Shown piece after piece: positions 1-64,000 of a DNA stretch of 64,000 nt; within the stretch, counting starts at the first letter, position 1; each line of letters starts with the position of its first letter. The stretch is from Anaeramoeba ignava BMAN. Its lineage: Eukaryota; Protista; Anaeramoebae. A program made the position numbers and the translations under genes. The DNA is taken from assembly GCA_028826165.1 (NCBI GenBank), contig JAPDFW010000082.1, positions 1 through 64,000 on the forward strand, in the 5' to 3' direction. A model generated the notes under the pieces. It ran no database searches. It had not been told where the DNA came from and worked only from the letters and a program-made list of their open reading frames with translations.

Positions 1-3000
1 TGTTGGTGAAATTATATAAACTTCCTTTTAAAACATTCATCCATGAAATTGGGAAATTTCTGAATAATTGAAGAACCCAAGTTTTAGGAATTTCATGTTG
101 AGATGAAAACATTGTTCCATCAACAACAACAATAAAAGGTTGTGTTTCTTTTGCGAAATAACTTTCAAAATTTTTGAAAATATGATAAACCAGAATTCCC
201 ATATCATCTGATTGTTGAATTCTTCTTGGAATAAAATAAAAACAAGTTCTCCTTTTTGATTTTCCTTCTTGAAAAACATTTTCAAATCTTGAAGTATTTT
301 TCCTTTCATTTGATTCATAAATTCTTTTAAATTTTCGGTTTCTTTTTGTATTTTCAGAAAGTGTTGAAGATTCTGTTAAAGATACATTTGATAATAAATT
401 TGGTGATGATTTTTGTTTATCATTTTCTTGTTTTTGTGGTTTTCCAAGTTCATTTAAAATTGAGAGGAATTTTTCACCAATTTTAGAAACATTTTGTTCT
501 TTTTGGTGTTGAAAATAAAGGGATAATTCTTCTATATTTGAGTATAAGAAGGAGTGAATAGTTGAGAAGTCTTGTGAGATTTCTTCTTTAGATATTTGGA
601 TTGAAGATGATAAAAGTGATTTATCTTTATCATCTTTTTGATTTTTTGATATTTGATCTTGATTTTCATTTTTTGATATTTGATTTTGATTTTCATTTTT
701 TGATATTTGATCTGGTGATTTTGGTTTTGGTGGTAATTTTGGTGATGTTGTTCTTTGTGGTGATGTTGTTCTTTGTGGTGATTTTGTTCTTGGTGGTGAT
801 GTTGTTTTTGGAGGTAATCTCGATCTTGGTGACGCTCTTTGAAATCCTGTTCTTGTTGTTGTTCTTGATGTTCTTGTTGCTCTTGGTGATATTCCTGTTG
901 ATATTATTGATGTTGTTCTTGATGATAATTGTGCATTTCTTGATCTTGCTCTTGGTATTCTTGATTGAATATTATCTTGTCTTTTTGTTTCTTGTTGTTC
1001 TGTTTCATTTTCTGTTTTTGTTCTTGGAATTCTTCCTCTTGGGAATCGAGGTCTTGTTGTTATTTTTGGTGATTTTTCATTTTCATTTTCATTTTCATTT
1101 TCATCTAAATTAATTGGTGACATTCTTTGTTTTGTTGGTGATTTAACTTGTGGTTGTTCTGTTTTTTGAATAGAATCATTCATAACATTTGAATTATTTT
1201 CAATTTTTTCAACTTTTTCATTAATTGATAGTTGAGTTATTTTTGTAATAAAATCTTCAATTTTCTCTTTATTTGATTCAATAAAAGTATTCAAAGGAAT
1301 CATATATTCTTCTTTTTTACCAAAAAGAACATTATTAGCTAAATTTTGAATAGTTTTTGTGATTAAAATCAATGCTCTTCTAACATCAGGTGAAATTCTA
1401 TCAGAAACAATATCAAAATTATCTGGTGAAATGATAACTGGACATAAAAATCTAAGAAAGAAAAATCCAGCAACTGTTATTCTTATATATTCAGGAAATC
1501 TTTCTCCAACACTTGATGATAAATAACTTGAAAGATATAAAATGGGTTTTGGAATCATTTCCACAGAATTAAGAATTTTATCAAGAAATTGTTGAGTGAA
1601 ATTTTGGAGATTGACAAGATTTGAATTGATATCTTCACCTTCTTTTAAAAGTGCTTTATTAATTTCAATTGTTTTATGATTGATAGTTAATTCATTAGTT
1701 AAATTCTTGACTAAATCTGAAAGAAGATTCTTTAAATACTCCAATCCAACCATATTTGAATAAACACCAAGCATTTTACTTGCAAATGAGTTTCTTCTGA
1801 AAAGCATTTGCGGTTGATCTTGAGGAGTACCTATAACTTCGTCTTGGATAGACCATTTCAAAAGTCTAATTGCTGTTCCATTATATTCATTTATTCTAAC
1901 AAGTAATTTTGAGATTAAATCTGATTCTGTCACTTTTGTAATTGAAAATATTGCTTTTGTAACAACCAAATCATCTGAAAGAATCATATCAATAATATTT
2001 TTATATTTATCTTGAACAGTTTCTTTCAAACTTCCAAATTCTGTTCCTTGTTTTAAAATGATAGTTAAAACTTCCAAAAAAGAAGCTCTTGATTCAATAT
2101 CAGCAGAATATCCCATTGGTAATGCATGTCTTAATCCAACGCTAACATTTGAATGTATCATATTTGATACAGCCATTGTTGTGTGTTGATATAATTTTTT
2201 GGCATCTTCATCCAAAAGTTTTTTTTTCTGAAGTCTTGATAACATTGTTGAAAAGAAAAGGAAATATTGAGAAAATAGTTTTGATTTCTGTTCCAAAATT
2301 TCATCTCCAGTTTGTTGTTGTTTTACTTCAACTGCTCGATATTTTTGAAGAACTAATTTTTCTAATAAAGTCTCTACAACTCTCATTGCAGTAATATCAA
2401 GTTCTCTTTTCATTCTTGATAATTCAGTGTTGTATTCAAGAGAATCTTTTGAATAAAATTGAAGTTTTGAAGATATTTTTTTGTTTTCATCTAAATCAAT
2501 AATAAAATGTAATAAAATTAATATAAATATAAAATTAATAATAAAATTAAAATATATTCACCATTTGTTTGTTGTGATAAAATATTTGAATTGATTTGAT
2601 TGATTTCATTCATAGAATTATTTGATGTTTTATCTTTGTTTGAATCTGATCCATCTTGATAAATTGAAAACCATTCCATAATTTTTTCAACAAGTTCATT
2701 ACGGAATTTAGTTTCATTTCTAAAAAGTAAACTTCCTCTTCTTTTAATCATTAATTCAACAAGTTGACAGAGTTTACATTTAATTCTTAGAGTTTTAGAA
2801 TCAACAGTGATATAAGATAAATAATGAACAATAGAAATAACTAAAGACTCCAAATCAATAGTAGAAAAATCATCCAATTCAAAAGGTTGATCCAATATTT
2901 GTTTTATTAATGAAATGACTTGATCAATAAACAAAGTTGCCTTTTCACTTGAAATTACATTTCCATCTTTCATAATATTATTATTGATTTTTTCAACAAT

Positions 3001-6000
3001 TTTTTCAAAAAGAAGATGATAAACTGCTGGTGAAATGCAAGATATTGTTTGGATAATAATTTCCTTGATATAATCAACATCGCAAATAATAAGATCAAGC
3101 ACTTTTTCAATAAAAGAATCAACCATCATTTTTCCTTTTTGTTGAGATTCTTTTGAGCTTTCTGGAATTTTTTTGGCAACAGCAGCCAAACTGCATAAAA
3201 ATCCTGTGTAATTATTCCATTCAATTTTGGTTCTATTTAAATCAGCATCAGAAAACTCTTTTGATGAAGTTGTTTGTGTTGATCCCTTTTGTTTTGACTT
3301 GATTTTACTGATATTTTCATTTATTGTTGATTCAAGATTTGAAGTGATAATATTAGTTGCATATTCCCATCTTTCATATATCTTTTTCCAAGCAGGCATA
3401 TTACCGAATGTTGCGATATCAATTCTTCTAAATAACGAATGAATTGCTTTTTGTTGAGCAATACGACCTGTTTTTAATTGTCCAAGTTGAGATAATTGTT
3501 TGTATTCATTGTATAAAGCTCCAATAGTATTATTTGAATGTTCTAAATTTCCAATTATTTTCACTTCTTCACATAAAAAATCAAAACATTGAGCTGCTTG
3601 AGAACAAACATTAGGATCTGAATTGCAGAGCAGAATAAGCAATGCAATTTCGATTTGTGTATTTGAATTGAAGTGTTGGCGAATCACATTTTCTGGAATT
3701 TGACTAAAAGAAAAACTTTGATTTGCAAGTAAAAACTCATTTCTCTTGCGAAGTAAATAGTGCAATAAATCAAGAAGAAGATTTGTATGTTCTTGTGAAA
3801 TTTCAATTGATTCAACAATTAAATTTCCAATCGAAAAGAAAATAATTGATCCAATTTCATAAAATCCACGAATAATATCATCAGGACACCATTTAACAAT
3901 ATATTCAGGAATAAAAAGATTGCGAATTGCAAGGTTTGCTGAATATGTGATTTCATTACTGAAGGAATCATCGAGAAAACTGGTTAATAATTTGAACATT
4001 TGTTTAGCTTCCGTTTTCATTTTTTTGAATTGAATATTTTGATCCTGATTTTCATCAAATGGATAATATAAAAAGAAGGAAGGATCAAACGAGAATAATT
4101 TGATAATTTCATTGATTGAATCGATTCTTAGTTGAGCAATAATAAGTTGTTCTTTTTCTTTTTTTTTAATAGTTGGTGAATTTAATAAATTTGAAATATT
4201 TTTTGGTTTTCCTAAATTTAATTGATTAGATTGTATTTCTCGAATGTTTGCAATATTTTCTTTGAATAAATTTTTAATAAAAGATGCAATTGAATAAGCT
4301 CCTGAAATTGTTGGATTCCAAGGAAGTGGTTCTTCTTGTGAAATTATTCTTAATGCTTTTGTTAGTGAATATTTTAAAGAGAGTGGAGCATTTTCATCTT
4401 TACAATTATCGAATGAATCTCTTGGATTAATTTTGAATGAAGCAATTAAATATTGAGCAATAATTTCGAGGTCTTGATAAGGTTTACTTTGGTCCAATAA
4501 TTTTTTCTATAATTTTAATTTAATTTTAATTTTAATTTTAATTTTAATTTTAATTTTAATTTTGATTTTGATTTTGATTTTAAATTTTAATTTAATTTTA
4601 ATTTTGATTTTAATTTTAATTTTAATTTTAATTTTAATTTTAATTTTAATTTTAATTTTAATTTTGATTTTGATTTTGATTTTTGATTTTTGATTTTAAT
4701 TTTGATTTTAATTTTAATTTTAATTTTAATTTTAATTTTAATTTTTAATTTTAATTTTAATTTTAATTTTAATTTTAATTTTAATTTTAATTTTAATTTT
4801 AATTTTAATTTTAATTTTGATTTTAATTTTAATTTTAATTGTTTAAAATATTCTACATTTAAATCAGGTCTAATAATTGGAACAAGATATCTTAAACCAG
4901 AAATATCTGCTTTAGAAACATATGTAGAAGCTTGACAAAAATCAACTAAACATCTAGCAGCCATATCGGATATTTCACCTTTTAATTTAAGAGAAGATTG
5001 TAATTCATTAAAAAATATTCCTTTTGAACTTGATAAAGCTTGTTTATCTCCCATTGTAAGTGAAATTAAAATATCAGGACATAAAATTAATAACATTGTT
5101 TCTGTTGGCCAAAATAAATGACTTTCTTTTTTTAATTCTTGTCCATGTTTTTGAAAATAATCAAATAAAGTATCTGGATTTCCTTCCATTGTTTTTTTGG
5201 ATTGTGATAATTCTGTAAATTGTGATGGTCGATGATTAATCCAATTCCATATTCCTGATTTTTAAATAAATTTTTAAATAAATAATTTTAAAAATAAATT
5301 TTTAAATAAATTATTAAATAAATTATTAAATAAATTTTTAAATAAATTTTTAAATAAATTTTTAAATAAATTTTTAAATAAATTTTTAAATAAATTTCTA
5401 AATAAATTTTTAAATAAATTATTAAATCGATTATTAAATAAATTATTAAATAAATTATTAAATAAATTATTAAATAAATTATTAAATAAATTATTAAATA
5501 AATTATTAAATAAATTTTTAAATAAATTATTAAATAAATTATTAAATAAATTTTTAAATAAATTTTTAAATAAATTATTAAATAAATTTTTAAATAAATT
5601 AACTAACTTTTTAAAACTTCTGAAATTAATTTTGTGTGATTTTTTGGAAATAAGTAAAATATTGATTTAAAAACACGAAATAATTCTGATAATTTTATAT
5701 TATCATAATCAAGATATTTAATTAAATTTAATTTTCGAATTTGAACATCTTCATTTCCTGATTTAATTTTTGTAAATGCTTCAATAACTTGATTAAAAAT
5801 TTGTATATAATTTATATGAGAAACTCTTCTAATAAGTTTTTCAAAATATTCTGTAAACATATTTGAATAAGAACCATGTTCAAATTCAAAATTAACATTT
5901 ATTAATAAAAGAACAAATCTAAATGCTAAATAATCATTTGATTTTGATTTTTAAGATTTTCAATTTCTTGATCACTCTAAATTATTTTAAATTTTAATTT

Positions 6001-6722
6001 TAATTTTAATTTTAATTTTAATTTTAATTTTAATTTTATTTTGATTTAAATTTTAATTTTAATTTGAATTTTTAATTTTAATTTTAATTTTAATTTTAAT
6101 TTAATTTTAATTTTTAATTTGAATTTTAATTTTAATTTTAATTTTAATTTTAATTTTAAATTTTAATTTTAATTTTAATTTTAATTTTAATTTTAATTTT
6201 AATTTTAATTTGAATTTTAATTTTAATTTAAATTTTAATTTTAATTTTAATTTTAATTTTAATTTTAATTTTAATTTTAATTTTAATTTTAATTTTAATT
6301 TTAATTTTAATTTTTAATTTTAATTTTAATTTTAATTTTAATTTTAATTTTGATTTTAATTTTAATTTTAATTTTATAAATGAATTTTTCAATAAAAACA
6401 AATACTAATTGATAAGAATTTTTAAAGATTGAAACATTAATTCAAAAATAATTAAAAAAGAACGTTGAACTTGAATTAATTTATGACTTTCCAAATCAGT
6501 ATTTTTAAAGAAATATCATCAAGTAAATTAGTTAAAACTTTAAAAACTGAATTAAATCTTGTTAAAGATAAAGAAACAAGTAAATCATTTTCCATTTGAA
6601 GTGAATTATTTATAAATTCTTTTGGAATAAAAACTGAATAAGTTTCTGAAAATTCTATTTTTATGTGGAAGAAGTGATAATATTCTTGTGCCTATATTTG
6701 TTAATGTATCTTCTTCATTCAT
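1..6722 (-). CDS. NF1: Neurofibromin-like RasGAP (HEAT-like N-terminus, RasGAP, Sec14/CRAL-TRIO); multi-exon, 3' end beyond the left edge
   Basis: Manual translation. ATG at 6722 (MNEEDTLTNIGTRILSLLPHK). GT-AG exons at about 6722-6406, 5976-5607, 5254-4858, 4506-2562 and 2490-<1; the last is one open frame missing from the ORF track. NF1-like motifs: IWNWINHRPSQF, WNNYTGFLCSL, AVSNMIHSNVSVGLRHALPMGYSADIESRASFLEVLTIILKQGTEF, arginine finger FRRNSFASK (~1790), FFFLRFLCPVIISP (~1450), KEEYM, then Sec14-like PFIVVVDGT (~130). Exons 1-2 need 1-nt homopolymer corrections. Confidence 0.92.
4510..4840. repeat. (TTTTAA/TTTTGA)n microsatellite filling an NF1 intron
   Basis: Hexamer array between donor (~4857) and acceptor (~4507). 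Confidence 0.95.
5260..5600. repeat. 12-bp tandem repeat (AATAAATTTTTA/AATAAATTATTA)n in an NF1 intron
   Basis: Directly visible; flanked by a GTTAGT donor (~5606) and CAG acceptor (~5255) on the minus strand. Confidence 0.9.
5985..6375. repeat. (TTTTAA)n microsatellite in NF1 intron 1
   Basis: Directly visible. Confidence 0.95.
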
Positions 6723-7560
6723 TTTGTTTTTTTTAAATAAAAATTAAAAGAAAAAAATTGAAAGAAAAAAATGAAAAATTTTTGCTTTTTAAATAAAAAT
6801 TAAAAATTATATTTTTAAAAAATTGAAAAATAAAAATAAAAAATTTTCAATTTTTTAAATTTTTAATTAAATTATATTTTGATTTAGAAAATTAATTAAA
6901 ATTTTTGATTAAAATTTTAATATTTATATTTTAAAAAGAAATTAAATTAAATATTAATTTAAATTCAAATCAATTTTTAATAAATTTAATTTTAATATAA
7001 TTTAGAAAATTAAAATTTATTTTATTAAATTTTTTTTTATTTTAAAAAGAAATTAAATTAAAATTAATTTAAATCAAAAATTTTTTAAATTTAATTAAAA
7101 TTTATATTTTTAATAATTTAAATTCTTAATTATATTTTTAATAAAAAATAGGGAATAAATTAAAATATTAATTCAAATCAATTATCAATTTTTAATAAAT
7201 TTAATTAAATTATTTATTAAATTTTTATTTAGAAAAAATTAATTTATTTAAAATTTTATATTTTTAAAAATTATATTTTTTAATTTAAAATCAATTATAT
7301 TTTTAAAAATAAATTAAATTAATTTTTATTTAGAAATTCAAATCAATTATTCAATTTTTAATAAAATTTATTTCAAAAATTAAATTAAATTATTCAAATC
7401 TATTTTTTTTTTAAAAAATTATTTATTAAATTTTATTTATAATTTATTTATATTCTTAATTATATTTTTTAATAAAATCTATATTTTAAAAAAGGATTTA
7501 AATGTGGAATGTGGATTTTATTTAATTTTTTTCTTTCAATTTTGCTTTTCTTTTCTTTTC

Positions 7561-8214
7561 TTATTTTTTCTTCTTTTGTTCCTCTTTTTTCTTCTTTTGT
7601 TCTTCTTTTTGTTTTTGTTTTAATTTTGCTTTTTCTTCTTTTTCTTTCTTCTTTTTTAATTGTATATAATATTTTGGATTTCTAGATACTCTAACTGCTT
7701 CTTGAAAAACTTCTTTTAAATTTTGTTGTTTTCTTGCAGAACATTCAATATAATTAAAAGCATTAATTTCTTTAGCCATTTCCAATCCTTGTTGATAAGT
7801 AATTGGAGATAAACCTTTTTCTTCCAATATCATAATTGTATCTTGATCATCTCTCAAATCTAATTTAAGTCCAACAAGAATAAATGGGATATCTGGGCAA
7901 AAGCGTTTAATTTCAGGAATCCATTTATCTCTTACACTTTCAAAAGAAGAAGGAGAAATTAATGAAAAACAAATCAAAAAAACATCTGTTTGTGGATAAG
8001 ATAAAGGTCTCAATCTATCATAATCTTCTTGACCTCCTGTATCCCATAAACCTAAATTGATTGGTTTTCCATCTACCATTATATTTGCTGAATAATTATC
8101 AAAAACTGTTGGAATATATTCTTTTGGATATTGACCATTTGTTGTATAACTAATCAACAATGATATTTTTCCAATTCTTCCATCTCCAACAACAACACAT
8201 TTAATTGATTGCAT
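7561..8214 (-). CDS. Rac-like Rho GTPase (copy A), Lys-rich tail, no CAAX
   Basis: [51 protein letters not shown]. Confidence 0.93.
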
Positions 8215-8390
8215 TTCTGTTTTTGGATTTTAAAAAAAAAATAAATTGAACAAGCAAAATAAAAATAAAAATAAAAACAAAAGAAAAATTAAAAATTTGT
8301 TTTTCTTTTTTCCTTTTTCTTTTTTCCTTTTTTTAAAACAAAAAAAAATCGGAAAAAAAATTTTAATAAAAAATTAATCAAAAAAAAAAA

Positions 8391-9761
8391 TTATTTTTGA
8401 TTTTTTGAAATTTCTTGTAAAATTGTTTGAAAAGATTTTGTGGTTTCCAAAGAATTTTCTAAATATTTAATAAATTGATTTTCTTTTGCAAATCCAAATC
8501 CTTCTTCATAACTAATTGGTTTGATTTTGTTTTGTTTTAATGCTTCAATTATTATTGGATTATTTCTTTTTTCAAGTTCATTTCCAATAAGAATAATTGG
8601 AATATTTGGGAAATTTTGTTTAATTTCAGGAATAAATTTTGATTTAATATTTTCAAAAGAAGAAGGAGAAATTAATGAAAAACAAATTAAAAAAATATCT
8701 GCATCAGAATAATATACATGTCTAATTCCATCATAATCTATTTTATCAGATGTATCTTGGATTATTATCCCAAATTCTTTTCCTTCAAATTCAATTTTTT
8801 TTCGATAAATCTCAAAAGGTTTTGGAATGAAATCTTTTGGAATTTTCTTATCAATTAATCCAAATATTAATTCAGTTTTTTTGGAATTTTCATCTCCAAT
8901 AAAAACAAATTTCAGTTTGATAATTTTCTGTTTTTTTTTCTTTATCTCTTTTTCTTTATCTTTTTGCGTTGATCTATCTTCTTGTTTTTGTTTTTCATTT
9001 TGGTATTTTATCAAATCAAGATCTTTTTCATATTTTATTTTTGGAATTTTTAATTTGTTCCGATTTTTTGGTCTAATTTCTTTTTTTTTGTTTGTTTCTT
9101 TTTGTTTATTTTTCTTTTTTTTCTTCTCCAGTTTCTTTAATCTTTTTTCTTGTGCTTCTTTTTCTTTCTTGAGTTTTTTTTGTTCTTGTTTCTTCAATTT
9201 TTCAATTTGTTTTTGTGATTTATTTCCATAAAGAACTGCTCTAACTGCTTCATCAAAAACTGTTTTTAAATTTTTTTGAGTTAAAGCAGAACATTCCCAA
9301 TATGTAACAGCTTTAATTTCTTCAGCCATTCCCATTCCTTGTTGGTAACTAATTGGAGATAAACCTTTTTCTTCCAATTCCATAATTGTATCTTGATCAT
9401 CTCTCAAATCTAATTTAAGTCCAACAAGAACAAAAGGAACTTTTGGACAAAAATGTTGAATTTCAGGAATCCATTTATCTCTTACACTTTCAAAAGAAGA
9501 AGGAGAAATTAATGAAAAACAAATCAAAAAAACATCTGTTTGTGGATAAGATAAAGGTCTCAATCTATCAGAATCTTGTTGACCTGCTGTATCCCATAAA
9601 CCTAAATTGATTGGTTTTCCATCTACCATTATATTTGCTGAATAATTATCAAAAACTGTTGGAATATATTCTCCTGGAAATGCATTTGTTGTATAACTAA
9701 TTAACATTGCTCTTTTTCCAATTCCTCCATCTCCAACAACAACACATTTAAATGATTTCAT
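8391..9761 (-). CDS. Tandem-domain GTPase (copy B): Rac domain, charged linker, degenerate Rho-like domain
   Basis: N domain GDGGIGKR / YIPTVFDNY / DTAGQQD / ECSALTQ. C domain [13 protein letters not shown] / [17 protein letters not shown] / [12 protein letters not shown] / GNELE. One uninterrupted 456-aa ORF. Confidence 0.92.
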
Positions 9762-10051
9762 TTCTGTTTTTGGATTTTAAAAACGAAAAATTGAAAAGGA
9801 AAAAATAAAAAAAAAAAACAACCGGAAAAATTGACAAAAGAAAAAGAAAAGGAAAAATTTGGAAAAAATTTAATTTTTCTTTTTCCTTTTTCTTTTTATT
9901 ATTTTTTTAAAACAAAAATTTCGGAAAAATTTTTAATTTAAATTTTCTTAAAATCCAAAATCAAAAAAAAGAAAAAGAAGAAGAAATCAAAAATTATTTT
10001 TGATTTTTGATTTTTCTGTTTGATTATCTTAAAACTTAATCTAAAATTGTT

Positions 10052-12024
10052 TTAAAAAGATTTTTTGGTTTCCAAAGAATTTTCTAAATATTTAATAAAT
10101 TGATTTTCTTTTTCAATTTCAATTCCTTCTTCATAACTAATTGGTTTGATTTTGTTTTGTTTTAATACTTCAATTATTATTGGATTATTTCTTTTTTCAA
10201 GTTCATTTCCAATAAGAATAATTGGAATATTTGGGAAATTTTGTTTAATTTCAGGAATAAATTTTGATTTAACATTTTCAAAAGAAGAAGGAGAAATTAA
10301 TGAAAAACAAATTAAAAAAATATCTGCTTCAGAATAATATACATGTCTAATTCCATCATAATCTATTTTATCAGATGTATTTTGTAATATTATTTCAATT
10401 TCTTTTCCTTCAAATATAAAATCTGTTTGATAAATTCCAAAAGGTTTTATAATATCATCTTCTTTTGATATTTCTTTTCCAATTCCAAATATTAATTCAA
10501 ATATAAATTCATTTTTTTTAGAATTTTCATCTCCAATAAAAACAAATTTTGTTTTGATAATTTCTTTTTCATTTAATTCATTTTCATTTAATTCATTTAA
10601 TTCATTTTCATTTTGATTTTGATTTTGATTTTCATTTTCATTTTGATTTTGATATTGATTTATATTTTCATTTTGATTTTGATTTTGATTTTTGATTTTG
10701 ATTTTGATATTGATTTTCATTTTCATTTTCATTTTCATTTTGATTTTGGTTTTGATTTTGATTTTGATATTGATTTTGATTTTGATTTTGTTTTTATTTT
10801 GATTTGATTTTGATTTTGATTTTGATTTTGATTTTGATTTTCATTTTGATTTTGATTTTGATTTTGATATTGATTTTGATTTTGATTTTGATTTTGATTT
10901 TGATTTTGATTTTCATTTTGGTTTTGATTTTGATTTTGATTTTGATATTGATTTTGATTTTGATTTAGATTTTGATTTTCATTTTCATATTGATTTTGAT
11001 TTTGATTTTGATATTGATATTGATTTTGATTTTGATTTTGATTTTGATTTTGATTTTGATTTTGATTTTCATTTTGATATTGATTTTGATTTTGATTTTC
11101 ATTTTGATTTTGATTTTGATTTTGATTTTGATTTTGATATTGATTTTGATTTTGATTTTGATTTTGATTTTGATTTTGATTTTGATTTTGATTTTGATAT
11201 TGTTTTTGATTTTGTTTTTGATATTTTATTTTTGGAATTTTTAATTTTTTCTGATTTTTTCTTTCCAATTTTTGGATTATTTCATATTTTTCTTTTGGAA
11301 TTTTTGATTTTGTTCGATTTTTTATTTTCAATTTCTTTTCTTTTTCTAATTTCTTTAATTCTTCTTTTTGATTTTTTTCTTCTTTTTCTAATTTCTTTTG
11401 TTCTTCTTTCTTTTTTTTCAATTCTTCATCTCTTTCCAATTTTTCTTGTTTCATTTTCAATTTTTTTTCTTTTTTGGATAATTTTATTGGATAAAGAACT
11501 GCTCTAATTGCTTCATCAAAAACTGTTTTTAAATTTTTTTGAGTTAAAGCAGAACATTCAATATATTTAACAGCTTTAATTTCTTTAGCCATTCCCAATC
11601 CTTGTTGATAACTAATTGGAGATAAACCTTTTTCTTCCAATTTCATAATTGTTTCTTGATCATCTCTCAAATCTAATTTAAGTCCAACAAGAATAAATGG
11701 AATATTTGAGCAATGGTAATGAATTTCAGGAATCCATTTATCTTTAACACTTTCAAAAGAAGAAGGAGAAATTAATGAAAAACAAATCAAAAAAACATCT
11801 GTTTGTGGATAAGATAAAGGTCTCAATCTATCATAATCTTGTTGACCTGCTGTATCCCATAAACCTAAATTGATTGGCTCTCCATCTACCATTACATTTG
11901 CTGAATAATTATCAAAAACTGTTGGAACATATTCTCCTGGAAATGCATTTGTTGTATAACTAATTAAAAATGATATTTTTCCAATTCCTCCATCTCCAAC
12001 AAGAACACATTTAATTGATTTCAT
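10052..12024 (-). CDS. Tandem-domain GTPase (copy C): Rac domain, QN-repeat linker, degenerate Rho-like domain; frameshifted within the QN repeat
   Basis: ORFs 10735-12024 and 10052-10738 overlap across a (CAAAAT)n tract with no splice signals. The second domain is nearly identical to that of copy B. Confidence 0.85.
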
Positions 12025-12123
12025 TTCTGTTTTTGGATTTTAAAAAAAAAATAAATTGAACAAGCAAAATAAAAATAAAAATGAAAATGAAAATGAAAAT
12101 TAAAATGAAAATTTTTTTTGGAT

Positions 12124-13379
12124 TTAATTATGTTTTCTTTTTGCTTTTTCTTCTTCTTTTCTGATTCTTTCCAATTCCTCTTTTTTTTTCTTCATGATTA
12201 ATTCTTTTTTCTTTAGTTTTTTTTCTTCTCTAAAATTTGTTTTTTCCATTTTTTCCAATTCTATTTTTTTCTTCATTTCTTCTTCTTTCTTTAATTTTTC
12301 GAATTCCATCTTTTTCATTTTTGCTTCCCTTTTTTTCATTACTGCTTCTTCTTTCTTTAATTTTTTTTCTTCTCTAAAATTTGTTTTTTCCATTTCTCAT
12401 TTTTTTCATTTTTTTCATTTTCTTCTTTTTTCATTCTTTCCAATTCCTCTTTTTTTTTCTTCATGATTAATTCTTTTTTCTTTAATTTTTTTTCTTCTCT
12501 AAAATTTGTTTTTTCCATTTTTTCCAATTCTCCCATTTTTTCCATTTCTATTTTTTTCTTCATTTCTTCTTCTTTCTTTAATTTTTCGAATTCCATCTTT
12601 TTCATTTTTGCTTCCCTTTTTTTCATTACTACTTCTTCTTTCTTTAATTTTTCTGCTTCTTTTGGATTTAATTTTCGTTCTGCTCTTTTGAATTGTTCTT
12701 CTTCTTCCATTTTTTTCATTTTTTCCATTTGTTCCAATTTTCTTGCCTTAAATTCTTCTTCTTTTTTCATCTTGTAAGCTTTTTTTTTCATTACTGTTTC
12801 GATTTTCTTTCTTAATTTTTCAGCATTTTTTTTTGCTTTTTTTGGATTAAGAAAAATTTGAATAACTTCATCAAAAATTGCTTTCAATCCTTCTTGAGTT
12901 AAAGCAGAGCATTCCATATAACACCAAGCATTGATTTGAACTGACAATTCAAATGCCTGTTCATAATTAATTGGAGTCAACCCTCTTTGATCTAGTTGAT
13001 TAATTGTTTCTTGATCATTTCTTAAATCTAATTTATTTCCAATAAGAATAATTGGAACATTTGGAGCAAAATGATTGATTTCAGAAATCCATTTTGATTT
13101 AATATTTTCAAATGAAGAAGGTGAAATTAATGAAAAACAAATCAAGATAAAACTTGCTCCTTGATAAGAATCAATTCTCATTTGTTCATAATCTTGTTGA
13201 CTTGATGTATCATAAAAATGTAATTCAAATTGTTTTTTTTTCACCATTTCAACTTTTTTATACTTTTCAAATGATGTTAGATTGTGTTCGGAAGGGAATT
13301 CATTTTTTGTATAACTAAGTAACATTGCTGTTTTTCCAGCTCCTGAATCTCCAATAACAACACATTTAATCGATTGCAT
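12124..13379 (-). CDS. Divergent Rho GTPase (copy D) with a long, internally duplicated K/E-rich tail
   Basis: GDSGAGKT, DTSSQQDY, GNKLD, ECSALTQ. Tail block KKREAKMKKMEFEKLKKEEEMKKKIE occurs twice. A frameshift at ~12390 joins ORF 12124-12393. Confidence 0.85.
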
Positions 13380-13442
13380 TTAACGGTTTTTATTGAAAAA
13401 AAATGAAATGAAAAAAATGAAAAAAATAGCAAAAAAAAAAAA

Positions 13443-15200
13443 TCATTTTGAATTTTTGAAGATTCTTTTTAAAATTGTTTCAAAACATTTTCGAGACTTT
13501 AAACGACATTCCAAATAAAATTTAATTGATTGATTTTCTTTTGCAAATCCAAATCCTTCTTCATATGTAATTACATTTAAAATCTCTTGTTTTAATTCTT
13601 CAGTTATTAGATTATTTCTTTTATCTAATTCAGTTCCAACAAGAATAATTGGAATATTTGGAAAATTTTGTTTAATTTGAGGAATAAATTTTGATTTAAC
13701 AGTTTCAAAAGAAGAAGGTGAAATTAATGAAAAACAAACGAAAAAGAAATCTGCATCAGAATACCATGAAATTTTTTCTTTATCGAATTTTCCTTTCTCA
13801 GATGTATCTTTTATTCTTATTACAAATTCTTTTCCATCAAACACCATTTTTTTTCTATAAATCCTAAAAGGTTTTGGAATGAAATCTTTTGGAATTTTCT
13901 TATCAAATAATCCAAATATCAATTCATTTTTTTTGGAATTTTCATCACCAATTAAACCAAATTTCATTTTAATAGTTTTTTTCTTTTCTTCTTTCAATTC
14001 TTGTTTTAATTCTTGTTTTAATTCTTGTTTTAATTCTTGTTTTAATTCTTCTTTTTGTTCTTCTTTTTGTTCTTCTTTTATTTCTTTTTTCTGTTCTTCT
14101 TTTATTTCTTCTTTTTTCCTTTCAAATTTTTCTTTTGGGATTTGTAATTGTTCCCGTTTTTTTCTTGAGATTTTCTTTAATTCTGGATAGATTTTATAGT
14201 TTTCTTTTGGGATTGGTGATTTAATTCCATTTTTTTTCTCCAATCTCATTTTTTGTTTTTTCTTCAATTCCTTTCTGCTCTTTTTCCTTAATTCTTTGTC
14301 TCTTTGCAATTTTTCTTGTTTCCTTTTTTTGAATTCTTCATCTCTTTCCAATTTTTCTTGTTTCCTTTTCAATTTTTTTTCTTTTTTGAATATTTTTCTT
14401 CGATAAAGAACTGTCTTAACTGCTTCATCAAAAACTGTTTTTAAATTTTGTTGAGTTACATAAGAACATTCAATATATTTAACAGCATTAATTTCTTCAG
14501 CCATTTTCGATCCTTGTTGATAAGTAATTGGAGATAAACCTCTTTCTTCTAATTCATTAATTGTTTCTTGATCATCTCTGGAATCTAATTTAAGTCCAAC
14601 AAGAATAATTGGAGCATTTTCACAATAGTAATGAATTTCATGAATCCATTTATCTTTAACACTTTCAAAAGAAGAAGGAGAAATTAATGAAAAACAAATC
14701 AAAAAAATATCTGAATCAAGATAAGATAAATGTCTCATTCTATCATAATCTTCATCACCTGCTGTATCCCATAAATCTAAATTGATTGGTTCTCCATTTA
14801 CCTTTACATTTGCCGAATAATTATCAAAAATTGTTGAAATGTATTCACCTAGATAAACTCCCTTTGTATAACTAAGTAACATTGCTGTTTTTCCAATTCC
14901 TCCATTTCCAACAACAACACATTTAACTTTTTGGATTTCTCTTTGATTTTCTTTTTGGATTTCTCTTTGATTTTCTTTTTGAATTTCTTTTTGATTTTCT
15001 TTTTGATTTTCTTTTTGATTTTCTTTTTGATTTTCTTTTTGATTTTTTTCATTTTTGATTTCTTTTGATTTTTTCTTTTTGATTTTCTTTTGATTTTCTT
15101 TTTGATTTTCTTTTTGATTTCTTTTTGATTTTTTTTTTTTTGCATTTCTTTTTGATTTTCTTTTGATTTTTTCTTTTTTTTTTTGATTTTCTTTTTGCAT
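13443..15200 (-). CDS. Tandem-domain GTPase (copy E): QKEN-repeat N-extension, Rac domain, linker, degenerate Rho-like domain
   Basis: [32 protein letters not shown]. Second domain GDENSKKN / KDTSEKG / GTELD. Start codon uncertain within the repeat. Confidence 0.88.
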
Positions 15201-15498
15201 TTTTTTCTTTTGAATTTTTTGATTTCTTTTTTTCTTTTTGATTTTCTTTTTGATTTTCTTTTTGATTTTCTCTTTGATTTTCTTTTTGATTTAAAATCTA
15301 AATTAAGAATGAAAAGGAAAAAAAATTTGTTTGATTAGCAAAAAAAAACAATAAAAACAAAAAAAAAAACCGGAACGAAAAAAATAAAATGAAATTTTTC
15401 CTTTTAGTTTTTCTTTTAAATCCCAAAAATTAAAAACAAAAACGGAAAAAAAAAATCAATAAATTGATCAATTAAATTTTTATTAATTATTTAATTAA

Positions 15499-15885
15499 TT
15501 ATTTACTTGAAATATATTTTTCTAATTCTTCTTTTTTCATTTGAATATCAAATACTTGAGATTCATAAAAACTTTTTTTTTCCTTTAAAATTTCATTTTG
15601 TTTTTTAATATCAATTTCAAATAATTCTTTTTCTTGTTTTGATTCTTTTAAAATATTTTTCAAATTTGATGTTTCTTTTTGAATTTCATTTAAAGATGTT
15701 TCATTTTGATTTAATTTCTCTTTTATTCTTTCATTTTCAATTTGAGTGAATTTTAAATTTTCCTTTAATTTTTCAAGTTCTTTTTCTTTTTTTTGAAGTT
15801 TTCTTTTTACTTCTTCAATTTCCATTTTTTGTTTTCGATTTAAATTTTCTAAATCATTTAAAGTTTGAAAAAAAGTTTCTTCCAT
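15499..15885 (-). CDS. Small coiled-coil hypothetical protein
   Basis: 128-aa ORF with heptad E/K/L pattern; AAAATG start context. Confidence 0.6.
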   Translation of the reverse strand: MEETFFQTLNDLENLNRKQKMEIEEVKRKLQKKEKELEKLKENLKFTQIENERIKEKLNQNETSLNEIQKETSNLKNILKESKQEKELFEIDIKKQNEILKEKKSFYESQVFDIQMKKEELEKYISSK

Positions 15886-16196
15886 TTTTATTCAAAAAAA
15901 AACAAAAAAAAAAACTGATTTTTTAAACTGGAAAATATTTTTCAGAATTTAAACATAAATCTAATCAATGTCAAAATGTTATTTCTTTTTGATTCCTAAA
16001 AAAATAACAAATCAAAAAGTAAAAAATAAAAAGTGGAAAAAATTTTTTTTTCCCCAATTCTTAATTTTGATTAAAAAAAAAAATTAAAATAAAAAATTCA
16101 ATAAAAATAATTGTTAAAAATTCTGTTCAAATTCATTCATTGATTCAATAGAAAAAAAAAAGACAAAAACAAAAAAAAAATAATCTTTTTAGAAAA

Positions 16197-16769
16197 TCAT
16201 AAAATAAAACAAGATTTTCTCTTCCTTTCAGATTTTTCATCAAGAACAGCACGAATAGCTTCATCAAAAACAATTTTCAAACTATTTTGAGACAAAGAAA
16301 AACATTCCAAATATTTAACGGCATTAATATCATTTGCCAGTTCAACAGCTTGTTTATGAGAAATAATATGAGAATTTTCTGAAAAATCCGGCAAATCATT
16401 TTTATCATCAGAAAAAGAAAAACTAGAACCAAGAAGAATAATGGGGGCATGAGGGCAAAAATGATTAATTTCGGGAACCCATTTTTGTTTAACGTTCTCA
16501 AAAGAAGAAGGCAAAAAAAAAGAAAAGCAAATGATGAAAACATCTGTTTTGAGATAAGACAAAGTTCTTAATTTGTCATAATCTTCTTGACCTGTTGTAT
16601 CCCATAAACTTAAACGAACTTCTGTTTCATCAATTTTCATATTTTCAACGTAATTTTCAAATATTGTTGGCATATATTCTCCTGGAAACATTTCTCTAAC
16701 ATATGAAAATAATGTTTGTGCTTTTCCAACTAAATAATCCCCAATTATCACACATTTAATTGATTTCAT
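16197..16769 (-). CDS. Divergent Rho GTPase (copy F) with polybasic-CAAX (RKRKSCFIL)
   Basis: GDYLVGKA, YMPTIFENY, LWDTTGQEDYDKLRTLSY; G4 position reads GSSFS. Confidence 0.9.
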   Translation of the reverse strand: MKSIKCVIIGDYLVGKAQTLFSYVREMFPGEYMPTIFENYVENMKIDETEVRLSLWDTTGQEDYDKLRTLSYLKTDVFIICFSFFLPSSFENVKQKWVPEINHFCPHAPIILLGSSFSFSDDKNDLPDFSENSHIISHKQAVELANDINAVKYLECFSLSQNSLKIVFDEAIRAVLDEKSERKRKSCFIL

Positions 16770-17059
16770 TTTCTTATTAAATTTTAAATTAAATTTTAGT
16801 TTTAATTTTAATAAAAAAGAAAAAAGAAAAAAAGAAAAAAAGAAAAAAAATGATTTTCCAATTTACGTTTTTTAATTTTTTTTTAATTTTTTTTAATTAA
16901 TTAATTTTTCGTTTTTTTGGAAAGGTAAAAAAGACAAATTAAATTACAAATAAGAAATTAAATCACTGATCAAATTTTATTTAAAACAAAACAATTTTTT
17001 TTTCCTTTTTAATATTTTATTTTCTTATTTATTTTGATCTTCTTTTTATTTTAATTAAA

Positions 17060-18280
17060 ATAAATTTTGATCAGTTTTAAAATTTATAAAATAAAACAAT
17101 TTATTTAAATTATTTAATTCAAAATAAATGAGAAAATAACTGAAAAAAGGAATTGAGAATTTTGTTTATTTTTTTATTAAATTATTTAATAAGATTAATA
17201 TAAATTAAATTAATAATTTGTTTTAAAATTTATAAAATAAAATAAAATATTTAAATTATTTAAATCAAAATAATTAAAAATATTTAAAAAATTAATTAAT
17301 AATTTTATCCATTTTTACTAAATTATTTAATAAGATTAATTTAAATTAAATCAATAATTTGTTTTAAAATTTATAAAATAAAATAAAATATTTAAATTAT
17401 TTAAATTAAAATAATTAAAAATATTTAAAAATTAATTAATAATTTTATTCATTTTTACTAATTTATTTAATAAGATTAATTTAAATTAAATTAATAATTT
17501 GTTTTAAAATTTATAAAATAAAATAAATTATTTAAATTATTTAAATTAAAATAATTAAAAATATTTAAATAAAATTAATTAATATTTTTATTCATTTTTT
17601 TATTAAATTATTTAATAAGATTAATTTAAATTAAATCAATAATTTGTTTTAAAATTTATAAAATAAAATAAATTATTTAAATTATTTAAATCAAAATAAT
17701 TAAAAATAACTGAAAAAGGAATTGAGAATTTTTATTTTTATTAAATTATTTAATAAGATTAATTTAAATTAAATTAATAATTTGTTTTAAAATTTATAAA
17801 ATAAAATATTTAAATTATTTTAAATTAAAATAATTAAAAATAATTTAAATAAAATTAATTAATATTTTATCCCTTTTTACTAAATTATTTAATAAGATTA
17901 ATTTAAAATTAAATCAATATTTTGTTTTTAAAATTTATAAAAATAAAATAAATTATTTAAATTATTTAAATCAAAATAATTAAAAAATAAATAAATAAAA
18001 TTAATTAATATTTTTATTCATTTTTATTAAATTATTTAATAAGATTAATTTAAATTAAATTAATAATTTGTTTTTAAACTTATAAAATAAAATAAATTAT
18101 TTAAATTATTTAAATTAAAATAATTAAAAATAATTAAATAAAAATTAATTAATATTTTTATCCATTTTTTTATTAAATATTTAATAAGATTAATATAAAT
18201 TAAATTAATATTTTGTTTTAAATTTATAAAATAAAACAATTTATTTAAATTATTTAAATCAAAATAATTAAAAATAAAAA
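17060..18280. repeat. AT-rich tandem repeat, ~143-bp unit, ~8 copies
   Basis: Anchor AAGATTAAT recurs at about 17191, 17332, 17473, 17617, 17754, 17894, 18041 and 18186. Confidence 0.85.
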
Positions 18281-18547
18281 GAAAAAAATTGGATTCCTTT
18301 CATTTTTTTTTTATTTATATTTTTTATTTTAGATAAAAAGGAAAAAAAAATTTAAAAAAAAAACACCTTTTAAAAACTCCCCAAAAAAATTAAACTAAAA
18401 TAAAATTAATGAGTAAAGTAAGATTTTTTAATATTTAAAAAAAAAAACAAACAAACTTACGTGTTAAAAGTTTTTTTTTTTAATTAAATTTTTCTTTTTC
18501 TTTTTTTTTTTATTTTTTATTATTCTTATTGCCAAATTATAATATAA

Positions 18548-20780
18548 ATGAATAATCATGCCAATTCACCATCAAAACAAGATCCAACATTTGCACATGT
18601 TGAAATTACCCCATTTCAATTCCAAGTTGGAGGACATAAAGGCTTTTTATGTCATAGTCCTGGAAAGTAAGCAAAAATAAAATTCACAAAAAAAAAATTC
18701 ACAAAAAAAAAATTTTTTAAATAAACAAAAAAAAATTGCATCTATAATAAATTCACAAATAAAACAAACAAATAAAAACACAAATTAAAATACAAACAAA
18801 AACACAAATTAAATCCACAAATTAAATCTAAAATAAAATCTATAATTAAATCTAAAATTAAATCTATAATTAAATCTATAAATAAATCCACAAACAAAAA
18901 TACAAACAAAAATACAAATAAAAATACAAATAAAAATACAAACTAAAATACAAATTAAATCTAAAATTAAATCTAAAATTAAATCTATAATTAAATCTAA
19001 AATTAAATCTATAAATAAATTCACAAATAAATCTAAAATTAAATCTATAAATAAATTCACAAATAAAAATACAAACTAAAATACAAACAAAATCTAAAAC
19101 AAAAATAAAAATAAAAATACAAACAAAAACACAAATAAAAACAAAAAATCTAAAATAAAATCTAAAATAAAATCTAAAATTAAATCTAAAATTAAATCTA
19201 AATCTAAAATTAAATCTAAAATTAAATTAAATCTAAAATTAAATTCACAAATAAAAATACAAATAAATCCACAAACAAAAATACAAACAAAATCTAAAAT
19301 TAAATCCACAAAATTATATTTAAAATATCTAAAATTAAATTAATTTTCCTTTTTTTTATTATAGAATCCTGAAAGTATATATTCCTCAAGAATTTGAATT
19401 TTATCAAAAAGCGAGTAAATTTGAAACATTAAAACCTTTTTTACCTGATATTTTTGGAGTAATTGATATTCCAAATGATGTTATTGAAGAATCTTATAAA
19501 AATCATTTAAAATCTAAAACTCGTCAAAAAATTCCAATTGAAAATTCACCTCTTTTAAAAAGAAAAAGAGAAGATTCCAATAATTTCGAAATAAATTCAA
19601 ATTCAAATTTAAATTCAAATTCAAAAGATTTAAATATTTCCGAAATAAATCAAAATTTAAATGTTTCAAAAGATTTAAATAATTCAGAAATAAATCAAAA
19701 TTCAAATTCAAATTCAAAAGATTTAAATATTTCCGAAATAAATCAAAATTTAAATGTTTCAAAAGATTTAAATAATTCAAATTCAAATTCAAATTCAAAT
19801 TCAAATTCAAAAGATTTAAATAATTTAGAAATAAATCAAAATTCAAATTCAGAAATAATTCAAAATTCAAATTCAAATTCAGAAAATTTAAACGTTTTAA
19901 ATATTGCAAATATTCCAAAAAATTCAAATGATTCAGAAAATGTGGAAAATTTAAAAGATCCCAAAAATTTCGAAAATTTAACAAATGGCACAAAACCAAA
20001 TAACTCAAAAATGTTACAAAAAATTGAAAACTCAAAAGTTTTACAATCAAAAATCAAATATACTCATCATTTACAAAAAAAAGTACAAAACTCAGAAAAT
20101 TTAAATCCATGGAATGTAATTTGCCACCAAAAAGAAAATTCCAAAAACAAAGAATCGGAAATTGATAACCCACACAACGAACTAAAATATGTGATTTTAG
20201 AGGATCTTACACACGAATTCAAATATCCATGCGTTCTTGATATCAAACTTGGATTCAGACATTATGGATTGCAAATTGATCCAATGAAATTAAAACGCAA
20301 AATTGAAAGATCGAAAAATTCAACAACAAAAACACACGGATTACGATTTACAGGGATCCAAAAATACTCGAAAAAAACACACCGTTTTGAATATAGAAAT
20401 AAAGTTGATCTGTTCAAAATAACTGAAGATTCTCTTGTTGAAGCAATGAGCGATTTTTTTTATAACGGAATCCGTTATCGAACTGAAATTATTCCTCATT
20501 TTATTGAAAGAATTGAAAAATTATTAAAGCAGTTGAAAATCTTCAAGGATTTCGTTTTTACTCTTCAAGTGCTTTACTTGTTTATGATGGATTTGATTGT
20601 TTTAATGAAAATGAACCCAATGATTTACGTTGGGATTGTCGATTAATTGATTTTGCTCATTCTTATATTTTTGATCAGGAAATTGAACCTGATAATGGAT
20701 ATTTAATTGGATTAAGAAATTTACATTTACTTTTAAAAAATACATTACAATTTTGTAAAGAAAAAGAAAAAGAAATTTAA
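18548..20780 (+). CDS. Inositol polyphosphate kinase (IP6K/IPMK family), 2 exons
   Basis: Exon 1 18548-18666 (QVGGH); GT-AG intron 18667-19364. Exon 2 has EFEFYQ, LEDLT and PCVLDIKLG (PxxxDxKxG). After a 1-nt frameshift at ~20540 it reads FRFYSSSALLVYDG, RLIDFAHS and DNGYLIGL; stop at 20778-20780. Confidence 0.92.
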
Positions 20781-20960
20781 TTAAAAAATTTAATTAAGAA
20801 AATTAAATTGATTTTTCGTTTTTTCTTTTTTCCTTTTTTAAAAACCAAAATAATAAAAATTTTAATTGAAAAAATATTTGCTTTTTGTTTAAGAAATTAT
20901 TCGAAAAGAAAAATGTCAAAAATTCAAAAAAAGAAAAAATTCAAAAAAAGAAAAAAGAAT

Positions 20961-23132
20961 TCAAAAAAATCCAGTAATTAAAAACCATAGATAAAAAACA
21001 ACCAAAGAAATTATCCCAAAAATTGCTGAAACGATTGGAAATTTAGAAACTCTTCTTTTCTCAAAAAAACCTTTTGAAGTAGCCAAATAAGATACTTTTA
21101 AAACTTCATTATTTTCAGTAACAGGAATCAAAAATTTTTCAAAAAAGAAAGAAAGACCAGAAACAACTTCTGAAATTTGAACAGGCATAACACCCAAATT
21201 AGAAGCACCTTTTGTTGTACCGAAGAATTGTTCTTGAGCAATTTCGAAATCTTCATTTTCTTCATCATTCATAAAAAAATTCATTTTGATATTTGATTGT
21301 GGCATTTTTTTGCCGAATAATTGAGGAGCATTTCTTGCTGTTATTGTTGATGTTGTTGTTGTTATTGGTGTTGGTCTGAGAATGGAAGATGAAATTGAAG
21401 AAAAATTTGTCACTTCCGGAATTGAACCGGAAAATTCGGAATACTTATAATTTTTGGGGAGATATAAAGTGATAAAAAGTTGATTAATTGGAAGATCCAT
21501 TAACGGAAAATTGATTTGGAAATTTCCTCTTGATTTCATTTGCGGGGTTAAAGAAATATAGACGAAATCAAGCAAAAAAGAGTCGGAATTTTCTGTTTGT
21601 TTTTCCAACGGAACCATTATGCATTTGTCTTGATTGTCAAAAGAAGGTTTAACTGGCGAACCAGAAACACATGTTGACCATAACTGAAATTTTGGATCGA
21701 TAATTTTGATTCTTAAAAATTGCTTCTGAGTATTCCGCATGTTCAACGAGCATTGGTAAATAAATATTGATCCTGAATAGGAAACTTTTATGTGCATTTC
21801 ATCAATAACGGCAACAAGAACATCTGTTTCGTTATGTTGATGAACATCAAATTCTACGCCGTATTCTGGCACTAGGAACTTGTACGCAAACAGCATGATT
21901 TGTTGTGGTGATTTTTGCTTCAATTCCGTTGGGAGTTCTTTAACGTCAATCTTGGTTATTGAATTCATTTCAATTTCATTAATTTCATAATTCGGAAGTC
22001 CATCCACTCCGATCCATCCTTTTTCCCGATTGACTTCCCGAGAAACAAAAGCAGGAAGACAAACCTTTCCGCTAGAGGTCGATATTGGAGATTCAGCGAC
22101 TACAGAGAGATAAAAGGAGCCTTCAACAGGAAACTGCAATGTCACGCGAAGAAGATAATTTCCTGTCAATTTTTCGGAATTTTCAAATTTTTCTCCTTTC
22201 AAATTTTTTTCTTCTTTTTCATCTTTTTCCAAATCCAAAAGTTCTTCTTTTTTCTTTCTTCTTGATTCCTTTTTCCCCAATTTCTTCCACTTGATGATAT
22301 TAGCTCCAGTCACAGAAACTATCTTGACATCATTTGGAATTTCAATTTCGAATTTTCCTCGATTTCCGTTTAAAATTTGATAACGGAAAGTAGCGTCCGT
22401 TATAACAACTCCTTCGCCAATTGTGAAAAAAAGAAACTGTTCCGAATTGACGATAAATTTTGCTTTTTCTTTCTCCTTTTCTTTGTCTTCATCGAGTTTA
22501 TTTTCTCGATCTCGCAAATTTTCGACTTTTAATTCAGACCAATTGATTTTTAAATAAGAACAAGAAGAAATAAGTGAGGTTTTTAGCAGTGTCTGTTTTT
22601 CTTGACGAACAAGATCAGAATTGATAGAGCTTTGCGCGTAAATATCAACATTACCAGAAACACTGAATTGAACATTTGAGGTTTGACTTTGAGGAATTCT
22701 GAAAGAAATGGATTTTTCTTGGGACGTTTCGTATTTGACTGAAAATTCCATGTTGACCTTATATAAGCCTTTTTGGTTCGCAAGAAAAATAAAGCGCGAT
22801 CCTCTTGATGCTATCCATGCGGTTTTGCCGACTGAATTGGTAATTGTGTGACCTGTCAATGCAACTGTTGTTGGAAGAAGCTCCAACTTTGACCATTGAT
22901 TTTGTGAAAGAACTTCAATTTCAAATTGACTTGAAAATTTTGCTGCTTTTTTATTTGATATTCCTTCATAATTCGCTTTCTTAAGCGTTATTCCTCCGTT
23001 TTTTCTTTCTTCAATTTCATTGATAATTTCAAATAATGCTTTGTTTGGCATCTTGATTTGTGCGTCTCCTTTAAGTATTTGTCCTGTTATATCTTCTGGT
23101 AATCTTATTTTTTCATTTACTTCTTTATTCAT
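20961..23132 (-). CDS. Uncharacterised 723-aa intronless protein, beta-rich, with C-terminal transmembrane helix
   Basis: Long clean ORF, visibly higher GC; ends FPIVSAIFGIISLVVFYLWFLITGFF. Family not recognised. Confidence 0.85.
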   Translation of the reverse strand: MNKEVNEKIRLPEDITGQILKGDAQIKMPNKALFEIINEIEERKNGGITLKKANYEGISNKKAAKFSSQFEIEVLSQNQWSKLELLPTTVALTGHTITNSVGKTAWIASRGSRFIFLANQKGLYKVNMEFSVKYETSQEKSISFRIPQSQTSNVQFSVSGNVDIYAQSSINSDLVRQEKQTLLKTSLISSCSYLKINWSELKVENLRDRENKLDEDKEKEKEKAKFIVNSEQFLFFTIGEGVVITDATFRYQILNGNRGKFEIEIPNDVKIVSVTGANIIKWKKLGKKESRRKKKEELLDLEKDEKEEKNLKGEKFENSEKLTGNYLLRVTLQFPVEGSFYLSVVAESPISTSSGKVCLPAFVSREVNREKGWIGVDGLPNYEINEIEMNSITKIDVKELPTELKQKSPQQIMLFAYKFLVPEYGVEFDVHQHNETDVLVAVIDEMHIKVSYSGSIFIYQCSLNMRNTQKQFLRIKIIDPKFQLWSTCVSGSPVKPSFDNQDKCIMVPLEKQTENSDSFLLDFVYISLTPQMKSRGNFQINFPLMDLPINQLFITLYLPKNYKYSEFSGSIPEVTNFSSISSSILRPTPITTTTSTITARNAPQLFGKKMPQSNIKMNFFMNDEENEDFEIAQEQFFGTTKGASNLGVMPVQISEVVSGLSFFFEKFLIPVTENNEVLKVSYLATSKGFFEKRRVSKFPIVSAIFGIISLVVFYLWFLITGFF

Positions 23133-23189
23133 TTTTTTTTTTATTAATTAAAAAAAATTTAAAAGGAAAAGAAAAATGAATTTTTAATT

Positions 23190-24480
23190 TTTTTTAAAAA
23201 ATATTTTTTAAATTAATAAAATATAATTTTAATAAATAAATCTTTATTAATATAATATTAAATAATTTATTTTTATTATTATATATTATTAAATATTATT
23301 AATTTCAATTTAATTTATTTATTAAATGTTTTTATTCCACTTTTTTTTTGAAATAAATTAAATAATATTTTTTAAATAAATAAAATATAATTTTAATAAA
23401 TAATTATTTATTAATATAATATTAAATAATTTATTTTTATTATTATATATTAATAAATATTATTAATTTCAATTTAATTTATTTATTAAATATTTTTATT
23501 CCACTTTTTGAAATAAATTAAATAATATTTTTAAATAAATAAAATATAATTTTAATAAATAATTATTTATTAATATAATATTAAATAATTTATTTTTATT
23601 ATTATATATTATTAAATATTATTAATTTCAATTTAATTTATTTATTAAATATTTTTATTCCACTTTTTGAAATTAATTAAAAATATTTTTAATAAATAAA
23701 ATATAATTTTAATAAATAAATCTTTATTAATATAATATTAAATAATTTATTTTTATTATTATATATTATTAAATATTATTAATTTCAATTTAATTTATTT
23801 ATTAATTATTTTTATTCCACTTTTTTTTGGAAATAAAATAAAAATATTTTTAAATAAATAAAATATTATATTAATAAATAAATATTTATTAATTTAATAT
23901 TAAATAATTTATTTTTATTATTATATATTAATGAATATTATTAATTTCAATTTAATTTATTTATTAAATATTTTTATTCCACTTTTTTTTGAAATAAATT
24001 AAATAATATTTTTTAAATTAATAAAATATAATTTTAATAAATAATTCTTTATTAATATAATATTAAATAATTAATTTTTATTATTAAATATTATTAAATA
24101 TTATTAATTTCAATTTAATTTATTTATTAAATATTTTTATTCCACTTTTTTTTGAAATAAATTAAATAATATTTTTAAATAAATAAAATATTTTAATAAA
24201 TAATTATTTATTAATATAATATTAAATAATTAATTTTTTATTATTAAATATTATTAAATATTATTAATTTCAATTTAATTTATTTATTAATTATTTTATA
24301 TTCCACTTTTTTTTTGAAATAAAATAAAAATATTTTTTAAATAAATAAAATATAATTTTAATAAATAATTATTTATTAATATAATATTAAATAATTAATT
24401 TTTATTATTAAATATTATTAAATATTATTAATTTCAATTTAATTTATTTATTAATTATTTTTATTCCACTTTTTTTTTGA
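23190..24480. repeat. AT-rich tandem repeat, ~161-bp unit, ~8 copies
   Basis: Anchor TTCCAC at about 23335, 23499, 23658, 23815, 23977, 24141, 24301 and 24464. Confidence 0.9.
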
Positions 24481-24528
24481 AATTTTGAAAATTTTTTCAT
24501 TTTTCATTTTTCATTTTTTTTTTTAAAA

Positions 24529-27500
24529 ATGGGATTTATTGAATTCATTTTAGAATATAAATTTTATATTTTAACTATTTTAACTCATGGTATTTGGCAA
24601 TTATTTGGAATTAGATTTTCTCAAGGTTTTAAAACAATTACAAAAAAAAAATAAAAAAAAATAATTTTTAATAAAAAAATGAAATTAATAAAAATAAAAA
24701 TTCAAAACAGAAACAAAAGGAATGAATCGAGCAATTCGAAAAGGATGGTTTTTTGGGAGAGGAAAAGTAAGGAAAAAATCAAAAATAAAATCAAAAATAA
24801 AATCAAAAATAAAATCAAAAATAAAATCAAAGATAAAATCAAAAATAAAATCAAAAATAAAATCAAAAATAAAATCAAAAATAAAATCAAAAATAAAATC
24901 AAAAATAAAATCAAAAATAAAATCAAAAATAAAATCAAAGATAAAATCAAAAATAAAATCAAAAATAAAAAAGCAAATTTTTTCCCTAAAAATAAAAAAA
25001 AAATTTTTCAATAAAAAAAAATAAAAGGATTTTTCTGATCCTCAATGGAATGTGTGGATGAAGAATTTCTTTCTACTTTTTTCTGCAATGATTTTGTTTC
25101 TGTTTCTGAGTTTTTTAGTCAGAAAATTGAGCAAAAATAACACTCGAATAAGATTGATATTTTATAATTCATTTTCTTTTATTTTCCTTTTTTATATTCA
25201 TTCTTCAACTGCTTTATTTGTTTATTCAATTGCTTTGATTAATTTCCTTATTATAAAACAATTTAGAAAACAAAAAAAAACTCTTGCTATTTTAGTTTGG
25301 ATTTTTAATTCTTCTATTTTGTTTTCTGCTGATTATTATTCTGGTTATTCTTGGAAAAGAATGCATTCTTCACTTGCTTGGCTTGTAAATTTAGATTCAA
25401 TATTTAATTTTAATATTAATTTTAATTTTAATATTAATTTTAATTTTAATATTAATATTAATTTTAATTTTAATATTAATTTTAATTTTAATTTTAATTT
25501 TAATTTTAATTTTAATTTTAATTTTAATCTTAATATTAATTTTAATTTTAATTTTAATTTTAATTTTAATTTTAATTTTAATTTTAATTTTAATTTTAAT
25601 TTTAATTTTAATTTTAATTTTAATTTTAATTTTAATATTAATATTAATATTAATTTTAATAATAATTATAATTTTAATTTTATTTTTAATTATAATATTA
25701 ATTTGAATTTTAATATTAATTTTAATATTAATTTTCTGGTTTTTAATATTAATTATAATATTAATATTAATTTTAATCTTAATTTTAATTTTTAATTTTA
25801 ATTTTAATTTTAATTTTAATTTTAATTTTAATTTTTAATATTAATTTTAATTTTAATTTTAATTTTAATTTTAATTTTAATTTTAATATTAATTTTAATT
25901 TTAATTTTAATATTAATTTTAATTTTAATTTTAATTTTAATTTTAATTTTAATTTTAATTTTAATTTTAATATTAATTATAATTCTAATTTTAATTTTAA
26001 TTTTAATTTTGATTTTAATTATAAATAGGATAATTATAGAGGAATGTTAAGATGGGATATTTATTGGAATATTTCAATGTTAAGATATATTAGTTTTGCA
26101 TTTGATTATCATTGGGCAGAAACTAAAAGAAAAGTGATAGATTTAACAGTAATTTTAATATTATTATTTTGTTATGAAAAGAAAAAAGAAAATTCTTTTG
26201 AAATAATAGTTATTTTAATAAATTTGAAATTTAAATTAGGATCGATCAAGTTATTTTAAAAGACAAGAAAGGCATTTACCAATAGAATGTTATACATTTG
26301 AAGGATTTATTGCATATATATTTTATGTTCCACTTTATATAGCAGGACCAATTACAACTTATAATGCATTTTATTCTCATGTAGATCATAATTAAATATT
26401 TACATTTTAATTTTAATTGAATTTGATTTTAATTTAATTTAATTTGATTTTAATAATATTTATTTTAATTTTAAATTTGATTTGATTTAAATATTTAATT
26501 TAATTTAATTTTAATTTTGATTTGATTTAAATTTTAATTTGATTTAATTTTAAATTTGATTTAATTTAAATTTTAATTTCAATTTAATTTGATTTGATTT
26601 GATTTGATTTGATTTGATTTAATTTGATTTAATTTAATTTTGATTTAATTTAATTTAATTTAATTTGATTTAATTTAAATTTTGATTTGATTTAATTTGA
26701 TTTAATTTGATTTAATTTTAATTTAATTTCAATTTAATTTGATTTTAATTTAATTTAATTTAATTTGATTTAATTTTAATTTGATTTTAAATTTAATTTT
26801 AATTTAATTTAAATTTGATTGTAGATTCAAAAACCACAAAAACAATTTTCATTAAAACAAATATTTTATTTGCTTGGTCAAGTACTTCTTTACACATTGG
26901 GATTAGAAATCATGCTACATTTCAATTATTCATATTCAATTAACGACTCAGGACTTTGGCGAAAAATGCCATCTTATCGATTACCAATGATTGGACACAA
27001 TGTATTAAATTTCATGTTTGTCAAGTTTGTTGTTTTTTGGAGATTTTTCAGAACAATTGCATTATTTGATGGAGTAGAAACCCCTGAAAATATGACTAGA
27101 TGCGCCTCAAATAATGCAACTTTTGCTGGATTTTGGAGATCTTGGCATGCTAGTTTTAATAAATGGACAATCAGATATCTTTATATTCCTTTAGGTGGCA
27201 AAAAAACAGAAATTTATTCAATTTGGATCATTTTCACTTTTATCGGTTTATGGCATGATTTGTTTATAAGATGGCTTGCTTGGGCTTGGTTTAATTGCTT
27301 CTTCTTTTCTTTCGAAATTGTTATTATGAAATTTTTTAGATCTCCAAAAGTATTTTAAAAAAACAAAAATTCAAAAAAAATTTTCCCGAAAAGAAAAAAA
27401 TTTTATTTTTTAAATTTATTTTTTAAATTTATTTTTAGACTGAAAAATTCCGAAATTCAAAATTTTATTATCCTTTATATATATCTGCTTTAATTCTTGA

Positions 27501-27853
27501 TTGTTTTTGTTTAATAATTTCAAATCTTGCAATTCTTCATGGATTTCAAGGAAGTTATGATTTTATTAAAAAAATGTTTTTTACTGAATCAAGTAAGAAA
27601 AATATAAATATAAAAATATAAATATAATTTCAAATTTTAATTTTAATTTATTTTTTTAGGTTGGAGATCTTGGTTAGGTGTTGTTTTCACTCTTTATGTT
27701 TCAGTTGAAGTAATGAAAGATATAAGAAAACCAAAATCAATTACAGATCCAGGAGAAAGATCAACAACTTATAAAATAGGAAGAAAACAAGAAAAAGTGG
27801 AAAAAGAAAAAGTTGAAAAAGATAAACCAAAAAAAGAATTAAAACAATTATAA
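24529..27853 (+). CDS. GUP1: GUP1/HHAT-like MBOAT acyltransferase, 8 exons
   Basis: Exons at about 24529-24625, 24711-24766, 25028-25384, 26029-26148, 26240-26380, 26825-27350, 27439-27592 and 27660-27853. Motifs GWFFGRGKDFSDPQW, NISMLRYISF, YIFYVPLYIAGPI, PENM, FWRSWHASFNKWTIRYLYIPLGG and FIGLWHD (catalytic His). Confidence 0.92.
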
Positions 27854-28048
27854 AAAAAAACAATATCAAAAAAATTCCAAAAAAATTTAATAAAAAAAAA
27901 AGCAAATAAATTTTTTTTAATTTTTTTTTAATTTGGTTTTAATTCCTTTTGAAAAAGAAAAAGAAAAAAGAAAAAAAGCAAATAAATTTTTCGTTTTTGT
28001 TTTTGATTCTTTTTGAGAGAAAAATTAATTAATTAATTAATTAATTAA

Positions 28049-29935
28049 TTAATTTTCTAAAACTTTGTCAACATAATCGGAAACTTTTTTAATAGTTTCA
28101 TCATCAAAATCTTTGATATTAAAACTAACACGACCAGTATTTGAATTTTTAGGAAGAAAAGGTCTAATAATATCAAGAAGACCAGGAAGAAATTCTCTTT
28201 TCAATTTATTGATTTTTTGTTTTAAAATTTTATCTTGTCTTGAAGATTTTTTATCTCTTTTACGAGATTTAGTTTTTTCATTTTTATTAGAATTTGAATT
28301 AGAATTTGATTGAGCCTCATTTTTAGGTTTTGGATAAATTGGATAATTCCAAGGATTTCCTGGAAAATTAAAGTTGGTATTAAAAGGTGTTGTATTCCAA
28401 GGAAAAAATAAATTTGAACTTGGAAATTTTGTTTTGATATTTGGATTTTGAGCTTCAAGTTTTTCATATAAATCAACAGGAGAAAGATTTTCAAGATGAT
28501 CAAGAATTTTGAATAATTTTTGAGAGATGATTTGAGCTTGAGTGATTGCAATTTTGATATTTTCATCTTTTATTATTTTAAATTAAATTAAATTAAATTA
28601 AATTAAATTATTTTAAATTAAATTATTTTAAATTGAATTATTTTAATATTTACTCTTTTCATCCTTTTCATCAAGTTTTTCAATTTCATCTTTTTCAATC
28701 TCAATTAAATCATCTTTTTCTAAATTTTCTTTATTATCCTGAGCTTCATTCAATTTTTGCTCTTCCAATTTTTGTTGTTGGATTCCTTTATAAATTTGTT
28801 TCAAAACAACTTTATATTGTTTGATTTTTTGGTTCAATTCTTTTTGAACCGCTTCAAATTTTGGTTTATAACGATTTTCAAGAGTAAAAGTGATTTGATG
28901 AGCATAAAGTTGAGGAGAATTAAACAATCTTGCGTTTTCAAGAATGAGCATAAAATCATGATAAAAATCAAGAATGGTTTTGTATTTATTATTTGATAAT
29001 TTAAGTCTCATTGTTTGAAGATCCATTGGATTTTTAATTTCGTCATAATAATTTGGAATATTATAAACAACTGGATCAACTGGAAATATAAAAAGTTGTG
29101 CATCTGGATCATATTCAATTTCTTGAAGTATTGAATCTGCTCTTGATTTCCAAAATCCGTCAAATTCTTCTGTGTTTTTCTGGATTTGTTGAAGAATTAA
29201 CGGATCATTTTTAATTTCGTTATTAAAATAATCATTTATTTTTGTTTGTTTTTTTTTGACATTTTTTGGTTCAATTTTCTTTTCTTCAATTTTCTTTTCT
29301 TGAATTTTCTTTTCTTGAATTTTCTTTTCTTGAATTTTATTTTCTTCAAATTTATTTTCTTCAATTTTATTTTCTTCAATTTTATTCTCTTCAATTTTAT
29401 TTTCTTCTAATTTATTTTCTTTTTTATTTCTTTTGCTTTTGCTTTTTTTCTTGCTTTTACTTCTACTTTTACTTCTACTTTTACTTCTACTTTTACTTTT
29501 TTTTTTACTTCTTGTTTTTTTATTTCTGCTTCTTTTTGTTTTTGTTTTTTTTATTTTTTGAGTAACTGGATCTTCTGTTTTTGTTTCTATTTCTGTTTCT
29601 GTTTCCGTTGGTTTTTTTTTGCGTTTGTTTGATTTTCTAGTTTGTTTTTGAGGTGGTTTTTTGTTTTCATTTTGAATTTGATTTTCGATTTCATTTTCAA
29701 TTTCATTTTCAATTTGATTTAAATTTTGAATTAAATTTTGATTTTGATTTTGATTTTGAATTAAATTTTGATTTTGATTTTGATTTTGATTTTGATTTTG
29801 ATTTTGATTTTGAATTAAATTTTGATTTTGATTTTGATTTTGATTTTGATTTTGATTTTGATTTTGATTTTGAATTTGATTTTGATTTTGATTTTGAATT
29901 AAATTTTGATTTAAATTTTGAATTAAATTGTCCAT
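28049..29935 (-). CDS. Single-bromodomain + extra-terminal (ET) domain protein (BET/GTE-like), 2 exons
   Basis: Bromodomain FPVDP..PNYYDEIKNPMDL..ENARLFN. Intron at about 28654-28567. Exon 2 ends with ET-like LKQKINKLKREFLPGLLDII..VSFNIKDFDDETIKKVSDYV. Confidence 0.9.
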
Positions 29936-30031
29936 TTTATTAATTTTTTAAAAAAAAAAATGAAAAAAATGAAAAAATTAAAAACAAAAAAAATTTTTTT
30001 TTCATTTTTTTCATTTTTCATTTTTTTAAAA
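29936..30031. promoter_or_regulatory. Compact bidirectional promoter with opposed TCATTTT initiator-like motifs
   Basis: 96 bp between divergent ATGs; (AAAATGA)x2 followed by (TCATTTT)x3. Confidence 0.6.
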
Positions 30032-31476
30032 ATGGAAAAATTAATTCAAAAACTCAATTCTCAAAAAGATTTTAATTACAAAAAGGTTTTACATTTTTTA
30101 CGAAAAGCAAGAAAAAGCAAACTTCGTTATTCAGAATTAATAATTAAATATGGATTTCCATTAATAAAAAATTATTCAAAAAAAATTGATAAAGAAGAAT
30201 ATTTTGAAGTTTTAGAGCAAGTTTACCTTGCTGGATTAGATTGTAATAAAGACGCATCAATATTTTGCATTCAGATATTAAAAGAAAAATTTTCCACAAG
30301 TTTAAGATTCAAAATTCTTTATGGAATGTTTCTTGAATCAAAAGGAAGTTTTGAAAAAGCAAAAAATTTATATGGAAAAATTTTGGAAAAAGATTCAACT
30401 AATGTTTTGCCTCAAAAAAGACTCGTTACTATTTTTAAAGCTCAAAATGATATTCCTAATGCAATTAAAAAACTTAATCAATATTTGGAGGTTTATATGT
30501 TGGATATAGAAGCTTGGGAAGAATTATGTGAACTTTATTTACAAACTGAAAGGTTTTTATTATTAATTTTAATTTTAATATTAATTATAATTTCATAAAT
30601 GAATTTTGATTTTAATATTAATTTTAATTTTAATTTTAATTTTAATTTTAATTTTAATTTTAATTTTAATTTTAATTTTAATTTTAATTTTAATTTTAAT
30701 TTTAATTTTTAATTTTAATTTTAATTTTAATTTTAATTTTAATTTTAATTTTAATTTTAATTTTAATTTTAATTTTAATTTTAATTTTAATTTTAATTTT
30801 AATTTTAATTATAATTTCATAAATGAATTTTGATTTTAATATTAATTTTAATTTTAATTTTAATTATAATTTTAATTTTAATTTTTAATTTTAATTTTAA
30901 TTTTAATTTTAATTTTGATTTTAATTTTAATTATAATATTAATTTTAATTTTAATTTCAATTTCAATTTCAAAATATTTTTTTAGTTATTCAAAAGCTAG
31001 ATTTTGTTTAGAAGAATTAATTTTGTTAAATCCAAATGAATCTAAATATTATGATAAATGTGCAAGAGTTTTATATACAATTGGTGGTTTTGATGGATTA
31101 ATTCTTGCAAGACAATATTTTTCTCATTCTATTAAAATTTCTAAAATTGTTAATCCAATTGATTCTTATTTAGGATTATTAATGGTTTAATTTAATTTTA
31201 ATTTTAATTTTAATTTAATTTTAACTTTAATTATTTTAACTTTAATTTTAACTTTAATTTTAATTTTAATTTTAATTTTAATTTTAGACAACAAACAAAA
31301 TAGAAAGTCTTAAAAAGAAAACTAATCAGAAATTTTTAGAATTAAATAACAATTTAAGTAAATTTGCAAAAGAAAAATTAATTGAAACTTATCAAAAACA
31401 ACAAGAAAATGAAACTCAAAAAGAAAATGAATCAATTAAAACAATTTTAGATTTAATTAAAGATGAAAAAAAATAA
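30032..31476 (+). CDS. EMC2: ER membrane protein complex subunit 2 (TPR), 3 exons
   Basis: EQVYLAGLD, GMFLESKG, LNQYLEVYMLDIEAWEELCELY and KARFCLEELILLNP match EMC2/TTC35. Exons at about 30032-30552, 30986-31184 and 31288-31476. Confidence 0.88.
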
Positions 31477-31554
31477 GGAAATCTTTCATAAAACAATTCA
31501 AAATTTTCTTTAAAAAAGTTTAAAAAAAGTTTTTTTTTCTTTTAAAATTAAATA

Positions 31555-34500
31555 AAAATCGGATAAAAAATTTTAAATTAAAATAATAAATAAAATTAAT
31601 ATAAATTATTAAAATAAGTTAATAAATAATTTAATTAATATATTTTAAAATTAATTTTATTTCTAAATATTTAATAATTAAATTAAGAAATCGGATAAAA
31701 ATTAAATAAAAATATTTTATTTTGATTTTTATTTTAAATTAAAATAATAATATAAATTAATATAAATAATTAAAATAAATTAATAATTAATTTAATTAAT
31801 ATATTTTAAAATTAATTTTATTTCTAATTATTTAATAATTAAATTAAAAATTAGATAAAAATTAAATAAAAATATTTTATTTTGATTTTTATTTTAAATT
31901 TAAAATATTTAATATAAATTAATTAATTTTAAATAATTTAAAATACATTTTAAAATTAATTTTATTTCTTAATATTTAATAATTAAATTAAAAATTAGAT
32001 AAAAATTAAATAAAAATATTTTATTTTGATTTTTATTTTAAATTCAAAATAATAATAAAAATTAATATAGATTATTAAAATAAGTTAATAAATAATTTAA
32101 TTAATATATTTTAAAATTAATTTTATTTCTTAATATTTAATAATTAAATTAAAAATTAGATAAAAATTAAATAAAAATATTTTATTTTGATTTTTATTTT
32201 AAATTAAAAATTATAATAAAAATTAATATAAATAATTAAAATAAGTTAATAATTAATTTAATTAATATATTTTAAAAATTAATTTTATTTCAATTAAATT
32301 AAGAAATCGGATAAAAATTAAATAAAAATATTTTATTTTTGATTTTTATTTTAAATTAAAATAATAAAAATTAATATAAATTATTAAAATAAATTAATAA
32401 TTAATTTAATTAATATATTTTAAAATTAATTTTATTTCTTTTTATTTAATAATTAAATTAAGAAATCGGATAAAAATTAAATAAAAATATTTTATTTTGA
32501 TTTTTATTTTAAATTAAAATAATAATATAAATTAATATAAATTAATAAAATAAGTTAATAAATAATTTAATTAATATATTTTAAAATTATTTTTATTTCT
32601 TAATATTTAATAATTAAATTAAAAATCGGATAAAAATTAAAATAAAAATATTTTATTTTGATTTTTATTTTAAATTAAAATTATAATTAAAATTAATATA
32701 AATAATTAAAATAAGTTAATAAATAATTTAATTAATATATTTTAAAATTAATTTTATTTCTTTCTATTTAATAATTAAATTAAGAAATTAGATAAAAATT
32801 AAATAAAAATATTTTATTTTGATTTTTATTTTAAATTAAAATAATAATATAAATTAATATAAATAATTAAAATAAATTAATAAATAATTTAATAAATATA
32901 TTTTTAAAAAATTTTTATTTTTTAATTTAATAATTAAATTAAGAAATCGGATAAAAATTAAATAAAAATACATTTTTATTTTGAATTAAAATAATAATTA
33001 AAATTAATATAAATTAATAAAATAAGTTAATAAATAATTTAATTAATATATTTTAAAATTATTTTTATTTCTAAATATTTAATAATTAAATTAAAAATTG
33101 GATAAAAATTAAATAAAAATATTTTATTTTGATTTTTATTTTAAATTAAAAAAATAATAATTAAAATTAATATAAATAATTAAAATAAATTAATAATTAA
33201 TTTAATTAATATATTTTAAAATTAATTTTATTTCTATTTATTTAATAATTAAATTAAGAAATCGGATAAAAATTAAATAAAAATATTTTATTTTGATTTT
33301 TATTTTAAATTAAAATTATAATAAAAATTAATATAAATTATTAAAATAAATTAATAAATAATTAAATTAATATATTTTAAAATTAATTTTATTTCTTAAT
33401 ATTTAATAATTAAATTAAGAAATTAGATAAAAATTAAATAAAAATATTTTATTTTGATTTTTATTTTAAATTAAAATAATAATTAAAATTAATATAAATA
33501 ATTAAAATAAATTAATAATTAATTTAATTAATATATATTTTAAAATTAATTTTTATTTCTTTCTATTTAATAATTAAATTAAGAAATTAGATAAAAATTA
33601 AATAAAAATTATTTTATTTTGATTTTTATTTTAAATTAAAATAATAATATAAATTAATATAAATTAATAAAATAAATTAATAAATAATTTAGTTAATATA
33701 TTTTAAAATTAATTTTATTTCTTTCTATTTAATAATTAAATTAAAAATCGGATAAAAATTAAATAAAAATATTTTATTTTTGATTTTTGTTTTAAATTAA
33801 AATAATAATATAAATTAATATAAATAATTAAAATAAATTAATAAATAATTTAATTAATATATTTTAAAATTAATTTTATTTCTTAATATTTAATAATTAA
33901 ATTAAGAAATTAGATAAAAATTAAATAAAAATATTTTATTTTGATTTTTATTTTAAATTAAAATAATAATATAAATTAATATAAATAAATAAAATAAGTT
34001 AATAAATAATTTAATTAATATATTTTTAAAATTAATTTTATTTCTAAATATTTAATAATTAAATTAAGAAATTAGATAAAATTGAATAAAAATATTTTAT
34101 TTTAATTTAAAATAATAATAAAAATTAATATAAATTATTAAAATAAGTTAATAAATAATTTAATTAATATATTTTAAAATTAATTTTATTTCTTAATATT
34201 TAATAATTAAATTAAGAAATTAGATAAAAATTAAATAAAAATATTTTATTTTGATTTTTATTTTAAATTAAAATAATAATATAAATTAATATAAATAAAT
34301 AAAATAAGTTAATAAATAATTTAGTTAATATATTTTAAAATTAATTTTATTTTAATATTTTAATAATTAAATTAAGAAATTAGATAAAAATTGAATAAAA
34401 ATATTTTATTTTGATTTTTATTTTAAATTAAAATAATAATAAAAATTAATATAAATTATTAAAATAAGTTAATAAATAATTTAATTAATATATTTTAAAA

Positions 34501-34715
34501 TTAATTTTTATTTCTATTTATTTAATAATTAAATTAAAAAATTAGATAAAAATTAAATAAAAATATTTTATTTTGATTTTTATTTTAAAATAAAATAATA
34601 ATAAAAATTAATATAAATTAATAAAATAAATTAATAAATAATTTAATTAATATATTTTAAAATTAATTTTATTTCTAAATATTTAATAATTAAATTAAGA
34701 AATCGGATAAAAATT
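31555..34715. repeat. AT-rich satellite, ~160-bp unit, ~20 copies
   Basis: Anchor (TCG/TTA)GATAAAA spaced 150-162 bp apart (e.g. 32468, 32628, 32790; 34222, 34382, 34544, 34704). Confidence 0.9.
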
Positions 34716-34772
34716 AGAAAAGTAAAGTTTTTATTTGAAAAAAAAAGAAAAAATTATTTAAAAATTAACTTT

Positions 34773-34782
34773 ATGACGTCAT
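34773..34782. promoter_or_regulatory. Perfect CRE/ATF palindrome ATGACGTCAT upstream of the bZIP gene
   Basis: 10-bp palindrome ~83 bp before ATG 34865, in sequence nearly devoid of G/C. Confidence 0.65.
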
Positions 34783-34864
34783 TTAAGTTATTTTTTTTTA
34801 TTTAAAATTTTTTTTTTAATTTTTTTTATTTTTCATTTTTTTTTATTTTTTTAGCTTTATTAAA

Positions 34865-35788
34865 ATGAATAAACCACCGGATAAAAACAATTTACAAACA
34901 GAAATAATAACAACAAAAAATCAACTTAATGAAAAGATTCAATATCAAATGACGAAATTAAAACTACAACATTTTCAATTAAGACAAGACGAAATCAAAT
35001 TAAATGAAAAAGCAGAAAAATCAAGAGTGATGGAAGAAAAATTAAAAGGTAAAATAAACTTTGGAGACTTAGAAAAACAATCCATCAAGTCACAAGAAAA
35101 CAAGACTTTCATGCAAAACAATATCATTGCAAGAGAACCTAATCATCTTCAAAACAAACAGATATTTTACTCAAATCCAAAAATCAATTATTTTCCTGTC
35201 AAAAATAATTTTCAATTAAATCACTTTCAAAAAGAAAATCAGTTCAATTTTAATAATGTTTCAGACACAGAAAACCCGTTTAAAAAAAAAATCATGGATG
35301 ATTCTTTTAATGATCTTATTCAAGCAAAAATCAATAAGGAAAATCAAAAAAATTTCAATGAAAAAAATCAAAATCCAAAAAATGATTATAAATTAAAAAT
35401 TGATGATCAAAGAAATAAAAAAAGAATCAAATCAATTGAATTAGAAGAAGAAGAAGAAAAAATGCAATCCAAAAATTATGAAAATTTTAATGATGAAAAT
35501 AATAAAAATAACGAAAATGATGAACATTTAGAAGAATTGACAAGAAAAGAAGTTAAAAATTTAACGAAAGAAGAAAAAAGAAAAAGAAGACTTTTGCAAA
35601 ATAGAATAAATGCAAAACGCTCAAGAAATCGCAAGAAAAAATTGGTTGAGGATTTGGAAAACGAAATCAATTCTCTTCGCGCAGAATCAAAAATGCTTCA
35701 ATTAAATCTTTCTAGATTGAAAACTAATAATGAAAGATTGAAACATCAATTATCTTTAGCTCAAAATGGATTCAAATTTGAATTTTGA
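34865..35788 (+). CDS. bZIP transcription factor
   Basis: Basic region KRKRRLLQNRINAKRSRNRKK followed by five heptad leucines. Confidence 0.93.
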   Translation: MNKPPDKNNLQTEIITTKNQLNEKIQYQMTKLKLQHFQLRQDEIKLNEKAEKSRVMEEKLKGKINFGDLEKQSIKSQENKTFMQNNIIAREPNHLQNKQIFYSNPKINYFPVKNNFQLNHFQKENQFNFNNVSDTENPFKKKIMDDSFNDLIQAKINKENQKNFNEKNQNPKNDYKLKIDDQRNKKRIKSIELEEEEEKMQSKNYENFNDENNKNNENDEHLEELTRKEVKNLTKEEKRKRRLLQNRINAKRSRNRKKKLVEDLENEINSLRAESKMLQLNLSRLKTNNERLKHQLSLAQNGFKFEF

Positions 35789-36000
35789 ATTTTTCTTTTT
35801 TTTTTAATTATTTTTCCAAAAAAATAACTTTTATTTTTTCTTCCTTTTATTTCATCTCTTTTTTTTTTTTGTTTTGATTTCGACTTGTTATGAAAATATT
35901 ATTTGTAATATTTTTATTGAACAAGTCTTTTTTTTTTTTTAATTCAAAATGAATAAAAAAAAATCGAAAAAAAAAAAAAGAATTTAAAAAGATTATTTTT

Positions 36001-36853
36001 TTATTGAATTTTTTTAATATAAAATTCATAAACTTGTGGCAACATTAATTTGGCTTGACCATATAAAGGAACTTTTATTGCTGATTTTGGAACTTTTTTA
36101 AGAATTTGTGAAAAAGTTTTTTTTTTAATTTCTTTAAAATCTATTTTTTTTCTCCTATAAATTTGTCTGATTAAAACTTCAAATGGTTTGGAAATAACTG
36201 AAGCTTCCAAAGCAGATAAAGATCCTAAAAAGATATCAACAGTGATTCTATGAGCGATTGATGAGTTTTGTGGAAGGAGTTTTGGTTTAAGATTGAAGTT
36301 ATGAAATTCTCGAAAAGATTGATAAGAACTTGTATAAAGAATATCAGTAAACAATTTATCAAGAAATTCTCTTAAAAAAATTGATCCGTTTTTAGGATGA
36401 AAAAACTGAGAAATTGTAGATGTATTTTCACTGTTTGGATTGGTTGTTTTGTTTGATTTTTTACGATATTTTTGAATATTTCTCTAATTCGAAAAAAAAG
36501 TGGAATAAAAAGTAAAAAATTTTTTTTTTTCTTTCAATTCAAATTAATTGGGTTTTTCTTTTTACAAATAAAATTGTAGTAAAGGTTTTTGTTGTAGAAA
36601 CTAAAACACCAGCAATTAATCCAAATTTCCAAGCATTAAATCGATTTGGTTTTATTTTTTTTCTGAGCCATTTTTTATAATGATCACTAATTGCTTGTTT
36701 ATAAGCTGAATTTATAAAAGAAGATGAAATGGAATCAAAATCAACTTCTACATCATTTATTTTGTTTGTAATTTGTTGAGCAAAACTGCCTGTTATTCCT
36801 CCTGAAAAAGCAATATAAAGAGTTGAAAAAATTTCATTTTGATTTTGATTCAT
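36001..36853 (-). CDS. Highly divergent mitochondrial-carrier-like (SLC25) protein, 2 exons
   Basis: Intron 36565-36484 (GT..AG) joins ..TILF|RNIQK.. in frame, giving ~256 aa. Three Gly-rich helices (SGGITGSFA, FGLIAGVLV, LGSLSALEA); one signature-like PFEVLIRQ. Confidence 0.55.
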
Positions 36854-36940
36854 TTTTATTATTTTGATTTTAAAAAAAAATAATTTAAAAAATTGTTTTT
36901 CATTTTCATTTTTTTTTTTTCATTTTTTTAAAATTTTAAA

Positions 36941-38297
36941 ATGTATCAACCAATTTCTACTTTTGGTTTAAAAAATGCTACAATAACAAAAATTATTATC
37001 ATTTCTCTTTTAATTACTTTTTTATCTTTTCAAATTTTCCAAATTGATCCGTTAAAATTTGAATTAACTCAATCAAAAATAAACAATTTTTCTTCTTTTT
37101 TTTCTTCATTATTTTTAAGTCAATTTATATTTGTAAAAATTCCAGAATTAGTTTTGGCATTAATTTTAATTTATTATTTTCGAGATGTAGAAAGAATGTT
37201 TGGAACAAGAAAATATATTTCAATGATTTATCTTTTATTTATTGAAATAATATTTTCTGAAATGATGATAATTTTTTGGAAAATTTTTTTTGGTTCATCA
37301 AAAACAAGAATAATTGGATCGTAATTTAAAAAAAGCAAAAATAATTATAATTTTAATTTTAATTTTAATTTTAATTTTAATTTTAATTTTAATTTTAATT
37401 TTAATTTTAATTTTAATTTTAATTTTAATTTTAATTTTAATTTTAATTTTAATTTTAATTTTAATTTTAATTTTAATTTTAATTTTAATTTTAATTTTAA
37501 TTTTAATTTTAATTTTAATTTTAATTTTAATTTTAATTTTAATTTTAATTTTAATTTTAATTTTAATTTTAATTTTTTTAATTTAATTTTAAAATTAATT
37601 TTAATTTTAATTTTAATTTTAATTTTAAATTTTTAATTTTAATATTAAATTTAATTTTAATTTTGATTTTAATTTTAATTTTAATTTTGATTTTAATTTT
37701 AATTTTAATTTTAATTTTAATTTTGATTTTAATTTTGATTTTAATTTTAATTTTAATTTTTTTAGTTTCCCAATGATTTATTCTTTATTGATTTTATATT
37801 TCTTTCAAGTTCCTTCTTCAACAGAATTTTTTAGAATCAATAAAATATCAATTACTGATAAATGGATTCCTTTTTTAGTTTCAATTGAACTTGCTATATT
37901 TTCTTTAAAATATAATTACTTTTCAATTATTATTGGTTTAATTTGTGGATTTTCTTATCAATTCAATTTATTTTCAATGCAAAACTTTCAATTTTCATCT
38001 TCAATTTCTTTTTCATTAATTCAATTACTTTTTCCTTTTATTTCATCAAGTGAAAATCAAAATCAAAATCAAAATCAAAATCAAAATCAAAATCAAAATT
38101 CAAAAATCAATTTAAATCCAAATCAAAATTCAAATCAAAATCAAAATCAAAATCAAAATTGGAATCAAAATCAAATTTGGAATCAAAATGAAAATACTTT
38201 AAATAATCCAAGAAATCCAAATTTTCCACATTTTCGTCAAAGAATTCAAAATCAAACTTTAAGTCAGAAAAAAAAAATAATTGGAAAAGCAAATTAA
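36941..38297 (+). CDS. UBAC2/Dsc2-like rhomboid pseudoprotease, 2 exons
   Basis: Multi-pass transmembrane protein; LIYYFRDVERMFGTRKY and ITDKW resemble UBAC2/Dsc2. Intron 37321-37765 is filled with (TTTTAA)n. Confidence 0.75.
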
Positions 38298-38397
38298 ATT
38301 TTTTTTAAAAAAAACAAAAAAAAATTTTAAAAAATGAAATCATTTTTTTCTTTTTCTTTTTAATTTATTTCATTTTAATTTATATTTTTTTTTATAA

Positions 38398-38661
38398 ATG
38401 TTTCAAGAATTTGATTTTGAATATGAAATTGAAACAAATTCAAATGATGTTTCAAATTTAATTCAAGAAATTGAAGAAAATTCTTTAATTCAAATGAAAA
38501 AATCACAAGAAATTGAAACAAATTCAATTTTAATTGCAAATAAAATATTTGAAAAAATTGAAAATAAAATTAAAAAAGAAATTGGAAGAAAAAAAAGAAA
38601 ATCAAATCAAAATGATGAAATGGATTGTTTTGATTGTAAAATAAGAAAAGGAAAGAATTAA
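38398..38661 (+). CDS. Small hypothetical protein (87 aa)
   Basis: Clean ORF preceded by TCATTTT motifs; acidic N-terminus, basic C-terminus. Confidence 0.5.
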   Translation: MFQEFDFEYEIETNSNDVSNLIQEIEENSLIQMKKSQEIETNSILIANKIFEKIENKIKKEIGRKKRKSNQNDEMDCFDCKIRKGKN

Positions 38662-38834
38662 AGAAAATTTATTATTTATTATTTAAATAAAACGGGAAAA
38701 AAAAATAATTGCGAAAAAAAAAACATTTTTTTCCACTTTTTAGTTTAATAAAAAATTTTAAATAAAAAAAAATTTAAATTGTAAAAAATCATTTTTCATT
38801 TTTTTCATTTTTATTATTTTTATAAACAAAAAAA

Positions 38835-40097
38835 ATGTCTAAAAGACCATTTAAAAAAATTTTCTCTTTCACAAAATTTGGCAAAAGAAGCAAATTTTCT
38901 AATCAAACAAAAAAGAATCAAAAAACAATCCAAAAACAAAATGAAAATATAAATGAAAATATAAATGAAAATACAAATGAAAATATAAATGAAAATATAA
39001 ATGAAAATATAAATGAAAATATAAATACAAATGAAAATATAAATGAAAATATAAATGAAAATATAAATATAAATGAAATTGAACTAGAATTTGAAAGTGA
39101 AAGTGAAAAAAATAATGAAAATACAAATGAAAAAAATAATGAAAATACAAAATGAAAAAATAATGAAAATATAAATGAAAATATAAATATAAATATAAAT
39201 GAAAATGTAAATGAAAATATAAATGAAAATATAAATGAAAAAAATAATGAAAATATAAATATAAATACAAACGAAAATGTAAATGAAAATGTAAATGAAA
39301 ATATAAATGAAAATTCAAATGAAAATTCAAATGAAAATAATCAAATAATCAAACAAAATAATCAAAATCCTTTCCAATTTTTTGATTCAACAAAAAATAC
39401 TTTTGGATTAGATGAAAAATATATCAAATCAAACTTCATTTTCAAAAATTCCAAAATAATTTCAAATAGTTCATTTCTACCATTTTTAAAAAAATGGATT
39501 GAAGATGAAGAATTTTGGTTTTCATCAAAATTAAATTATTCAATGACAAAAGAAGGGAAATCACCAAAAAGATTTCATTCAATTTGTGATAATAAAGGGA
39601 AAACATTAGTATTAATAAAAACAACAGAAGATTATATTTTTGGAGGATTTACAAAAATTGGATGGACAACAAATAAAACTCAATGGGTTAAAAAAAAAGA
39701 TGATTGGGGATGGATTAGAGATGAGAATGCATTTATTTTTTCATTAAGAAGAGGAAAGAATTCTGATGATTCAACTCCTCAAAGATTTAAAATTCAACCT
39801 GGAAGAGAAAATCATGCTATTTGTTATGCTTATTTTTCAGGCCCTTCTTTTGGTTTATCTGATATTTCAATTCTTGCTGATATTGTTTATCCTTCTCATT
39901 TTGACTATTTTTGTTCTCTTTATGGCGACCCTTCTACAAGTTGTTATGAAATTGGTCCTGATTTTCAACAATTAGGTTCTTTTTCTAGTTCTGTTGATGC
40001 TTGGGATATTGATGAAATTGAAATTTATTTTCAACCAAAAGCAAATGTGAATCATTTTAAAATTAATCCAATGAAATTAAAATCAAATAAGTTTTAA
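38835..40097 (+). CDS. TLDc-domain protein with N/E-rich N-terminus
   Basis: FHSICDNKGKTLVLIKT..IFGGFT..DENAFIFSL..GPSFG..IDEIEIYF. A frameshift at ~39150 inside the repeat joins ORF 38835-39155. Confidence 0.85.
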
Positions 40098-40149
40098 ATG
40101 AAAATTTGGAATTGATTTTTTTTTTTTTTTAATTTGCAAAAGATTTAAT

Positions 40150-41885
40150 AAAATTTAATTGAAAATTTGAATAATTTTAATTAATTTTAAATAGATTTAT
40201 TTAATTAATTTTGAATAGATTTAATTGATTAATTTTAAATAGATTTAATTAATTAATTTTAAATAGATTTAATTTATTAATTTTAAATAAATTTAATTTA
40301 TTAATTTTAAATAAATTTAATTTATTAATTTTAAATAAATTTAATTTAAAAAAGTGGAATAGATTTAATTTATTAATTTTAAATAGATTTAATTTTTAAA
40401 AAGTGGAATAGATTTATTTAATTTATTTTTAAATAGATTTATTTTTTTATTAATTTTTAAATAAATTTAATTTATTAATTTTAAATAGATTTAATTTATT
40501 AATTTTTAATAATTTAATTAATTAATTTTAAATAATTTAATTATTAATTTTTTGAATAAATTTAATTTATTAATTTTAAATAAATTTAATTTAAAAATTT
40601 TAAATAAATTTAATTTATTAATTTTTGAATAGATTTAATTTATTAATTTTAAATAAATTTAATTTAAAAAGTGGAATAAATTTAATTTATTAATTTTAAA
40701 TAAATTTAATTTATTAATTTTAAATAGATTTATTTGATTAATTTTAAATATAGATTTAATTTTTAAAGTGAAATAAATTTAATTTATTTAATTTTAAATA
40801 AATTTAATTTATTAATTTTAAATAGATTTAATTTAATTAATTTTAAAATAGATTTAATTTAAAAAAATTAGGAATAGATTTAATTTATTAATTTTGAATA
40901 AATTTATTTAATTAATTTTGAATAGATTTAATTTATTAATTTTTAAATAAATTTAATTTTATTTAATTTTAAATAAATTTAATTAAAAAGTGGAATAAAT
41001 TTAATTTATTAATTTTAAATTTAATTTAATTTAAAAAGTGAAATTTAATTTAATTTAAAAATGGAATAAATTTAATTTATTAATTTTTAAATAAATTTAA
41101 TTAATTAATTTTAAATAAATTTATTTGATTAATTTTAAATAAATTTAATTTATTAATTTTAAATAGATTTAATTTATTAATTTTAAATAGATTTAATTTA
41201 TTAATTTTAAATAAATTTATTTTAAAAAGTGGAATAGATTTAATTTATTAATTTTAAATAGATTTAATTTATTAATTTTAAATAAATTTAATTTATTTTA
41301 ATTTTAAATAATTTATTTTAATTTATTTAATTTTTAAAATAAATTTAATTTATTAATTTTTAAATAATTTATTTTATTAATTTTTAAATAAATTTAATTG
41401 ATTAATTTTAAATAAATTTAATTATTTTTAATTTTAAATTTAAATTTTTTTAATTTTAAATTTAATTTATTTTTAATTAATTTTTAAATAGATTTAATTT
41501 ATTAATTTTAAATAGATTTAATTTATTAATTTTAAATAGATTTAATTTAAAAGTGGGAATAGATTTAATTAATTAATTTTAAATAGATTAAATTTAATTA
41601 ATTTTAAATAGATTTAATTAATTTGGAATAGATTTAATTTATTAATTTTAAATAAATTTAATTTATTAATTTTAAATAAATTTAATTTATTAATTTTAAA
41701 TAAATTTAATTAATTAATTTTAAATAAATTTAATTTATTAATTTTAAATAAATTTAATTTATTAATTTTAAATAGATTTAATTTAAAAAAAGTGGAATAA
41801 ATTTAATTTATTAATTTTAAATAGATTTATTTGATTAATTTTAAATAAATTTAATTTAAAAAAGTGAAATAAATTTAATTAAAAA
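40150..41885. repeat. 24-bp minisatellite (AATAGATTTAATTTATTAATTTTA) with interspersed AAAGTGGAATA variants
   Basis: Directly visible; e.g. units at 41162 and 41186. Confidence 0.9.
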
Positions 41886-41974
41886 AAAATGACTCAATTT
41901 GATAAAAAATTATTAAATTAAAAAATTTTTTTTAATTTTTTTTTTTTCATTTTTAATTTTTTTTTTTTAAAACA

Positions 41975-44485
41975 ATGGATAATCAAAAAATTGATCCAAT
42001 AACACTTTTTGAAAAAGAAATAGAATGGGAACCAATTTCAGAAATACTTTTTAAAGCTTCTGAAGGTAATTTTTAATTTTTAATTTTAAATTTAAAAAAA
42101 AAAAAAGAAGAAAATGAAAAAAGTATCTTTTTTATAAAATTCTCACAATTAGAAATGAAACTTGGAGACACAATTCAAACCGATAATTTTATTCTAAAGA
42201 AATTTATTAATGCAGCAGATATTGGAAATGTATTAATGGATTCAGGAATTAAAAAAAAAGATGATGAAATGTTTTCAATTGAAGAAACAAAAGGAACTTT
42301 TCCATTAGAAAAATTAACTGCCAAACAACTTCTTGGAATAATGGACAAATTATTATCTTATGAGTCATCTTTCCTTAATGGATACAATATTGCACAATCA
42401 ATTTTCTCTTGCTTATATTGCTATTATGTCGATGATATTAAAATACCTGCTTTGAAATTGTTTTGTGAATCCGTTCTTTTCCATTCAAATATTATCATAG
42501 ATCTCGTTAGAATAACTCAGGTTTATCAGGTTGATATAAAATCTTTTTTATTCAGTTTAGATCTTCTTATTTTATGCAATATCAATTAACTTTTCAAATT
42601 TATTTTTATTTTTTTTCATTTCAAAAAAAAAAAGGAAACTGAAGATTTTTTAACTTATTTATTTGATTTCAAATTAAAAAACGATCCAAAAATAATTGAT
42701 GATTTAAAAGAAATGGAAAATCAAATACAACAAAGAATTGAGGTTATCCATAAAGAAAAAAAAGAACCAACAAATGAAGAAAATACCATTTCTTTTGATT
42801 GTATTCTTGATGGAATTTCTGAAGAAAAATTTCTTCATTCACTTTTAATCAGAATCCAATTTAGAATTTGTTGGTTAAATATTCACCAAGAATTAATTGG
42901 CGAAACAGTGAAAAAAGAAAATTTAGACAATTTCAAACAAAATATTGAAAAAGCCATAATAATTTTGAAAGAAATTGAATCAAATTGTTTTGTTCCAAAT
43001 TCAAATTTAAATAATAATGAAAATAATAATGAAAATAATATTGAAAATAATATTGAAATACCGGGATTTAATGATGATATCAATAGAAGAAGAATAGCTC
43101 CAATTCAACCTCCAACAAATATTCATATTCATACTTTTTCGGAATCAATCCAATATTTCTTGAAAATTTTGAATGAAAACTTGCAAATTCATGCGATTCT
43201 GGAATCAATTAATTTCAACAATATCAATCATAAAAATGCTTGTGAAATTCGAGAAACTAGTTTTACAGCAGAAATCTCACATTTGTTTTACCACTTTTTG
43301 CAGAAAAAACCAGAACTCGTTTCAAGAGCAAGACTTTTCAAGCTATTTTTTGATTTCCCGCAATCAAATAATCTTTCATTATCCAAATTTATTGAGTTTT
43401 CAATGATCGATTATGGAATCAATCCCAAATATTTTAAAGAGGAAACTGCACAGAAATTATGCAGTATCATGGAAACACCAATCAAAAGAATTCAACAAAA
43501 TTATTGCGAAGATGTAACACGTTCGCATCAAAAATACAAGAAATTATTCAATTTTTGGAGCATTTTCACAAGACAAGGAACGATTGTTGATTCGCATTTT
43601 TTCGATCCAAAAAAAGAAATCAATAATTTGAAAACACTTGACGAGATTCAACGCAATATTTACATTGTGGAAAAGCATCCATTTTCTTGTTGGATGGTTG
43701 ATATCTCGTTGGAAATTTGCATCCATTATTTGCTCATTGGATTTCAATTGGAGATTTATTCCATTTCTGAATGTTCAATGATTTTTTGGTATCTTAATTT
43801 CTTGACAAGTATTAAATATCAAACTGCATATGCAGCAACAATTGTGAAAATGAAGAACAAAGAAATTGCAAAAACAAACAAAAATCAAGTAAATAAATCA
43901 TTTGTGCCAAGAAAAAAAAATATTTCCAAGAAAAAAATGGCGAAAAATCGCGAGAAAGAATTGAAAAAACAAAAAGTATTGCAGGAAAATGCAAACACTT
44001 TTTATATGCTTTTCCTTCATTTGCAACAGGAATTTACTCGTGGATTAACAAACTTATTTTTTTCATTTGAAAAGGATGGACTAGTTGAATCAAATAGAAA
44101 TTCAAAAGCAAAATATATTGATGAGGAGCAAATATTTAACGAAAGATTTGGTCGTTTTTCTTCTGTTGTAAATCCTCCAAAAACTTATCAAGATTTTGTT
44201 GAAAAAACAAATTATCCTCAAATTGAATCCTCAGTTTTATATCAAAATGCCTTGAATTCCTTTAAAGAATGCCAACAAATTTGCAAACAGATTGAAGACA
44301 GAAAATCAAAGTTTGAGACCAAATCTTGTTTAAGTGATGAAGTTGCAATAATTAAACGTTTGTGTTTCGAAAATATAATTGGAATCAATCTCATTTCTTC
44401 TATAAAAAAGAAAGGAGACAAACCAAGAATTACTCTTAGATTTGATCAACATCCTTGGCTTCCTCAATTTAAAGTTAGTCATTGA
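41975..44485 (+). CDS. NAA35: NatC auxiliary subunit NAA35/Mak10, 3 exons
   Basis: Exons 41975-42065, 42153-42529 and 42635-44485. LMDSG, FLNGYNIAQSIFSCLY, TEDF, GFQLEIYSISECSMIFWYL, FNERFGRF and HPWLP match Mak10. Confidence 0.88.
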
Positions 44486-44624
44486 AGCATTTAAACAAAT
44501 TTTCAAAATATTTTTTCTTTCTTTTCCAAAACAAACGTTTTTTTTTTTAATCTTGCTTTTCTTCATTCAAAAATAAATTTTTAGAAAAACAAAAATTTCA
44601 ATTTTATTTATCAATAATTTCTAT

Positions 44625-46458
44625 TTAAAAAATTAAACAATTTTCTTTCTTTTTCTTTTTCTTTTTCTTTTGATTTTGATTATTAAATTTCTTAATTAAT
44701 AAATCAAATAAATTTGGATTTGTTTGATTTAATTGAAAATAATCAATTCCAATTTTAAGTTCATTAATTATTTCTTGTGTAATTTCAATTTCATTTTTAA
44801 TTTGATTTGAATAAATCCAATATTCTAATATTTGGAATGATTTATTACTTAATTCACTATAATCTGTAACTTTATTTGAAGTATCTTCTGTTACAGATAA
44901 AAACATTCCTCGATATAATTCACTTCTCATTATTAATATTAATTTAGGAAATTTATATTGTTTTTCTTTTCTTTCAATTATAAAATCTTTTTCATTTTCA
45001 TTTTCATTTAAATAAATTCTTTTCATTGTTTCTTCAATTTTTTCATTTAAATTTATAATTTCTTTAATTTCAGAATATAATTTTGGATTTATTATTCTGT
45101 TCGAATAAATCATTTCAAATATTTGATTTGATTCTTTAATTGATTTTTTTGAAATAATTTCTTTAAGTTTTTCATTTTGATTTTGATTTTGATTTAATCT
45201 ATATTTCAATATTAATTTATGAGCTTCAATTATTTCTCCATTTTCTGTTTTAAATGAAATATCACAAAATTCTTTTCTTCTAAATAATTTTATCAAATCT
45301 TCTTCAAGATTGGAAAAAGAAAAAGGAGAATAATAAAGAAATGAATTGTAATATCCTGAAAAAATATGATAATTAGAAATTTCTTCATTAAATCTTAATT
45401 TAGGAAGTTCAATTTGAATTGGAATTAATTGATTTTCTGTTGTATATTCAATGGCTAATTCACCATAGTAATTATGTCCAAATCCTATCAATTTTGAATT
45501 AGAAGTTAAAATCAAAGTATGAAAACATCCAACAGAAATTTCAAGAATATCATCATTTTCAAATAAAGATGATTTGATTTCAGTAAATTCATAAGTATCT
45601 TTATATTTACCAAGTCCATTAAAAAAATATCTTCCAGTCGAATAAAGTTTTCTTTTTGGATTTTGATTTTGATTTTGAATTTGAATTTTGATTTTGATTT
45701 TCATCTTCAATCAACATTATTGAATGAGAATAACCACATTGAATATCAATTATTTTGCCTTTTGGAATATTTTGTATTTTGGTTAATTTTTTGATTTTTA
45801 TTTCTTTTCTTGATTCTCCTAATCCAAGTCTACCATATACATTGTTTCCAGATCCAAATAATTCTTGATTTGAATTTAAAAGAAAAATTGAATAAGAAGA
45901 ATTTCCTGAAAATATTTTAGAAACATTTTTCATCATTAAAATTGGTTTTTCTGTTTTTTCAAGTGTTTCAGAATCAAAACCAAGTTGACCATAATCATTT
46001 GAACCAATTCCATAAGTATTTTGATTTGAAGTTAATAAGTAAATTGAATTAGATATAGAAACAACATCTTGAATTATTCTATCGTTTTTATCTTCAATTA
46101 ATGATGAAATATTGATAAATTGATTTGGATTTTTTGGATTAATATTATATCCTTTGGCAAATACATTTCCTTCTATTGTCAGAATAGCTTCATTTTGAAA
46201 ACCAACAGTTACTTTTTGAATATTTTCTTCAATTTGGATTTTTTCAGGATTTTGATTTGAATCTTTTTTATTTAAATATTCTATTGCTTTTCCATTTTCA
46301 AAAAGGAAAATTGTTGAAAATATTCCTGATGAAATTTGTTTAATTTGTTTTTCATTTTCATTTCCAAATTTAAATTGAATTGATTTTGTTATTCTAAATG
46401 ATTCATTTTCGAAAAGAATTGGATCTTGATTTTGACCAAAAAATAAACAATCATTCAT
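44625..46458 (-). CDS. RCC1-repeat + BTB-like protein with polybasic-CAAX tail (copy 1); frameshift in the QN tract at ~45680
   Basis: RCC1 repeats (GSNDYGQLG, GNNVYGRLGLG, CGYSHS); BTB-like FCDISF..AHKLILKYR and ILIMRSELYRGMF; ends KKKKKKKKENCLIF. Confidence 0.88.
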
Positions 46459-46541
46459 TTTTGAAAAGAAAAAAAATGAAAAAAATGATTTTGGAATTTT
46501 AATTTTAATTTTAATTTTGGAAATGAAAGAAAAATTAATTT

Positions 46542-48264
46542 TTAAATGAAATAAGTTTCAAGTTCATCAACAACCCATTTATTCTTAGAACCAGCTAAAT
46601 AACTTTTAGCTTCATTTGTTCCATAAATAATTCCATTAGGTGGATTATAAGTATGACCAAAATTTGAAAAACCAGGTTGTAAATTAGAAGATAATTGAAA
46701 ATCACCTCCATCTATTTTAATAAATAAATATAATTTTAATAATAATTTAATTTAAATTTATTTTGTTTTAGTTTAATATAATATTTTTATTTATTATATT
46801 AATATTTTAGATTATTTATTATTCCAATTTTAATTATAATAATAAATATTTATTAAATAAAAATTATTTATATTTACTTCCAAATAATGGACCATAATCT
46901 AAATTAGAACAAATTGCATCACCTTTGTCATTATATGTAAACTTTGCAGGTATTCTATCCCCTTTATCATTTCTTAATGAAAAAATAAATGCATTTGAAT
47001 CATTAATCCATCCTGAATTTCCATTAAATCCAACTTGAGTAAATCCTCCAAAAATAAAATTATCTTTTGTTTTGATAATAACTAATGTTTTTCCTTTTCC
47101 ATCAACTGCTTTATGCCAATTTTGAGAATTAAATCCATCTCTTTTTGCTGAAAATCCTTTTTTCATTTTAGAAAAAAAATCATTATCATTTATCCATTCT
47201 TGTAATTTCTTAACATATTCAATATCTTTAATAATTTCTGAATCTGAAAATTGAGGAAAATTGTTTTTTAATTCCATTAATTCAAATTTGGATTTCAAAT
47301 CTTCAACTTCTTTCTTCCATTTCTCTTCAATTTCTTTATTTTTATTTTCAACCTCTTTCTTCCATTTCTCTTCAATTTCTTTTTGATTGTCTTGAATAAC
47401 TTTGTTTTGAATATCAACTAAAAAAGAATTTGGAAGAAAAAAATCAAATTGTTTTAATTTATCAAAATCTTGTTTTGAAATTGAATCTTTATCAAATAAT
47501 GAAAAAAAAGAATGAAATAATCTTTTCTTTTCAATTCCCTTTTCTTTTTCTTTTTCTTTTTCTTTCTTTCCTTTTAATCTTTGATTTCTTTTTTCAATCC
47601 AATTATTTAAAAATTGAAAAAAATCAAATTGAAAAATTTCTTTTTTTTCTTGTTTAAATTGAATAAATTTGATAATTTCTTCTTTAGTTAAATTGAATAA
47701 ATTTTCATTATTTTGAATTTGGGAAAAATTTTGATTTATTAATTCAAAACATTTTATTTCAATTTCATTTGAATTTAAATTTCGATTTTGGAATAAAAAT
47801 TGGAAAAAATTTGAATAATTAATTGAATTTGAAATTTTTTTTTGAATAATTTCTTTCAATAAATTTAATTTAAAATAAATTGAAATTTCCAATAATTGAA
47901 GAAGATTTTCTTCATTCTCAAAAGAAATATTTCCATAATAAATATAACTCAAAATTGATTCCATTTCTTTTTTATTAAATTGATTTAAAGAAATTTTATC
48001 AATATCGTTTTTTCCTCTTAAAAACTTATTAAAAAAAGAAGATCTTGAAGATAAAATTGATTTATGAACTTTAATTTCAAAAGGATTTGATTTATTCTCA
48101 ACAAAAATTGAAAAATCTTTAAATGAATTTCCATTTAAAAGGTTTGAATAATCTTTAATTAAATTTTTTGTTACTTTTTTTTCTAAATTTTTCATTTCAT
48201 TTTCATTTTCATTTTCATTTGGATTTTGATTTTGGTTATTATTATTATTATTATTATTATCCAT
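46542..48264 (-). CDS. BTB + TLDc domain protein, 2 exons
   Basis: BTB KDFSIFV..VHKSILSSRS; TLDc WHKAVDGKGKTLVIIKT..IFGGFT. Intron at about 46878-46712; final exon GGDFQL..YLAGSKNKWVVDELETYFI*. Confidence 0.9.
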
Positions 48265-48669
48265 TTTGTGTTTTTTGTTTTTTGTTTTTGTTTTTTGTTT
48301 TTGTTTTTAAAAAAAAAGGAAAAAAATGAAAAAAAAAAATTTAAATAAAAAAAATGAATAAAAAAAAGTGGATTTTGAAAATAAATAAAAATATAAAAAA
48401 TAAGAATAAATTTAAATTAATAATTAATTTAATTTTCTTTTTAATTTATTATTTTAAATTAATTTATTAATAAATTATTATTATTTTTATTAATTTTCAT
48501 TATTAAAAAGGAAAATTATTTTAATTTAATTTTTAATTTAATTTTTTTTTTGGAATTTAAAAATTATTAATAAATTTAAATTTAAAACAAATTTCCAAAT
48601 TAATATTAATTCAATTTAATTCAAAAAGATAAAATTTTAATTTCAAAAATCAATTTTCAAAATATTTTT

Positions 48670-49310
48670 AAATAATAAAATATTTAAATCTAAAACATTA
48701 AATTATTATTTTAATAATAAAATTAAATATTAAATTATATTTTTAAATTAATTTATTAATTAAATATTAAATTAAATCTATTCTTATTTTTCATTTTTAT
48801 ATGTTAAATATTTAAATAATAAAATATTTAAATCTAAAACAATAAATTATTATTTTAATAATAAAATTAAATAATAAATATTATTTTTAAATTAATTTAT
48901 AAATTAAATATTAAATTAAACCTGTTCTCATTTTTATATTTATATGTTAAATATTTAAATAATAAAATATTTAAATTTAAAACATTAAATTATTATTTTA
49001 ATAATAAAATTAAATATTAAATTATATTTATAAATTAATTTATAAATTAAATATTAAATTAAATCTATTCTCATTTTTATATTTATATGTTAAATATTTA
49101 AATAATAAAATATTTAAATCTAAAACAATAAATTATTATTTTAATAATTGAATTATGTATTAAATTATATTTTTAAATTGATTTATAAATTAAATATTAA
49201 ATTAAATCTATTCTTATTTTTTATATTTATATGTTAAATATTTAAATAATAAAATATTTAAATTTAAAACATTAAATTATTATTTTAATAATAAAATTAA
49301 ATATTAAATT
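48670..49310. repeat. AT-rich tandem repeat, ~143-bp unit, ~4.5 copies
   Basis: Anchor ATGTTAAATA at about 48801, 48944, 49087 and 49231. Confidence 0.88.
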
Positions 49311-49339
49311 TTGGTTTTGATTTCATTAATAATTTCTAT

Positions 49340-51211
49340 TTAAAAAATTAAACAATTGTTTTTCTTTTTCTTTTTCTTTTTCTTTTGATTTTGATTATTA
49401 AATTTGTTAATTAATAAATCGAATAAATTTGGATTTGTTTGATTTAATTGAAAATAATCAATTCCTATTTTAATTTCATTAATGATTTCTTGTGTAATTT
49501 CAATTTCATTTTTAATTTGATTTGAATAAATCCAATATTCTAATATTTGAAATGATTTATTACTTAATTCACTATAATCTGTAACTTTATTAGATTTATC
49601 ATTTGTAACAGATAAAAACATTCCTCGATATAATTCACTTCTCATTATTAATATTAATTTAGGAAATTTATATTGTTTTTCTTTTCTTTCAATTATAAAA
49701 TCTTTTTCATTTTCATTTTCATTTAAATAAATTCTTTTCATTGTTTCTTCAATTTTTTCATTTGAATTTATAATTTCTTTAATTTCAAAATATAATTTTG
49801 GATTTATTTTGGAATTATTTGAATAAATCATTTCAAATATTTGATTTGATTCTTTAATTGATTTATTTGAAATAATTTCTTGAAGTTTTTCAATTTCATT
49901 TTGATTTTGATTTAATCTATATTTCAATATTAATTTATGAGCTTTAATTATTTCTCCATTTTCTGTTTTAAATGAAATATTACAAAATTCTTTTCTTTCA
50001 AATAATTTTATCAAATCTTCTTCAAGATTGGAAAAAGAAGGAGAATAATAAAGAAATGAATTTACATTTCCACAAGAAATATGATAATTATAAATATTTT
50101 CATTAAATCTTAATTTAGGAAGTTCAATTTGAATTGGATTTAATTGATCGTTTGTATCTCCAGTTCCTAATTGACCATAATAATTATTTCCAAATACTAT
50201 TAATTTTGAATTAGAAGTTAAAATCAAAGTATGAAAACATCCAACAGAAATTTCACGAATATTATCATCATTTTCAAATAAAGATGATTTAATTTCAGTA
50301 AATTCATGAGTATCATTATCTTTGCCAAGTCCATTAAAAAAATATCTACCACATGAATAAAGTTTTCTTTTTGGATTTTGATTTTGATTTTGAATTTGAA
50401 TTTGAATTTGATTTTGAATTTGAATTTGATTTTGATCTTCATCTTCAATCAACATTATTGAATGAGAATAACCACATTGAATATCAATTATTTTGCCTTT
50501 TGGAATATTTTGGATTTGGGTTAATTTTTGGATTTGTAGTTGCTTTCTTGATTCTCCTAATCCAACTTGACTATAATCATTATTTCCGCTTCCAAATAAT
50601 TCTTGATTTGAATTTAAAAGAAAAACATATTTTGAAGAATTTCCTGAAAATATTTTAGAAACATTTTTCATCATTAAAATTGGTTTTTCTGTTTTTGGAA
50701 GTGTTTGAGAATCAAAACCAAGTTGGCCATTATAATTTGAACCAATTCCATAAACATTTTGATTTGAAGTTAATAAGTAAATTGAACTATCACTACAAAC
50801 AACATCTTGAATTATTCTATCATTTTTATCTTCAATTAATGATGAAATATTGATAAATTCATTTAGATTTTGTGGATTAATATATTTTCCTTTGGCAAAT
50901 ACATTTCCTTCTATTGTTAAAATAGCTTCATTGTTAGCGCCAACAGTTACTTTTTGAATATTTTCAATTTGGATTTTTTCAGGATTTTCATTTGAATCAT
51001 TTTCATTTAAATATTCTATTGCTTTTCCATTTTCAAAAAGGAAAATTGTTGAAAATAAACCTGATGAAATTTGTTTAATTTGTTTTTCATTTTCATTTTC
51101 ATTTTCATTTTCATTTTCAAATTTAAATTGAATTGGTTTTTTTATTTGATCTGGTTTATTTTTGATAAGAATTGGTTCTTGATTGAAACCAAAAAATATA
51201 ATTTCATTCAT
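49340..51211 (-). CDS. RCC1-repeat + BTB-like protein with polybasic-CAAX tail (copy 2)
   Basis: Intact 623-aa ORF, close paralog of copy 1; ends KKKKKKKKNNCLIF. Confidence 0.92.
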   Translation of the reverse strand: MNEIIFFGFNQEPILIKNKPDQIKKPIQFKFENENENENENEKQIKQISSGLFSTIFLFENGKAIEYLNENDSNENPEKIQIENIQKVTVGANNEAILTIEGNVFAKGKYINPQNLNEFINISSLIEDKNDRIIQDVVCSDSSIYLLTSNQNVYGIGSNYNGQLGFDSQTLPKTEKPILMMKNVSKIFSGNSSKYVFLLNSNQELFGSGNNDYSQVGLGESRKQLQIQKLTQIQNIPKGKIIDIQCGYSHSIMLIEDEDQNQIQIQNQIQIQIQNQNQNPKRKLYSCGRYFFNGLGKDNDTHEFTEIKSSLFENDDNIREISVGCFHTLILTSNSKLIVFGNNYYGQLGTGDTNDQLNPIQIELPKLRFNENIYNYHISCGNVNSFLYYSPSFSNLEEDLIKLFERKEFCNISFKTENGEIIKAHKLILKYRLNQNQNEIEKLQEIISNKSIKESNQIFEMIYSNNSKINPKLYFEIKEIINSNEKIEETMKRIYLNENENEKDFIIERKEKQYKFPKLILIMRSELYRGMFLSVTNDKSNKVTDYSELSNKSFQILEYWIYSNQIKNEIEITQEIINEIKIGIDYFQLNQTNPNLFDLLINKFNNQNQKKKKKKKKNNCLIF

Positions 51212-51277
51212 TTTTGAAAAGAAAAAAATGAAAAAAATAAATTTTAAAAAATCAAAAAATAAGAAAAAATAAGTTGT

Positions 51278-52435
51278 TCAAAATCTTTTGTGAATTAAAA
51301 TAGGACCGGATTCGTTATATTGATCTTTTGAAATCCACATTTTTTGGGAATCAGGAAGAGAAGCCAAAATAGATCCACCAATCCAAACAGAAAATTCTCT
51401 ATTCAAAGGAGCAGAAACAATTGTTTTGTTTGAAGGATGATTCAACTTCGAAAGATCATGTTGTATTCTTTCCTGAATTCCTGGAAACAAAGATGATCCA
51501 CCAGACAAAATGACATTTTCATAAAGATCTTTTCTTATATCAACATCACATTTTTGGATTGAATTAAAAATCATTTGATGAATTCCATCATCTTCATTTC
51601 CAATTAAATTTGGTGAGAACAACACTTGAGGGCAACGAAATCTTTGATTTCCTATTGAGATAATATTTCCATCAGGTAATTCATATTTTTTTTCGATCGA
51701 AGAATTTTGATTTGAATTTTGATTTGAATTTTGATTTGAATTTTTCATTTCTTCATCAAAATTTAAAGGAACATAACAAAGTTTTTCTTTGATATCTCTG
51801 ACTATTTCTCTTTCAGCCGTTGTTTCAAAGAAATAATCTCTTTCTGTGAGAATTTTCATTAGATAATCAGTTAAATCTCTTCCTCCAAAATTCATTCTTT
51901 TGATAGCATGTCTATAATAATATCCATTATAAATAGGAATTGAATAACAAACACTATCACCCATTTCAACAACTAAACCAGTTTTTCTTCCTGAAGCATA
52001 AAGGGGTAAAATCCCTTGAAAAACTAGTGAAAATTTTGGAACGTGAAATGTTTCAAACATAATTTGAGTCATTTTTTCTTTGTTTGCTTTTGGATTAAAC
52101 GGAACTTCACTTATTAAAACTGGATTTTCTTCAGGATTTACTCTTAATTCGTTATAAAAAAGATGGTTCCAAATTTTCTCCATTTCATCCCAATTATTCA
52201 CTATTCCATGTTCCATTGGATAAATTAATGTTGATATTCCTTTTTGATTTTGTGCTTCTTTTCCTATAAATATTTTTTTTGCTTCATCTTCAAACATACT
52301 TTCTTTTGCTTTTATTCTTCCTGTTATTGTTGGGAAAATTACTTTCGGTTTTTCTTCTCCTTCTATTCCTGCTTTAATAATTCCTGACCCATTATCTATT
52401 ATTATTGCTTTATTTTTTTGGTTTTCTTTATTCAT
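51278..52435 (-). CDS. Divergent actin / actin-like protein
   Basis: [64 protein letters not shown]. Confidence 0.93.
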
Positions 52436-52489
52436 TTTGAAAAGGAAAAATGAAAAATGAAAAAAATGAAAATGAAAAAAATGAAAAAT

Positions 52490-52830
52490 GATTTAATTTT
52501 GATTTTAATTTTAATTTTAATTTTAAATTTTAATTTTAATTTTAATTTTGAATTTTAATTTTAATTTTGATTTTAATTTTTAATTTTGAATTTAATTTTA
52601 ATTTTAATTTTAATTTTAATTTTAATTTTAATTTTAATTTTAATTTTAATTTTGATTTTAATTTTAATTTTGATTTTAATTTTGATTTTAATTTTTATTT
52701 TAATTTTAATTTTAATTTTAATTTTAATTTTAATTTTTATTTTAATTTTAATTTTGATTAGAATTTTGATTTTAATTTTAATATTAATTTTAATTTTAAT
52801 TTTAATTTTGATTATTAAATTTTTTAATTT
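52490..52830. repeat. (TTTTAA)n microsatellite directly after the stop of RCC1-BTB copy 3
   Basis: Directly visible. Confidence 0.9.
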
Positions 52831-54650
52831 TAATTTTGATTATTAAATTTCTTAATTAATAAATCAAATAAATTTGGTTTTGTTTGATTTAATTGAAAAT
52901 AATCAATTCCAATTTCAATTTCATCAATTATTTCTTGTGTAATTTCGATTCCTTCTTTAATTTGATTTGAATAAATCCAATATTCTAATATTTGAAATGA
53001 TTCATTACTTAATTCACTATAATCTGTAACTTTATTAGATTTATCTTCAGTTACAGATAAAAACATTCCTCGATATAATTCACTTCTCATTATTAATATT
53101 AATTTTGGAAATTTATATTTCTTTTCTTTTCTTTCAATAATAAAATCTTTTTCATTTTCATTTTCATTTTCATTTAAATAAATTCTTTTCATTGTTTCTT
53201 CTATTTTTTCATTTGAATTTATAATTTCTTTAATTTCAGAATATAATTTTGGATTTATTTTGGAAATATTTGAATAAATCATTTCAAATATTTGATTTGA
53301 TTCTTTAATTGATTTATTTGAAATAATTTCTTGAAGTTTTTCAATTTCATTTTCAATTTGATTTAATCTATATTTCAATATTAATTTATGAGCTTCAATT
53401 ATTTCTCCATTTTCTGTTTTAAATGAAATATTGCAAAATTCTTTTCTTTCAAATAATTTTATCAAATCTTCTTCAAGATTGGAAAAAGAAAGAGGAGAAT
53501 AATAAAGAAATGATTTATTAATACCACAAGAAATATGATAATTGAAAATTTCTTCATTAAATCTTAATTCAGGAAGTTCAATTTGAATAGGAATTAATTG
53601 ATGATTTGTATCTCCAATTCCTAATTGACCATAAGTATTATCTCCAAATACTATTAATTTTGAATTAGAAGTTAAAATCAAAGTATGTCCATTTCCAACA
53701 GAAAAATCAAGAATATTATCATTTTGAAATAAAGATGATTTGATTTCAGTAAATTCATCAATAATTTCATCTTCATCTTTACCAAGTCCATTTAATCCAG
53801 AATATCCACATGAATAAAGTTTTCTTTTTGGATTTTCATTTTGATTTTCATTTTCAATCAACATTACTGAGTGATTAGTTCCACATTGAATATCAATTAT
53901 TTTGCCTTTTGGAATATTTTGGATTTGAGTTAATTTTTGGATTTTTTCTTCTTCTCTTGATTCTCCTAATCCAAGTTGACCAGCTAAATTCAATCCGCAT
54001 CCAAATAATTCTTGATTTGAATTTAAAATAAAAACAGAATATGAAGAATTTCCTGAAAATACTTTAGAAACATTTTTCATCATTAAAATTGGTTTTTCTG
54101 TTTTTTCAAGTGTTTCATAATCAAAACCAAGTTGGCAATCTTGATTTGAACCAATTCCATAAGCATTTTGATTTGAAGTTAATAAGTAAATTGAACTATC
54201 TCCAGAAACAATATCTTGAATTACTCTATCATTTTTATCTTCAATTAATGATGAAATATTGGTGAATTTAAATGGATTATCTGGATTAATATCTCTTCCT
54301 TTTGCAAATACATTTCCTTCTTTTGTCAGAATAGCAATATTATCTTGATAACCAACAGTTACTTTTTGAATATTTTCTTCAATTTCAATTTTTTCACCTT
54401 TTTCATTTGAATCTTTTTCATCTGAATATTCTATTGCTTTTCCATTTTTAAAAAGCAAAATTGTTGAATAAAAACTTGAAGAAATTTGTTTAATTTCATT
54501 TTCATTTTCATTTTCATTTTTCTTTATAAATCTGGATCTAAATCTATTTCGATTTGCAAAATTAAATTGAATTGGTTTTGTTATTTTATTTGATTCATTT
54601 TCGAAAAGAGTTGGGTTTTTATTCCAACCAAAAAATAAACAATCATTCAT
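52830..54650 (-). CDS. RCC1-repeat + BTB-like protein (copy 3), lacking the CAAX tail
   Basis: 606-aa paralog ending FNNQN*. Confidence 0.92.
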   Translation of the reverse strand: MNDCLFFGWNKNPTLFENESNKITKPIQFNFANRNRFRSRFIKKNENENENEIKQISSSFYSTILLFKNGKAIEYSDEKDSNEKGEKIEIEENIQKVTVGYQDNIAILTKEGNVFAKGRDINPDNPFKFTNISSLIEDKNDRVIQDIVSGDSSIYLLTSNQNAYGIGSNQDCQLGFDYETLEKTEKPILMMKNVSKVFSGNSSYSVFILNSNQELFGCGLNLAGQLGLGESREEEKIQKLTQIQNIPKGKIIDIQCGTNHSVMLIENENQNENPKRKLYSCGYSGLNGLGKDEDEIIDEFTEIKSSLFQNDNILDFSVGNGHTLILTSNSKLIVFGDNTYGQLGIGDTNHQLIPIQIELPELRFNEEIFNYHISCGINKSFLYYSPLSFSNLEEDLIKLFERKEFCNISFKTENGEIIEAHKLILKYRLNQIENEIEKLQEIISNKSIKESNQIFEMIYSNISKINPKLYSEIKEIINSNEKIEETMKRIYLNENENENEKDFIIERKEKKYKFPKLILIMRSELYRGMFLSVTEDKSNKVTDYSELSNESFQILEYWIYSNQIKEGIEITQEIIDEIEIGIDYFQLNQTKPNLFDLLIKKFNNQN

Positions 54651-54728
54651 TTTTTGAAAAGAAAAAAAATGAAAAAAATGAAAAAAAATATTTTTTTAAT
54701 TTCATTTTTTCATTTATTTTTATTTTTA
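54651..54728. promoter_or_regulatory. Compact bidirectional promoter with opposed TCATTT motifs
   Basis: 78 bp between divergent ATGs; AAAATGA x2, then TCATTT x2. Confidence 0.55.
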
Positions 54729-57040
54729 ATGTTTGATTTCCTTCTTGTTCTTGATTTTGAAGCAACAGTAAAAGAAATAATTTTTATTATTTAATATAAT
54801 TTGATGATTATTTCCTTTTCAAAACTAAAAAAAAAAATTTTTTTGAATACAAATTAATAAATAAATTAATAAATAAATTAATAATAAATTAATAAATAAA
54901 TAATAAATAATAAATTAATAATAAATAAGTGTGGAGGACCTTGTAAAGGAAGATTAGTTGAAATTATTGAAATGCCAACTTTAATATTAAATACAAAAAC
55001 TTTAAAAATTGAAGATACATTTCATTCTTATAGTAAAAATCTAATTATAAATCTAATTATAAATTTAATTTTAAATCTAATTTTAAATATAATTTTAAAT
55101 CTAATTATAAATCTAATTTTAAATATAATTATAAATATAATTTTAAATCTAATTATAAATCTAATTTTAAATATAATTATAAATCTAATTTTAAATATAA
55201 TTATAAATCTAATTATAGATATAATTTTAAATCTAATTATAAATCTAATTATAAATCTAATTTTAAATATAATTATAAATATAATTATAAATCTAATTTT
55301 AAATATAATTTTAAATATAATTATAAATCTAATTATAAATCTAATTATAAATCTAATTATAAATATAATTTTAAATCTAATTATAAATCTAATTTTAAAT
55401 CTAATTATAAATCTAATTATAAATCTAATTATAAATCTAATTATAAATCTAATTATAAATATAATTTTAAATCTAATTATAAATCTAATTATAAATCTAA
55501 TTTTAAAATTTTCAAGTTCGTCCAGAAATTTTTCCTCGTCTTACAAAATTTTGTGAAAATTTAACAGGAATTGAACAAGTATCATTTATTTTTTCCCATT
55601 AAGTTTCAATTAAAGCAAAAAAATCAATTTATGTTCCACTTTTTTTTTTAAAAAAATTTTCTTCATTTTTCTTTTCAGGAAATTGTTGATAAAAGTCCAG
55701 TTTTTATTCAAGTACTTTTTTGTTTTGAAAAATGGTTAATAAGTCATAATCTTATTGATTCCCAAAGAAAGAAAATTGGAAATTGGACTTTTATTACTTG
55801 TGGTAATTCTGATTTGCAAACTTTGTTAACTTATCAACTTGTTAATAGTAGAATGATTCAAAGACCTGATTATTTTAATGATTGGATTGATTTACAGAAA
55901 GTTTTTTCTCAGTTTTATAAATCTGATAAACCAGGATTGATGAAGTTTGTTAATTTTATTTTTAATTTTAATATTAATTTTAATTTTAATTTTAATTTTA
56001 ATTTATTTTAAATTTTTATCCGATTTTAATTTTAATTTTAATTTTAATTTTATTTTTAATTTTAATTTTAATTTTAATATTAATATTAATATTAATTTTA
56101 ATTTTAATTTTAATTTTAATATTAATTTTAATTTTAATTTTAATTTTAAATTTTTATCCGATTTTAATTTTAATTTTAATTTTAATTTTAATATTAATAT
56201 TAATTTTAATTTTAAATTTTAATTTTAATATTAATATTAAAATTAAAATTAATTTTAATTTTAATTTTAATTTTAATTTTCATTTTAATTTTAATTTTGA
56301 TTTTAATTTTAATTTTAATTTTAATTTTAATTTTAATTTTAATTTTAATTTTAATTTTAATTTTAATTTTATAAATGAATTTTAATTTTAATTTTGATTT
56401 TATTATTAATTTTAATTTTTAAAGTATGCTTAATCATTTAAACTTTGTTTTTCGAGGAACTTTACATTCTGGAATTGATGATGCACAAAATACAGCTAGA
56501 ATTGTAGTTAAAATGATACAAGATGGAGCAATTTTTGATGAAACATTTTTAGTTTATTGGAAAACAAATAGATTATGGAGAGAATATTTATATCAAGAAA
56601 AAAAAAACTATCAAAAATCAAATCCAAATTTAAAAGAAAATCAAGCAATTCAAACTTTATTAAATATTAGTTTTAGTGATGAATCAAGTAGTGAATCAGA
56701 ACCTGAAGATATTTTCAATGAAGATATTTTGGAAGACAAAATTAAAAAATATCATTTATTAATTGATCATGATTTTAATCCAAATAAAAATATAAATTAT
56801 CGAACTAATAAAATCAATAGGAATAAAACAAATCAAAATTCAAATCAAAATTCAAATCAAAATCAAAATCAAAAAAATCAAAAAAATCAAAATCAAAAAA
56901 ATCAAAAAAATCAAAAAAGAAATAATCAAGGAAAAAAGAAAAAAAGTAGTTTTCAAAGAACAAAAGTTCTTTTTCGAATTGATCCTTCTTCTGATGAAGA
57001 TGATTATGATTATGATTCTAATTATGTTGGTTATAAATAA
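54729..57040 (+). CDS. ERI1-family DEDDh 3'-5' exoribonuclease, 5 exons
   Basis: Spliced reading MFDFLLVLDFEAT|CGG..EIIEMP..FHSYI|RPE..LTKFCENLTGIEQ|..TCGNSDL..WIDL..|HSGIDDAQNTARI. All DEDDh residues are present. Confidence 0.9.
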
Positions 57041-57165
57041 TTTTCCTTTTTTTTTTTCCAATTTTTCTTTTAGAATAAATTTTCACTTTTAATTCTTCTT
57101 TTCTTTATTTTAAAAAAAAGCAAAAAAAATTTTTTCATTTTTTTTTCATTTTTCTCAATTTTAAA

Positions 57166-57483
57166 ATGTCAACACATGAATTAAATAAAGAAAATAACGG
57201 AAAAACAATTCAAGTGAAAAAAGGAGATACAATTAAAATTACACTTTTTTATGCTCCTTCAATGGGATTTAAATGGGTTACTTCAAGTTATTCTGAAAAA
57301 TTTTTTGAATCTCCAATTTCTCGATCAATTATGCCAAAAAGAGCTATTCCTGGTGCTGGTGGTAATCAAGAATTTGAATTTAAAATAAAAGGAGATGTTG
57401 ATGAAGGTGATTTAAAATTGGAATATCAACGCTTTTCTAAACCTGGAAATCAATTTTTCACTTTAAAAGCAAAATTAAATTAA
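57166..57483 (+). CDS. Chagasin-like cysteine protease inhibitor (I42), divergent copy
   Basis: IQVKKGDTIKITL, APSMGFKW, PGAGG, LEYQR; no signal peptide. Confidence 0.8.
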   Translation: MSTHELNKENNGKTIQVKKGDTIKITLFYAPSMGFKWVTSSYSEKFFESPISRSIMPKRAIPGAGGNQEFEFKIKGDVDEGDLKLEYQRFSKPGNQFFTLKAKLN

Positions 57484-57551
57484 TTCTTCCAAAAAGCAAA
57501 ACAAAGCAAAACAATTTTCATAATTTTTTTTAATTTCTCAAATAAAAAAAT

Positions 57552-58490
57552 CTATCTTTTGTTTTCTTTTCTTTTCTTTCCTTTTGAAATTAATTTAATA
57601 ATTTGGAATTGAAATATTTGGATTTTTATAAATATAATGTAAAACTGTTTCATAATAATATCAATTCCTTTTGAAATTAATAATTTAATAATTGGAATTG
57701 AAATATTTAGATTTTTATAAATATAATATAAAACTGTTTTTTGATTAATATCAATTCCTTTTGAAATTAATAATTTAATAATTTGGAAATTAAATATTTG
57801 GATTTTTATAAATATAATGTAAAATTGTTTTCTGATTAATATCAATTCCTTTTGGAAATTAATAATTTAATGATTTGGAATTGAAATATTTGGATTTTTA
57901 TAAACATAATGTAAAACTGTTTCATATTAATATCAATTCCTTTTGAAATTAAATATTCAATAATTGGAATTGAAATATTTGGATTTTTATAAACATAATG
58001 TAAAATTGTTTTCTGATTAATATCAATTCCTTTTGGAAATTAATAATTTAATGATTTGGAATTGAAATATTTAGATTTTTATAAATATAATATAAAACTG
58101 TTTCATAATTTGTTTTTTGATTAATATTAATTCCTTTTGGAATTAAATATTCAATGATTTGGAATTGAAATATTTGGATTTTTATAAATATAATGTAAAA
58201 CTGTTTTTTGATTAATATCAATTCCTTTTGAAATTAATAATTTAATAATTTGGAATTGAAATATTTGGATTTTTATAAATATAATGTAAAACTGTTTTCT
58301 GATTAATATCAATTCCTTTTGGAATTAAATATTCAATGATTTGAAATGAAATATTTGGATTTTTATAAATATAATATAAAACTGTTTTTTGATTAATATC
58401 AATTCCTTTTGAAATTAATAATTTAATAATTTGGAATTGAAATATTTGGATTTTTATAAATATAATATAAAACTGTTTCATAATTTGTTT
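57552..58490 (-). pseudogene. Decayed ankyrin-repeat array (~90-91-bp units, ~10 copies)
   Basis: Units translate to KTVLHYIYKNPNISIPIIKLLISKGIDINQ but are broken by recurrent frameshifts. Confidence 0.7.
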
Positions 58491-58689
58491 TTTGGAATTG
58501 ATTTAATATCTTTATTATCTTTAATATTTTGATTCATTGTGTGTTTTTGTGTTTATTTTTGTGTTTATTTTTGTGTTTATTATTTTGTATTATTGTTTAA
58601 AAAAAAATGAAAAAAAAAGTTTTTTTTTAATTAAAAATTTCTTTTATTTTTTTTTTCATTTTTTTCATTTCAAAAAAAAAAAAGCAAAA

Positions 58690-59010
58690 ATGACAACACA
58701 TACTTTAACAAACGAACATAACGGAAACGAGATTGAAGTTTCAAAAGGAGACATACTCAAAATCACACTTAAATCAAATCAAACAACAGGATTTAAATGG
58801 GAAGTAGCTGAAGTTGATGGTGCAATTTTCGAACAACAAAGATCAGAATATATTGCTCCAAACACAAATCTTGTTGGCGCTGGTGGTGTTCATGAATTTG
58901 AATACAAAGTTATTGGTGAAAGTGGTTCTCATAACTTAAAACTTCAATACAAAAGACCTTGGATGCAAACAACTGATACTTTCTTTACTTTAAAAACTAA
59001 TTTGAAATGA
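58690..59010 (+). CDS. Chagasin-like cysteine protease inhibitor (I42)
   Basis: Canonical loops SNQTTGFKW, VGAGG and YKRPW. Start at 58690, after TCATTT motifs, matches the paralog. Confidence 0.92.
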   Translation: MTTHTLTNEHNGNEIEVSKGDILKITLKSNQTTGFKWEVAEVDGAIFEQQRSEYIAPNTNLVGAGGVHEFEYKVIGESGSHNLKLQYKRPWMQTTDTFFTLKTNLK

Positions 59011-59299
59011 TTTTCTTTTTCATTTCTTCAATTCATTTCTTTTTTCTTTTTTTCTTTTTCTTTTTCTTCTTAATTTTCCTTAATTCAGAAAAATTTTTTT
59101 TTGCTTCTTTTTCTTTTTCAATTTCTTTTTTAAATGGTTCTTTGAAAAACAATTAAAAAATAATAAAGAATCATTTTAACTCAAAAAAAAAACAAAAAAT
59201 AAAACAAACAAAAACAAAAAATTATTTTAAATTTTTTAATCTAATATTTAATTTAAGTTCTTATTTTAAAAATTTTTTAATCTTTATTTTATTTAATCT

Positions 59300-59815
59300 T
59301 TATTTTAAATCTTCTTCTTCTTCTTCTTCTTCGATTGGAATATAATATCCCATTAAATTTATTATAAAAGTGGAATTTGTTTTCCAAACATTAAATTTAA
59401 TTTTGGTTTTTGACATAAAAAATAAATTTGTTTTAAAATTTGTACAAATATTTGGTCGAAGTGTTGCAAGAGGAACTCTATAATTTTTAGTTTGAATTTC
59501 AATAAAAGCATAATCAGATTTTTCTTTATTTTCTTTATTTTCATTTTCAATTTCATTTTGATTTTGAATTTCATTTTGATTTTGATTTATATTTTCATTT
59601 TCATTTTGATTTTGATTTTGATTTTGATTTTGATTTTGATTTTGATTTTGATTTTGATTTTGATTTTGATTTTCATTTTGATTTTCATTTTGATTTTCAT
59701 TTTGATTTTCATTTTCATTTTCAATTATTAAGGAAATTCCAGTTAATCTAAGTCCAACTCCTGAAGGTAATTTTTCTGTATGAGAATCTGTAAATTTAAT
59801 TGACCAAAAAGACAT
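59300..59815 (-). CDS. Nucleoplasmin-like (NPL) domain protein
   Basis: MSFWS..LRLTGISL..LATL..NLFF..NLMGYY plus acidic tail, as in FKBP/HD-tuin NPL domains; QN/EN insertion at the acidic-loop position. Confidence 0.78.
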   Translation of the reverse strand: MSFWSIKFTDSHTEKLPSGVGLRLTGISLIIENENENQNENQNENQNENQNQNQNQNQNQNQNQNQNQNQNENENINQNQNEIQNQNEIENENKENKEKSDYAFIEIQTKNYRVPLATLRPNICTNFKTNLFFMSKTKIKFNVWKTNSTFIINLMGYYIPIEEEEEEEDLK

Positions 59816-59929
59816 GTTAATTTATTTAATTTTGAAGAAAAAAAAATGAAAAAAATGAAAATATTATTTTTGAAAACAGTTTATTTTCATTTTAAAAAAA
59901 AAGAACAGAAAAAAAAAGGAATTCTTTCT

Positions 59930-60660
59930 AAATTTAATTATAAATTTAATTATAAATTTGATTATAAATTTGATTATAAATTTAATTATAAATTTAATTA
60001 TAAATTTGATTATAAATTTAATTATAAATTTAATTATAAATTTGATTATAAATTTAATTATAAATTTAATTATAAATTTTATTATAAATATGATTATAAA
60101 TTTAATTATAAATTTGATTATAAATTTAATTATAAATTTAATTATAAATTTAATTATAAATTTAATTATAAATTTAATTATAAATTTAATTATAAATTTT
60201 ATTATAAATATGATTATAAATTTAATTATAAATTTGATTATAAATTTAATTATAAATTTAATTATAAATTTAATTATAAATTTAATTATAAATTTAATTA
60301 TAAATTTAATTATAAATTTAATTATAAAATTGATTATAAATTTAATTATAAATTTAATTATAAATTTAATTATAAATTTAATTATAAATTTAATTATAAA
60401 TTTGATTATAAATTTAATTATAAATTTGATTATAAATTTAATTATAAATTTGATTATAAATTTAATTATAAATTTGATTATAAATTTGATTATAAATTTA
60501 ATTATAAATTTGATTATAAATTGTTTTATAATTTGCTTGATAAATTATTTTATAATTTGTTTGATAAATTATTTTATAATTTGTTTGATAAATTATTTTA
60601 TAATTTGCTTGATAATTTAATGATAAATTATTTTATAAGTTGTTTGATAATTTGCTTGAT
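59930..60660. repeat. 12-bp minisatellite (TTATAAATTTAA)n grading into a 24-bp variant
   Basis: Directly visible; source of the spurious YKFN and INLI ORFs. Confidence 0.92.
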
Positions 60661-60667
60661 AAATTGA

Positions 60668-63600
60668 TTAATTTTTTTTGCGCTCATCTTCTAATCGAGA
60701 TTTCTTTAATTTATTTTCACTTAAAACCTTCTTCGGATACAATTTAAAAACATCATGACTTGGATTATGAAAAGAAATCAAATTCTGTAAATCCATTTGA
60801 ATTCCCCAAATATCAAGATAAGTCTTCAAAATTTGTAAAGCACTTGGACGTTTATCAGGATTTATTTCCATAAAACTTTCCATAATTTCAAGATAATTTT
60901 GATCCTTTTCAAAATCAGAATTAATTTTTGATAATTCCTTCATTGTAACACCAAGTGAATACATATCTGCTTTTGAATCATATTTCACTTTTGATTTCTG
61001 TTGGAAAATTTCAGGCGGAATAAGATTCAAATTTTGTCTTGGAAATCTTTCAAAAATTTGTTTCCAATTTGCATTCTGAGAATTTCCAAAATCACTCAAA
61101 ACTGGAGTTAAATTATCTGTGATTAAAATATTTTCGGGTTTCAGATTAGAATGATATATTCCTTGCGAATGAATGTAATTCAAAGTAATAAGAACATGTC
61201 CAATTATGAAAAATATTTCTTTCAAATTTGTTCCCTTTTCTGTAAATTGTCGGATATTTCCTTTCGAATAAAATGGAAAATGCAAATGAACTTGTCCTTC
61301 TTTAATTGTGATCAATTCACACTGAATTATTCCTGGATGCCGAAGCCTAAGAATCGGAATCAAATTCTTGAAAAATTGCTGATATCCCATAATAGGAATT
61401 GATTTAATTGCAAAAACATCTTGATTTTTTCTGTTTTTTTCATTTGATTGAGTTTTGGGTCGAAAAATTTTTTTTTGCGAAATATCAATTTCAAAAGACA
61501 ATTCAACATCCTCAGAAATATTTGTGAAATCCTCCAAAGAGATACTGCGAGAGGGAGGAACTAGCCCATTTTCTTTTGGGGATAATTCATTTTGCTGCTT
61601 CAATTGGTACATTTTCAGTGGGAATTCCCCATTTTCAAAATGACTGGGTGCTTTTAAAATGTGAAATCGCTCGTTTTTGTTTTCCAAATAAAATTTGTGT
61701 TTAGCAATTAATGGAGATCAATTAAAACTGAAGGAGAAAAACTGTGGAAAGCCTCTTCTGGATAAAAATTATAGCAAATTTCTTGTATTTTTTGTTCTGC
61801 TTGATCTTTATCCTTTTCAAGTTTGATTTTCTCTATTTTCATTTCTTGGAATTGTGCTTCTTTTTTCTCCTCTTGATATTTTTCCATCATCTTTTGATAC
61901 TTTCCAATTTCTGTTTCAATTTTCTGTTTCATTTCTTGGAGGTTATTTTTTTGCTTTTTCTTTTCAATTATTAAAAGTATTTCTTCAAATTTGCTTTCAT
62001 ATTTTTCCATTTGTTTTTTGATATTCTCAACTGATTGAGAGAATTCTCTCTGTTTTTTCAAGTAAAGAATGAAAATTTGGTTCAGAATTTCCTTCTTTTC
62101 TTTTTGAAATGAAAGGCAATTTTTCGCTAATTGTTGGATTTCCACATTTTTTGTTGTAATTTCTTGAATTTTGTTTTGTGAAGGATGAATAAAAGTATTC
62201 TTGATTAAATTGAACGTTTGTGTAATATTCTTATCAATTTGAGTAAATAAATTTGTTAATATTCCCCATTCACTAATGATTTCATTTTCACTCATTTTCT
62301 TCATTAATATATCGTTTTTTGGTCTTGTTATTATTGGTTTCGGAGCAGATATTCCAACTATTTCTTGATTTTGACCGTTTGCCAATTCTTTTGAAAATTT
62401 GATCATTTTAGAATGGACAGTTTTCAAATCCTGTTTTAATTGGGTTGCAAATAATCCAAGTTTTTCTCGCAAATCTTCTCTTTGCGAAATTAGCATATTC
62501 AATTCGTTTTCAGACATGATTTTCCCACTAGAGGAATAACTATCGATATCTGAAGAATCAGACTCGATTGTAGAATCAAATTCGACATCGTCATTTTCAT
62601 CAACATCGTAATCATCAGATGAATCACAAATGTTTTTGAAATCGTTTTCATCTTCACTTGAAAAATCGATATTAAAATTGATTTTTTTCCTTTCTTTTAA
62701 TGGAACAATTTGATTGGAATTTTGATTAGAATTTTGCTCTAAATTCAGATTAACATTCAGATTAATGTTTTGATTCAGATTTCTCCCAAAATTCATTGTT
62801 AAATTTCCTTTATTTGGTGATTCCAAAAATCTTCTGCATGTTTTAATAATTTCTTTCCGAATCTTCTCGCTTAAATACTTTAATTTACTTAATAAACTAT
62901 CAAATTTGAAAAGTTGCTTCTTGATTTGTGTTTCCATTTTAACAACTTCAAAAAACTCTAAATCTTTAAGCTTTGGGTATTTCAAAAATATATTTATATC
63001 TATTGCTGCGAATTCTTGCTGGTTTTTCACAAGAAATTGGCATTGCTGGAAATTTTGCAGAATTGTTTCCTTGCTTTTTTCTTGATTGTTCACTGTTTCA
63101 ATTAAATTTGTCCATTTTTTTCTGTCTTCCATAATCTTCATCCTTTCAATAGCAACTTTGGATATGCTTTTTTCCCATCCGTCAAAAATTGAGTTGTATT
63201 TCGAAGAATTAATTTCTATCATTTTATTTTGCGATTTCTTGATATTTAAGTCGTTTCCAGTGATATTTTCCTTTTCTTCCTCCAAATTTGGTTGAGATTT
63301 CGGGAATTTTTCAAAAAAATTTTTGATAAATAAATAATTTTCCATTTCTTGACTAAATATCCCTTTTTTGTTAATATTCATATCATTTTCATTCTTTGGA
63401 TAAACAATTTCTTTCATGTTTTCAACAAGAATTTGCTTTGCGTTATAAAAACTCATCCACAAATCAAGCTTTTCAGAAATTTTAGAAATTGAATCCTGAG
63501 ATAAAATGAGTGAAATCAAATCATCCATTTTGCTTTTTTTTTCGAGTTCTTGATATTGCTGGAAATATTTCTCAACTTCTAAAATTTTCTCTTCATTCCA

Positions 63601-64000
63601 GTAATTTGCTTCCAAAATATCTTGAAACAAATTCATTTTACGAGAAAATGTATTAAATATTTCAAAATCAGCATTTTGGAGTTTAATTGTTTCTTTGCCT
63701 TGAATTTCGTGTGTGAATTTGCGATAAAGAATTTTGAATTTTAGTTCATACAAATTTCCAACATTCAAATTTTCATATCGAATAGTAACTCTTTTTTTCT
63801 CATATGTGATCATTTTCTTTGAATAAAAATGATCAGGAGCAATTTCAGTTGTAATTTCAGTATCATTTGGATCATATATTTTTGAAAGAAAAACACAACA
63901 AAATGAATCAAATCCAATATATTGAATAATAAATTGATATGTCGGTATTTTTTTGGTTTTAAAAGAAACAATTGGCTTTTGAGATTTATTCAGATAAACA
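60668..64000 (-). CDS. Large coiled-coil protein with C-terminal kinase-fold (pseudokinase) domain; 5' end beyond the right edge
   Basis: Frame is open from 63999 through ORF 61708-63813; a 1-nt shift at ~61715 joins ORF 60668-61687. Motifs FAIK, LRHPGII, YHSNLKPENIL, SDFG, PPE, ADMYSLG, KRPSA. Confidence 0.8.

What the first reader, a model, noticed from the sequence alone, without database searches (positions are those of the whole stretch)
8391..15200. Family of Rac-linker-pseudoRho double-GTPase proteins (three copies)
Seen: copies B, C and E each fuse a near-canonical Rac domain, via a long K/E- or QN-rich linker, to a second Rho-fold domain. That domain keeps structural segments ([24 protein letters not shown]) but has remodelled nucleotide motifs: G1 GDENSKK[T/N] without glycines, no switch-I Thr (FIPKPF), G3 DTSD/NTSD/DTSE for DxxG, and G4 NELE/TELD for NKxD. 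GDENSKK is shared by all three copies despite divergence elsewhere, suggesting selection on a pseudo-GTPase. Known: characterised multi-domain Rho relatives (Miro, RhoBTB, p190RhoGAP pseudoGTPases) have other architectures, and I know of no Rac+pseudoRac tandem. Inference: the second domain may act as an autoregulator, GEF/GAP decoy or targeting module replacing prenylation. This is the best candidate for an undescribed system.
Basis: partly seen in the sequence, partly recalled or inferred. Interest (0 to 1): 0.8.

Follow-up and report, generated by a model that had tools for sequence, protein, structure and literature searches.

The report
Rac fused to a Rac-derived pseudo-GTPase
In the anaerobic amoeba Anaeramoeba ignava, two intact genes and one split gene fuse a Rac-like switch protein, through a long basic helical linker, to a second Rac-shaped domain that has lost every nucleotide-binding motif; the architecture is real and I found no description of it, but it is young, species-restricted, fast-evolving and partly decaying, and nothing yet shows it is expressed.

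Summary
On the minus strand, ORF B (8391-9761, 456 aa) and ORF E (13443-15200, 585 aa) each carry two Ras-family domains in one open frame. Copy C (10052-12024) has the same layout, but one frame change inside a CAAAAT repeat splits it into two overlapping ORFs.

Domain 2 aligns without gaps to human Rac1 (E 3.5e-39) and models as a Rac fold with the Rho insert. G1, switch I, G3, G4 and G5 are all altered, so it is a predicted nucleotide-free pseudoGTPase.

- **Domain 1:** Thr17 is Arg in B and Ile in C; Gln61 is Asp in E.
- **Range:** the domain-2 type was found only in A. ignava. A second Rac array on another contig holds a fully decayed two-domain copy and a half relic.
- **Selection:** constraint on amino acids is weak and depends on the model (omega 0.3-1). 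However, B and E stay free of stops, which is very unlikely under neutral drift.
- **Gaps:** no RNA data could be reached, and I found no paper describing the architecture.
- **Earlier notes:** this scan had already noted related Rac pseudoGTPase clusters on other DNA of this genome.

Verdict: a new variant of a known kind, of moderate interest.

The parts
8391..9761 (-). Copy B: intact 456-aa ORF with Rac-like domain, basic helical linker and pseudoGTPase domain
   Evidence: Two PF00071 stretches. No in-frame ATG after residue 145, so domain 2 can only be made as part of the fusion.
9228..9761 (-). B domain 1 (residues 1-178): Rac-like, P-loop GDGGIGKR (Thr17Arg); T35, DTAGQ and LKLD kept
   Evidence: Pfam.
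8922..9227 (-). B linker (residues 179-280): K/E-rich, net charge +27, predicted helices 181-228 and 243-276 around a hinge holding LKIPKIKY
8394..8921 (-). B domain 2 (residues 281-456): Rac-fold pseudoGTPase with [26 protein letters not shown]; Rho insert kept
   Evidence: Gap-free alignment to Rac1, E 3.5e-39. AF2 pLDDT 93.6. TM 0.89 to Rac1.
10735..12024 (-). Copy C, first ORF (429 aa): Rac-like domain (GKI, Thr17Ile), K/E linker and about 130 Q/N residues from a CAAAAT repeat, ending at a stop at 10735-10737
10738..10840 (-). Zone in copy C where both the first-ORF frame and the domain-2 frame are open. One single-base frame change here separates C from a continuous two-domain ORF.
   Evidence: The assembly is Nanopore polished with Pilon, so an A-run length error cannot be excluded.
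10052..10738 (-). Copy C, second ORF (228 aa): Q/N/K-rich lead then domain 2 (10055-10558) with [16 protein letters not shown]. Mosaic: the N-terminal third resembles the C137 relic and the rest is nearly identical to B.
13443..15200 (-). Copy E: intact 585-aa ORF. N-terminal K/N/Q/E extension (14931-15200), Rac-like domain (14400-14930; GNGGIGKT, Gln61Asp), linker (13974-14399), domain 2 (13446-13973; [16 protein letters not shown]).
12357..13379 (-). Copy D: single Rac-like domain (GKT, DTSS, NKLD) with a 164-aa K/E/M-rich tail and no CAAX. By identity it is the closest single-domain relative of domain 2 in the window (33-41%).
7561..8214 (-). Copy A: single Rac-like domain (GKI), K/E tail, no CAAX. 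Sister of the domain 1 clade. Its 3' half is 81% identical in DNA to a Rac on contig C137.
16197..16769 (-). Copy F: Rac-like domain with GKA P-loop and G4 lost; the only array member with a CAAX box (CFIL)

Best explanation
The window comes from Anaeramoeba ignava. A tandem array of intronless, mostly non-prenylated Rac paralogues gave rise to a gene in which two array units are read as one protein. The order is an N-terminal Rac-like domain, its K/E-rich tail extended into a strongly basic linker of 100-140 residues (mostly helical in the model), and a C-terminal Rac-derived domain.

That second domain passed through a burst of change that removed the P-loop glycines, switch-I Thr, DxxG Gly, Gln61, NKxD and SAK. 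It should therefore no longer bind guanine nucleotide, which would make it a class-i type pseudoGTPase.

The fused gene was then duplicated within the array (giving B, C and E) and onto a second array, where it decayed.

Shown:
- the architecture
- the Rac fold and Rho insert of domain 2
- the loss of its G motifs
- co-duplication of both domains
- restriction to this species in current databases
- stop-free ORFs in B and E

Inferred: the fusion protein is made. Domain 2 serves as a nucleotide-independent, Rac-shaped binding surface, acting as scaffold, decoy or intramolecular partner. It is held near an atypical Rac domain that itself lacks Thr17 in B and C. The basic linker, rather than a prenyl group, would supply membrane or other polyanion contact.
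For: - **Organism:** the best named proteins on the same contigs are from A. ignava.
- **Two domains in one ORF:**
- **Domain 2 fold:** gap-free alignment to Rac1, E 3.5e-39. The AF2 model has pLDDT 93.6, shows the insert helix, and reaches TM 0.89 to Rac1.
- **Full-length B model:** two confident G domains joined by helices 181-228 and 243-276, pTM 0.53. Linker net charge is +25 to +27.
- **Homologous linkers:** the linkers of B, C and E align, including a shared L[KQ]IPK[IE]K[YF] motif.
- **Tree:** domain 2 forms a 100/100 clade on a long stem (0.78) with topology (E,(B,C)). The domain 1 sequences of A, B, C and E form their own clade. This fits a fusion that predates the duplications.
- **Same architecture elsewhere:** a decayed Rac-linker-domain 2 copy lies on another contig. 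That argues against an assembly artefact and shows what neutral decay looks like at similar divergence.
- **Stop-free ORFs:** the simulated chance that linker plus domain 2 stay stop-free under neutrality is 0.0045 for B and 0.0025 for E, using half the B-E divergence.
- **Codon ML for domain 2:** omega 0.29 (GY+F3X4, LRT p about 2e-5) or 0.51 (MG+F3X4, p 0.016).
- **No internal start:** B has no in-frame ATG from which domain 2 could be made alone.
Against: - No expression evidence was reachable.
- A simple count of synonymous versus non-synonymous single-hit codons is close to the neutral expectation for both domains. NG86 omega is 0.8-1.0 for domain 2 and 1.3-1.7 for domain 1.
- Substitutions are spread evenly over the three codon positions.
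- Only three or four sequences were available, and there are signs of gene conversion or mosaicism. This weakens both the tree and the omega estimates.
- Copy C is broken as assembled. One full copy and one half copy are dead.
- Nothing comparable was seen in A. flamelloides.
- Loss of nucleotide binding is inferred from sequence only.
- The AF2 model was built on an alignment dominated by canonical Rho proteins, so it would look Rac-like in any case.
Confidence: 0.5

Rival explanations
1. The fusions are young by-products of array turnover. Read-through between neighbouring Rac units in an A-rich, ORF-prone spacer produced them. Domain 2 has no role of its own and is on the way to pseudogenisation, as has already happened on contig C137.
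For: - By counting methods omega is near 1, and substitutions fall evenly on codon positions.
- Copy C is split.
- There is a fully decayed copy and a half relic.
- The family is restricted to this species.
- The array's spacers are short and K/E-coding. For example, an 89-aa K/E ORF repeats D's tail after its stop.
Against: - B and E are free of stops over 276 and 312 codons downstream of domain 1, with a joint neutral probability of about 1e-5.
- Codon ML rejects omega = 1 for domain 2.
- The relic at similar divergence has accumulated several stop and frameshift lesions, while B and E have none.
Confidence: 0.25
2. The array, including the tethered pseudo-Rac, is under diversifying selection as bait or sponge for bacterial factors that target Rho GTPases, or for the amoeba's own fast-evolving GEFs and GAPs. 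Each paralogue would display a differently altered switch surface.
For: - High omega combined with maintained ORFs.
- The natural substitutions sit exactly at T17, T35, G60 and Q61 across the paralogues.
- The host lives with intracellular symbionts and eats bacteria (PMC11550330).
- Other Rac arrays in this genome also show high omega (C60 array).
Against: - No site-level test of positive selection was possible with three or four sequences.
- No interacting factor is known.
- The pattern is equally what relaxed constraint gives.
Confidence: 0.1
3. Domain 2 still binds a nucleotide in a non-canonical way, for example ATP or a Mg-free mode, and so works as a second, unusual switch rather than a pseudoenzyme.
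For: Lys16 and Asp57 are kept in B and E, and Thr17 is kept in B. Loss of NKxD is compatible with changed base specificity, as reported for RhoBTB3 (my own knowledge, not tested here).
Against: - Gly15 is replaced by Lys inside the P-loop.
- T35, G60, K116, D118 and A159 are all lost.
- Thr17 is Asn in C and E.
Confidence: 0.07
4. The two-domain ORFs are artefacts of a long-read assembly of a repetitive tandem array.
For: The assembly is Nanopore-based with Pilon polishing. The region is low-complexity, and the frame change in copy C sits in an A-run of a hexanucleotide repeat.
Against: The same domain order with homologous linkers occurs three times in the window with 8-21% DNA divergence, and once more in decayed form on another contig. 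Errors would break ORFs, not create 456- and 585-codon ones in DNA of about 20% G+C.
Confidence: 0.03

Closest known systems
Class-i pseudoGTPases (Stiegler and Boggon 2020), e.g. the pG1 and pG2 domains of p190RhoGAP (PMC5593906)
   Same: A G-domain fold kept while the nucleotide-binding motifs are lost. The domain is embedded in a larger protein next to a nucleotide-binding GTPase-type domain, and is thought to act through protein contacts.
   Different: Here the pseudo-domain is a recent and obvious derivative of Rac: about 38% identical, gap-free, with the Rho insert kept. It is paired with a Rac-like domain and has no FF or RhoGAP domains. Nucleotide binding was not measured.
Miro (mitochondrial Rho)
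   Same: Two GTPase-type domains in one chain, the first related to Rho.
   Different: There are no EF hands between the domains, no C-terminal membrane anchor, and the second domain is Rac-derived and degenerate. Pfam finds only Ras and Roc.
RhoBTB and other atypical Rho proteins (Rnd, RhoH)
   Same: Rho domains with natural substitutions at catalytic positions, C-terminal extensions and, in RhoBTB, no CAAX.
   Different: No BTB domains. The extension is a charged helix plus a second G domain.
Other Rac-derived pseudoGTPases and two-domain Rho-like ORFs of A. ignava itself (C137, C52, C68, C82; earlier scan notes s1-703072 and s1-703073)
   Same: Same genome, same tendency: P-loops of the GDxxSKK type, lost NKxD, tandem units read as one ORF, and decay of some copies.
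   Different: The window family pairs two clearly different domain types separated by a long conserved linker. The C137 464-aa ORF is a near-identical internal repeat, and the C52 ORF keeps a CAAX.
ER/K single alpha-helix linkers
   Same: Long, highly charged K/E/R-rich segments predicted as extended helices between two globular domains.
   Different: Strong net positive charge (+25 to +27) rather than balanced charge. A proline-containing hinge interrupts the helix. Helicity is predicted only.

Membership tests
Rho family small GTPase (domain 1) | Ras-family G domain with the Rho insert helix | tested here: met
   PF00071 covers residues 5-176 of B. The insert sequence [21 protein letters not shown] is present. 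The model shows helix 123-131.
Rho family small GTPase (domain 1) | Canonical G1 GxxxxGK[ST] with the Mg-binding Ser/Thr17 | tested here: not met
   B has GKR, and C and A have GKI. E and D keep GKT.
Rho family small GTPase (domain 1) | C-terminal CAAX prenylation box | tested here: not met
   A to E end without Cys-aaX. Only F ends in CFIL.
Rho family small GTPase (domain 2) | Rho/Rac fold including the insert | tested here: met
   Gap-free phmmer alignment to Rac1, E 3.5e-39. Foldseek TM 0.88-0.89 to Rac1. Insert helix at model residues 125-133.
Rho family small GTPase (domain 2) | G1-G5 nucleotide-binding motifs | tested here: not met
   Substitutions are G12E, A13N, V14S, G15K, T35K, G60D, Q61K, K116E, D118E (D118 is kept in E) and A159L. 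T17 is N in C and E.
PseudoGTPase, class i (no nucleotide binding) | G-domain fold with G motifs lost | tested here: met
PseudoGTPase, class i (no nucleotide binding) | Experimentally shown lack of nucleotide binding and hydrolysis | not testable with these tools
   Needs purified protein with mant-nucleotide binding and thermal shift assays.
Miro | Two GTPase domains flanking EF-hand pairs, plus a C-terminal transmembrane anchor | tested here: not met
   Pfam finds only Ras and Roc in B and E. The linker is K/E-rich helix and the C-termini are hydrophilic.
RhoBTB | Rho domain followed by tandem BTB domains | tested here: not met
   No BTB hit in Pfam.
p190RhoGAP-type pseudoGTPase | pG1 and pG2 located between FF domains and a RhoGAP domain | tested here: not met
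   No FF or RhoGAP domains. Domain 2's nearest solved relatives are Rac1-3 and Cdc42.

The most novel reading that the evidence does not exclude
The Rac-linker-pseudoRac proteins are a working two-headed module. A nucleotide-free, Rac-shaped head is held on a stiff basic helix next to a Thr17-less Rac head. Together they trap or mimic partners of real Rac, either the amoeba's own GEFs, GAPs and effectors or bacterial factors that target Rho GTPases. The family diversifies under conflict, which would explain high omega with strictly maintained ORFs.
Probability: 0.12. Interest if true: 0.75.

Novelty: new variant of a known kind. Interest (0 to 1): 0.45.

Why it matters
PseudoGTPases are few, and most are ancient and hard to trace. 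Here the birth of one can be followed almost step by step within a single genome: canonical Racs, Racs with a GDxxSKK P-loop, a fully degenerate Rac-fold domain, its fusion to a neighbour, its duplication and its decay. If the fusion protein is made, it offers a natural experiment on what a Rac surface does without a nucleotide, and on how tandem arrays create multi-domain signalling proteins. If it is not made, it documents how easily long ORFs and apparent new architectures arise in very A+T-rich, repeat-prone genomes. That would be a caution for annotation.

Tried and rejected
**Reads.** Two exceptions should be on record:
- A local script ran phmmer inside the sandbox over ORFs of loci already fetched, and these included the full E ORF.

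**Other dead ends.**
- The look-up of sequencing runs found only DNA-type holders from one study and no RNA.
- The look-up of encoding contigs has no record for B.
- Word searches with domain 2, as a region of B and as a cut-out, found only A. ignava proteins closer than generic Rho.
- The exhaustive profile search found no specific relative elsewhere. The high-scoring multi-stretch hits are scattered automated predictions from a flatworm, fish, snail, fungi and unnamed ENA eukaryotes.
- The tree did not resolve the sister group of domain 2, which sits in an open polytomy. Derivation from the GDxxSKK-type Racs of C137 or from a D-like Rac therefore stays a lead.
- Biopython's YN00 and ML dN/dS runs timed out and were replaced by IQ-TREE codon models.
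- The ESM Atlas search gave only generic Rho clusters and some tandem-GTPase clusters at TM below 0.5.

**Readings rejected.** Miro, RhoBTB and p190RhoGAP membership; introns (the ORFs are continuous); assembly artefact.


Full report
**What is there**

The window is very A+T-rich, with 4-28% G+C in 2-kb windows. It belongs to Anaeramoeba ignava. The window's own proteins sit on a 371,713-bp contig together with M0811_09485 of A. ignava, and related loci carry A. ignava accessions.

Between 7561 and 16769 the minus strand holds six intronless Rac-like ORFs, A to F.
- ORF B (8391-9761, 456 aa) and ORF E (13443-15200, 585 aa) each give two separate PF00071 stretches.
- Copy C has the same parts in two ORFs: 10735-12024 holds the Rac domain, a K/E linker and a long Q/N run, and 10052-10738 holds a Q/N/K lead and domain 2.
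- Copies A, D and F have one domain each.
- Only F ends in a CAAX box (CFIL). A to E end in K/E-rich tails.

**Copy C**

The break lies in a CAAAAT microsatellite about 500 bp long. Both the frame of the first ORF and the frame of the domain-2 ORF are open across 10738-10840. One single-base frame change in that zone is therefore all that separates C from a continuous two-domain ORF.

The published assembly is Nanopore-based, corrected with Racon and Nanopolish and polished with two rounds of Pilon (PMC11550330). An A-run length error in a repeat that short reads cannot anchor is plausible. I worked beside those places afterwards.

**Domain 2**

It aligns to human Rac1 over 170 residues without a gap, E 3.5e-39. 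The alignment fixes the changes as follows.

| Motif | Rac1 | Domain 2 |
|---|---|---|
| P-loop | G10-D-G-A-V-G-K-T17 | G-D-E-N-S-K-K-T in B; final residue N in C and E |
| Switch I | Thr35 | Lys |
| G3 | DTAGQ | DTSDK (B), NTSDK (C), DTSEK (E) |
| G4 | TKLD | NELE (B, C), TELD (E) |
| G5 | CSAL | NSLE (B, C), CRLK (E) |

An AlphaFold2 model on a 65-sequence alignment has mean pLDDT 93.6 and shows the Rho insert helix. Foldseek gives TM 0.88-0.89 to Rac1, Rac3 and Entamoeba RacC. The alignment is dominated by canonical Rho proteins, so the model mainly shows that the sequence is compatible with the fold.

By sequence criteria this is a class-i type pseudoGTPase. Binding was not measured.

**Domain 1 and the linker**

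Domain 1 keeps T35, DTAG, LKLD and the insert. However, Thr17 is Arg in B, Ile in C and A, and Ala in F. E has Asp11Asn, Gln61Asp and an altered G5. D has DTSS. 'Near-canonical' is therefore too generous.

The linkers of B, C and E are homologous: shared K/E blocks are followed by L[KQ]IPK[IE]K[YF]. They carry net charge +25 to +27. In a full-length model of B they form helices 181-228 and 243-276 around a low-confidence hinge at 230-241. The pTM of 0.53 gives no fixed orientation between the two domains.

B has no in-frame ATG after residue 145, so its domain 2 can only be translated as part of the fusion.

**Relatives**

In the window's own genome, close matches to domain 2 occur only at B, C and E and at two places on contig C137.

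One of these, C137:213,989-215,253, is a complete Rac-linker-domain 2 gene in ruins. It has a Rac domain with a GDFDSKK P-loop, a K/E linker and a domain 2 starting GDENSK, all interrupted by several stops and frameshifts. The NCBI model M0811_03442 splices across its pieces. The other, C137:220,998-221,255, is only the C-terminal half of a domain 2.

The two arrays are collinear over domain 2, spacer and next Rac (about 72% identity over 1.9 kb). Copy A's 3' half matches a C137 Rac at 81%. Copy C's domain 2 is a mosaic of relic-like and B-like parts. The arrays therefore exchange sequence.

Outside this genome, the two word searches and the exhaustive profile search of 1.84 billion representatives found nothing closer than generic Rho proteins. 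The A. ignava and A. flamelloides proteomes average only 37% identity, so a very divergent orthologue could be missed.

The tree puts domain 2 sequences in a 100/100 clade on a long stem, with (E,(B,C)). The domain 1 sequences of A, B, C and E form their own clade. This fits one fusion followed by duplication of the whole gene. The sister group of domain 2 is unresolved.

The P-loop form GD-x-x-SKK occurs in a Rho context in the window (GDENSKK) and in the C137 Racs (GDQESKK, GDKESKK). A few further pattern hits on other contigs, such as GDQESKK at C104:945,152, were not examined.

**Selection**

Results differ by method, and I report them all.

| Test | Domain 2 | Domain 1 | Dispersed canonical Racs |
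|---|---|---|---|
| NG86 pairwise omega | 0.77-0.99 | 1.3-1.7 | 0.26-0.44 |
| GY+F3X4 omega | 0.29; omega = 1 rejected, 2dlnL 18 | 0.58; 2dlnL about 4.6 | 0.10 |
| MG+F3X4 omega | 0.51; p 0.016 | 1.03; p 0.92 | 0.14 |

- Differences fall evenly on the three codon positions.
- A count of synonymous versus non-synonymous single-hit codons does not depart from the neutral expectation in any pair.
- Another Rac array (C60), with canonical motifs and CAAX, also shows high omega. Fast evolution is therefore a property of these arrays.

What does not depend on the codon model is ORF integrity. I applied the observed substitution spectrum at half the B-E divergence. The chance that the linker plus domain 2 stay free of stops is 0.0045 for B and 0.0025 for E. 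For the whole ORFs, none of 2,000 simulations stayed stop-free. The dead copy on C137, at similar protein divergence, has the lesions that neutrality predicts.

I conclude that B and E are kept open by selection, and that constraint on the amino-acid sequence is weak to moderate. If anything, it is stronger on domain 2 than on domain 1.

**Interpretation**

The best reading is a species-restricted subfamily evolving by gene birth and death. It was created by in-frame fusion of neighbouring array units. Its second unit became a nucleotide-free Rac-shaped domain that now serves as a binding surface, tethered by a basic helical linker to an atypical, non-prenylated Rac domain. The specific role (scaffold, decoy or intramolecular partner) is inference.

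The main rival is that the fusions are short-lived by-products without a separate function. A conflict-driven decoy role and residual non-canonical nucleotide binding are less likely. An assembly artefact is very unlikely.

**Comparison with what is known**

The proteins fail the defining features of Miro, RhoBTB and p190RhoGAP. The nearest concept is the pseudoGTPase domain inside a multi-domain protein.

I found no paper that describes a Rac plus Rac-derived pseudoGTPase fusion. The genome paper does not discuss Rho proteins.

Two-domain small-GTPase proteins as such are not rare:
- The same genome has a 464-aa ORF with two near-identical GDQESKKT domains.
- It also has a 403-aa ORF with two degenerate domains and a CAAX, and two older divergent ones.
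- Scattered two-Rho predictions occur in other eukaryotes.
- Tandem-GTPase clusters exist in the ESM Atlas.

This scan had already noted Rac pseudoGTPase clusters and a 'poly-Rho' gene on other DNA of this genome (s1-703072, s1-703073), as well as the switch substitutions of this same array (s1-692498).

**Verdict**

This is a new variant of a known kind, with interest 0.45.

Noticed in passing
L031:2989-4253 (G000:C137:213989-215253): A fully decayed Rac(GDFDSKK)-K/E linker-domain 2 pseudogene with several stops and frameshifts. The NCBI gene model M0811_03442 (P0125, 205 aa) appears to splice its fragments into an artificial protein.
   Followed up: partly
L031:7175-9858 (G000:C137:218174-220857): A 464-aa ORF holds two near-identical Rac-like domains with GDQESKKT P-loops and TQSE in place of NKxD. 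Two further units follow, broken by frame changes. The two open domains have omega of about 0.2 between them.
   Followed up: partly
L032:3067-4278 (G000:C52): A 403-aa ORF with two degenerate Rho-like domains (GDSKVGQN and GDDNSQRT P-loops), a short K/E linker and a CAAX end (CSIF). It sits between RCC1-BTB genes.
   Followed up: no
L033:2223-3464 minus strand (G000:C82) and L034:2241-3425 (G000:C68): Two more two-domain, strongly divergent Rho-like ORFs of 413 and 394 aa. They branch outside the Rac-like set in the tree, which was rooted on them, and they may be older.
   Followed up: no
window 7561-16769: Every paralogue of the array has a different natural change at a key switch residue. 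Thr17 is Ile in A and C, Arg in B and Ala in F. Gly60 is Ser in D. Gln61 is Asp in E. G4 is lost in F.
   Followed up: partly
window 7365-8203 versus G000:C137:221570-222417: Copy A and the 224-aa Rac on C137 are 81% identical in DNA and share almost the same C-terminal half and K/E tail, yet their N-terminal halves and P-loops differ (GDGRIGKI versus GDKESKKT). This indicates recombination or gene conversion between the two arrays.
   Followed up: partly
window 12124-12393 minus strand: An 89-aa K/E/M-rich ORF in another frame repeats the tail of copy D just after D's stop and ends about 100 nt before copy C's ATG. It shows how ORF-prone the array's spacers are.
   Followed up: no
window 15499-15885 minus strand: A 128-aa K/E-rich ORF, probably coiled-coil, lies between copies E and F. 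It was not examined.
   Followed up: no
G000:C60:1204111-1208836: A tandem array of 192-aa Racs with canonical P-loops and CFIL ends also shows high pairwise dN/dS (0.5-2 by NG86, 0.34-0.72 by ML). Fast evolution is therefore general for Rac arrays in this genome.
   Followed up: partly
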